The notes under the pieces are model-generated. The model worked only from the letters and a program-made list of their open reading frames with translations. It searched no databases and was not told the DNA's origin. From NCBI RefSeq assembly GCF_009834535.1, contig NC_045696.1, forward strand, positions 22,570,001 through 22,634,000: a DNA stretch of 64,000 nt, given 5' to 3'. This document shows, one piece after another, positions 1 through 64,000 of the stretch (its first letter is position 1; each line of letters begins with the position of its first letter). Made by a program: the position numbers and the translations under genes. Source of the stretch: Camelus ferus (Eukaryota).

Positions 1-169
1 TAATTTTACCTGTTAAACAAAGAAATCCCTAGGCACTAAAATTTTCGTTTTGAACACAGGGCAATGTTGCTTCACTGAGTTTATTCAAGTAATGTCAAAC
101 TAGAATCGTTTTGTTCTCTTCTCTTAAGCGCTCTCAGTGTTATAATCCTCCCTAAGACCAGCCACTTAC

Positions 170-337
170 ATCGCAGACCTTGCTTCACGCTGCAGTGACT
201 GAGGGCAGTGAGAGTGTGATGGTGGCCCAAAGCAGGGAGAGAGTCCTTCCAGTGACCTGGCCTGTGGTGGGAGTCGGGGAGGCCTTAGAGGAAAGGGGCA
301 TTTGGTCGGTGTCTTGAAGCAAGAGGAGAACTTAGTG
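170..337 (-). other. Candidate spliced exon (168 nt) of a minus-strand transcript, coding status unknown
   Basis: Acceptor ttcttccctctttgtcctcctgcag| (AG at 339-338) and donor |GTAAGT (169-164). One frame is open (TKFSSCFKTPTK...QREARSA) but has no recognisable homology. Confidence 0.4.
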
Positions 338-1104
338 CTGCAGGAGGACAAAGAGGGAAGAAATATCAGCATCAAGGCACAAAGATGTGGATGTGGGCAA
401 AAAGCAGTGTTTGGGGTCCTGCTTTGCCAACTAAGTAATTCCGTGAGCTCTAGGCACAAGTGGTGGGTCCACATGGTGTGCAGACTTGTGCAGGCTTGCT
501 GGGTCAGTGTCATAGCAGAGGGACCGTCCACTGGAATTCAGAATTTAAGTTAAATAAGTGTGTGCTTGGAGGGTGGTTGGTGGGTGGGTGTGTGTCTGTA
601 TGTACATAATTTCTGTCTGTCAGCTGCATTACTCTGGGCATGTGAGACACAGAGAAGAGTAAGAGAACATTACCTTCAGGAGCCCTGCAGGCTCCTAACC
701 ACAAACCGCCATCTGCCCACACCAAGCTCCTCGGACCATCCTGACAAGGCTGGGTGAGCACGTTTAGAGACGAAGAGCAAATGGGAGCTGGTACAGAACC
801 AAGCACTCCAGCTTTGGAGAAATCAGATGGCAAACATCTCATTTTGATGGCTGACCAGCAGCATCAACTTTTCATACGAAGAACAGTTCATTAGCACTGA
901 GTAACTAGTTTATTAACAACCATAAAGGCATTGAAGCCTGACCTGAGTGCTTGTGTTTTCAATTTTTTAATTTTTCTTGGAGAAGCTTCTCCTCAGCCCA
1001 TTGTGGTTCTTGTCCAGTGCAATGTGGCGGAGGGCTTTGTACCTGGGGGTCAATGGCCCAGGGCCTGAGTCCAGTTTTGTTGCTTTCTAGGTGTCTGCAC
1101 ACAA

Positions 1105-1235
1105 GGTCACTGGGTTCCATTTCCCCATTGGTAATAGCATCTCTAGTCTCTCCTGCTTCATAGAGTTGTGAGGATAAAATAAGATGATTGATGTAAAGGA
1201 TTATGTAAATTGTAAGAAAGGCTGTATAAATATAA
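1105..1235 (+). mobile_element. MIR SINE fragment
   Basis: cttcatagagttgtgaggataaaataagatgattgatgtaaagga matches the MIR core/3' region. Confidence 0.65.
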
Positions 1236-2289
1236 CGAATTGGAGTGTAGCTCAGAGGTAAGGCGTTTGCTGTAAAAACCGGCGGTTAACCACTGTTATT
1301 GCCTTCATTGTGGTGGACAGACACGTAAAAACCGAGCCTAACAGTGACTTCTGTAGCTCCATCAGGTCACTGCGAAAACAGCTTGCGTTATCTGGATACG
1401 AAAGTATCCAGATTACGAAGAAATACCATGTTTTAATACGTTATCTCTTGAGTATTTAGATAACATTTTGAGGGCCTTCTATTTTATTAACCTGCTCAGT
1501 GGATAAAGAATTGAGAATTACATTCCTGTACTGTACGAGGAATTTCACTTTATCAGCATCTGACATGACTTCAGAAAATGCTGATGGTTCTGAAACAGTT
1601 TGTTGCTCAGTACATCTCCCATCACTGAAAGCATTAGAGACTCTTATCGAATAAGAATTGATTAAACTTAGAGCTTCCCAGAAAGGCTATTAATGTAGAT
1701 TAATGAGTTTCTGAGAGATTAGAGTTAGGGAGTTTGATATAAAACATGTACCAAAATTAGCAGAATGCCATGTCAGGGAAGAACAAAGAAAAAGCGTCAT
1801 TTAAAACTTTCTATCTGATTATCTAGTGTTTATTTAGTATGCAGCTATAAATATGCATACTTTAAATGACGATGTTAAAGAACCATTAATATTGTTTTAA
1901 AAACTAATTTTCTAGTGAGTGTGTGTAGATATATAATTTTATCCTTCAAGATGAAAAACTTTGGTTATCATCAAAGAAGTTAAACTTTATATATTGAGGA
2001 TTGCTACAATTTGCACTAGACTAAGAAACTAATGGCCCTAAATACCAGACTTAAGTGTGTTTCTACATCTGCCTTTTATTTAATTTTTTGCAAGAAGTTA
2101 CCAACCACTGGAAAAGTGTGGGATATGATTCCTCCACTAATATTCCACGGAAAACATTAGAATCAGATTAACAAATTCCCCTAGAACTGATTTTAAAATT
2201 TGAATTATTTAAATTTATTGGTTCCTTTAGGAAAAAATTGATAAATATTAAGTAAATATACCCACGAATATAAAATGTGTTTCCGTTAA

Positions 2290-2820
2290 TTCAGGTTTCC
2301 TCCTTAACTAGTTAGTACTGAACATCCTTGTCTAACTGCAGGCTTTAAAGGAAAGTGTCTGAAGTTTCTCCATTGAGTATGATGTTTACTGCAGTTTAGA
2401 TAATCTTTATCAAAACAGGGACATTGTCTGCTTTTAGTTTTCTAGAAGTTTTTCTCTTATTCTCATGATCATAAAGGGACATTGAATGTTATTTTATAAA
2501 TTTTTTTGCATTTATTCAGAAGATTGTGTGTTTTTGTCCTTTATTTCATTCTTGTGGCAAATTACATTACATACATGAGATTGAATCATCCTTGCATTAT
2601 TGGAAAAAAATTTCTACATTAGTATCATTATATCTCATTAAGTATAGCTATATCTCTGTATTTAAAAATTTGTGAGTTTGGATTAACCTTTATATTAAGT
2701 CCTATTCTGTATTTAGGTGAAGAATCAAGATTATACTGACTTCATAAATAAGTTGGCAAATTAATTTTTTAATTTTCTTTAAAAAAGTTTATTAAACAGG
2801 TATTATCTGTCTTATCCTTT
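2290..2820 (-). mobile_element. Ancient LINE-1 (L1M) ORF2 fragment
   Basis: gaacatccttgtct...gtttctccattgagtatgatgttt...ttgaatcatccttgcatt are typical antisense L1 ORF2 motifs, heavily diverged. Confidence 0.65.
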
Positions 2821-4671
2821 TGCTTTTAATGGTTTATTGTCTTTCTTGCTTAGTATTTCTATTCCTCAAGTATCTTTTATCACCCTCCCCTCCATATTTT
2901 CTTTGAACTGCCCATCACATTCACTAGATAAATGTATCTGGTTGACAGGGAGCTGGCAGAGGGGAGAGGGTAATAGCTGGGGTGTAATTTGTTCACTTTC
3001 AGGTAATTTTAGGGTGTTTGGATGAGTTTAAGGAAAAGAGCCCCTGGTATAGCCAACTGGGCTCAACTAGTCCTCATTTGCCCATCCAGGCACCTTCGTT
3101 TTTGAAAGCATGGTGGGTTAACAGCTGATCCAACCATGCCATATTTATTGACTTCCCTTGGTAATCATTCCTTGAGGATGCCATTCATGGCATAAGGATA
3201 TTTTCCTTCCAGTATTTCACTTTATAAACATTTTACCCTCTCTTGTTTATTTCCTTAAGTGACAGGGAGATTCTGAAATTCTGATTCATTTAATAATTTG
3301 CTCAAAAGGCTTATTTATTTGTATTATTGTGGGGAAGGTCAATTATCAGACACATTTTCTGAATCACTTTAAGTCCTAAGTGGTTTTTCCTGCCATGGGA
3401 TTAGATCAGGGGCATGTCCAGACCCAGCTTCTGAGTTCTTTTTAGTTTCTAAAAGTAATTAACAAGGAACTAAGCAACATTAGATAGGTCCATGCAACAA
3501 AAAAATGTTAAATAAAAATTGATGTTTTTAGTAAATGTAGCCTATCATCCCATTAGTATGACATGCATTTATAATATGCATGATGATTATTGTGCACTTA
3601 AGACTTAGCCAAGATTGTAAGACAATAATTATTAATGGATGTTATTAATCTAATTTTTGTATAGCCTAACTAGGTTTTGAGTATCTTTATTTAATTACTG
3701 AGCACAGCACTAAAATGGACAATTATCTCTGCCAAAGAAAAAAGTCCAGGTCAAACTCTCCCATAGCCTTGGTTCCCTGTTCTCCTGCTGTAACCTGCCC
3801 TGAACCCCGTCCCTGTCACTTCAGACACAGGGCTAACAAAATCCTTCATTGACTTTCAAAGGACACTTTCATTCTACTTTCCAAACCATCTGTCTTCAAA
3901 GGTCCTTCAAATAGAATGTCTAACTCTACCCATTACATGAAGGGGTCACCAGGCACTGTGTCGTAGCCACTATTGCTGGCACGAGCTAACAGAAACTTCA
4001 GCACTAGGTTCATGGATTTTGCCAAACGTTCAAAAGCGCATCCAGATTCAGGTGAAGGTTCTTCCTAAACACAGCCACAGTCCAGGGTACCAGTACTTTC
4101 AAGAGCTCCATGGCAAGATGCCCCTGCCTGAGGGAAAACACCTGACTTCCCAGTTTCCTCTAGGTTTGGGGGTGGTACTGAGTATACACCGCAAATAATA
4201 ATAATAATACTGTGTGCACTGATTGTTTTGGCACATATTCTTACTTTCTATTGACATGAATACTCTCCAAGATTACTTTGGCATCAAAATAACAGCTAAA
4301 GAAAAAGGCAAAACAATTGGTTTGGGTGGAAATCTGAATATTAAGATTGCTTATTGTCCTCACTATGCTATCTCAGTCTTTCCTCTAAGTCTTTGCTCAT
4401 GTTTCTTTCTTCTCGAACATATGTTTGAAAGATATTTTGAAGATATTTCCTCTTCCTACTTACTCCAGTTCTACCCACTTTTTAAATCTTTTTGGCCTAA
4501 TGTATTAAACTTTCCTTGGTTATGCCTGGCTAAATTAGTCTCTTTCTTCTCTAAATTGCTTAAAAAAGTTTGAAGTGACGCTCTAAATTTTAGAGTTGAT
4601 GTTATTTTCTTATATTTAGATAATAACTTTTTTTATTATCCTTACCTCCTCAAATAAAATTTTGGTTCCTA

Positions 4672-5030
4672 GATTGATGGTTTCCAGAGGCAAGGAGTAG
4701 TGGTTGAGTGAAATGGGTGAAGGGAGTCAAAATGTTCAAACTTCTATTTATTAAATAAGTCATAGGGATGTAATATACAATATGGTGACTATAGTTAGCA
4801 GTGCTGCATTGCACATTTGAAAGTTGCTAAGAGTGAAAAAAGTTTTTTTTTTTTAAAGTTCTTATCACAAGAAAAAAATATGTAACTACGGTGATGGTTA
4901 TTAACTAGACTTACTGTGGTCTTTGTTTCACAATATATACATATGTCAAATCATTATGTTGTACACCTGAAAATTAATACAATGTTATGTGTCAGTTGTA
5001 TCTCAATTAAAAAGTAAAAGGCTAAAAAAA
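4672..5030 (+). mobile_element. LINE-1 3' end (L1MA9-like)
   Basis: gggatgtaatatacaatatggtgactatagtt...gaaagttgctaagag...tgttgtacacctgaaaattaatacaatgttatgtgtcag followed by an A-rich tail. Confidence 0.85.
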
Positions 5031-5278
5031 AGTTGGTTTCTGAATACGGACGTTGCCTGAACTTTTTTATGGCTCCCACAACACTTAGTAGAAGTAAATA
5101 CAGTGGCTGCTACATAAACACTCGGTGACAGACATTACTAATAAATGGGTAATTAGTTAAAAGATGGCACTAATTTTCTTGACATTTTCCAAAGCAAACA
5201 ATTTGGGGGCAAAGCTTCTCATATCAAGCAGTTTTTCAATTCAAGAACATCTAAAACAAAGATATGTTAGTTGCTTTT

Positions 5279-5346
5279 GTTTGTTTTGTTTTTGTTTTTA
5301 AATTTTATTTCTTTATTATTTTATTGAGATATAATTGACACATAAC
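5279..5346 (-). mobile_element. Extremely 5'-truncated L1 3' tip with decayed poly(A)
   Basis: ttttattgagatataattgacacataac preceded by a (TTTG)n/T tract. Flanked by TGTTAGTTG(C/T)TTT direct repeats starting at 5265 and 5347. Confidence 0.65.
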
Positions 5347-5639
5347 TGTTAGTTGTTTTTTGAAGAAAACTTGTTTCCCTAGTTTTAATTTTTGTCCTGT
5401 GATGGTAATAAAAGGGATTTTTACATACCTCCCTGTGTACTAACATATTATCTTAGTACTCAGTTAACGTCTTCCAGTCTTCTCCTTTCTTTGACCTACT
5501 TGCACATTAAAAGAAGTGATGTGACTAGAATTCAGAGGAAGCTGAGGGATTTACAGTCTTTGTTCTATAGATAAGTCCTTCAGCAAACTTGGATTCATTT
5601 AGGAGAAGAAATTACTTATGAACTGAGTCTATTTTAAAA

Positions 5640-5775
5640 CAGAACTACAGAAGATGTCAATTCAATTTTATCATCATAGAGGAGTAAGAACTGAGTCCTA
5701 GAGAGGTTGTTATGTACCTAAAATCATCAAATTTGATTAGTGGCCAATTTAAGATTGGAGCCCAGGTCTCCACAG
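5640..5775 (-). mobile_element. MIR SINE fragment
   Basis: aagaactgagtcctagagaggtt...aaaatcatc...tagtggc...ttggagcccaggtctcc resembles the antisense MIR core. Confidence 0.55.
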
Positions 5776-7094
5776 ATTACATTAGAAATAATAGGCATTA
5801 CATTTACATGCTTCAGTGTTTCGTTTAATTGGTGTATATGTTGGGTCAAAAGTCTTCATATTGTAGTAGAGAGTGTATCACTAAACGTTGAAATATTTTA
5901 AACTGATTCGTGCTCATAACTTTTCTCAGTACTGAAAAATATCCCTTTGATGGCTTTAACCTTGACTTTCTTTCTCTTTTGTGCATAATCTTCCTTAAAA
6001 GGAAAAAAAAAGTAAATGAAACAGCAATGCTTTTTTTTTTCTTTTCTTCTTCTTCTTCTTTTATGTTTTTTCCCTCACAATTTCCAAGCCAAGGATGCTA
6101 GTATTTAAGTATATTTGCTCTTTTAACATTGCTGTTTTTATAACAATAATTTTGATGTAATAGAATATTCTAAGACAATTCTACACTTAGAACTTAAATT
6201 TTTTCTCTGAGTTTTAATTTGGTTTCTAGGTTGTTTCTTTTATTCTTTTCAGCTCTTCAGCAGTAGGCCATGTGATCAAACTTGTTCAAACACTCAAAGC
6301 AATTTTCTGTAAACTTCTTAGAATGAGTGGTACCTTAGCCTTGAAAGGATAACATCCTGCACATCTTTTGAAAGACACTATGTGTTAAGCATTTTTAACT
6401 ACATATACAGGCATGAGGTAGCTATTATTTTAGTAGAGCAAAATATTCCTTAGAACATAAGTATAAGAATATTTATGAGTGTTCTGATACTTACAAATTC
6501 AGTGGATTAGCATAACTTTCCCCCAAATCTTTGATCCTTATTACCTTATTTGTTCTCCTGTTTTAATGGTTTAATACTTTACTAAGTATTATTTTTTCTC
6601 AGAGATCTCTACCATGTACTATAAAACAACACTGTCATATGGAAATGGATCCCCTCCCAGTCCTGAAGTCATATTTCTTTTTCAAGGTTTTTGCCTTCTT
6701 GATTTATTCTACTTGTATCGACTAAAAAGTTCTACCTCATATATTATTTCAATCATGTTGCATCCTTGATAAATAATCTGTAGTAGCTTTAATTTGCCAA
6801 TCGGTTCAGCATTTTCAGTCTGGCCTTCAGGACCCTTAAAAAATTCTGTCTGATTTTTTTTTTTTTTGATGTTTGCTAATTAGAATTTCCTGTTTCACCC
6901 ATGATTTCATATACAGTTTCCTTTCCCTTCCTCTATGCCTTGTGCATGCTATTTATCTTCAGAAAACTCATATTAAACCCCTAACACATTGAACATTTTC
7001 TTTACTTTTATAGTTAAAAAATATTTCCAGGAGAATGAGCTTTGCAGATTGCTCTTTACCTCTGGAAATACTTTTATAAGCGTTATTTGTAATT

Positions 7095-8360
7095 CTTATT
7101 TTTTTTAACATTTTTTATTGATTTATAATCATTTTACAATGTTGTGTCAAATTCCAGTGTTCAGCACAATTTTTCAGTTATTCATGGACATATACACACT
7201 CATTGTCACATTTTTTTCTCTGTGAGTTATCATAACATTTTGTGTATATTTCCCTGTGCTATACAGTGTAGTCTGTTCTACAATTTTGAAATCCCAGTCT
7301 ATCCCTTCCCACCCTCCACCCCCCTGGTAACCACAAGTCTGTATTCTCTGTCTGTGAGTCTATTTCTGTCCTTTATTTATGCTTTGTTTTTTGTTTGTTT
7401 GTTTTTGTTTTTGTTTTTTAGATTCCACATATGAGCGATCTCATATGGTATTTTTCTTTCTCTTTCTGGCTTACTTCACTTAGAATGACATTCTCCAGGA
7501 GCATCCATATTGCTGCAAATGGCATTATGTTGTCGGTTTTTATGGCTGAGTAGTATTCCATTGTATAAATATACCACATCTTCTTTATCCAGTCACCTGT
7601 TGATGGACATTTAGGCTGTTTCCATGTTTCGGCTATTGTAAATAGTTCTGCTATGAACATTGGGGTGCAGGTGTCATCCTGAAGTAGATTTCCTTCTGGA
7701 TACAAGCCCAGGAGTGGGATTCCTGGGTCATATGGTAAGTCTATTCCTAGTCTTTTGAGGAATCTCCACACTGTTTTCCATAGTGGCTGCACCAAACTGC
7801 ATTCCCACCAGCAGTGTAGGAGGGTTCCCCTTTCTCCACAGCCTCTCCAGCATTTGTTATTTGTGGATTTTCGAATGATGGCCATTCTGACTGGTGTGAG
7901 GTGATACCTCATTGTAGTTTTGATTTGCATTTCTCTGATAATTAGTGATATTGAGCATTTTTTCATGTGCTTTTTGATCATTTGTATGTCTTCCTTGGAG
8001 AATTGCTTGTTTAGGTCTTCTGCCCATTTCTGGATTGGGTTGTTTATTTTTTTCTTACTGAGTCGTATGAGCTGCTTATATATTCTGGAGATCAAGCCTT
8101 TGTCGGTTTCACTTGCAAAAATTTTCTCCCATTCCGTAGGTTTTCTTCTTGTTTTATTTCTGGTTTCCTTTGCTGTGCAGAAGCTTGTAAGTTTCATTAG
8201 GTCCCATTTGTTTATTCTTGCTTTTATTTCTTCTAGGAGAAAATTTTTGAAATGTATGTCAGATAATGTTTTGCCTATGTTTTCCTCTAGGAGGTTTATT
8301 GTATCTTGTCTTATGTTTAAGTCTTTAATCCATTTTGAGTTGATTTTTGTATATGGTGTA
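7095..8360 (-). mobile_element. Young 5'-truncated lineage-specific LINE-1 with TSD
   Basis: T-rich tail near 7095-7120, 3'UTR and ORF2 C-terminus. TSD ATTTGTAATT at 7085-7094 and 8361-8370. Confidence 0.95.
7418..8359 (-). pseudogene. L1 ORF2p C-terminal fragment, uninterrupted for ~313 codons
   Basis: Reads [15 protein letters not shown]...[11 protein letters not shown]...[18 protein letters not shown] (CCHC motif)...HMRSLICGI*. The frame is open upstream of the track's ATG to the truncation point. Confidence 0.93.
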
Positions 8361-9149
8361 ATTTGTAATTATTTTTGAGTCTTTAAATGTCACCTATCAT
8401 TTATATGTTGGCCCTTTATTCTATGCTTTCTAGTTCTATCATTTACTCATTTATATTTTCATCCCTTTGTTTTATATGTTCATAATTTGCAATAGTTTTA
8501 TAGATTTTTCGTGTCTGCAGCATCAGCTATGCTCTATAAGTATCCAGTGAGAGAAGATAATTTTCTTGGAGATTTTTTTCTGAAAATCTTCTTCATATTG
8601 CCGACATCATCTATTTTGGTTTTACTTCATCTATTTCATCTCCATCTTCCCCTGTTCTTTCCTTCTGACTTTGGGTGTCTGATTCTCAGACAATAGGCTT
8701 GCTTCCGCTTTTTTCAGAATGACAGTTTTCTGAAATTTTTTAGCTCCTTAATTAAATTTTCAGAAAATATAATTTTCCCTCTAACTATTCTGAGTATGAT
8801 TCCCTTTCTGTAATTCTAAAGTACCTCATTTGATAGACCACACCTCCTTTTTACCTCTTGGTTTATCTTTAATTGAGTTCTGTTCTAACTTAGTATTTCC
8901 TGTGGAGCTGACTGCATCTCAGTCCAATTGCTCAGTTACTCAGCGTTTGAACTGCAGCCGCAGACATTCGGCAGAGTGGAGGTGAAAGTGGAGAAGCAAC
9001 GCGCTCAGTACAGTTTCTGATTTCTGTTTGGCTTTTACCAGGCAGAGAGGTACTGCTTTGCTGTTGCTGTAGTAAGCACCACGAAACCCCCCCCAAAATC
9101 ATAGTGGTATACCGCCGTATGCATTTCTTTCTCCTGTGGGTAGTCTGGG

Positions 9150-9480
9150 CTGTACTGCTGATGTCGTTTGGGTTTGTTTGCATGTGCATATTTTCACTTG
9201 GAGCTTGCTCTACTCACATGTCTCTCGTCCATTTGGACCAGTGGGAGAACCAAGGGTTTTCTCCTCATGGCAACGACAGAAGCCAATGAGAGCAAGTCAA
9301 AGACAGATATCCTGACACAACCACCTCATTCAGTTGTCTAAAGCAAGCCACATGTTCAAACCCTAAGTTAAAGGTCAATAAAACATGCCCTTCTCCTTTA
9401 GTAAGAGAAACTGAAGAGCCACATGACAAAGGCTGAATATAAAGGGAGTGATAAAGAATGAAGACTAATGCCGTTTACCA
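9150..9480 (-). mobile_element. MaLR (MLT1-type) LTR fragment
   Basis: ttctcctcatggcaacgacagaagccaatgagagcaag...aaagcaagccacatg...aaaccc resembles antisense MLT1. Confidence 0.6.
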
Positions 9481-9714
9481 CAGTTGTCTTTCTACTGCCT
9501 ACAGTGCCAAGCCCTGCCTGGCTGAGCTAATGTAGTAAAGGAGTAAATCCAGCTCCCACCACGGGCTTCTACCAGGAGCACTCTTGTCTCTGCTAACACA
9601 CACAGTGCTTTACCTCAATCAGTCATTTAAAATATTCTCTTGCATTATTTCATTTAATATTTATAGGGATTCTAAGATGTAGATATTATTACTGTTGGCA
9701 ACTTTACAGATATG

Positions 9715-10110
9715 CCATTCAATTTATCAAATATTTAAGAAGTACCTCCTCTTTCCAAGCACTGTTTTGGGCATGAGGATGACAGAACAAATAGACAAGG
9801 TCTCTGTTCACACCTTGAGAGTGTAATGGGAAGACAGACAAGCAAATTAACAAGATAACTTCAGGAAGTGATATGTTCTTAAACAATAAGCTGTCTTGAC
9901 TTGGTTGGTCAAAGAAAGCTTTTGAAGAGTATTTTATTTAAGGCCTGGATGTTTCAAAATGAATAAGCAGGCAGAAATTTAAAGGCAGGTATTTCCAAGG
10001 AGAGATACTATCTAGGGCAAGGTCCTAAGGCAGCGTGAAGCTTAGTAGAAACACAGAGATGACAAGGGTGGCTAGCTCATAGCAAGGAAACCAGAAATTA
10101 ATACTAGATA
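9715..10110 (-). mobile_element. L2 LINE 3' fragment
   Basis: attcaatttatcaaatatttaagaagtacctcc...aagcactgttttgggc...aatagacaaggtctctg is the typical antisense L2 3' end. Confidence 0.65.
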
Positions 10111-10249
10111 AAGCTGAAAAGACAAGCATTATCCATCATACTTGGGATTTGAAATTCATAAATTTTGGTGGGGGGGGGGAGACACAATTTATTCTAACAA
10201 ACTCCCAAACCCAACATACTAGGAAAAAGATAAGTAAAAAAACTTTATG

Positions 10250-10830
10250 CAGTTAAGGAAGAGAAAACATATTTCTTCAGAGAGCAATGGTTAGTTTGAT
10301 AACAAACTCCTCAGCAGGTAACAACTGAAGATAGAAGCCAGTGGAGTAATGTTAAGTTGAGCCATATGATACTACTATTTTTGTGCACTGAAAATTGTCA
10401 AACATCAGTTTCAGATGGTTTAACCAAACATCTTTATAGTTCAGAAAAGTAACTGCCAAGCTAGGATTCTATAACCAGTAAACATGTCCTTCATGAATTA
10501 TAGAATAATAAAGATATCTTTAAACATTCACCAGTAAAATGTCTCAAGTTGAAGGCAAATGATTCCAGATGAAATGTATAGTATGCAAAAATGAATGAGG
10601 AACAAAAGGAAGTATTAATATTTGAGTAAATGTAAGTAAACATTGACTGTATAAAGCAATAATAACATCAAGCCAAGGTTTAAAAAACAGATGCAGCTAA
10701 CATATTAGGTAGAAAATAATTCATTTAGCTTTGGTAATGGAGTAAATGAAATTAAGATAGTGAAAGGTCTTTGTATTATTTAGGAAGAGAGTAATGGTTT
10801 CAATTAAATTTGGACTTTGACAACGTGTAT
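10250..10830 (+). mobile_element. Ancient L1 ORF1/inter-ORF fragment
   Basis: ctcctcagcagg...gaagccagtggagtaat...aactgccaagctaggattctataaccagtaaacatgtccttc is an eroded ORF1 C-terminal coding motif. Confidence 0.55.
10352..10428. mobile_element. MADE2-like mariner MITE (~80 bp) nested in old L1
   Basis: Imperfect terminal inverted repeats ttaagttgagccatatga ... tttcagatggtttaaccaa, with the expected size. Confidence 0.7.
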
Positions 10831-12249
10831 GATTTCCATGCTTATTAGTGAGGTTGCACACCTTCTCATATATCTTTTGACAGTTTGGATTTTCTCTTTG
10901 GCAATGTGCTGATTAAAGTCTCTTGCCCATTTTTATGTCAGGAAATCTGCCATTTTCTTTTCAATATGTTAACTGTTTTTATGTTTTATGCAATTTCTGT
11001 ATGTATGTTATATTTTAAAATATGTAATACAAAAATGCATGGAGGCAGGAACCAATGTTTATTGAGGATCTGTTTACTTATTTATTTCGTGTAATCTGGT
11101 TAAATAGCTATCATCACTCCTATTTATAAAGAGTATAATTGAGCCTCAGAGAATTTCATTCAGTACCCAGGTTCATAGAATTTGTGAAGGCCAGTAGGTG
11201 ACCTTTAGGTCTGTTTGAATCCCAGTATGTTTGTCCATTTGTCCAAACAAAAGAATTAAAACTTCCTCAGCTAATTAAGATAAATCTGGAATATTATGTA
11301 TAATTCTAAGTGTTGCACATTAAAGAAAATTTGAGAATTTGGTATAATTTGTAAAATGGTAGCCAGTAGTTTAATATTGAGGCCTTTAAACAAAACTGTA
11401 AAAGTCTAAAGCTGCTTTCCACCAAAGAAAAAAGTAGAGATATGTGGAGAGGGAGAGAGAGCAGAGTGTTGTTCTTCATGACATATCTTCAAAAACTTGG
11501 AGGGCTATTATATGAAATAAATAATAGATATAAACTCTATTATGCAGGAGCCGGTCACTCTATTTAGTAAGCAATGTTAATACAGTGCCATTTCTAGAAC
11601 CATGTGCTTTAAGGGTCTATGAACATGTTTGGGTTTGGAAAAAATGTATTAGTCCCAAAACATGAAAAAAAATTAAAAGTCAAAAGTTAAGGAATGTCAG
11701 TTAAGTAAAGGTCCACAAAATCTAACACTGTCAAGATCACAGACTGACAAAATTTTATTAACATTAAAATTTTATTTGTAAAAATATGATTTAAATCGGG
11801 GAAGATCTGGCTTTATTTCATTCGTGAACATGTGTACTCACTGTTTAAGTACCACAGGTTTGAGTCCTAAGACACAGAAGTTCTGCTAAATTTAATTTTG
11901 TTCAATTTCCATTAAAAAAGAAAAAATATTCAATTGGTGGGTTTATGATTTTGTATACTGCCTTATCAAATATGTTTCCAATAGAAGGAAATTTCCATTT
12001 GACTAGGTATTAAAAGAAGAATTGAAGTCTTTGAACGAATTTTACATGTCTGATAACAGGAAGAATTTTCCGTACACTGGATCCTGGCTCCGTGATTCCA
12101 AGACTCGTTTACCCTCCTCTGCCAGGTACTTCCAGTGCTGACGTTCACGTCACACTCCTTGTCATTCTGGAGCCTCTGACTCTGATCACTCACATAACAA
12201 TGCCGGTGAGTTTGCTTATGATATGCACGAGGTCTCCTAGAAGCTCTCG

Positions 12250-12625
12250 GTGCAGCAGGGTTAACTCAGTAGGTGTAGGGTGTTCAAACTCTGCAAATTC
12301 CAAAGAAAGAACTGATTCTTGATCAGCTTCTGTGAAATAACCTCCAAAGCCTTGAATATACTGTCTGAGAAGAGTGTCTTCGTATACCTCGGGCTTTGGG
12401 CCACATCAAAGAGTTCATGCTGATGCTGATTTATGGTGGATGTCTGCTTTTGTTTACCTAGGGCCTTGGTCCAGGATGCATCAGTTTCATCTCTGGAGGA
12501 GTTGGAGACTGAATAGTTAAGATCAGGTCATGTGGACAATCCATGCATATGTGACTGTCCCCTCGTAGTTAATTATCCTGGATGCTAAGGCTTGGGAGAG
12601 ATTCATTGGTTGGCAATATCTTGTA
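12250..12625 (+). mobile_element. ERV LTR, MER77/MER68/MER21 group
   Basis: gtgcagcagggttaactcag...ttccaaagaaaga...gaaataacctc...gagtgtcttcgtatacctcgggctttgggccac...tggttggcaatat matches the recalled group consensus. Confidence 0.75.
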
Positions 12626-14312
12626 GGTGTTATAAATATCTTGAGAATGCAGATAGTGATTGTATCTAGCTTATGGGTTGTTATAATAATTAAATAAGAT
12701 TGTATATGTGATATGCTTAGAATAGTGATTGACACTCTTCTAATAATAAAAGCCATATTAAGTGAAACTAAGGGATGAGCACAGGAAAGCCAGAGTTTGG
12801 AACCTGAAAACATATATCAAGCATCAGAGTTGGGGTGATGGGGTTAAAGCAAACAACCAAAGAGTCGAGAGGTAAAGAGATGTGGAGCAAATAAATAAAA
12901 GAAGCACACAAATGCACATACCTACACAAAGAATGAAGTAGGTTGATGGAAACTGATTTGGTTTAAGACATAGACCTAGTTCAAGCGAAAGTTTTAGAAA
13001 TTCACCTTTTTGGGTTCTGACCCATAGAAAAGTACAGAAGTACGGAGCCTGGCAAATAAATTCCACCTGCCTCTTCCTTATATTTCATTTTGCAGAAAGT
13101 TTTTATGAAGCAGTGGCAGCACCGATGGTGGCTTTGGTGAAGGGAGTGTTGTCCTTCTCCCGAAAGCTACGTTAGATGCCTATAAACGCTATATAAAGAG
13201 GCTTCAAAGGAAGCTCCCTATTTTTCTGCCCTCCAGTCATCTTTTCCACCCCAGTCCCTCCTATGTATAAGTTCTGGAGCTGCTGCTAGTTTGGAACATA
13301 GTATGATGAGATTTGATGGTCCCTAAATTTGTTGTGGAGTTAATCATTAGTCTTATTTAATGCCAAAGCAGGAGCAGTCAACTCTACAAAGCTCAGTGTC
13401 ATTCAAAGTGTGTAAGAAATTGCTTGACGTACAAAAATTTCCTCTGGTCCATGGGTATCATTGTCTTATTGGGTAGTATGAATTTTGTAGGATAAGCCTA
13501 TTGTATTGCTTTGTTGTACAGCAGGCCTCTGGAACGTACTCAGCTTGTGTAACTGAGTCTATTGGTGACTCTCTTGCAGTTTCAAAGCTCTGGAGGAGGT
13601 AGGGGACAGGCTGCAGATGGGTGCACACTGAATGGAGAATGAAGGGATACTGTTGTTCTTGCAGGAAGTTAGCTGAGAGGCAAGGGGAGAGATGGCTCTA
13701 TGCATAAAGGTTTTGTTGCCCTTCATATTTGCTTTTTTCCCTTAATTTTTGATTATGAAGTTTTCAATCATGCAATAAGTAGAGACTAGGATAATAAACC
13801 TCACACACCCATCACCCAACTTCTTGTCTTTTTTGCAACTGCATTTCCTGTAAACTGTAGGCACATGAAGAGACTTGAGAACACATTTTTTTTTTTGATA
13901 CTGAGTTTTGAGCATAATCATATGAAGTGAAGGCCAATAAAAATCAAGGCTAAAAAATCAGGGGACATATCACAGTAGTTTAAGCAACAAACAAGTCGGG
14001 TCTGCAACACAGTAAAAACTGTAGGAATAGAAATGGGGAGAGGATACTAGAGACAGCCATCAGATCCAGAAAATGAAGAAGAAAGAAAGAAAGAGGGAAA
14101 GTATATTTGGAGGTTTTGAAACTGTGCTATTTGAAGAAATAGAAATTATGAGGTGTTGGGAAGGCAAAGTGGTCTCCTAACATATCTTATGTATCTTGCA
14201 TCATTCCGCCCCTCCAAACAAAACAAAACACAACAAAACACTCTGTGCGGCAACAGTGAGATGATCAAAATGGGATAGAATGTGTTGAAATATCGAATTT
14301 AAAAATGAATTT

Positions 14313-14540
14313 TTTATATTCCACATTAGGAGTTTGGGATTAACAGATACACAGTACTGTATACAAAATAGATAAACTCCAAGGACCTATTGTATAGGAA
14401 ATTATTCAATTTCTTATAACATATAATGGAAAAGAATTTGAAAAAGATATATGTTTATATACATATAAAACTGAATCACTTTGCTGTACACCTGAAACTA
14501 ACATTGTAAATCAACTACACTTCAATAAAAAACAAAATAA
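14313..14540 (+). mobile_element. Artiodactyl-type L1 3' end with TSD and short 5' inversion
   Basis: ggagtttgggattaacagatacac...actgaatcactttgctgtacacctgaaact...aataaa then A tail. TSD AAAAATGAATTT at 14301-14312 and 14541-14552. Confidence 0.88.
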
Positions 14541-14754
14541 AAAAATGAATTTAACCATAGTTGATAATTGTGTAAAGTTGAAATCCAAAATACACATTCT
14601 TTTTCTTTTTAAAGTGTCTATCACATCTCCCCCACCTTCTCCTCAGTCGCCCTAGTTTTGGTAGGAATTATTATTATTATTTTTGCTAAATGGCAAAACA
14701 TGTGGATGAGGCCATCTGGGACTAGACAGTCAATAACTGGCCTTGCAAATGCCA

Positions 14755-14880
14755 CAGATATATGGTCAGGCTCAGGCCAGCTTAGCCAGACCTGGCCCAG
14801 ACCAGCAACTGCCCATCAGAATTGTGAGCTAGTTAACTGTTTGTCGTTTAAGCTACTGTGTTGGGATAGGTAACTAAAGC
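14755..14880 (+). mobile_element. MLT1 LTR 3' fragment
   Basis: actgccc...cagaattgtgagc...tgtttgtcgtttaagctactgtgttgggat...aactaa is the MLT1 3' end. Confidence 0.55.
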
Positions 14881-16273
14881 AGTCATCTTATTCCTTCTCG
14901 TGTTGTAAGACTTGCTTAATTTTATCTACTAGATTGCCCCAAGGTCAGAGATTGTCTTTTCTTAGCCATATTTATAGAGTGACTATTCCAGTCCTTTTCA
15001 ATAAATATTTGTTGAATTTAATCCTAATGTTATCAGAAAATGTTGGCACTTTGCCCAGTCTTTGTCTAAATGTGATTGATGGTTGACAGACACTGACTAG
15101 TGCTTTTTGTTACCTATTTTTTTTCAAAAAGATTCCCATTTGTCAGTATTTGAGCTAATACATTTTTCCACCTCAAAGTCATATTTTAACTCCTAGTTCA
15201 ATTTTGTACAGATTTACCTTTCGGCTCTCATGTAAAGTAAAAGTTTTGTAAAAGGCATAGCATTATATTTAATAGCTAGTGCTAGGTGGAGGCAACCAGA
15301 GCATTACTGAAATCAAATTAATTGGCCAGAAGGGACTGAGCCTGGAAGCATTTTGGATTAAAACTGTTCTCTTCACTGCTGTCTGGGACAATATATTTAA
15401 AATAAAACTGCTTTACATAAAAGTTCTGTTGCAATTCAATCCTACAGAGACATTTCTCTTCTCACAAAACATCTAGAGTGTTTTTCCAATAAAAAACAGT
15501 GAGTTGGGATTGTTTTTATCTTCCTTCACATTAAATTCACATATTCCCCATGATAAAATTAAAAATAGCTCGCTTGTTTTATGCATTGTATTGGAGTGTC
15601 TTTATATAAATACATTAGGAGGGTTTATGGGTATATATGTGCATATATTTAATATATGAGTCTATAGCTGTTAGGGCATTTGTGGGATGAGAGAGAGCCT
15701 TAAAAAGCAAAGAAAGAAAGTCTTAGAGGGATACATACTTGTTAGAATTTACTTGAGTTCTACTGAAGTATCATTATTTCAGAAAATGTACTTAGAGAAG
15801 GTAAACCTTCATTTTGAAATAATTGAAAACCTGAAATTAAAAGAGAATGTTTCAAAGATCATATACATTAGACTGTTTAAGCTTTATCAATATGTGCATA
15901 TGATTTTGACATATTTTATCAGTAAGATTTCTAGGGAAGTCTGAAAATATAGAATATGAGAGACATATTCCTTAAATTACTGAACTGTAGCTCTTTAAAA
16001 AGTGCTAACACAGAGGGTCATTGCTTTTTTTAAAAACGAGGCATTAAAGAGTTTCTTTAGGTCGTACTAGATATACTTGGAGGCATGTCCGAATTCTCAA
16101 CTTCCATTTTCCCCTAGATCTTTTGAAGGTGGCTGATGCAGAAATTTACTTTTACTGTCCTTTATCTTCAAAACCAGGTTTGATATGTGATCCTGCTGGA
16201 AAGAGGTAATGAGAAAGGAGAAAATATGACTCAGAAAAGGGAAGTTGAAGCAAAGCTTTTTTAAAAAAAAAAC

Positions 16274-16277
16274 TTTT

Positions 16278-16326
<49 letters not shown>

Positions 16327-16538
16327 TTTTCTTCTCTTTTTCTTTCTTTCTTTCTTTCTTCTATTTCTTTCTTCTTTCTTTCTTTCTTTTCTTTCTTTCT
16401 CCTTCCGTCCCTCCCTTCTCCCTTCCTTCAGTCTCCCGTCTTTCTTTCTTTTCTTTCTTTTCTTCTTTTCTTTCTTCCTTTCTTTCTTCCTTTCCTTTCC
16501 TTTTCTTTTCTTTCTTCCTTTCTTTCTTCCTTTCTTCT
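16274..16538. repeat. (TTTC)n compound microsatellite / polypyrimidine tract
   Basis: About 265 bp almost entirely T/C, starting with perfect TTTC units. Confidence 0.95.
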
Positions 16539-16914
16539 TGCCAAAGTAGTCAGAGCCTCCTCCTTCACCTCAGTCAATGGAAGTAGTCTCTTGAAACCTA
16601 CAAAGATGTCAAAGGGAAACATTAGGGAAAATTACTAGGGTTGACATTTCATTTTGACAGTTGTAGGCATTTGTCAGGGTGAAAATGACTGTTAAAAAAA
16701 GACTTGGATAGGAGTCATGGAAATGTAGTTAAAATAAGTGTGATATATGTATTTTCTCTTAAAAATCACTTTGCTTTTAATGCTAGAAAGAAAGATTGGT
16801 TTGAGGAAGGTTGTAATCAGAATTCAAAGCAGTTGAAGTTCACAAACACAGATCTTATTAACAGGAGATTTGTGGAAATTGGATCAGGATTTGAGTTAAC
16901 ATTTTAGAATTTTC

Positions 16915-17930
16915 TATTTCTTTTTGAAAAAATTGAAACTGCTAAAAATTGAAAAGTGTAATATTACAAATGCCCATGTAAACTTTACCTTGATTCACCA
17001 ATTGTTAACATTTTATCATATTTTTCTCTCCATGTCCCTTTTAAGAATAACTTTCAAAATTGCAACGGTGATATCAAGATCCTTGACCCGTAGTATTTCA
17101 GCAGGTCACTGACATAATCACACTGAAGAAATTTCCTGTTGATACAGTAATAATATCTAATGCACATGTATTTACCCAGTTGAGCCCCAAATGTCCTTTT
17201 TAATTTTCAATTCAGGACCTGATTAATGTTTTTATAGTACATTTGTCATATTTCTTTGAACTCCTTTAGTTTAGGACAGTCATCTTACACTTGCTGTTTT
17301 TCATGATTATGATATTTTTGAAGAATCCAGCCTAGTGGTCTCATAAACTATCTCACAGTCTGGATTTATCCAATTGCTTCTTTATGACTAGATTCAAGAT
17401 AAACATTTTGTCAAGAATAATATATAAATAATGTTTTGTACTTCCCATTGCATCAAATCGAAAGGCTAATGATATATGGGTTTTTTTTTTCCGTCTTATT
17501 GGTGATACTAAATTTATCACTTGGTTATGGTGGTATCTACAAGATCTCCTGATTATAAAGGTGCTTTTTCTGCTTGATAATTAATGTATATTCCATATGC
17601 TGATAGTTTGAAATTATATGAAAACCTGATCCTCAGTAAGTTCTCAGCCAGTAGTTCTAGCACTTATTAATAACTAAACCATGACAGTGATCTAATTGTT
17701 ATAATTCTGTCATTATACAGTAATTAACTGGCATTATTCTACAAACAAGGACTTCTACCTACTCACCATTTTAGGATAGTTATGGACACCTGGATTCTTT
17801 TTTTGTCCAATACTTTAAAACCTATTATAATTTTTTTTTACATTAGTCCAAAATTATCCAATGAAATATCCTTCAAACTGGGTCCCATGCCCTTTCGACA
17901 TGTCTCTTATCAATACTTAATCCTTTAGTA
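16915..17930 (-). mobile_element. Old L1 (L1MC/ME-type) 3' region
   Basis: attcaccaattgttaacatttt...tagattcaagataaacattttgtcaagaat...tttatcacttggttatggtggtatct are antisense L1MC 3'UTR motifs. Confidence 0.7.
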
Positions 17931-17974
17931 ATAGCCTACATCATCCAGATCCCCACTCTGGGAATAAGGGATTT

Positions 17975-18392
17975 ATTAGCCAAAGATTGAGGGCTGACAC
18001 TTTCAGCTGTCTGCCCTCTGTGGGAATCGTCCTTAGCTGAAGATAGGGCCCTTTATCAAGATTATGCTCCCTTTCTGGGGTGAGGGTGTGTGGGGGGAAG
18101 TAGAGAGAGCTGGGAATCTGCTTCTAATACCTAGTCAATGAAAGCATATAAAAGCCTTACTTCCTCTCTTCAATTTAATTCAACTCAGAAGAGTCCTGCC
18201 AACTTCTGATCCCCCTGTGAATTTGGCTAAGGGCTCGTGGTACCTACACCACAGACCAAAGTTTTCCTCCACCCAAATTTGCTATTGTTCCCTTCTCCCA
18301 CTATTACTGATCCAAGAGTATGCCTTAATGGAGCTCCAATTTGCTAATTTTCACCCCAGAGTATACTTCATGTGGATCCAAAGCTGTGACTA
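17975..18392 (+). mobile_element. LTR16-type ERVL LTR
   Basis: cttagctgaagat...caactcagaagagtcctgcc...ccctgtgaatttggctaagg...caccccagagtatacttc...ccaaagctgtgac resembles LTR16. Confidence 0.65.
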
Positions 18393-18980
18393 TCTGACAA
18401 TGGTCTGAGGAAACAGGTACTGAAATGGGAGCTGGATTACCCGCTGCTCAGTGAGTAATGAGGCAGAATACGGAGAGCCCTGGGCACAAGGTAGCGGTGA
18501 TAAAGCTCTCATCGAGGGCAAAATGGGAGGCTGTGCTGGTGAAGGAAAATACAGTGGTGGGTGCAGTGTGTTAGGCATTTGAGCTCATGTGGGAAATAGT
18601 GATTACAAGGGCAGTATTACTGCATGGTGCTTTCTGGGGGCAACTGATGCTTTGGGGAAGAGAAAATGAAAGACTGAAGAAGGTTAACCACCAATAAAGG
18701 GCTAAATGTGAAAACCAAAGGGCCGTATTGGAAACACACTAAGAGATTTTCATCCCATGCAGCCTGAAGGTAGAAAAGGCTGGAGAATTAGGCGTAGGAC
18801 TTAAGGCTGGCATAGCTCTAGAGAAAGTCAAGTTCCTTGACTAGTCAGATTTGCCGTGACGAGACTAGGGCCCTGATTAACAAGGAATGAGACACAAGGC
18901 TATCAAATGAGGGCATGTGTTTGATGCACTTAAAATCTTAAATCCTCATTCCCCAGGACACACTGAGCCTACAGAAACAG
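18393..18980 (+). mobile_element. ERVL (ERV3-16A3-like) internal 5' region with decayed gag
   Basis: Directly follows the LTR. The stretch gaaaatgaaagactgaagaaggttaaccaccaataaagggctaaatgtgaaaaccaaagggcc translates ENERLKKVNHQ*RAKCENQRA, which is ERVL gag coiled-coil-like. Confidence 0.7.
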
Positions 18981-18988
18981 CTCACCAT

Positions 18989-19362
18989 TTTTTTTTTGAA
19001 GTATAGTCGGTTTACAATGTTGTATCAGTTTCTGGTGTCCAGCATAATGTTTCAGTCATACATATACATACATATATTTCTTTTCATATTGTTTTTCACT
19101 ATAGGTTGCTACAAGATATTGAATATAGTTCCCCATGCAATATAGTATAAACTTGTTATCTATTCTATATATAGCAGTTCGCATCTTCAAATCTCAAGCT
19201 CCCAATTTATCCCTTTCCACTCTTTTCCCCCTCGGTAACCCTAAATTTGTTTTCTATGTCTGAGTCTATTTCTGTTTTATAAACAAGTTCATTTGTGTCT
19301 TTTTTTTTTTTTAAGATTCCACATATAAGTGCTATCAAAAGGTATTTTTCTTTCTTTTTCTA
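18989..19362 (-). mobile_element. Artiodactyl-type L1 3' end
   Basis: Poly-T then tgaagtatagtcggtttacaatgttgtatcagtttctggtgt...gattccacatataagtg. Confidence 0.88.
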
Positions 19363-20143
19363 ACTGCCCACCACTCTTAAAGAAAAAGATATTTCCTCCA
19401 AAAACAGGGTGTGGCTTATCAAGATTAAATTGAAAACTAACTTTAAAATGTAAAAATTGGCCTTGATGTAAATTTAATAGCTATGAAGGAAAATAGGGCT
19501 TGGTGGGAGGGGACAAGTAATATTATTGGTTCAACATTTAGGGCAATGTAAAACAAAGTTTAAGTAGGATTTCTCTAATCCTACTGAGATAATAACTTGC
19601 TTAGGATAAGAAAGTGAAGACGTTGCAAAGTGTAAAATAATTTATTGATATTTGGTTTTTCAAAGTGTGGAGAAGGCTTGATTTGACAATTAATTTTAGA
19701 CAAATATCTACTTATTATGAAAGCAGACAAGTACTCCATCCTATAGAAGAATCATAATTAAGATCAAAATATTTTACTTGGGGAAAGATTCACACACTGC
19801 TTACAAGTAGTTTTTTTTGGAAACAATAATATATATTGATCATTTTGTAATGTTCAGTTTACACTGGAAGGCATTTGAGCTTCACAGAAAAAAAAAGAAA
19901 AAATCAAGTGAGAAGTTATATGTCTGTCTCATTGTTTGGCCAGATTAAACCAGGCACAATACTCTAAGGCTGTTGGCTCCAGACCAGAATTTTTCAAGAT
20001 TAAGGTTGACGGCTGTTTTATATCCAGCCAAAATTTATTATCTCTAGAAGCAATATGAATGTCTTCTTTAATTATGGAAATTCAATATGATCCTGAATAT
20101 GAAACTTCATAGAAGGAACTAAATTTGCTTTTTAATCGTTAAC

Positions 20144-22416
20144 CTGATGTGGCAAACTGATTAAGAAGAAAAGGGCTTCTCTGTTGACTAAAAAGATGCA
20201 AAGCATAGAGAGCTGGCGCCTTGTGCAAAAACACAGAAACATCAGAAGCAGAGATTTTGAGTTATGGGCAAGAGCACTGGTATCTACAGTTCTGTCTAAG
20301 TGGGGTCCCCACATTTAGAATTTCCACTAAATAGTAGCCCCATGAGGGGACAGGACACTCCCTCAACACACATACACGTGCTCATGCACACCACCCTCAC
20401 TCCCGTCCAAGCCAGTGTAGGTGGGATCTGAAACAGACTCGCAACCCCAACCCTAGTCTGGTCAGCATCCTCTCCCATGGACTTGTTCACACAATGAGCT
20501 GGGGTGATCATTTGTTCTTAGGAATTTGAATCAAGAGGCAGAAAGAAAATTTGACTGTTGTTTTCCCATATTTCCTTGAAATTAGAGCAGATTTTCTATT
20601 TGTGGAATACAGAATAATTCTTCAGAGGGGAAATGGTGGAATCCAAGGTGTAGGGCTTGGAATGAATACAAAACTTGTGAGCAAAGGGAAAGAGGGAAAA
20701 AAGAAGGGACACAAAAAGACTGCCTTGACTTCAGCAGATAATTTCATGTGACACTGAATTAAAAAAATCAGGGCTTGTAGAGTAATTGGGATCATGGGAT
20801 TGCCCGATGAGGAGTATGAATTCTGCCCAGTGATTAATAACCCAAGATCTCTCTAAACCATAAAGCAGGAGGAGTGGCATCATCAGAGCAGGAGGCGTGA
20901 AATCTAATGCAGTGGTGACATGGAAGGGAGCTAGGGGCAGAGATACCTGCAGGGAGACCGTGGAGGCGTTGGTGGTGGTGGGGATGAGCGTCTGGCTGGG
21001 AAAATTGCTCTAGAAAAAGAAGCTTAATTTCACACTCTTCCTGTTACCTTCTTCATTTTTTCACTCCTTGTTGACTTTATCACCCTCTTCCATGTTCCCT
21101 TTCCATTGCCTTTCCTATTGGACTTCTTGCCACTGTTACTCTGTGGTCATGTATTAAGCAATATCCACTCCTGCTAAAATTTCTTGAATAATAACCCCCC
21201 TTCTGCATGCTGTCATCCTAATAACCTCGCTATTTAGGTTTCCTGAAATAACTGTCGGGAAGTAAATACCTTTCGCATATGGATACATATTACTCTAAAA
21301 TGTTGGAGGTTGCTGCCTTTTCTTCAGCCACAGAAATTTCATCAATTTTCAAAAGTCATTAGGCTGTAAGAAGTCAATTCAGTTTTCCAAGATTGCTTTG
21401 GCTCCGCTTGTATTTTCTTATCCATAAACATGCTTATCAACTTTGCTGCTTCATGTGTCATTCGATTGGAGAATGCTGAAAATATAAGCATCTGCTTTTA
21501 ATAAGTATAAACTAATGCTAATCCCAGAGAAGCCCAACCATAAAGATAACAAAATTAATAATAAAAGGAAAAGTATAAAGATACGTCTAACTCTTAGAAA
21601 GCTCACCCTTTGATACGTATGTAAGTGAGTCAGCGTCATGGAGGGATTCTTTTTAATGATTCCTCTCCAGATTCACTTGAGTGTTGTTAAATGATTTTTT
21701 TTTTCTGACTACTTGGCTAAGAGGCAAAGACCAAAATGATGGAGGCCAATTGAAGAATAAGAAGTGATAAAAACAAAATCACTGATATTTTAATAAAAGT
21801 AGATGAACTACAGAAACGATTTACCAAAATTCTATCTGTTCACAACTTTTTAGCATTTCTTTTGGATGAGCTCAGGATCCAACTTTACACTCATTCCATT
21901 TATCCACGGTGTAGATCTGCTTCACTTTCCTGGTGACCATGCTTGTGGGTGAGGCTGATTTTTAGGGTGGGGTCCTGAGAGGAGGGATTTTTGGGGGGAA
22001 TTAAGGGAAAGTGATTTTACCATTCTCAGTTCATCTGTATCCCAGTTAGTAGGTAAGAGCTTGCCTTTCTCAATGATCTCACCAGTAAACTATAATTAAG
22101 GGACAGGAGTGTTAGTCGGTACCTCCCGAGTCTGAGAGCTGCAGCTACTGTCATTCTGACACCCACCCCGTGTCACGTCCCCCGTAGAACTCTGGAGACT
22201 TTCAATTCTGTTCTCAAGTGGTTCTCCCTGGGAGACTGTGGGTGGGCCTTTGATTTCAGGAGTGGTGGTAAAGGCACGACGTTTGGCAGAGGTATTACCA
22301 GACTTGTACCCACAAAAACTTGAAATTATATCAACAAATTGTGAGGTCACACAGGTTGACTTTATGTCCTTTACGCCCTTTTCTTCTTCGTGCCCTATAA
22401 TTTTGTTTAAGCACTT
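20144..22416 (-). pseudogene. Candidate decayed multi-exon gene segment (family unidentified)
   Basis: Exon-like segments ~22416-21825, 21716-21607, 21475-21270 and 20187-20144, separated by GT-AG introns of 108, 131 and ~1080 nt. Translation is protein-like with stops and frameshifts (see findings). Confidence 0.4.
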
Positions 22417-24004
22417 TTACATGTTCAGCTGATACTGAACATGCTGTTCTGGTCTGTGTGTTTCCCCATCTTGTACACCAATCCTTATCCTTCATCTCTG
22501 TCAAAACTTACCTCAAAATTAATTTCTTATGAGGAATTATTCATGATTAGCCTGGCTTGATATTCTTGATAACTTTACTGCTGTGGTATTCAGAAATGAA
22601 TTTGGAGCTATATTAAGCCATATTAAATTCATTTACATGTTATCTCCACATGTGTACTTCATTTGTTGTTTTGGGGTAGGTTCCTGTGTATATAAATAGT
22701 TTCAGCAAAAGTCCCTGAAGTCAAGGACTGTGCCATAGATTTATTATAGCTTCCCGGCTCTCTGTAATGTCCTTTTCTCAATAAAGAAACATTGCTGGCT
22801 GAGAGCCTGGAACTGGAACGCAGCAGCCTCTTCGTAGAAATGTCTTTTATTAGGATAAAGGTGCTTTAGAGAACCCAGGGGCTTGCTAGGGATTCCCCTA
22901 GATGTCTCTGTCAGTCCTACTCTTGTTTGTCCTGAATCCACCACATGAGTTAGATGCTCATCTGACTGTGTCAGCTGCCAGCCGTCAAGGATGTCCTGGA
23001 AATTCCAAGCCCTGGTTGTTCTGCTTTTCCTTCCTTTGCTTCAGAGCTTACACACTGCCAATGATTTCCATCATATGACAATTTGTGAATGTTAGCATTA
23101 CTCAAATTAAAGTGCCTGTCTGCTTTCTTGTGCTGAATCCTCACTGATCCCCTGCTGAGTCCAACAACTGGTCTGTGACAAGTCCCCCCAGTTGTGCAGC
23201 TGTGTAATGGCTCTCACTTACTTACTGCAGCAGTCAGACATGACAGGTCACAGCAAATCAGAGACTCAAACGTTGAAACAAACGTTGAAAATTCCATGAA
23301 AATCCAAAAGGCCAAAACCTTCCTGACTTTTGTTCTTTGAACTGCATCGTTGAAGGGACAGCAGGATTTACCTGGGTCACCACCAAAATGCCAATGAGGA
23401 GAAACTTAAAAATCCTCAGGAGAGCTTTTCTGAAACTGGCTAAGTGGGGATCCTAGGGGAGATTGAGAATGAATCAAGTACTTCTTGATCATCTTTTATT
23501 ATGCACCAGGCACTGTCCTGAGCACTTCCAGAGAATTGTCTAATTTTATGAAATCAAATCTCCCTGTGTCTGAAACTTGTATTTTCCATTTCCTATCAGG
23601 GCCTCATCTTTTCCTAAGGAATTCCAGAGCAGTTGTAGATAAGAAATATATTAGGATCTTCAAAAGATTTTACTTCACCACCTGTGGGCCCTCAGATATG
23701 GTTGAAAATGACAGTACTGCAACTTAAAACAGCCTGCAAGATAAACTGACAAGTGTTTAAGAGGAAAGATACCAGATGTTATTACTCACATCATGATGTA
23801 TTTTTTGAGAGAGCCTCACATCGTAATGATGTATTTTTCACATATGATTTATTAATTTTTTATCTCTGTTAAACAAGTAAACAACAAATTTGTAAAGAAT
23901 GGGAAGCAAAAAATAATAAATTAAAAAGCATTTCAACACAGAGACAGCCATGTGCAACAACGTACAGGCAGCTCTTGCTACATAACATCCACTCTTCTTA
24001 AATA

Positions 24005-24337
24005 TGTGTGAGAAAAGGGAACCCTTATACACTGTTGGTGGGAATGTAAATTTGTGCTGCCACTGTGGAAAACAATATGGAGATTTCTCAAAAACCTAAA
24101 AATGGAGCCGCCATATGGCCCGGCAATTCCACTCCTGGGCATATATCTGAGAAAAACAAAAACATTAATTCAAAAAGATACATACACCCCACTATTAATA
24201 GCAACATTATTTATAATTGCCAAGATATGGAAGCATCCTAAGTGCACATCAATAGATGATTGGATAAAGAAGATATACGTGTATATATAATGGAATACAA
24301 CTCACCCATAAAAAAGGGTATTTTGCCATTTGTAGCC
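24005..24337 (+). mobile_element. L1 ORF2 C-terminal fragment
   Basis: Translates [29 protein letters not shown]...DWIKKI. Confidence 0.9.
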
Positions 24338-24414
24338 CTTCATTCACTGTTTTTTTTTTTTTGTTTTTTTTTTTCCTCACTTCAAAAACCAGAATTTTAT
24401 AACTGGCATAAACA

Positions 24415-24713
24415 TTTCCATTGTATCAAAAAGAACAAAATACCTAGAAATAAACTTAACCAAGGAGGTTACCTGTATTCTGAAAACTATAAAACACTGA
24501 TGAAGGAAATTGAAGATGACACAAAGAAATGGAAAGATCTTGTGCTCTTGGATTGGAAGAATCAACATTTTCAAAATGGCCACACTACCCAAAGCAATCT
24601 ACAGAGCCAATGCAACCCCTGTCAAAATACTCACGATGTTTTTCACAGAACTAAAACAAACAATTCCAGAATTTATTTGGAACCATAAAAGACCCCGAAT
24701 TGAAAAGCAATCT
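24415..24713 (+). mobile_element. L1 ORF2 fragment (end of RT / thumb region)
   Basis: Translates [22 protein letters not shown] / [29 protein letters not shown], frameshifted. Confidence 0.9.
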
Positions 24714-25314
24714 TTTGTAGGTCTTTCTTTTTTTCTCCTTCTTTGTTTTGTTCTTTTTTCTTACGGTCTGATGATTAGAGAAGTTCCTTTAACATTTGTT
24801 GTAAAGCTGGTTTGGTGGTGCTAAGTTCTTTTAGCTTTCGTTTATCTGTGATACTTGATTTCTCCATCAAATCTGAATGAGAGACTTGCTGGATAGAGTA
24901 TTCTTGGTTGTAAGTTTTCCTCTTTCATTACTTTAAATATATCGTGCCACTCCCTTCTGGCCTGTAGAGTGTCTGCTGAAAAATCAGCTGATAACCTTAT
25001 GGGAGTTCCCTTGTATGTTATTTGTTGCTTTTCTCTTGCTAATTTTAATATTTTCTCCTTATCCTTAATTTTTGTCAATTTGATGACTATGTGCTTTGGT
25101 TTGTTTCTCTTTGAGTTGATCCTGTGCACTTCCTGGACTTGGGTGACTGTTCCCTTTTCCAAGTAATGGAAATTTTCAGTTATTATTGCTTCAAATATTT
25201 TCTCAGGTCCTTTCTCTCTCTCTCCTCTTCCTGGAACCCCTATAATGCGAATATTAGTGGGCTTCATGTTGTCCCAGAGTTCTCTTAAACTATCCTTATT
25301 TCTTTTCATTCTTT

Positions 25315-25476
25315 GTTGTTGTTGATGTTGTTGTTGTGTGGTTTTTTTTTGGGGGGGTTATTAGGTTTGTTTGTTTATTTGTTTATTTATTTATTTATTT
25401 ATTTATTTAAATGGAAGTACTGGGGATTGAACCCAGGACCTTGTGCATATGCTAAGCATGTACTCTACCCTCCCCC
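25315..25476 (-). mobile_element. Vic-1-type camelid tRNA-derived SINE inserted in L1 ORF1
   Basis: Reverse complement reads ggggagggtagagtacatgcttagcatatgcacaaggtcctgggttcaatccccagtac. TSD TCATTCTTT at 25306-25314 and 25477-25485. Confidence 0.85.
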
Positions 25477-25634
25477 TCATTCTTTTTTCTTTTTTCTGTT
25501 CTACAGTAGCAGTTTCCACTAATCCATCTTCTAGCTCACTAATCCATTCTTCTGCCTCATTTAGTCTATTCTTGGTTTCTTCTAGTGTGTTATTCATTTC
25601 AGTGATTTTATTCTTCATCTCTGTTTGGGTATTC

Positions 25635-25745
25635 ATTATATTTTATATTTATATTCTTTATATATTTTTATATATATATATATATATATAGGTATTCTTT
25701 ATATTTTTATATTTATTCTTCATCTCTGGGTATTCTTTATATTTT
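25635..25745. repeat. (TA)n / AT-rich slippage expansion inside L1 ORF1
   Basis: (TA)n at ~25669-25690 with a duplicated tattcttcatctctg...gggtattc block on both sides. Confidence 0.8.
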
Positions 25746-27489
25746 CCAACTCTTTGCTAAAACTTTGTTCTGTGCATCTGTACTCATTTTGAGTTCTCTG
25801 AACATCTTCACCATCATTACTTTAAACACTTTCTTGTATAAATTGCCTATCCTCTCATCACTTACTTCTTCTTGTGGAATTTTATCTTGTGCCTTGGCCT
25901 GGGAGATATTCCTTGGCTGCCTCATATTGTCTATCTTTCTATTTGTATTTTTAGGTAGGTTAGTTACGTTTCTCAACCAAGGAAATATGGCTTTCTGTGG
26001 GAGATGTCCTATGTGTCCCAGCAGTACACTCCTCTGTTGTCACCCAAGGGCCAAGGTCCAGCCAGTCTCAGTGTAGAGTCTATCCTGTGTTTGTGGATTC
26101 CTTCCACAGGCTTTGGAATTGTTGTTTTCTTATTTCTGGTACCTGCCTCCTGGTGGATGAGGCTGAACTAGAGGCTTATGCAGGTTTCCTGTCAGGAGGA
26201 GTTTGTGCCTGCCCACTGTTCAGTGAAGCTTGGTCCTTGACCTCTGGTGGGTAGGGCCAGAGGCATTTGTGGCTCAGGAAGTTTGCTGATGGGTGCGGCT
26301 TTATTCCCACCTAGTATGTTGTTTGGCTTGAGGCTTCCCAGTCCTTAAGCCTACAGGCTATTGAGTAGGGTTAGGTCTTGGTGCTAATGATTCAATCAAG
26401 ATGTCAGCCTCCAGGAAAGCTCATGTAGATGAACACTCCTGGATTGTCCACCACCAGCTTTTATGTCCCCTCGGTGAACTGCAGCTGTCCCCTACCTCTC
26501 CAGGAGATCCTCCAAAACCAGCAGGCAGGTCTGGCCCAGGGTCCTATAAAATCACTGCCTCTGCCCTTGGACCTGGTGCACAGGAGATTCTGTGTATCCT
26601 TCCCAAGAGAATGAAGTCTCTGTTTCCTCCAATCCTGTGGGGCTTCTGGGGTTAAGCCCCACTGGCTTTTAAAACCGGATGTCCTGGGGTCTCCTTCTCC
26701 TCTCAATGCCAGAACCCCAGGCTAGGGAGCCTGATGTGGGGCTTAGAACTCTCACTCCTGTAGGAGGGCCTCTGTGACTTAATTATTCTTCAGCTTGTGG
26801 GTTGCCCACCCTGGGGGTATGAGGCTCAATTCTATTGTGAGTACGCCCCTCCTACCATCCTGCTGTGGTTCCCTCTTTATGTTTTCAACTGAAGAAGATC
26901 TTTTTTGCTAGGTTCCAGTCTTTTTTTTTTTTTTTTCTATGGTTGTTTAGCAGTTAGTTGTGGTTTTGCTGTAGTTGCAAGGAGAGGCGAGCTTGTGGTC
27001 CTATTACACCATCTTGACGGGACCCTGTAGGAGTGATTTTTAATTGATCTCAGTTTTCAGAAAAGACATAGTGATACAATAATTTGATTTACATTAAATT
27101 AAGAGAAAAGAAATTAAGCTCCATGTTATATACTCAGATGTTTCCTTTTGTCTGAAATGCTATGCCAATCTGAGGAATCTGACAAAATTTCATTTAATTT
27201 TTAAAACGAATTCAAATGACATCTCCTCTTTCCCACTCAAGTAATCTCTTTTTGTTCAAACCACCAACTGAGTACTCTTTACACTTCATCAGCTAAACCA
27301 TATGTTTATCTGGTTCCCATGTAGACCATGCTTTCCTCCAAAATGTCATGTCCTAGCTTTGTGTGGCCAGCACTTACCTAATTTTTGCTGAATAAATGGA
27401 TAAGGGCTGAAGTCCCAAGGGGATTACTATTTTTAACTTTATTTCTTATTAGTTTGCATGCTAATTGTTTTACGTTTTAAAAATAGATT

Positions 27490-27643
27490 AATTTATTTAA
27501 TTTTTATTTCATTTATTTTTTGAAGAGGGGGAGATAATTAGGTTTATTTATTTACTAATTTTTTTAATGGAGGTACTAAGGTTGAACCCAGGACCTTGTG
27601 CATGCTAAATGTGCACTCTACCACTGAGTTATTACCCTCCCCC
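27490..27643 (-). mobile_element. Vic-1-type SINE, near full length
   Basis: Reverse complement GGGGAGGGTAATAACTCAGTGGTAGAGTGCACATTTAGCATGCACAAGGTCCTGGGTTCAACC has A- and B-box-like motifs, followed by AAATAAACCTAATTATCTCCCCC and an A tail. Confidence 0.88.
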
Positions 27644-29495
27644 GTCAAGGGGATTATTAATAAAATAGGTAGAAGAGGGAGGAGCAGTGATGAAGTCCAC
27701 ATAACATCCATAGTGAATTTGTAGGCCATATATGATCACAGCCATCATCGTTAGGAGCCTGGGAAAATAAAAAGAACTGGGATGAAGACTGGTTTTCTTC
27801 CTGAACTGATCACCTGCTGCCTGCAGCGTTCTAGAAAAATGGGTAAAAAAAATCAATTTTGAGTTAATGTGTGGAGGGTAGGAGTGGAGAACAACGCTCA
27901 TTTCAGTCACTAAAGCTGATTGAGAGTGTGATCAGTGCTCAGGGCAGAAAATCACTCCAAATTACCTGAAAACATATTATTACCCAAGCCCCAAATAAGG
28001 CCAAGCCTAATGCAATAGGAAGTACATTTCAAATAGATTCGTATATCTATCCATCTGCCTCAATCTAATTTACCATTTGCAATTATAAGCATTTCATTAA
28101 TCGGTCAACAAGGCATATTTATAAGGCACATTAATTCATAGCTTACAATGGTAAACTGACTTATTTTAAAGTCAACCTTGATATCTGAGCAAGGAAAAGC
28201 TAACGCTGTTTATTCCAGTGCTCGGTTTTATATTAAAGTGTTGGATTGCGAATTAGGTTTAAGATGTAAGTCAACCAGTATGTTAATAAATGCTTTAGTT
28301 TATTATTAATAGTTTAAAGAGGTGAATTGTTGATTGAGTCTAAATGATATATGATAGATGTAACATGAATATCAACGTTTTAAAAATGCAGGCAATAGAA
28401 GAACATGATTAAAATTAATCTTTCATGTTAGCAGGTTGGCTTCCTGTCTGTTATGTCTGTGAAATATGATCATAATATCTTGCTATTTCTAAGAGTCAAG
28501 TTTTAAGACACATAATCAGGAGAAATGATACAATTTTTAAGTTCCTAGAGGCATTTGCAGCCAACTATTCTGTAATATTTAAATGACTGAATAAGCATTT
28601 TGGATATGATAATATAATCCTGGTTTCCTGCACCTGTGAATTACAAGTCTAAAGTGTGTGACTGAAGATGAATAATTATCTCAAAACAAATGGATACTCT
28701 TTTCAATGTAATCACACAGAAGCTTTCTTTTTTTGGTCTAAACGTCTGCTGATACCAGGATAATTGTGAATTTCTGTGTTAGTATATGAGTTTCCTCTTC
28801 AAGCTCTCATTTGTTAAATTGAGCCAAAAACAAGGTCTTATTCTCTTGGATGCTTTCTATTGTTACATTTTTCATCTTTTCCTGCCTTTCTGAGCCAAAA
28901 AAGAGTTCTCAGGCATTCTTTTACCTAACCTGACATTGACCATCTAATTAAGTTTGAAAAATATTATCAGAAGCATAATCAATGTTTGCTGAAACTCCCA
29001 TGTCCTAACAGCTAATCCAAAACCTCATGATTCAATAGCAGATCTTACCTGATAATTATAACCCTACCACTATATTAAAGGCAGCCAGAAACATGTAAAT
29101 CTGATTTCATATTTTCCATCCAGCAGTGTTACATACAATTAGCTTCTAGTGCCTGGAGCTTTAGCAAAAATATTGATTAACTTTCAAACAATGCTATGGA
29201 TAGTAAAGTGTTGAATTTTGCTGCAGGTGAAATGTGTCCTGTCAAATAATAATCAGCCAATTCACCTGTGTATTTGAGGAAAGAATTCACATTTGGCAGA
29301 TCATAAACCAACATAGACATTAATATTGATTTGAGTATTCTTACTTGTTTTAACACTTATCACACACATTTTTAGGAACACCCTGGCCTTGGATATTTAT
29401 TCACATTAATATTACTATACACATTCCTTCAATTAAGAGATACCCTAATAACAATTACTGTGCTCATTTTCCCACCTGGGAAGCAAAATGGCCAA

Positions 29496-30390
29496 TTAAA
29501 AAAAAATTGAAGTATAGTTGGTTTACAATGTTGTGTTAATTTCTGGTGTACAGTATAGTGATTTAGTTATACACATATTTATATTCTTTTTCATATTCTT
29601 TTTCATTATAGGCTATTACAAGGTATTGAATATAGTTCCTTATGCTATATAGTGGAAACTTGCTGATTATCTATTTTATATATAGTAGTTAGTATCAATA
29701 AATCCTAAACTCCCAATTTATCCCTCTGTCCCCCCACCTTTCCCCCCAGTAACCACAATTTCTCTATGTCTCTGAGTCTATTTCCATTTCATAAATAAGT
29801 TCATTTGTCTCATTTTTTAAAATATTTCACCTATAAGTGATATCTTATGGTACTTTTCTTTCCCTTTCTGGCTTACTTCACTTAGAATGACAATCTCCAG
29901 GTCCATCCATGTTGCTGCAAATGGCATTATTTTATTCCTTTTTATGGCTAAGTAGTATTCCATTGTATAAATATACCACAACTTCTTTATCCAGTCATCT
30001 GTCAATGGACATTTAGGTTGTTTCCATGTCTTGGCTATTGTAAATAGTACTGCTGTGGACATTGGGATGCATGTATCTTTTCAAATTAGAGTTTTCTTCT
30101 AATATGTGCCCAGGAATGAGACTGCTGGATCATATATTAAATCTATTTTTAATTTTTTAAGGAATCTCCATACTGTTTTTCACAATGGCTGCACCAAATT
30201 ATATTCCCACCAGCAGTGCAGGAGGGTTCCCTTTTCTCTACACCCTCTCCAGGTTTATCATTTGTGGACTTTTAAATGATGGCCATTCTGACTGGTGTGA
30301 CTGGTGTGAGGCAACACCTCACTGTAGTTTTGACTTGCATTTCTCTGCTAATTAGCAATATTGAGCATTTTTTCATGTGCCTGTTGGCCA
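29496..30390 (-). mobile_element. 5'-truncated L1 (ORF2 C-terminus plus 3'UTR)
   Basis: ORF 29817-30062 reads [12 protein letters not shown]...[14 protein letters not shown]. Degenerate TSD CAAA(A/G)TGGCCAA at 29484-29495 and 30391-30402. Confidence 0.92.
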
Positions 30391-32332
30391 CAAAGTGGCC
30401 AAGTTTTAAAACCATCCTGAACATATTATCCAGTCCAAACAGTATCTACTGAAGAATGTTAAGATGTTATTGCAGAGGCTACTGGGAAAAACAGACCTTG
30501 CTGTAAGAATTTTCAGGCTATAAATTGGCTTGGGGTGGCAGGTGAGTCGTTTTATCCTCTCTGGATTTCAGCCAGTACAAAGTGAAGTGTCTGCACTAGA
30601 TCATCTCCAAAGTCATTTCCAGTTACAGGAGGAAAAACATTCAAAACACATAAATTCTAATTTTCAAGCCATTTGATTCAGCCTCACTTTTTCTGTTGAA
30701 TTATTTGGCATGTTTTTAAGAATTGCCATTTAATTAGTCATTAAAGTGAATACTGTTCTTCAGCCCCGGTTGACTTGGTTATGACAACCTACTTCTTTGT
30801 GACTTTTTCTTCCTAACTTAACCAAAACACAAGGAGATTCCGTGTGTTACATAAGGGAATAAATATGGAAATAAACAAAATATCTAGTACTCCTAATTAA
30901 GACCTCCTCTCAGGAAGACAGAGTTGTACCTTGTGGCTCTGTTTTGATAATCCAGAAATGCAGAGAGTAACTTGTAGGGGTCAAGTATTCAGATAGCTCT
31001 ACAACTAATTCACGTAACCACAACCAAGTTGGAACATTTATTTTCCAAAAGCTTTTGGGTAAAGCTCTGAATTGCTACCATTTTACCTCTAGAGACCATT
31101 TTACCTCTAGAGAACAGAACATTTTCTTAATATTACAAGCAATTTCACTAAAAAGCACTTAATACCCACAATAAACTATATCACAAATGGCTAAGCCAAG
31201 AATATAGATTTAGGGAAGCTTATGACCTTGTCATTATCAGGTACAAAGGAAGAAGGCAATTTCTTTGTGTTTAATTGCATTTAAATTTTACACCACAACA
31301 GTTGAAATGAGAATTGTTAGTCATTTAAAGAGGCACTTTACAGATTAATTTAAGGACATATACTTGGACTATTTAGAGAGGCCTAAAAAATAATAAAAGG
31401 GAGTTTTATTTGGAAAAATCCCTCACTTCTTTGCAGCCCATATCAGAATCTATTACTGCAGCTCTGTGCTGGATGAATAGGTTTGTGTGGGCACAGAGAG
31501 AAGGGGCTGGCATTTACCCAGAGGCCTTTCCATTTTCTAAAATTGAAAACCCTCTCAGTCACCGTAAATTAAGTTTAATTTAAATAATGTGATATCAACT
31601 ATCTACAAACAATAACTAAATTGTATAAGGGGGTAAAAAGACAAAATGAGAGTAAGACAAAGTGTTAAAGAGCTGAAAATCCCTTCTAAAACAAATAAAC
31701 AAAAACCCAAACTGAAATCATGAAGCTCTTAAGATGGTGTGTTAGTAATTTGGGTTTATTCCTCACGCACCAGCCAAGCTCCAAATTATAAAGTGCACTT
31801 GGACAGCACCAGCCTCAGGGTCATGGAACCAGATCTTTTCCCCTTGATTCTGATGCTGACTTTCTGAGAGACATGAAGCAAACTTCAAGGAAATTGAAAA
31901 GGAAGACAGCTGGGGAGGAGGAGGAGGAGAATGAGGAAAAAAATGGGGAGAAAAAAGGAAGAATGGGAGGTGGTGGATGGTTGGTGGTAAGGGAATATCT
32001 GTATAGTACAGAAGAAACCCAGACAAAGAGAAAAAACTCAAAAAAAAAAAAAAAAAGAAAAAGAAAAGTCATTCAGATGCTTTTGGGTTCTTACCTCTGT
32101 ACATTCCAGAAGATTTAGAAAAGCAAGCAGCAGTGGGAGCTTATGTTATGCAATTTCTTCCTAGAAAGAATTTACCATCTTAGAAATCAGGAAATTTGGC
32201 TTACTTGAAGTCGTCATTATTATTTTTCTGGAAATGTGAGACTCTAACTTGTTTATGGCCTATAAATACTGTGTTCAACATCAAATGTGTACTTCCATTT
32301 AGTCAAGTTTATGCTATTAGGACACTAAAATA

Positions 32333-34295
32333 TAGGCATGCCTTGGAGATATTGTGGGTTTGGTTCCAGACCATTGCAATAAAGCAAATGTCACAATAAA
32401 GCAAGTCACACAAATTGTTAGGTTTCTCAATGAATATAAAAGTTATGTTTACTGTAGTCTGTTCAACTTGTAATAGCATTATATATAAAAACACTACATA
32501 TATACCTTAATTAAAAAAACTATATTGCTAAAAATTGCTAACCATCATCTGAGTCTTCAGTGAATTGTCATCCTTCTGCTGGTGGAGGGTCTTGCCTCAA
32601 TGTTGATGGCTGCTGACTGATCAGGATGGTATTTGCTGAAGGCTGAGGTGTCTGTGATGATTTCTTAAAATAAGACTACAGTGAAATTTGCCACATCAAT
32701 TACTCTTCACTTCATGAACAGTTTCTCTGTAGCATGTATGATGTTTGATAGCATTTTACCCACAGTAGAACTTCTTTCAAAATTGGAGTCATCCTCTCAA
32801 ACCCGGTGTTGCTTTATCAACTGTTTATTTAGTATTTTAAATCCTTTGTTCTCATTTCAGCAGTCTTCACACCACCTTCACCAGGACTAGATTCCATCTC
32901 AAGAAACCACTTTCTTTGCTCATCCATGAGAAGCAACTCCTCATCCGTTAGAGTTTAATCATGAGATTGCAGCAATTCAGTCACATCTTTAGGCTCCATT
33001 TCTAATTCTTATTCTCTTGCTATTTCCACCACATCTGCAGTTACTTCCTTCACTGAAATCTTGAACACCTCAAACTTGTTCACTTCTTCCCATGAATCAC
33101 AAATATCCTTAATGGCATCTAGAATGGCGAATCCTTCCCAGAAGATTTTCAGTTTACTTTGCTGAGATCCATCAGAGGACTCACTATCCATAGCAGCTCT
33201 AGCCTTACTAAATGTATTTTTAAATAATAAGACTTGAAAGTTGAGATGAATTCTTGATCCATGGGCTACAGAATGGTGTGTTAGCAGGCATGAAAACAAC
33301 ATTAATCTCATTGTAAATCTCCGTCAGAGCTCTTGAGTGACCAGATGTGTTGTCCGTGAGCATTCATATTTTGAAAGGAGTCTTTTTTCTGAATAGTAGG
33401 TCTCAATACTTGGCTTAAAATATTTGGTAAACCATATTGTAAACAGATGGGTTGTCATCCAGGCTTTGTTGGTCCATTAAAAGAGCACAGGCAGAACAGA
33501 GTTAGCATAATTCTTAAGAGTCTTAGGATTGTCAGAATTATAAATGAGCACTGGCTTTAACTCAAATAAAGCCCACATTATCCCCTATCAAGAGAGTCAG
33601 CCTGTTCTTTGAAGCTTTGTAGCCAATCATTGACTTCTCCTCTCTAGCTATGAAAGTCCAAGACAGTATCTTCCAATATAAGGCTGTTTCACCTACAATA
33701 AAAATCTGTTGTTTGTTGTAACCACCTTCATTAATGATCTGAGCTAGATTTTCTGGAGAACTTGCTGCAGCTTCTACATCAGCACTTGCTGCTTCACCTT
33801 GCATTTTTACGTTATGGAGATGGCTTCTTTTCTTAAACCACATAAACCAAATTCTGCCAGCTTTAAACTTTTCTTCTACAGCTTCCTCACTTCTCTCGGC
33901 CTTCAGAGGATTAAAGAGAGTTAGGGCCTTACTCTGAGTTAGGCTTAGGCTTAAGGGAATGTTGTGGCTGGCTTGATCTTCTATCCAGACCCTAAAACTT
34001 TTCCCATATCAGCAATAAGGCTTTTTCACTTTCTTATCATCCATGTGTTCAGTGGAACAGCACTTTGAATTTCCTTCAAGAGCTTTTCCTTTGCCTTCAC
34101 AACTTGGCTAAGTGTTTGGCACAAGAGGTCTTGTTTTCAGCCCATGTTGGCTTTGGACATGCCTTCCTCACTAAGCTTAGTCATTTCTGACTTTTGATTG
34201 AAAGTGAGAGACGTGTGTATGTTTCTTACACTTGAACACTTGGAGGCCGTTTGTGAAGTTATTAATTGGCCAAATTGTAACATTGTGTCTCAGAT
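32333..34295 (-). mobile_element. Tigger1 (TcMar/pogo) DNA transposon, ~2 kb, 5' end missing
   Basis: TA plus the terminal repeat (c>t)aggcatgccttggagatattg at 32331-32352. Transposase remnants [25 protein letters not shown]...ETALYWK (33562-33843) and [24 protein letters not shown] (33009-33311). Confidence 0.93.
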
Positions 34296-35416
34296 AGAAG
34301 AGAATATGTGAAAGGAACGTAGGAGAGATTATCTTGAAAGAAAAGTAAAGGGTAAATTTTAAAGAGAAGCAAAATTTAAAATACACTCAGTAAACCTGAA
34401 AATGCAATGTAACTTATGTGCCTAATTATTTGCATGTCTCTGTGTGCCTTAATTTATTTTAAAATATTCTAAAATGCCTATGATAACATTATTTTTACAA
34501 AGATCTGGGCATTTGATCTTAGGAAGAACAAAGGTGCATGCATGTTTTTGCAAGATTGGTCTGTCCACTCTATGGGGGGTTCTCTTTTGAGAATTTTCAC
34601 CCAAATCACATTTCCCCCCACTTGTCTAAGTGAACTGTACATATAGAGGAGAAAAGTGGTCCTTGAGGAGAGCACTGTGATATGTGGGGTCTCAGAGGTC
34701 ATGCGGTACAGCATAAAGATGGAGCTGGGCAGACTCTTAACCTCTCCCTTTTATGGTACCAGGATGGGACAGGTTTGGCGACCAATGTGTAGTGACCCCT
34801 TAAAAAATGAACTGACCTGGGCATTTATTTGTTGGTAAAAATTAGTTTTTATCCTTACAACATTTATAACTCTAAAAAGCGGGTGAGATAAATTGTCTTT
34901 GAAAAGGCACAAACACAGTCAATCTTACCAAACTTTTTGGGGAAAAAATATGGTTTCCCCTAATTTCTTTCTTCCCATACATCTCCATTCCTTTACCTCT
35001 AGAAGAAGTGTAACTCTGAAAACTCAATGGATATATACATAATATACATTTATTGCCCAAAACATAGATATTTGTTAAAAATTTTTTTACCCATCTTCTC
35101 ACTATCCAGAGGTACGCACTGGAGACATTTTGGTATGTTTTCTTTCAATTGTGTATTTATCTATCTTTTTACAGCCTCACAAAATTGTATGCTTCTGTAC
35201 ATATGGATTTACACCAGGGCTTATATCTTGTCTTTGCATCATGATTATGTGCTTAGAGAAGTTTATTTCTATAGGTTCAGAGGTATTTACTGGGAAACAG
35301 AGTAATAAGGAGCCCATCACACTGCAGGAAATAAATGGAAGGGGAAGCAGGCAGATGGAGGGATGTATGTTAAATGATGCTGGAAATAAGCAAGGTTAGA
35401 GTCATTAACGCAGATT

Positions 35417-35730
35417 AGAGCTTGTAAACTGATGACTTGGAGCCACATCTGATCTGCAAATGTTTTTGGTTTAGTTCATAGAGTGTTTTTTTTTAATTGA
35501 GTTAATGACCAATTTTATATCTTGATAGATTTCACATATGAAATCTGATGTTGCATTGTGGAAAAGCTAGAAAACTGGCTAATCAACGGCCACATTGCTA
35601 CATGGCAAATATTGGTGGGCGTCGACAGTGGCTACTCAGTGAGATGGAGCATGTGTTCTCTCATCTACTCATCGCTTCATGTCAACTTGACTTCTGTAGA
35701 TCTTTGAATGTGCAAAATGATAGGCCAGTC
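35417..35730 (+). mobile_element. MER102-like hAT-Charlie element
   Basis: gcttgtaaactgatg...tgtttttggtttag...gatttcacatatgaaatctg...cacattgctacatggcaaa matches the recalled MER102 layout. Confidence 0.65.
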
Positions 35731-38389
35731 TAGATGCAATTTTTAAAATAATTATTTATTGATTATTATTATATTTTGTGAGAGTGTAGTATCTCACAGA
35801 GTTCAATTACACAGGGCAGAGCAGAGATGACAGTTTTTCTTCTTTATGGCCATCACATCTTGCTGACTTATTTTAGAGATTCTTGGTCCATATTTGAAAA
35901 TTGGCCATCTTTTATGAACAGGAAATTTTAGTCTAAAATATTTTATCATAGGATATGATAAATTGAAAATACATTCGATAATATTACGTTTCCAAATGAG
36001 CAACTTAAGAGCAGTAATAAGTTACAGCTCCCCTCAAGTTTCCATACTTATTAATCGATCTGAGAGGATTCGTTGAAAATGGTTTTCATTTAAACAAAAA
36101 CTCTAGTGTTTTACATTCAACATGCCAGAAGAACAGGTCTTTTAGGCTAGGCACATATGGGTGGTGGGTGTGAAGAGGAAGGCAGGAGGGCTATTAAAAA
36201 ATCGCAATTCGTAAGCAATACAGCAGTGGTGACCTTTGTGTCAAATGGTACATCTAGTCCTTCTGAGATGAAGATCATATTCCCGAGAAAATAAAGTTAT
36301 TCATCAGAATGAATTATGGAGTTGCTGTACTGCTTTATAACATCCAGACAAAGGAGGAATACAGGATATAAGACCAAAGAATGCCCTGTGGAGCCTTAGA
36401 AATTAAAAACAATCTCATAGGAGTAATGGTTTTTTAAAATCCACATATGGATAATGATTTGGAAGAGTTGAAAACTTTCTCATGTCTTACAACCCTCTTG
36501 ACTCCTTCTAAAGTTTCATGCCTTTGTGGTAGAGAAGAGTGAACTGAGGGAGAAAGGGATTTTCTTTATATTCAAATCACTCATTTTAAATGCATACAAT
36601 ATGTTTTCCATTTCCCATTATGTGAAATCTACTTTTTTTTTTTTTTTTCCACCTGCCTTATTCTTACAAGGAGAAACATGAAGGGGCTTTCTCTGGGACT
36701 ACTGACCTTGACTTATTGGTTATCTAGGTCTCTGTTGAGTACCATTTGTTTTTTACTCCGACCAGATGCAGACATTAGAGTTTAATGGGAGCAGAAAGGT
36801 AAAGGGTTGAGAAGACAGGAGACCACAGAGGATGTGAGAGCAAAATTTAGGTGGTGGAATTAGGCTGGAGGTTATGTCTGAGAAAACAAGAGACACAGGA
36901 AGAAGCTTTTTCTTTATTTGTGCGTTGACACAAAGGGTTTGGGTCTAAAGGCCCGACCTTCTCCAGACTGATTGATTTCTCCGGAGCATTTTGCCAAATT
37001 AATGGCTTTCACTAAATCAGTGACTTTAGCAGTTCTGTATTCCTCACGTACAGGTAATTGTGATGAGATAAAACACAAACTGTCCAGCCTAACAGTCGGG
37101 TTTTTTTTTTTTTTGACAAAATACATAGAAATATTTACTAAAACTATAATAGAGTACTTACAAACTTCAAATTATCTATCCATCTATCTTCGAAGAAAAA
37201 CGACATCATAAGCTAGACAGGAGGTGGCAGTTCCTGGAGGACTGCCTGGGATGTGTTGTGGAGCCTCAGGGGGGCGGGGGTGGCTGTTCCAAGCGACAGT
37301 GGCCAGGAGTGCGTAGGACAAAGGATGTCTGCTGTCGGCCCAGATGCCCGTGGGAGCCGTGGACTGGAGGCTGCACTGCAGTCAGAATGGAGATGTTTAT
37401 GAGCTCTGAACCCTGAGCTCTTCTGGGCCTGACAACGTGAGCTGTGGTAACTCAAGCTCTGGGTGTCAGTACGATTCAGGCTCATCAGTTTCACGCAAAC
37501 CACTGCAACAAACAAAAACTAAACAAGACAAAACACACTACCCTGCTTAGTAAGAGTGATCTATTTACCAAGCGTTACTCCTGGAACTGAGGCCTGGATG
37601 GAGTTTGGGGATAGAGCAATGGGACAAGTCCTTGTGACATCTACCTCACCCGCTGGTTAGAGGATTGGAAAGTGCTCCACTGAGGAGTGAGGCTCAGTGG
37701 CCCCACTGGGAAAGCACTGTCAACCCAAGCACAGGAGGGAGATTAGCAAACTCCAAGGACGGCACTCCAAAGCACAGGGCCTGCTTAGTCCCAGGCTGGG
37801 GCGGGGGCAGCGGCCTGGCTTTTGGGAATAAAGCTCTCATGTAGTGGGGCTGGTGCACTGCCATACACCTTGCTCAGAGTTAATTCCTTTAAGTTCTGCT
37901 TAAGATTTTTTTTTTTTTTTGCTTAAATTCATGATAATAGTGGCATATATTCGAGGTCAGGTTAATCAAATCTTTCAAGTTCTACAGAACCGACTTGTTT
38001 CTGTCCTGTCTACATCATCCCAAGAGACCACAGCTACAGTGAAGATTTTATTTTCAGTACTAACGTATGATGAGGGAGTTCTTTTTGGGAGACATTTTGC
38101 CCCCTTCACCTCAAGAAAGTAGGACTAAAAGCCCACTTGGGTATGATAGCAAAACTGTGAAATTAGGAGATTATTTCTGCCAGTAACGTCCTCACATTCA
38201 GGCTTCTCCTTTGGAATCTCCCTTAGATTGAACCTGTTTCCCCTCCCCCCATCCCCCTTCATTCCACTTCCCACTATCTTAGTGCCGTGAATTAGCTCCA
38301 AAGTTGTAGAAAGAACAGCTAAAAACAAATTGCAATTTATTTATCTTCTGAATCTTCCACAGAAGGCAACTGGCAGTGGTGCACAAGAA

Positions 38390-38545
38390 AGTCGAGGGGG
38401 TTGTTAAAAATTCTCAAGTAAAGATACTTGGGTCATGACTGGGAGTTTCTGACTGAGTAGGTCTAAATAGGTACCAAAAATCTTTAGTTTTAACAACTCT
38501 CCCCAGTGACTCTGATGCAGATGGTTTGAAAAATATGCTGAATAA
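38390..38545. mobile_element. MER5-like hAT fragment
   Basis: gagtttctgactgagtaggtct...ttttaacaactctccccagtgactctgatgcagatggtt. Confidence 0.6.
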
Positions 38546-38959
38546 TATAGTAAGGGATGACTGTTGCATAAGGATTAGCAGACTGCTCCAAATTGATACA
38601 GGAAGATAAATTGTGGCCTTCTGAAGGTAATATCCAATATCGTGGCATAGCCCTTTAATTATTGTTATTAAGGAATAGTCAGACCAGATAGCAAGAGAAT
38701 TGACTGGCCAGCGAGAGAACAGTTGTTAGCCATGGTGGAAATTTTGGTGCCTTTTAGGTCATACAATTTAGGTGCCAGTTATTCTTCCTGGTCTGGGTGG
38801 AGTATATCCACGTCTGGTAAACAGCTTAAATTGGTTGTATAACTAAGAGAGGTACATCAGGGGTGGAATTAAGCAGCATCTACCGTGATACTTCTGAAAA
38901 TATGACCTATCTGTGCACCACATTTGATATAAAAATCCTTGGTTGGTGGCAGGAATATC

Positions 38960-39105
38960 CAGGCAGGGCAAGGGAGCAAGTTTAAAAAAGTAGATTCCAG
39001 GTTGCCATCCCAAGCCTTTTATTCAGAATCCCCTGGAGTATGGCCTTGAAGTATGCATTTTTGACGAACTCTCCAGGTGACTCTTAGGCATTTGAGAACC
39101 ACTGA
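38960..39105. mobile_element. MER5A-like hAT fragment
   Basis: tagattccagg...attcagaatcccctggag...tgcatttttgacgaactctccaggtgactct...tttgagaaccactg. Confidence 0.7.
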
Positions 39106-40449
39106 TCTGAAGTGGAAATTAAAAGCAAGATCTTAGAGGCATGTTTAAAATAAAGAAAAATAATAGATATTTAAGCATGAGTCTTTTAACTGTGTTGACA
39201 AGAATGAACACAATATATCTATTTTTCTGTGATTTGAAGTGTATCCGTTTTATTACCTTCTGCTCTGAATGTTTTCTTCCAAGCACAGATCTTGCCTGGC
39301 TAGCACGTTCAATTCCACCAAAGTCCAGATGACCATCTGTGGGTGGCTTGGACTAGATTTAATTCCTCATCCAACATTTCTATGTATTTTGAAAAAGAAA
39401 AGAAAAAGCATGCCCATGTTTTGATTTGTATGAGACCAACCCTTCCCTGTCTTCATGATCTCTTTAGTGTCACATGAAATATACACAGAGCAAGGACTGC
39501 CAGGAGACAGATGACCCATCTCAGTCTACCTTATTCCTGGGACAATCAAAGGCTACTTTGCAGTATTGTTGGATAGATGCAATCATTTAAAATTAGTTTT
39601 AATTATATGACATTACTTTAATTTTCTATTTACTTTGAAAAGTAAAGCACCTTGGAAATAAATTGCTGCTCTCCATGACCCTCCTTTCTCTGGACCTGGG
39701 GGAATTTGTTATGTTCTTACTTTGTCTTGCCAGAGAGGGCCTTCCATCCCACCATTTGCTGTAACACTCAGGCTTCACTTCTGTTCCCAGTATTCAGGAA
39801 GGCTGTCACTCCTAGGTCTCATTTTGTCCTTGGTTTGTAGCACTCTGGCTCTGGTGATGATTAACCAACACAAATCTTTTAAAGCACCTCCAAGCAACAC
39901 TTGTACATGTCTAATAGCTCAGGTCCACTCAGTGTTAAATTAAAAATTGCCCAGTGATGGGTGCTTAGGAGGTTTTGAAATCTAATAAATGCTGAGAAAT
40001 GTGGTGTTCTTAATGCTTTTACTGCTGTCATGCTGCTGTGCACAGTTGCCATGTGGCACACTCACAGGTTCTGAACCCACCTGCCAGTCAGTAGTCAGAG
40101 GAAAGATTTCTGAAAGCAGGTACTTGTGTGCATGAAATTCAATTATTGCTTGGGGAGATCTGTGTAATTTATATTCATATGTTGTACAACCTAATTATCT
40201 ATAAAGTAATAGTATCTTCTTGAAAATATTCAAAGAAAGGCATAAAATAAAAAGCTCAGTAAAGTCCCAAGGAATAGCTCAATGGGAAAAAAAATACAGA
40301 GTCTGAACTAAAACTTTATAACATGTATGGATGTTTAGATATTCTTTGTAATATTCTTTTGATATATTCCATTCCATTCTATTCTTTGGTTTCTCAAATG
40401 TTGGTTAAAATTAGTTTTATGATTCACAATAGTTTTTTTTTTTTAACTA

Positions 40450-41350
40450 CAATATAAAATATACTGTTCTAGAGACAAAAGATTCCATGGAGAGTCATGG
40501 GAACCAAATACTGGAGACTTGGGAAAGAAAGGCAGTCCAAGGACACCCTTAAACAGCAGTCTAAGTAGCAATTCTTAGGTAACAATTTAGGAGTCACTAT
40601 GGGGTTTTGAATCGATGTGGCATTATTACTGCTAACTTTTAGAAAGACAAATCTGGCAACAAATGTGTAACAGAGTATTGGAGAGTTTGTTAGCATCCTA
40701 TAGTAATAGTGCAGGAGAGTAGGGGGAAAGGGTAGAGTAACATGCAAAATATATTTGAATGGCAAGAGGAAGAGAGAGAAAGGAGTCAGAAGGAATTTGA
40801 GTTTTGGGTGATTAGCATTTTGGGGGTAGTTGTGGGCTCGATTTTGTTCTCCCCAAATTCATATGTTGCTGTCCTAATCCTCAGGATCTCAGAATGTGAC
40901 TGTATTTGGAGATAGTGCCTTTAAAAAGGTGTGAGGGTGGGCTCTAATGCAGCCCAACTGGTGTCCTCTAAGAAGAGGAAATTAGGCGACACACAGAGAG
41001 AGGGACCAGGAGTGCATTGGAACACAGGGACAACGATGTGGAGAGGCAGCTAGAGGGCGGCCGTCTGCAAGCCAAGGAGAGAGGCCTCATAGGAGAGCAA
41101 CATTGCCAGCACGTTGATTCTTGAGGTCCAGCTGCCAGAACTGTGAGAAAATGAATTTCTATTGTTTAAGCCACCCAGTTTGTGATATAATGGCAACCTA
41201 GTAAACTAAGACAGATATATTAACAGAAATAGAGACATCAGAAAAAGAGATAAACTTGGGGGTTGGGGCAGCATAGGAAAGAGAAATATTTTTCTGACCT
41301 TGGATATATTGAGCCTGAAATATTGATGTAACAGGCAAAAAGACAGTAAG
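40450..41350 (-). mobile_element. L2 fragment interrupted by MLT1B-like LTR
   Basis: Purine-rich L2-like stretches (ttttagaaagacaaatctggc, gagagaaaggagtcag, ttggatatattgagcctgaaat) on both sides of the LTR. Confidence 0.5.
40828..41213 (+). mobile_element. MLT1A/B-type MaLR solo LTR
   Basis: caaattcatatgttg...cagaatgtgactgtatttggagatag...gcaagccaaggagagaggcctc...ccagaactgtgagaaaatgaatttctattgtttaagccacccagt...aaactaagaca. Confidence 0.88.
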
Positions 41351-41999
41351 AAGAGAAACAAGGAAACATGATCTTGTTGTTATCAAAAATACATTCATGC
41401 ATACATAATACATACCTTCATACATACATAGAACAAAAGTAAACCTAGTCTTGTTTAGAGAAAGATTATAGAAAATTCCTCACGTATTTTGGAGGTGTCA
41501 GAAGTACCATTGGCTGGAATTTGAATTTATCATTTTGCACTTGAGGCTTAAAAAATATAATTCAACTTTACAATATGCTTTCCTCAAAAATGTTGGTTTG
41601 ATCTAAAGAATAATGTGATAATCTAATTTAAAGGAGTATTCTGCAGTTTTCTTAGTTATTGCTAAATCTGTAGACAGCAGCAGACCACTCACATATAGCA
41701 TGCTTAAGGAACTGAAAGTGAAAACGAGACATGTATTTAGAATATGCAAAAGATATTCAGCCCTCTTTGTATGCAATTCCATGACTAACTTTAATTTGGA
41801 CCCATTTTTTTCCTCTCTTACCAAAGCCCCTTAACTATTAAAAAAAAAAAAGATTCATACTGAAATTCATTTAACCATTTTTTAAAAATTTTGCTGAAAT
41901 TAAATTGCATGCTATGAAAGTTATAGGCCATTTATATATCTTTTACTCTACTTGAAATGTCTTTTCTAACAAACAAAAATATGATCTTTATTTCCTTTG

Positions 42000-43980
42000 T
42001 TTTGTTTTCATTCATAGAAAAAATATCCTGTAGCGTAATTTATAAAACTAGGATTCTACACCTTTTTTTCCACTTAAGAACAAGTCTTGGAGAGCTTTCT
42101 ATATGAGAAAATAAAGCTCTTCCTCAATGTTTACCTGCAACTGAATGATATTCCATTGTGTGAGTCTCCAAAATTTAGTCGGTTCCCTTTGGTGTGCATT
42201 TAGGTTGTTTTCATTCATTTTTTACTAGTGGAAACATTGCTGCTGTAAATAGTTTTGGATGAATGTCATTGAGATGGGCAGAATTCTAATGCTCATGATC
42301 TTTGCCCTCCAGTATTATGCCTGTGTGTGTTATGATGCATGGCAAAGGGACTTTGCAGATGAAATTATGGTTACAGATCTTAAAATACAGAGATTATCCC
42401 AGATTATCCACGTGGGCTCAATGTAATCATATAGGTCCTGAAAATCAGAAAAGCAAGGCAAACGAGTCAGACTGATGCAATGATGGAAGAAGAGGCAGAG
42501 GAGATTTGGAGCATGAGAAGATAGAGGAAAGGGGCCAGGATCCAGGGAATGCGCGCAGCCTCTGGAAGGTGGTAACAGTCCTCACATGGCAGTAATCAAA
42601 ACAACAGAGATCTCATATCTACCACTGCCAAGGAATGGATTTTGCTAAAAGCTTAACCACTTGACTCAGTAGGAAACAGATTCTTCCCTGAAGCCTCCAG
42701 AATGAGCACAGCCCTGGCAGCATTTGATTTCAGCCCTGTGAGATTCTAAGCCAAAAACCAGCTTAACCCGTTGGATTTCTGACCTACAAAACTGTGATAG
42801 TAAGTGCATGTGTTTTAAGTTTGTGGCATTTTGTTACAACAGCGACAGAAAACTCACACAGTCGTTTTCATGGGTACCTACTAGGTAAATTTCTACAGTG
42901 GAATAATGGGATCAAAGAGTGTGTGCAATGATAATTTTGATAGATTCTTAAAATTGCCTATACAAAAAGGTTATAGCAAAGTCACCCTCCCATCAGCAGT
43001 GACAGTCCAGATTTTCCCATTGTCAGATAGTAGAAAATGGTGTCTCGGTTTTCTTTTAATGTTTGTCTTGTTTCATGTAAAGTTTTACATCTTTTACACT
43101 TTTAAGAGCCACTTTTATTTCCATGTCTCTGAATTTCATATAGTTCTCCCATTTCTCAATAGGATTGGCAGGTGTATCTTGTTGATTCTTAAAATTGTTT
43201 ATATACTATAGTATGTTCTTTGTCTATAAGTTGTATTTTCCCCCTCAATTTGACTTTTGCCTTCTGATTCTGTTTGTGGTAGTATTTTAACGCATATTTT
43301 AATTTTTATGGAGTCAAGTGTATTTGTCTTTTATTTAATGGCTTCCAGATTTTATGTCTGCCTAAAAAGGTCCTTCCTAGGTAAAGGTCTTAAACAAAAA
43401 ATTCACTTTTGTGTTTTTAGTACGTTTGGTTTCATTTTTGACATTTATATTTAATCTTCCCATATGTTAAATAATCCTTTTTCCCTAATGATTTGAAATG
43501 CTATTTTAATCATGGCTTAAATTCCTGTTTATATTTTGTGTATTTCTTAGTCTGTTCCTTTTATGATTGTTTACTCATGCACTAGCACCACACTTCAGAT
43601 TATTGAAGCTTTAAAATATGTTTTAATATCTGGTACTGTTAACCTGCCACGTTGTTTTTCCTTTGTTGTTTTCATAACCTTTAGAATTACCTTGCTAATT
43701 AAAAAACATCTAGCAAGTGAGTTTCCTTGGGTACTAATGCATTTATAGATTAGCTCAGGGAGAATATTTGTCTTTACAATATTAAGTCTTCTTATCCAAG
43801 AACAACTAATGTAATTTTATTTGTTTAACTTTTCATTTAAGTCCATAACACCTTAGTCTCCTGAATAAGGACTTTCACATTTATTGTTAAGTTTATTCCT
43901 AGACATTCTTTTTTCATTGTCATTGTAAAGGGAGCCTTCTGTTTTATCTTCTAATGGGTTGTTGTTTGTGAGTAGATATT
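42000..43980 (-). mobile_element. Ancient L1ME-type fragment
   Basis: atattccattgtgtg...catttaggttgtttt...gtggaataatgggatcaaag...ttaagtttattcctagaca are antisense L1 ORF2/3' motifs. Confidence 0.7.
42270..42860 (+). mobile_element. MLT1D/E-type MaLR solo LTR nested in L1ME
   Basis: TG...CA ends, with ggcaaagggactttgcagatg, gagattatcc and gatttctgacctacaaaactgtga internally. 5-bp TSD GTCAT (42265-42269) / GTCGT (42861-42865). Confidence 0.88.
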
Positions 43981-44050
43981 TTTCTGTTGGTTTGGTTTCT
44001 TTGGAGAACCCTGAGTAATACAAATTTGGAACTTGCTGTGAGAGTAGGGA
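43981..44050 (+). mobile_element. MLT2 LTR 3' tip
   Basis: ctgttggtttggtttctttggagaaccctgagtaataca matches the MLT2 terminus. Confidence 0.6.
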
Positions 44051-46829
44051 GTCTGAAAAAGTAAACTCTGTCTCTTTGCCTACTTCAAACAACCTACATA
44101 TTGTTATTCAACTGTTGATGAAAGAGAAGGATAATCAGTGCCCATGCAGAGATAAGCAGCCACAGGAACTCTGACTTCAGGCCTGAGCTGAAACTCATGT
44201 GAAATGTGAAACACGGTGCTAGGATACAAAGCGTATTAAAAATAAATGTTATGAATCAGTAGTAAAGTTTACCCAGCATTCATTTCTTTAAAGGTTGCTG
44301 AGAAAATACATCTTTAAAAATAGTGGTTTAAAAGTGTTTGATCAGGCATGCCATAAAGCATAGTTACAGTTTTGAACTTTCAGACTTAAATGAGGAGCAA
44401 ACAGCCACCACTATGTGGAACCTTAAGGAAAACAAGTCAAGGTTTTTCCTATGGCTGTAGCAAAATCATAAAAACTTGTCATAGTATCCAGAGTAGAATA
44501 AATATACTAATCGGGGACTTCTTATGTGCTGACATTTAAAAAATTACGAAATGACAGTGACTGTCACAACTGATATAAACAGAGTATAATGAAACAGATA
44601 AATGTATTTTAGTAAGTAAGGTCGTATATATCCACAAACCAAGAATGAGTAGTTTCTAAAACTTGGCTACCAGTTTTTTAAAATATGTAATATTTCATAA
44701 AAACCAAGTTAAATTTCTAACAAATCTGATGTGTTCCCACAATGAGTTCCATTCAACTTTATACACCTGCTTCAAGTTATTTTTTACAAAGCAACTGGAA
44801 ATAATGGAGAAGAAGTTAGATGAAGTGTATTTCGACTGAGTAAAAGCAAAATCAAACAAGTATACACACACATAAAATCTACCTTCAGAGAATATTCAGT
44901 TAAACAAATTGTAGAAAAATGCCCAAGGCTCAAAAAAATTCAAAGAATAAAATCTATTTGAATTTAAGAGTTAAAGGAGTAAACATAAAACACTTAAGCA
45001 AATTCTCATTTTTAAAATAAATTTAAATGATCAGATAGGCCTGTTTTCTAACATTAGTCTTTGGGGGACATAAACCTAATTATACATTTTATTTTATGAT
45101 ATTTAATGTTCTTCATTTAAGAGAAATCAGCAGAGAAGTTTGATGTTTCCACCTATGGCTACCTAATAAAATTTTTCCCATAAAATTTTGCATTTGTGTT
45201 GTTTAGTTCAATGGGCACCTTAGGTAAGGGAACAAGTTACTACAGACTTCTATGAAATCACTATTTCCATAAATCTTGGAAGCCAGCTTACCCAATGAAT
45301 GAGCCTTTAGATTTTAAAGATGTCTAGATTGTTTTAATGTAATTGGCACTTGACTCTGCATGGAAATTTAAATAAATATTCGACACAGGGAGAAGAGCTC
45401 AACCCTAGTTCCTGAGGCAGAAATGAGTTTGCTCTAATTCCTTCCTGTGTCTTAACTGGCTATACAAAGTCCAAGGACTGAAAATAAACAAATGAACTGT
45501 GTCTCTTATAAGTTATTTAAAGATAGGAGGTTATTAAATAACTTAGTATCATTAATCTGTCAAGTACAGCCTTCTTCGTCAAAGAGAGCACCATTTATAA
45601 CAACAACTTTATGGTTTAAAAACAATTTTATGCACAAATGCCTGCAGGAAAGGAGGGATAATGAGAAAATATGGAACTGCTAGAATCAACAAAAGAATTT
45701 AAAAAAATGTACCAAGTTATCTCAGAAATGAGCAGTTCAGTAACATGATATTATGAGTAAAGATAGATGGTCAAGTATGTTCTAATTTATTTTTTTCGTC
45801 CAGTATAATACCTGGCACAAGGTGAGCCAAATATTAAGTGACTTATTTCTCCTACTCTGGCTCACTCATTTACCGAACAAGTACCTTTTGAATACTAATT
45901 TTAGAATAGAAGTCAAAAGAAACTCTTACTTTTAATTGTGTTAACATTGATTTTATCATTATGTCATTTTGGTGCCTATTTATAACATAGGACAGAGAAT
46001 GGTGTAGGGTTTTTGTTTACTTTTAAGTAAAACCAAAAGAAATAGTAAAAATAAAGAATTTTGAAATGATTTAGCTAGTGTTGCTTTTGAATGAAAAAAG
46101 CTGATTTGGAGACAATACCTTATGTATCTTTGACTTTCCAAGTTTTTTACTCCATAGTTTTGTTTCTCAATCTTCTCTTGCACGTAAGCACGGTGAAGTA
46201 TCTTTGATCTCGCCCCTATTATTCTATATGTTTGCTGCTACTAATACTCAAACTTTCCTAATCCACTCTAGGTCTTTTACTAGGCTGTCCAATTGTCAAG
46301 TCTAAACCTGAGCCAGGGGTTCATTCTGGCTTCTATGGCTATTCTGTTTATCTCATAGTGAATTTGTGGTCATAGCCCCATGATAGGTACCGGTTAATTC
46401 CCACTGCTATCCTTCAGTTGCTGACAGTTCTTTCCTTAACCATTCTCTGATTGCTTCCAAGTTGTTATTATCAAACTTGAGTCCTTTGATGTATTGGAAT
46501 TTTGGTCTTGTCCATTCATGTGTAGTTCAAACATGGTATTAGGTGATTAACATGACTATTGCAACCTAAAGAAATAATACTCTCTTGGAAAATCCTCACT
46601 TTAAACCTGGGATACAGTGGGTATTCTTTATGAATTTTTCATACACAGAAACCAAGGTGATTTCTGAGAAAAAGTATTAGAATCAAAAGCACTAGGCAAG
46701 CAGTAACCCCGTCGAGAGAGGTTTTTTTGTTTGTTTGTTTTGGTTTGGTTTTTCTTTTTTTACTCTAAGTTAAATGTATTTTCTACCTTTCAGGTTTTTT
46801 CTGAGTTACTTCAACCATCCACCCATGTT

Positions 46830-48340
46830 CCCATCAGTTAATCAATCAACCCATCTAGCAAACATTTTCTGTGTCATTGTCCTAGACCTTCTTGGAGAGA
46901 GAGTAACAAATAATGGAAACATTCTTGTTAGTTTCAGAGAGCTTGGAGTTTAATTAGCAGTATGGATAAGTAATCAGGAAATTTGAAATATTATGTGTGT
47001 GTTAAAGGTTTTAAGAGCAGAAGTAAAATGCCCTGTGGCAAAATACAGTAGAGGCAACTATCAGGGATCTGAGGATTCAGAGAAGGATTCTTGACCAAAG
47101 AAATATTTAGGCCTAACCCTGAAGTTAGAGTTATTGAAAATGAGAGTGAAGCAGCATGATGATGTAGACAGAGTGAGCAGCAGAGATATCTGAGCAACTG
47201 AAAGCAGTTTAGCATAGTGTGAGGTGGAAGCAGGGGAGGAGGGAAAGAAATAGAAAAGTAAATGGGAGTGTTAAGCAAAGTCCTGATTATAAAGAACAGT
47301 TTAGCAAAATTAAATCATTTGGGCCTCAAACTAAGAGTAAAGGGCAATCATTATAAAGTGTCTTGAAGTAGGTAATGATGAGCTAGAGTGGAAAATGGAC
47401 TGAAGGGGAAAAGGCTGGAGACATGGAGACCAGGGTGAGGCTATTGAAGGAATTGAGGTAAGAGATGATGGTGGCTTGAACTAGGATGGTGGATCTAGGG
47501 ATGGGTAGAAGTTGATGGATTTGAAAAGTTTTTAAGAGATATGTTGAGAAAAATTAAGGAATGATTTAATATTGGAAGTGAGGATAAAGTTGATTATAAT
47601 GACTACAATACTGTCTTGAGTAGGTAATGGTGATACAATTATACTGAGAGAGAGAATATAGAAAGATAAGGAGTTTGGGGAAAAGGAGATGACAGATTAC
47701 TCTGGGATTTCTTAACTTTGATATGTGAGTAGAGCTGCAAAGTGGAAATACCAGTGTAAGTAGGATAATGTTTTCCCAAGCTCAGGAGAGAGCCCTGGTC
47801 AGGAGATTGATGTTTGGTATACACCAACCTATAGCAGTTACTAAAGCCATGGAAATTAAGATAATCACACAGAGAGTAAGGTAGAGTGAAAAGAATTAGC
47901 TTAATTGAACTGGAAAGACAATAACATTTAAGGACAGAATAGGAATCAAACACACACACATCCCCAAGAAGATTAAAGAGAGGTGGGAAGAAAACCAGAA
48001 AAGTGAAATGTGATGAATGTAAAGGAAGAAAGTGCTTTAAAAGGGAAGGAATGGATAGTGTGTCAGGTACTTCCAAAAAATAAAATGAGATAATGGGTGA
48101 GTGCCCACTGATTTAGGCAGACCATGATTGACGTTGAAAGAGTAATTGGAGCAGAAGCCAGATTACTGTGGATTAAAGAATGACTGGAAAATAAGGAGGT
48201 AGTGACAGTGAATGTAGAGAAATCTTCCAAGATCAGCTGTGAGTGGGAAGGAAGGTTTAGGGTAGTTGCTGGACTAGTTTGCAACACTATGGTGGAGACT
48301 TGAGCAGTTTATACTCTGATGAGAATTGCTTCCATAGAGA
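46830..48340 (-). mobile_element. L2 LINE, ~1.5 kb
   Basis: Tail-like atcaatcaacccatc, then ggagaccagggtgaggctattg...gatgatggtggcttgaactagg...aagccatgga...agccagatt. Confidence 0.8.
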
Positions 48341-48534
48341 ATTGTAGTATTGTAGTTTTCATAAGAAATGAGTAAGGATGCCAAATGCCCTCGGAATGGA
48401 TTTTCTTGGCAATCCAATTCAGGGGGCGTCACTAAAGTCCTTGGTCTTGTTATTAGTTATGTTGGTTCCAAAAATAAATCTTACCTATGTTAAAGTTTAT
48501 GTCAATATGTTAGTAAGAATATTAATTTCTCAAT

Positions 48535-49315
48535 TAATAGATTATTTTAGATAAGTTTTAGGTTTACAGAAAGATTGAGCAGGTAGTATGGAGCATTCCT
48601 GTACATCCTCCTCCACCTCTTAACTCCACACAGTTTCCCCTACTGTTAATAACTCACATTAGCATCACCTATTTATTACAATTAATGAACCAACACTGAT
48701 ATATTATTATTAATGAAAGCCTATGATTCATTCAGATTTCCTCAGCTTTTACTTATTGTCCTCTCTCTCTTTTCTGTCTCCTTAATCTCTTCTTGGCTTT
48801 GAAAGTTTCTCAGACTTTCCTTGTGTTTGATGACCTTGACGTTTTGGGCAGTACTCGTTGGATATATTGTAGGGTGACCCTCTACTGGGATTGGATGTTT
48901 TTCTCATGATTGTACCAGGGTTATGGATTTTGGGGAGGAAGTTCACAGAAGTAAAGTGTCTCATTTTTATCATATCATATCAAGGTTGAAGGGCACATAC
49001 CATCTGCATGAATTATGACCATTGATATTGACCTTAATTACCAGGCAGAAGTAATCTTTGTCAGGTTTCTCCTCTGTTACTCTTTCTCCTCTATTTCCAT
49101 ATTGTACTCTTTGGTGGGAAGTCACTATATGCAGCCCACTTTTAAGGATGAGGCATTAAGTTCCCCTCCATTAGGTTGGAGTATCTCCTTAATTTATGTG
49201 GAATTCCTCTGCATAGGAGATTTGTCTCTTTTTTTGTTAATTTATTTAATCATTTATATTAGGTGGACTCATGGATATTTATTTTATCTTTTGGGTTATA
49301 ATCCAATACTAATTG
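48535..49315 (-). mobile_element. L1MC-type 3' end
   Basis: ttttaggtttacagaaagattgagc...acaattaatgaaccaacactgatatattattatta...tttgatgaccttgac...gtcaggtttctc. Confidence 0.8.
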
Positions 49316-49579
49316 ATCACTTAGAGGGAATATAAAGGAAATCATTTTATTATAAAATTTACTGATCTTAAAATCACATCAAGGAGTTCATTTTTATTTT
49401 GATGGTATTCTAACTTTACCATACACATAGTGCCTTTGGCCCTCCTTCCCTTTTGCAGTTAAGTTACCTGTCGAGTGCGCAATACAGTCGTTATGTTCAT
49501 TACCTTGAATCAAAATGAATGTTCCTTCCTGGACCCATGCACAAATTTTTCTTCTTTGCATTATGCCTCTACTTTTCTC

Positions 49580-49808
49580 TTGGCTTCTCTGCAGTATAAT
49601 AGGTATTCTGGCCACATATACTTACTGAGTATTAAAATGTGGCTAGCATCACAAAATTAGATTATAATATTTTGGATACATTGGTTTAAATAAAATGTAT
49701 TATTAAACGTATTTTATCTGTTCTTTTTATTTTATAAACATGTAGCTACTTGGAAATTTAAACTTACTACACATTTGCTCACGTTGTTTTTCTACTGGAC
49801 AGCATTGG
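49580..49808. mobile_element. MER33/MER3-like hAT fragment
   Basis: tggccacat...aaatgtggctag...tgtagctacttggaaatttaaa...tttctactggacagcattg. Confidence 0.7.
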
Positions 49809-50576
49809 AAACTGTTAAGGATATGTGAGATTGCTATTTATTTGTCACTGGAAATAAACTATGTGATTTTTAATTGCTTATCATACATCTGTTGATTTTT
49901 TAGATGCCCAGAGAAAAGCACACGCAGCTTGTCCACCAACCACTAATGTTTTCAGCAGCCTTTCCAGTGGTGGGATGAGTTGGTAACAAATTGATTGAGT
50001 CCAGTATTTATGAAAGAATATGACCCCGTATGTCAAAGAACATATCTAGAAAATGCAGAGGAACTGTTATTGGTTCCCTGGTTAGGTGGTTTTATCTCTT
50101 TTTAACATGATTATTACATACTTTTAGAGTCTATTCCTAAGTCTTCAGCAGGTCTGGATTCCTAGACCACATTCAAATCAGTGCAGTTTCTCTGCTACTT
50201 TCTCAATAGGGGAGGCAGCTTCTGTTTTTACTCTGTGAACATTCTGTTATTAGTACTCCTAACCCTTGAGTCATACTGAGTTACTTCTCTAGCCTTGAGG
50301 TTTGTGCCTTCCACATTCTGTAGACCATCACACGGTTTTCCCAAATTCCTTTTTTTCCTCAGCAAATTTCTCCCGGGTAATCTATGCTTCATTTATATTT
50401 CCACATGAATAAAGCAGTCTAACTCATTCATCATTTTTGATTGCTATCCTCTGGAACATTTCCTGTATTTGAACTGTTCTGGAGAAACCTCAGTACTTTT
50501 CTTTCCTGAAAAGAAGTGCAGTCTCCATTTGATGAACAGGTTGTGATCTGAAAGGGTGGGAATCATATTACATTAC

Positions 50577-50684
50577 AGCTGGAGTTCCAGTCCCGAGGCC
50601 AGCCCACGAATCACACCGTACACTGAAGTGGAGTGCTGTGTCCAGAATGCTGTGAGACTTAACACTGCATGCTGAAATGCTTCT
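50577..50684 (-). other. Candidate internal exon (108 nt)
   Basis: Acceptor gtggtttttcag| and donor |GTAATG. Locally retains CpGs in unique sequence. Confidence 0.25.
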
Positions 50685-51315
50685 CTGAAAAACCACACAT
50701 GTTCAGTTTGCATTGGCAACAGTGTAATGGAGTGACAGAAGTCTCCCCAGCACTCACATCTCTTAGCAAGTGGATGGTGCTGCATCCTCCTACACCAGTG
50801 GTGGCGGGTACCACCAGGGCCAGTTTAGGGATTTAAACAGCTGAAGTGTTGGAGATAAAACTCACTCTTTGGTGCTGGATCCTGTCCTTAAATTGCTCCC
50901 CCACTCTTTATATTTTCCTCTCTCTCTCTCTCTCTTTTTTTTTTTTTTTTTTTGGTTTGTCTGCTTCACGGCACCATCTATGGCTTAACAAAGTTTTTGT
51001 TCAACATAGTTCAATTAAAAAAAAACAAAACTAGAGTTAGTTTTTTTCTTTATTCTCCATTTCTAAAAGTAACCGCAGTTCTCTCCCTATCCTTATTTAT
51101 TGGACATTTTTAGAAATGAGGCAACAGCAGTCTTTTTTATGTCACCCTTCTCCTTTCACTGACTGATTTCAGAGGTGCACATGGATGGTGGAAGATAATC
51201 TCTGTACAGAAAAGGGCTTAAAGAATATTAATCCACATTTTCCGTGGAAAAACCATACCTGGGCCACACTGGAGCTTCAACAAAAGCCCCAGTTCTGGGA
51301 GGAAGAGAAGCTCTT

Positions 51316-51330
51316 TTTTTCTTTAAGGTG

Positions 51331-51397
<67 letters not shown>

Positions 51398-51487
51398 TTT
51401 AAATGGAGGTACTGGGGATTGAACCCAGGGCCTCATGCATGCTAACTAAACACAGGCTCTACCACTGAGCTATACCCAGCCTCCCGC
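51316..51487 (-). mobile_element. Vic-1-type SINE with (CA)n tail
   Basis: Reverse complement includes gggtatagctcagtggtagagc...ccctgggttcaatccccagtacctccattt. TSD AGAAGCTCTT at 51306-51315 and 51490-51499. Confidence 0.88.
51334..51392. repeat. (GT)n microsatellite, ~29 units
   Basis: Uninterrupted GT run inside the SINE tail. Confidence 0.97.
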
Positions 51488-53029
51488 ATAGAAGCTCTTG
51501 TTACGGAAGCCAGAATACGAGTGTCAACGGGCAGGACCAGGTCTAGGAGAGGAGCAGGGTAGAGGTGGGGCGGATACTGTGATTCTAGCATTTCCTCTTT
51601 CTTCAGATTTTTCTCTTCTCACCTTGGCTAAGGGGAATGATGAGAAATAGAGAGAAGATGGATCAGTAGCACAAAGTCTTAGCTTGAAGTCAAGGGGAAA
51701 AGGGAAGACAGAGGTATTTTCAAGGTATTTCCTCTGTTTTGGATGTGTATTTTATCTCATTATCGCAGATTTGTTTTCTTGGAAGAGCTTTGAATACCCT
51801 TTAAATTATCAACAACTTCCCTTTCTGTTAAAAGATGCCTTAACTATAATCTGCCACTCAGTTATGGAATCATAACTGCTGTGTGCTTACAGAATTCAAA
51901 TTTAAATTCATGGATATAATGTCCATTGACTTGCTATTATATAGTAGGTGCCATTTCAGAGTCTGTAAGTGGGCCAAGGTGTTTACTCTAGGGTCCTTGG
52001 AGTTAGTTCACGAGCTTGTAATTCATATTAGAAAGCATGTTTTTTGGAACATTCAGTTGAGGTGACAGAAAAAAAAAGTGTCCCTGAGATCACTTGTGTT
52101 ACATGTGGATAAACAAAGTTAAACAAGTTTATTTCCTGAAGAATTTCACTGGTTCCTCAACATGATACACATATTGTAACTCTCCAAAAGGCAGATGAAC
52201 TGTTCATCATTCAACATTATTATTAGCCAGAGAATTTTTTTTTTAAACACTACTTCCAAGAACTAGAACTTTTGGAATACAATATGTGAAATGCCGAAGT
52301 ACATTTTATTTTAGTATCATTTTTCTACATGTTTTAAGGCTTGGCCTCCTCTAAGGCATAAATCTAAGAGTTCAAGGGGAAAAAAAATCTTTCTTTTTTT
52401 GGTATTCGTCATGCTGCAATTTTATCAGCATTACTTATTTGAAAACGACTGAAGAATTTATTTGGAAAAAGGAGTTCTGTAACAAAACAAAATACGATAG
52501 CTACTCATCTAGGCCAAGTGCCTCATTTTTGTAAGTTAGAAAACTTAGGTCCAGACATTCCTTGAAGTGATTTATTATAGATCTTATAACAAGCAAAGCA
52601 TCAGAACCCCAGCCCAGGGTTCTTTTGTATTCCCCAAACTACAGTGAACATGTCCAGTAAAGCTCAGCTATAATAAAAATGGACTATAACACAGATCCCA
52701 CTAAGTGACAGTAAAACGTAGAACTTCTTAACCTGTTACTCAAAAGTTTTTGCTTATTTATTTCATGCTTATAATTCTTTCTTAAGTGAACTAAAGATGT
52801 TACACCAAGCTTTCATTCTTTTACAAATTGGACTTCATTAGACTAATACATATTTATGTTACAATATTTTATTAAATTCTGTAATATTTTTCTTTTCTTT
52901 TTCAATTACAGTGATTGTTCTAATGTCTGTTAAGTATCATTTTTGCTATATCTTCCTATTGTTCTCTATTTATTTATGGCTCCGTTTTCTTATTTTGGGT
53001 TTAAAATTCTCATCTGTCAGTCATTGTGA

Positions 53030-53190
53030 TGAAGAAGCATGATTATGGGCTTGGGAGTGGATCACAGATGTGCTTAAATTCCATCTCCACCATTTGCTAG
53101 TTGTGTGAGCTTGGGCACATCACAGGATTTGTCAGCCTAAATTTCCTCAAAAGATATATGGTGTGATATCTGCTTCATGGGTTACCAAGA
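53030..53190 (+). mobile_element. MIR SINE
   Basis: gggcttgggagtgg...aaattccatctccaccatttgctagttgtgtgagcttgggca...cctaaatttcctca. Confidence 0.7.
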
Positions 53191-53272
53191 AGTTCACAGA
53201 TCCATTCTGTTCAGACCTTGGGCAAAGTCTCAAACCCTGGTTCATTCTTTATGCTTCTGGACCTGGAGCTAA

Positions 53273-53396
53273 TTTCCTTCCTTCCCTCTTTTCTTTCCTT
53301 CCTTCCCTTCCTCCATCCCCTCTTCCTCCTTCCCTCCTTTCTTCCCCCAGCTCTCCCTCCCTCCATTATTCCCTTACTTCTTCCCTTTCTTTCTTA
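53273..53396. repeat. CT-rich low-complexity (CCTT)n tract
   Basis: Directly visible ttccttccttccc... pyrimidine run. Confidence 0.85.
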
Positions 53397-55049
53397 CTGT
53401 AGCAAACAAAATCTAAAGTATGTATTGGTGGTGTCATTGGGTTGCCTTTGGGATTGTCATTACCCAACCACAACTGCATTAGACACAGGTTCTCCAATGA
53501 TCAATCTACTTTATGGCCGAAAGGATAAGGACATTTTTTTTGTTTTGTTTTGTTATAAAGCCAATCATTTTATAAAAGTAGATGAGAAACCACAAATAAA
53601 ATGACCATGGGAACATTAGAAAGATACAGAAATATTACTTTTTTAGTAGTTCTTGTTCCTCTTCTGGAAATCCCAACTTCTTTTCTTTCCTGCTACCTTG
53701 AAGTCTGTATTAGACTTCTGTTCTCAGCTTTTACTTCTAAAGGTAGGGTTCATCAGATTGTACCCCTCTTCTCCTTAGTTCTACTCCAGGAATAAAGTAG
53801 ACATTTTGTTCCATCATATTAGAAGCATGCAGGTCACTTCTTGCTTCTAATGGGGAGCTGGCCATTCTTGAGAATTTCCATATAGTGTATCTCCCATCTT
53901 ACTAGACCCTCCAAAGCATCCTCACCCTTCATCATCATGAGGATTGCACATGACAGCATATGAAGCTTTGTCAGGCTCACAGTATTACATCAGGAAATGT
54001 TAGTTTTCCCTTTCTCTTTTCTCCTTCAAAGAATTATTCGGTGGAAGATAGGGGAGCAGAAGATGTCACCAATTCCACATAAAGAGAATGATTAGTGACT
54101 AATTTATATCATAGTTTCATTAAGCTTTCTTACCTTTTTCCAGTGTACTTCTGACTGCTCTGACTTAGGTTTTGGCTACCTCTGTTCTTGAGAAGCTCAG
54201 TACCAGCACCTCCCCCTTATTTACATTTTTTAATTCATGTTTTCATTCTTAATAATTTTTTCCTGCTTGAGTTTGTCATTTGACTATGCCTTTTACTCTC
54301 CTTTCTATACATTCTTCCAAGATGTCACTTTGCCTAAAATATCAGTTTTGTGGTCTGCCAATTCATTATCCTTGTATATGTATGGGTTCACCATGACTTT
54401 CTATCCTCTTCTCATTACAATCTCTCTTGAGTTTTATAAGCCAGAGACAATTGGATCACACCAACCCATGTGAACATCAAGGGTTGCTCTATCATTGCTC
54501 CATCACAGATTCTTCATAATTGGCCTGGGATGCTATATGCCAAACTGGTTGAGTGGTAGAGCCCTAACTAGAGTAGTTATACCCACATCTTTCATTAACA
54601 AAAGGCTAATAAGCAGCATTGTTATATTCAAATTCTGCTACATATAAATGACAGAGCTTGTGTTTGGACACTTGTCTGTGTTTTGCTTTCAGGAAGTATC
54701 CAGATACCCACATTTCTGCTCATTTATGAAGACCATCTCCCTTTTAAAAATTTTCTATGGTAAATTTTTGCCTCAGCTATTACAAAAGTTAAAATCAAAG
54801 CCCAAATACTCAAGCCAATAGTCATGCAAGTATATCATTGGCTGTACAGTTAGATTTTAGAATACGTACATCACTCATGAAACAGAGTTTAGTATTTCCC
54901 AAATGGTGCTGTTTCCATTTTTTTTGTTATTGTGTTAAATCATCTAAATGAAATTGTTAAAGTTGAACACCTTAGTGAAATTAAGCATAGGATGACCATA
55001 ACATTGCTAAAGCATTTTGTCACTTTATTTCTAAAATTTCTGCACTCAC

Positions 55050-55250
55050 CTAGCAGCAGAGGTCACCGGCATTACAAACTTCTCTTTTGTTCCCTGTGAG
55101 TTGTTGCTGCTGTCAGAATGCCATCCTTTTTAAGAGTCACATGCAGCTGAGGAAACCGGAAAATAACCTGCAGCTTCTTCCGCAGTTACTACACGTTGAA
55201 GTGGAAATCAGTTCTTTGTGTCAAATTTTCCAGTGTGAGGAAGGGAAAAA
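55050..55250 (-). promoter_or_regulatory. Candidate promoter / first exon with consensus donor
   Basis: TAG|GTGAGT donor at 55050/55049. Clustered ETS-like (GAGGAAACCGGAAA) and E-box (CACATG, CAGCTG) motifs, with several retained CpGs. Confidence 0.3.
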
Positions 55251-58200
55251 AATCTATCTCTTGGTCAAAATAATTAATAAAATCACTAAGGATCCTATAT
55301 AGATTTAGTCTTAACTAGACATTCATTTTGTTCTATTCAGTGAGATTCAGAGAGAAAGTAACAGAAAATGTTGAGGACCAATTTACATAGACTCTCAGAG
55401 GTCCCCTCAGGGGAAGGAAGGTTGCACTTTACATTAGGAATAGAAATCTGGTTATCATTTTATGTATTCTTAGAGACTTAAAGATGTAGAGTAGGGCTAC
55501 TATGAGAGCTGTGACAATTTACAATTTGGATAGTAACCAAGATTTAAAAAATACATATATCTGTGAAGTATCTGGGATTCTTCCAGGTTCAGAAAGTGAC
55601 CTAAGGACTAGTGGTAGAAGAGAGTAATAAAAAATTCAGTGGCGTCTCCAGCATTCTGGCATTTCTGTTACTTCAGTATGCTCAATTACTCTGTATTCGA
55701 ACACCTATTATTTTTCATTTCTTCCATTATCATTGGAACTTTGTCCTATAGATAAAGGCACTATAATCACATACTATATGTATATAAGATTTGACCTAGC
55801 TATCCTAGGTCAAATTTTTTAAATGATTGTTTTTTAAATGATTTTAAATGATTATTTTTTAAGTGATTTTACTTTGAGAATAAAAATACTTGGGTATCTT
55901 AGCTGAGCATGGTAACTGATCTTTACATAATCTAGATATAAAAGGCTTAGGACTGCGATTTAATTTCACAAAACTGTTTTACTAACCTCTATGGTATCTT
56001 TAATGTAATAATTCACACCTATCCAGAGCATAGAATATTTTCTACTTCTTGGAGTCAAGAATATCCAAATTTACTACACACTTAGAAAAATGTGTCTTCC
56101 TTCTATTAATTCTCTTTCTTTTATTAACCCTACTCCCCTCAGATATCAGAGTGACATCTAAGTCCAGTATTTTAAGAACTGGCTTTTACTCTGTCCACAT
56201 TCTTCAAGTTTTTTTTTTTTAAATTTTAGGTATATTTTCCAAATATACTAATATTTTCAGATAAATATATCTAAATTTTCATCCTTAAATAAAAATAAGC
56301 TCATCATTTATTCAAAGGCATGTGAATGCCTTTCTGTGAGCACACCTAACTTGGTTCCTTTTTCCCCTAAGGTATAAATCTGGAACTTCCAAAGGTCAAG
56401 AACATATGTTGGTACAGAAGCAAAACAACTTAAAAATATCCCCCCAAACCTTTCCTTATTAGGCTGCCATTTTCTAGGAACAGTTTGTATGATTCATGTA
56501 TAATTAGTGATTTTTTTAAATAAATTGACCATCTTTCTTTCTTCTTCTACTACTTTTCTGCCCTTTCATTGAGCTTATAAGTTTTTTTGCAACTTGTCGT
56601 TTTTGTTTTGTATAAGAAAGTTTAATGTTAAGTGAAAATTGGAAATTTTCCCAGCGTCTCCCCTCTTCCTCAATACCTAAAACTACATTCTCTAAAACCT
56701 TATCATCACCGATATCTAGGGGTAAAATCTGCTTCTATAATGATTGTTCTCTTTCTCTTAGGGCTATTTATGAGACAGATATGAATACAATTTTACAAAA
56801 CATGTAATAGAAAATGTAAAAGTGTGACACTAATGACAAACGTCCCATGAACCTATTTTTAGCCTATGAATTTTAAAGTTAAGATGTACCCTCCAAAATG
56901 CTTAATCATGGGAACTCTAGTCACAAAGACTGGCAAAATGAAATTTTTTCACGGATCACTTCTTGGTGGTGCTATCCAAACTAAACACGTAAACCTTCTG
57001 ACGTTTACTTTTTTTTTTTTAAGATGGTTGATTTGGAGTTTTGACAGTTGGTGTGAAAATTTCCAATCTACGTGTGAATACTTGATAGATAATGACTATA
57101 TATACTACAAGAGCACATAAAGTATGATTCCATCTAAATCTGTCAACTTAGACCGTAATTAGTATAATTCTACATTGTCTTAGTTGCATTACATCATTTG
57201 GTTTCAAAGCAAACAAATATTTCATCAGAAGAAACTCTGTAAATGTTGAGTCAGCAGAGCCTAAAGCAATTTCCTGTGCCTTAACATCAAGGAAATCTTG
57301 TAGAGACAAGTATTTTAGAAACTTCTGAAATAAAGCTAAAATAATAAGGAGAAATGTCACATTGTTTCATGCAATTGAAATAAGTCAAGAACCCTTGCTG
57401 TAAACACTTTAGCAAAAAAGAAACATCATGGTAAGACGTGTGTATTTCAGTGAATACCTTAAGTACGCTAGATACATTTGGAGCTTACAACATGTAGCAT
57501 CAAAGAAGAGGTTAGAAACTACAGACTTTGACTTTTTGGATTAGTTTACAATGCTTTTCATTTTCAAAAAAGAAACAGACAGTCTGTTTCCAGGGAATTC
57601 CTGCCTCTCTTGGATGGTGTTTGGTGTGGATCCTCAAATATGTCATCACTATCCATTGGTAAAGAAGTATGTCTTTTAAAGCAAAGGGCAAACTCCTGCA
57701 GCCAGATAATCATAGATTTTTTTTTTTTTTTTTTAATATACTGATTTTGGAGTGGTACAAGGATGGCCACTTTATCCTTTGGGAATGGCTGTCTTTCGGA
57801 TTCTCTCACATTCTGGGCTTTTGAAGGGTGAGCTTTTAGCTCAGAAGTTGTTGAAAAACAGCCTTTTTCATCTCCAAATGAAAATGCAATCTTTTTTATT
57901 TTTTTGAGGAGCAGAGTGTAATTAGCCAAGTTGGAATTGGGCCAACTAAGAAGTGTCAACAGGCTAGATGTGCCCCCAATTTTTGGAGCATCCCAAAGAT
58001 GGGCTCATCCTTGACTGTCCGGAAGAAAAGGTAAAGCATCTACAGAAATCTAAAAGGGTGCCTGAGAGACATGAAAAGAAAGAAACATTTTAATTTTCTC
58101 ACAAAGTAAAGATAACTGAGGCTAGCCACTGCCTCCCCAGTCTAAAAACTCATGTGACTAATTTTTCTAAGCAGGCACTGGAATGTTCCTGCTGGGAACA

Positions 58201-59189
58201 GGACAGATAATATATGTAGCTGGCACTCTCACCCAAGGGGAACTCTTGTTTCACTTGGGGAATGGAGGCCAGCTCCCTGCAACTTAAAGAAAAGCTAATT
58301 TAGGACACATCTGAAAGCAACCGAAATGAGAAAGGAAAAGAAATCTCAAGTTACTGTGCAGTGTGCCAGCTGACCAAATGTAAAACAAAACAAAACAAAA
58401 CCAGATAATCTCCTCCTCCCCAGCTAAAGATGAAGGGGGAGAAGGGGCGGAGGGGGAGGGGAGGGGATGGAGAATATTTCTCTTTGTGCTTTCTCTGTAT
58501 TTGCTTTGGCTTTTTTTTTTTTTAAGATGCTTTCCGAAGTTTAAATTTGAAATTCGATGACTCCCAGGAGTAGACATGTTCTTTTCTCAGGTGTCATTTT
58601 TATATATTTTTGTCAAGCCCTTTAATAAGAAATCAAGAAGAACCATCATTTAAGTAAAAAAAAAAACAAAAACAAAAAAACAAAACATGGTTGACTCCAG
58701 GATAAAAGGTAGTAGAAATACAATAAATTCACCTAAAAAGGGGAGATTTCTTTGGTTAGTAGAAATAAGTCTGAGAACAGTACCTTTTAAAATATGACAT
58801 CTGGAACTCACTAGAATTTACTACTTAATGGAAAAAAAAAAAACCCTCCAGATTTAAAGAAACAAACAAACAAAAACTTTCTACCCAGAAGTTTTATTTA
58901 CCAAATTTATTTATTTTTATATATATATAGAGAGAGAAAGCAAGTGAAATTTAACTTTGTTTGCTATTTCATTTTAGGTAAAAAGATAAAAAGTTTTGAG
59001 ATAAAGAAGTGTTTATATGCTTTTGTAACTTAAAAGTGATTTTGATTTTAACATCAAACTCTTTCAGATTTTGGCTCATCATGAGAGCAAATGTCTTGGG
59101 GCATTTAGTCTTTAACTGAACTTCTTGAATGTGAAGCTTGCAAGAGACCATCACAGTGTCCCTTGCAAGGACATTTCATAGCGCATACA

Positions 59190-59410
59190 TGCAGTGTGGG
59201 CTGGTGGAGGGAACATTAGGCTCCAAGTTGAAACAGCTAGATTTGAATCCCCAGCTGAGTGAGGCTGGACAAATTACATAACTGTTTGGAAAATGGAGAT
59301 AATAACATTTGGCTACTTATCTCATCCATTTATGGCCAGGATTAAATGAAATAATGAATGTGAAAGCACAGGAAAATCTATAAAAAGTTGTATAAATTAA
59401 GGTAATATTT
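59190..59410 (+). mobile_element. MIR SINE
   Basis: atttgaatccccagct...ggacaaattacataac...aaaatggagataataac...ggattaaatgaaataatgaatgtgaaagcac. Confidence 0.75.
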
Positions 59411-60019
59411 TCCTTGGTGTGTGGTCTTTTCTCAATGCACTTGCTTTCTATTATACATTTCTTTTAAAATCTTTGTTCCTATTTCATTTCTCTGAGTTGT
59501 ACTTATTTTACTGAAAGTTTCTTTAAAGAGGATTAAATGGATAGTCATTTACAGGGTTGAGTTTTTTTGTCTTCATCTATTTCTGTCAATAATTTCTGGA
59601 GTTAATTTTAGAGATTTTGACTTGTGAGATGACTAACTCTCTGAAAATACCCTTTGTCCCATTTTACCACAATGCACAGGAATCCTGGATAGGAATGGAG
59701 GTGAGGGAGCCCAATGTGACTTTAAAGCTATTACCAACACTTTGTGTTCCTGATGAGAATATGAGCATTTATGGCTAAGTATGGAACGATTATAAAAGTG
59801 GGAAAGATATTAGAGGAAAATACACTTATGAAAAATGGTAGCAGCCCTGGGAAAAAATAGACAATGACATGGGACTGTGGAATCAGAATCAAAGAATGTT
59901 TTAGAATTATCTAGTAATACCCAGTACATGATAAATGGAAACTTTGAAATAACATCTCTAATGAGAGGTATTTATATTGATTTTCACTTTTCATTTGAGC
60001 CAAAGCTGTCGTCTCTTGA

Positions 60020-60185
60020 ACAGCGTTTCCCAAACTTTAATGGGCATTTAAGTTACTTAGAGATCTTTCCAAAATATATATTTTGATCAAAAGCTCTGGG
60101 GTGGTGGCTGAACTAGTGAAAGGATCCAGTATTTCTGACAAACTCTCAGTCAATGCTGACTGCTGCTTCTCAGACTGTCTGGGTA
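60020..60185. mobile_element. MER5-like hAT fragment
   Basis: cagcgtttcccaaactttaatgggcat...atccagtatttctgacaaactctc...aatgctga. Confidence 0.5.
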
Positions 60186-60299
60186 GCTACGCTGAATGTC
60201 ACTATAATTATTTTTCCCTTGCAAGTAACACTTCAGGAATGATATCTGTGTTGGAGAAATTGTGGCTATGGAAATATTATTCAAGAAAAGTTTCCATTT

Positions 60300-63200
60300 T
60301 TGTATAGCTTTGAGATGAAATTGATGTACAACAATGTCATTTTAAAGTCTAAAATTGAATGAGTTTTGACATATGTATACAACCATGGAACCGTTACAGC
60401 AGTCCAGGTAATGAACATTTCTGTCACCCTCAAAAGTTCTTTACTCTCCCTTTCTAATCTTTCCCTTACTCCCCTCCCCCCTGCCATGTACCCACTAATC
60501 TGATTTCTGCCATTTTATGTTATTTTCCATTTTCTAGAATTTTATATAAAATATCACACAATATGATATGTCCTCTTTTATTATCTAGCTTCTTTCACTC
60601 AGCATAAGTATGAGATCCATCCATTTGCTCATTTTTGAAAATTGGGTTTTCTATTTCATAATTGAGTTGCATGTACTCTTTTTTACTTGAATAAAGGATT
60701 CTTTACATTCTGTAATGCTTTACTATTTTCAAAATGTACTCGTTTTCTTGCTGGCTAGTATTCCATTCAATGTACGTGCCACTATGTGTCTATCCATTCA
60801 ACTGCTGATAGACCTTGCATCATTTTCAGTTTTGGGGCTACAACATATAAAACTATTATGAACATGCAGGAACATATCTTTGTCGGGACATATTATTTTA
60901 CCCCCAAGGGGAGAGTGACTCAGTCATATAGCTGGTGTATATTTAGCTTTTTAAGAAATTATCAAACTATTGAAAGTGATGGTACCATTTTACATTCCTA
61001 CCAGCAATGCTTGAGGATTCCATTTGCTCCCTTCCCTCACTCAGCTGGTGTGAACAGTCTCTAATTCTAGCCATTCTAGTGGTCACATAGTGACAACTCA
61101 CTGTGATTTTTAACCTGCATGTCTCTAATAACTAATGACACTGAGAGGCTTTTCGTGTCTATTGGTCATTCGTATATCTTCATTTGTAAAGTGTCTGTTC
61201 AAATCTTTTGCTCATTTTTGAAAATTGGATTGTTGGTCTTATTATTATGCCACAGCAAGTTCTTTACATATTCTGGATCAAGGGTTGACAAACTTCTTTA
61301 AAGGGCCAGAGAGTGAATATTTTAGGCTTTATAGGCTATGTGATTTTTGTTGCAGCTATTCAACTTGGCCTTGTATCATGAAAACAGCCACCTATAAGAC
61401 ATAGCTGGATAAACATGGCTGGATATTAATAAAACTTTATTTACAGGAACAGATCGCAGGTCAGACTTAGCCTGTGGGCTTTATTACGCTGATACCTGTT
61501 CTAGGTGGAAGTTCTTTGTCAAACACATGTTTTGCAAAGATACTTTCCTTGTTAATGGTTTACCCTTTCATTTTCTTAATAGTGTCTTTTAAAGGACAAA
61601 TGTTTTATATTTTCTGAAATTAGATTAAGAATTTTTCATCTACGTTCATAAGGGCCATTGATTTGTATGTATTTTTCTTTTCCTTCCTTCCTTCCTTTCT
61701 TCCTATCTCGCTTTTCCTTCTATCTTTTCTTTTTTGTAATTTTTTTTCATGTTTTGGTATCAGAGTAACAATGGCCTCGGAATAAGCTAAAATATGAATT
61801 AGTGTTTTTTTTCCTAAAATATTTCATAGAATTCACCAATAGTCTTTCATATGCCTAGAATTTACTTTTGTGGAAAGTTGTTAAGTACAAATTCAATGTT
61901 TGATGTAGATATAGGGCTATTCAGGTTGTCTATTTCTTCTTAAATGAGCTTCAGTAGTTTTTAAAGAAATGTTTTTATTTCATTTAAGTTGTTAAAATAA
62001 TTGCAATGCAATTCTTCATAATATTCCTTTATTGTTATTTTAATGTCTGTAGCATCAGTAGTGAGTTTCCTGCCTTCACTTATGATATAGACAATATGTA
62101 TTTTCTTTCCTTTCTCCTGGCTAGAAGTTTATCAGTTTTATTGATCATCTCAAATGACTTACTTTTGTTCTCATCGATTTTCTCTCTTTATTTCTCTTTC
62201 CCTCTGTCTCTCTTTCTCTGTCTGTGTATCTCTGTCTCTGTTTCTCTCTCTGCCTCTATTTATATATAGTCGTTATTCTTCTATTGATTTATGCTCTTTT
62301 CTTTATTATTTTATTTCTTTTGCTTACTTTGAATATTATTCACTCTTCTAATGTCTTATTTTGGAAGCTTAGTATATTGATTTCAGAGTTTTCTGTGTCT
62401 CTTACATAAGCATTTAAAGCTATAATTATCTTCCTATGAACTGTTTTACTTGCTTCCCATAGATTTTGACATATTGTGTTTTCATTTCTATCTAGTTCAT
62501 ATATTTTCTAATTTCCTTTGTGATTTCTTCTTTGACACATCAGTTATTTACAAGCATGTTGTTTTGTTTTAAAGTTATTTATGGATTTTCCATATATTTT
62601 TCTGTTATTGATTTCTAGTTTAATTGAACTGTGGTCAGACAACATACTTTTTCATGTTTTGAAAACTTTTGTATTCATTGAGACTTGTTTTATGGCCCAA
62701 AATATTTTCTATTTTGGTAAATATTCCAAAAGAATGAATATTTTGCTGTATTTTTTCATCTTTAAAATTTCATTTTGATTTTTAAAATATAAAAAAATCA
62801 TGTCTCTCCTTATTGTGTCCACTTTCCTGGACATATGGAGCATATTTATAGTGCCTGTTCTAACAGTCTTGTCTACTGACTCTTTCATGTATGTCATTTC
62901 TGCATCTGTTCCTACTGATTGATTTTTCTTCCGCTTTGTACTCCTCGTGTTTTTTGTTTTTAACTGGATGTCACATTGTGAATTTTATATGTGGTGTGCT
63001 AGAGTATTTGCATTTCTTTTAATATTTTTTGGACTTTATTCTGGGAAGCAGTAAGTTACTTAGAAGCATGTTGTTCCTTTCTAGGTGTGGCTTAAAGCAA
63101 TACGCTTCTAAGGACTCTGCCCAATGCCCCACGAGTTAAGAAACTCTCCACTCTGCATGTACCAGTGATGCTCTTGCTCATGAGGAAGGCTCTAGGGGAA

Positions 63201-63570
63201 CCCTCTGGAGACCTCTGTGTTCTCTCTCAAGTAGCTGCCTCTCAGCCCTGTGAATCCGAGGTGTATTGGCCTCTCTAGACTCTGAATTTGTCTTTCAACT
63301 CAGAAATACCTTCGGGCTCTCTTTCAGTTCCCTTTCCCTGTGCTATGTTATGAAAACTTCTCTAGATAGTGTGGGGCAATCGTAGAGCTCACCTTGTCCC
63401 TCTCCCCCGCTCCACCCCTGTACCTCAGAGGTCATCATTTCTTGCTGCCTATTGTTCAATATTGAATATCATTGATTTTTAAAAATATTTTGCTGTTTTT
63501 TTTAGTTAAGACAAGGTATTAAGTCTTAGCCATATTATTTCATTCTTCCTGGAGGCAGAAGTAAAAACAG
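60300..63570 (-). mobile_element. Old L1 (L1MB/MD-type) composite fragments, 3'UTR back to ORF1/5' region
   Basis: 3' end tagctttgagatgaaattgatgtaca...; ORF2 motifs attttacattcctaccagcaatg and tttctagtttaattgaactgtggtcagac; 5'-region-like sequence beyond ~62.8 kb. Confidence 0.8.
61279..61498. mobile_element. MER58A-like hAT MITE nested in L1
   Basis: caagggttgacaaact...aagggccagagagtgaatattttaggcttt...aataaaactttatttaca...gatacctg. Degenerate 8-bp TSD TTCTGGAT / TTCTAGGT. Confidence 0.85.
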
Positions 63571-64000
63571 ATCACTTTTTTAATGCTAGTCTTACCCTAG
63601 ACATAATGAGAAGTCTGATTCAGGTAGGTTCAGGTTTTGACAACATCAAGTGACCAATTATTTTTAATGCTATTGTATATACCTTTCACCCATTTAAAGT
63701 CTTCTTTTCTATTCTACCCACTTTAGGAGACAATCTAGGTTAAACCCAACTTTCCACATATTTAGTGTCTACACCTGTGCTATTGAACATCCTTGGAAAA
63801 AACACACAAGTAGGACAGATGTTCCCCCTTAAAATTCATGATCATTAACATATTCCTCTTAAGGTCGAAGACTAATATCAAGGTTGTTGAAGAAAATAAA
63901 ACAGTTAAAATAGAGCAATTTGAAGAGTGTTACATAATCTTTATCTTCATAACTGGACAGAGTAAATGTTGCACAAGTGAATCCAATATACAGTTCCTGC

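Follow-up and report, generated by a model that had tools for sequence, protein, structure and literature searches.

Unitary pseudogenes have been found by PhyloCSF, and several of them had first been annotated as lincRNAs or as uncharacterised proteins (Mudge et al. 2019, PMC6886504). In addition, some lncRNAs have been described as the fossil remains of protein-coding genes that were lost (Hezroni et al. 2017, PMC5577775). The locus reported here lies on the minus strand of a 64,000-nucleotide stretch of Camelus ferus DNA, hereafter the window. It resembles the unitary pseudogenes, as portrayed in the consulted sections of PMC6886504, in its multi-exon organization and in an apparent decay in place by stops, indels and the loss of the ATG and of splice sites. 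Those pseudogenes, by the same sections, have a named coding orthologue in another species, whereas we found none for the camel locus. With the fossil lncRNAs of PMC5577775, as far as the consulted parts of that study describe them, it would share the presence of spliced non-coding exons where a gene has been lost, along with little similarity to living proteins. The same parts tie each fossil lncRNA to a coding gene in another vertebrate, whereas XLOC_044875, the human lncRNA locus with which we compare the camel exons below, appears only in the conserved-lncRNA list; it is not among the 8 chromosome 21 rows of the table of fossil-derived lncRNAs. None of the 44 rows in Supplemental Data S3 of PMC6886504 is on chromosome 21, and the supplements of PMC5644071 contain no chr21 terms. 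The kind of object, a unitary pseudogene or fossil lncRNA, is well known, and the camel locus is a probable new case. We found no description of the locus in the literature listings searched; further supplements of PMC6886504 or PMC5577775, or the current GENCODE/RefSeq annotation, could already name it.

A preliminary description of the window had proposed a fossil exon-intron architecture on its minus strand. Upon re-reading of the sequence, all the boundaries that it named were found on that strand: donors after 21825 (GTAAAT), 21607 (GTGAGC), 21270 (GTATTT) and 20144 (GTTAAC), and AG acceptors directly before 21716, 21475 and 20187, together with the lengths given for both introns and for exons B, C and D. 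The features are as follows.

21825..22434, minus strand: exon A, 610 nt if counted from the AG before 22434; donor confirmed, acceptor very weak
22416-21825, minus strand: exon A within the limits of the preliminary description, with five in-frame stops
22096..22416, minus strand: open frame A1, 106 sense codons followed by a stop; it lacks a Met and has 9 CpG, within the top 1% of the window
22399..22401, minus strand: candidate decayed start codon ATT, in frame and exactly 577 nt 5′ of the donor, with ATA next at 22398; proposed from lengths only
21865..21867, minus strand: in-frame ATC, exactly 43 nt 5′ of the donor; likewise picked out from lengths only
21717..21824, minus strand: intron 1, GT-AG, T-rich, 108 nt (80 nt if exon B starts at 21744)
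21607..21716, minus strand: exon B, 110 nt from the present AG; strong donor (99th percentile)
21476..21606, minus strand: intron 2, GT-AG, T-rich, 131 nt
21270..21475, minus strand: exon C, 206 nt, second half readable only with a frameshift
20144..20187, minus strand: possible exon D of 44 nt, with a weak donor and neither a coding nor a composition signal

The long open stretch claimed for segment A was confirmed as 106 sense codons and a stop, as were the five in-frame stops, and the caveat attached to them, that every stop is one change from Gln or Arg, holds for any stop. The A-B-C frame is unreadable today, A1 being devoid of a Met, stops being present in A, B and C, and a frameshift in C; the stops and the frameshift count as disabling lesions only if the frame was once coding. 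The exon-intron structure, with GT-AG introns of 108 and 131 nt, is retained, which is not the pattern of a retrocopy. In its first frame, exon C is open over 43 codons and is then closed by two stops ending at exon offset 134. Within the skeleton, support is weakest for exon D and for the second half of exon C. The acceptor candidates of exon A score only −1.6 to −8.6 and none is usable; exon A may have been a first exon, possibly a coding one. A1 is also preceded, six codons upstream, by an in-frame stop. The best-scoring donor of this strand is at 22511, with 77 nt separating it from the point where exon A presumably starts; a fair acceptor is located at 22714, and there is none between this donor and exon A.

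Exons A and B can each be read in more than one way. The preliminary description had added one A to exon B, which is one of several fixes and probably an unnecessary one: read from 21744, exon B is 138 nt long and of phase 1/1, contains one stop and zero indels, and equals in length the human exon discussed below. A long pyrimidine tract precedes 21744 but no AG, with GG one base earlier. Within segment A, a good acceptor at 21974 and a good donor at 22082 bound a 108-nt stop-free stretch on the minus strand, a possible alternative or cryptic intron. If A is split at the acceptor preceding 21974, it joins B in a different frame with no indel. The score of this split was matched by 80 of 400 shuffles, and the split conflicts with the human phase; it stays a minor possibility.

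In a blind scan of both strands (128 kb) for exon-intron-exon-intron-exon chains, the chain 21824/21716/21606/21475 ranks first among the 30 chains listed, with a score of 33.1 against 27.8 for the runner-up, which lies inside an L1, and 20.2 for the best of 12 shuffles; the splice matrices and compositions used are approximate general-knowledge values, and the test is partly circular because the compositions were fixed after the T-rich introns and A-rich exons were known. The A-T skew is −0.41 and −0.33 in introns 1 and 2, and ranges from +0.15 to +0.34 in exons A, B and C. Donors are weak in three of four cases (83rd to 92nd percentile of GT sites), that of exon B being the only strong one. 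Exons B, C and D are absent from the 32 minus-strand exons of a simpler single-exon scan, which returned exon-like pieces at equal frequency on the two strands (32 on the minus strand versus 33 on the other).

As a coding test, the exons were scored against dinucleotide-shuffled versions of themselves, and as many as two frameshifts were tolerated. The B-C score was reached by 38 of 400 shuffles, and its stop and frameshift score alone by 189 of 400. For A-B-C as joined in the preliminary description, the corresponding numbers are 5 and 20 of 200 shuffles, a result that draws on the open stretch by which the locus had been selected. Some codon-position bias is present in B2 and C2 (matched by 6% and 1% of random stretches, respectively) and none in A1, A2, C1 and D, the score of A1 being matched by 57% of random stretches. 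In the model of the preliminary description, A1 has 0 lesions in 106 codons versus 5 in the following 94 (P of 0.004 at that rate). Stop-free runs of 106 codons cover 0.6% of the frame positions in the window, and the stop density in the second half of A is at chance level (5 stops or fewer in 55% of 90-codon stretches). Taken alone, the camel sequence points to a probable spliced unit with an uncertain coding past. The dead multi-exon gene put forward by the preliminary description is also the best reading here; its coding ancestry is, according to the shuffles, more than the camel sequence by itself can establish.

We searched for relatives of the locus among proteins, RNAs and repeats. Segment A, with X at its stops and without B, C and D, gave 0 HMMER matches in 1.84 billion representative proteins, which counts against an annotated intact mammalian orthologue. 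Word-based protein searches, which covered longer proteins only, were empty for A (proteins of 393 to 2000 aa), for C1 and for the outlying piece 1492-1623. Among 37 Pfam queries, nothing fell below an E-value of 0.1 on A to D, and the match of piece 1492-1623 to CATSPERB_C (E of 0.13) is at chance level. A PDB sequence search with 1150-1698 returned 0 matches, the best ESM atlas value for C1 (0.80, recognition 1177) is at chance level, metagenome pattern scans yielded 300 matches for C1 and 205 for A, none of which was confirmed, and a viral-contig pattern search yielded 0. The single-sequence fold of segment A is uninformative (pLDDT of 43, pTM of 0.19). The preliminary description had recognised no family, and our protein, family and fold searches were likewise without a match. 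The resemblance to RGS22/RGSL1 amounts to a handful of short motifs of helical appearance, noticed by eye in C and in candidate exons lying further out. An RGS-domain protein was rejected as a reading, no RGS match having appeared in the 37 Pfam queries up to E-values of 1 to 10, a search of low sensitivity for such short pieces.

The window is mammalian in kind, with L1, SINE and Tigger-type repeats, and the region is single copy within it. No Pfam transposon family was detected below an E-value of 0.1 in six frames of the region, in a scan that identified a Tigger-type transposase elsewhere in the window (E of 2e-7) but missed a clear piece of L1 ORF2. With Rfam, one tRNA-like SINE was found in the window and 6 sub-threshold matches over the region. 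Part of 20000-23000 is contained in 20 of the 24 sequencing runs listed; four RNA or probable RNA runs contain 0.21 to 0.39 of its words, close to the 0.29 expected of the spliced exons alone, fractions from unaligned reads that do not constitute evidence. An L1 occupies 24000-27050; its 5′ part is on the minus strand and adjoins a 3′ piece in inverted orientation (about 24010-24700), and its ORF1 contains a SINE insertion. The Tigger-type DNA transposon is at 32330-34300 on the minus strand and carries a Tc5 transposase DNA-binding domain.

Several other parts of the window have exon-like features. On the minus strand, 1623-1492 is an intact 44-codon exon-like piece bounded by AG and GT. The surrounding 1200-1625 interval (minus strand) also has a 100-nt gap and the spot of highest CpG content in the window, where a 14-bp hairpin (1386-1417) and a tRNA-like start are found; it matched no protein or RNA family above chance, and could represent either a small structured repeat or one more exon. 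Pieces with good acceptors are also found at 15738-16192, 19600-19741, 27636-27830 and 29046-29263 (minus strand), with no Pfam match and little composition signal. A patch richer in GC and CpG at 37121-37800 contains motifs resembling GC boxes and, near 37650, a strong donor on the minus strand; it is a possible promoter or first exon. In repeat-poor DNA, 55050-55146 and 58233-58310 (minus strand) are well-bounded exon candidates of 97 and 78 nt that could be lncRNA exons of the host gene.

Gene order and coordinates in human, mouse and cattle suggest, with an error of several hundred kb, that the window falls within the gene desert bounded by USP25/MIR99AHG and CXADR, its minus strand presumably being the human plus strand. 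Interpolation on these coordinates would put the window 0.5 to 0.7 Mb nearer CXADR than the exons of XLOC_044875, which, from its coordinates, is probably MIR99AHG/LINC00478, the host gene of miR-99a/let-7c/miR-125b-2. We found no support for C21orf37/LINC01549 as a counterpart. LINC00478 and LINC01549 are stated, in the consulted part of PMC8474378, to bound an intergenic region.

In supplementary file 3 of PMC5577775, XLOC_044875 is on the plus strand of hg19 chr21. Its distal exons are 609, 138, 177 (or 694) and 49 nt long, with a 98-nt intron after the 609-nt exon and a 2,774-nt intron after the 138-nt exon (PMC5577775). The longest AUG ORF listed encodes 105 aa, starting 577 nt and ending 262 nt before the donor; in another model, a 101-aa AUG ORF begins 43 nt before the donor, spans the 138-nt exon entirely and terminates at offset 122 of the next exon, of 177 nt, and two models start in or just before the 609-nt exon (PMC5577775). 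In these entries the two ORFs share one frame, which reaches the donor in phase 1, and each of the exon lengths 609, 138 and 177 is divisible by 3. Same-frame open runs of 117 and 104 codons within 964 nt occur in 0 of 12,608 camel stretches and in 4 of 40,000 and 1 of 20,000 simulations, numbers that are uncorrected for the size of the locus and assume that the 104-aa figure of the file belongs to the same frame. Because two long runs in one frame are so rare by chance, the human distal exons by themselves look like coding remnants.

The camel frame of 106 codons spans −592 to −272 relative to the donor and shares the phase of the human ORF; phase 1 at the ends of A and B, as claimed in the preliminary description, thus corresponds to the frame of the two long ORFs of the probable human counterpart. 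At the offsets of the human AUG codons, the camel sequence reads ATT (−577) and ATC (−43). Its first stops end at −271 and −265, versus −262 for the end of the human ORF, and the frame of exon C ends at offset 134 in camel versus 122 in human. Among 6,244 GT sites, only the donor at 21824 has the open frame, a short intron and an AT at both −577 and −43. Singly, the open frame occurs at 44 of these sites, the AT at −577 at 548, the AT at −43 at 542 and the short intron at 723; the open frame and the short intron had prompted the choice of the human row, and the two AT codons are predictions, with a joint chance of about 0.8%. A first-exon role for A would fit the start of human models there, the poor camel acceptor and the CpG kept in A1.

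In lengths, the likeness between the camel locus and the distal exons of XLOC_044875 thus comprises a long exon (610 nt in camel, 609 nt in human), a short intron (108 or 80 versus 98 nt), a possible 138-nt exon (110 or 138 versus 138 nt), the frame, the phase and the AUG offsets that fall on ATT and ATC, the human values being those of the consulted entries. The next intron and exons C and D, on the contrary, differ in size: intron 2 is 131 nt in camel versus 2,774 nt in those entries, exon C 206 versus 177 nt, intron 3 1,082 versus 468 nt, and exon D 44 versus 49 nt. The linked microRNA is missing from the window. In human, miR-125b-2 lies about 36.9 kb upstream of the 609-nt exon; it was not found in the 41.6 kb of window upstream, using Rfam and a 22-base motif, so that the camel interval would have to be at least 13% longer if the loci are orthologous. 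Three camel candidates for the human upstream exons of 94 and 114 nt were considered, none of them convincing, and three mouse rows near chr16:77.67-77.70 Mb lack similar exon sizes. Judging by lengths only, we consider it likely that the camel stretch is orthologous to hg19 chr21:17,999,495-18,003,808 (+), the distal exons of XLOC_044875.

Three other explanations of the locus have to be weighed. The one that survives best, although we regard it as unlikely, is that these are spliced exons of a lncRNA that never coded for protein, either distal isoforms of the host gene or a local testis-type transcript, whose frames are open by chance. This would agree with a camel locus in which the splice architecture is the strongest signal and the coding signal is weak, with searches that revealed no protein relative, and with the place of the human counterpart in the conserved-lncRNA list rather than among the derivatives of lost genes in the consulted tables of PMC5577775. 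It does not readily account for two same-frame human ORFs of more than 100 codons combined with three exon lengths divisible by 3, which are improbable without a coding past, or for a camel open frame that shares the human offset and phase. Less likely still is a chance pattern in a neutral gene desert, or a very old repeat, in which T-rich and A-rich patches and frequent GT and AG dinucleotides are read in their best frames. The equal numbers of exon-like pieces on both strands are compatible with such an origin, as are a stop density in B and C no different from that of the shuffles, the L1 ORF2 piece overlooked by Pfam and the fact that the locus was picked as the best-looking spot of the window; against it stand the score of the chain, above every other listed chain and all shuffles, and the two AT codons, each expected from the human row and each present in camel. 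Finally, we deem it improbable that the locus is not wholly dead, an exon A frame of about 105 codons having remained under selection after decay of the 3′ part, and being translated now or formerly as a short protein from its AUG in human and from a near-cognate codon or an upstream exon in camel, for the lesion-free A1, its retained CpG and a human ORF end only 1 to 4 codons from the camel stops have to be set against a camel frame with no Met, an upstream stop and no good acceptor, the lack of any codon-position signal, the selection of A1 for its openness and the absence of such a protein from the databases searched with segment A.

Altogether, we favor the view that the camel locus is probably what is left of a protein-coding gene with several exons that decayed in situ in camel as well as in human, and whose exons were recycled as distal non-coding exons of the host locus. 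The ancestral gene would probably have started at an AUG in exon A, which is now ATT or ATA, and its product might have been a low-complexity, likely disordered chain of about 190 codons running into the symmetric phase-1 exons B and C. From its composition, our guess is that the lost protein was fast-evolving, soluble and of a germ-line type. In the camel line, the gene would have died by loss of the start codon, nonsense changes and decay of splice sites, and in the human line through other stops. In human, the old splice sites would still serve non-coding exons, which either form part of the microRNA host transcript or belong to one that starts locally. Most likely, the camel locus makes no protein today. 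Exon lengths conserved over 700 nt would mean that selection acted for a long time in both lines, and the lack of an annotated mammalian protein is surprising in that light. A bolder proposition, which we consider doubtful, is that an unannotated mammalian protein gene, immediately past miR-125b-2 in the orthologue of human 21q21, kept its frame under selection for long after the human-camel split and was lost separately in the two lines, and that it is still intact in some mammals or that a product of 100 residues is made from the exons of the human MIR99AHG tail.

If the preferred interpretation as a decayed coding gene is true, a lost gene lies inside a well-studied microRNA host locus of chromosome 21 that has been regarded as purely non-coding. 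It would also add a case of separate gene loss in primates and camelids, together with the recycling of exons into a lncRNA.
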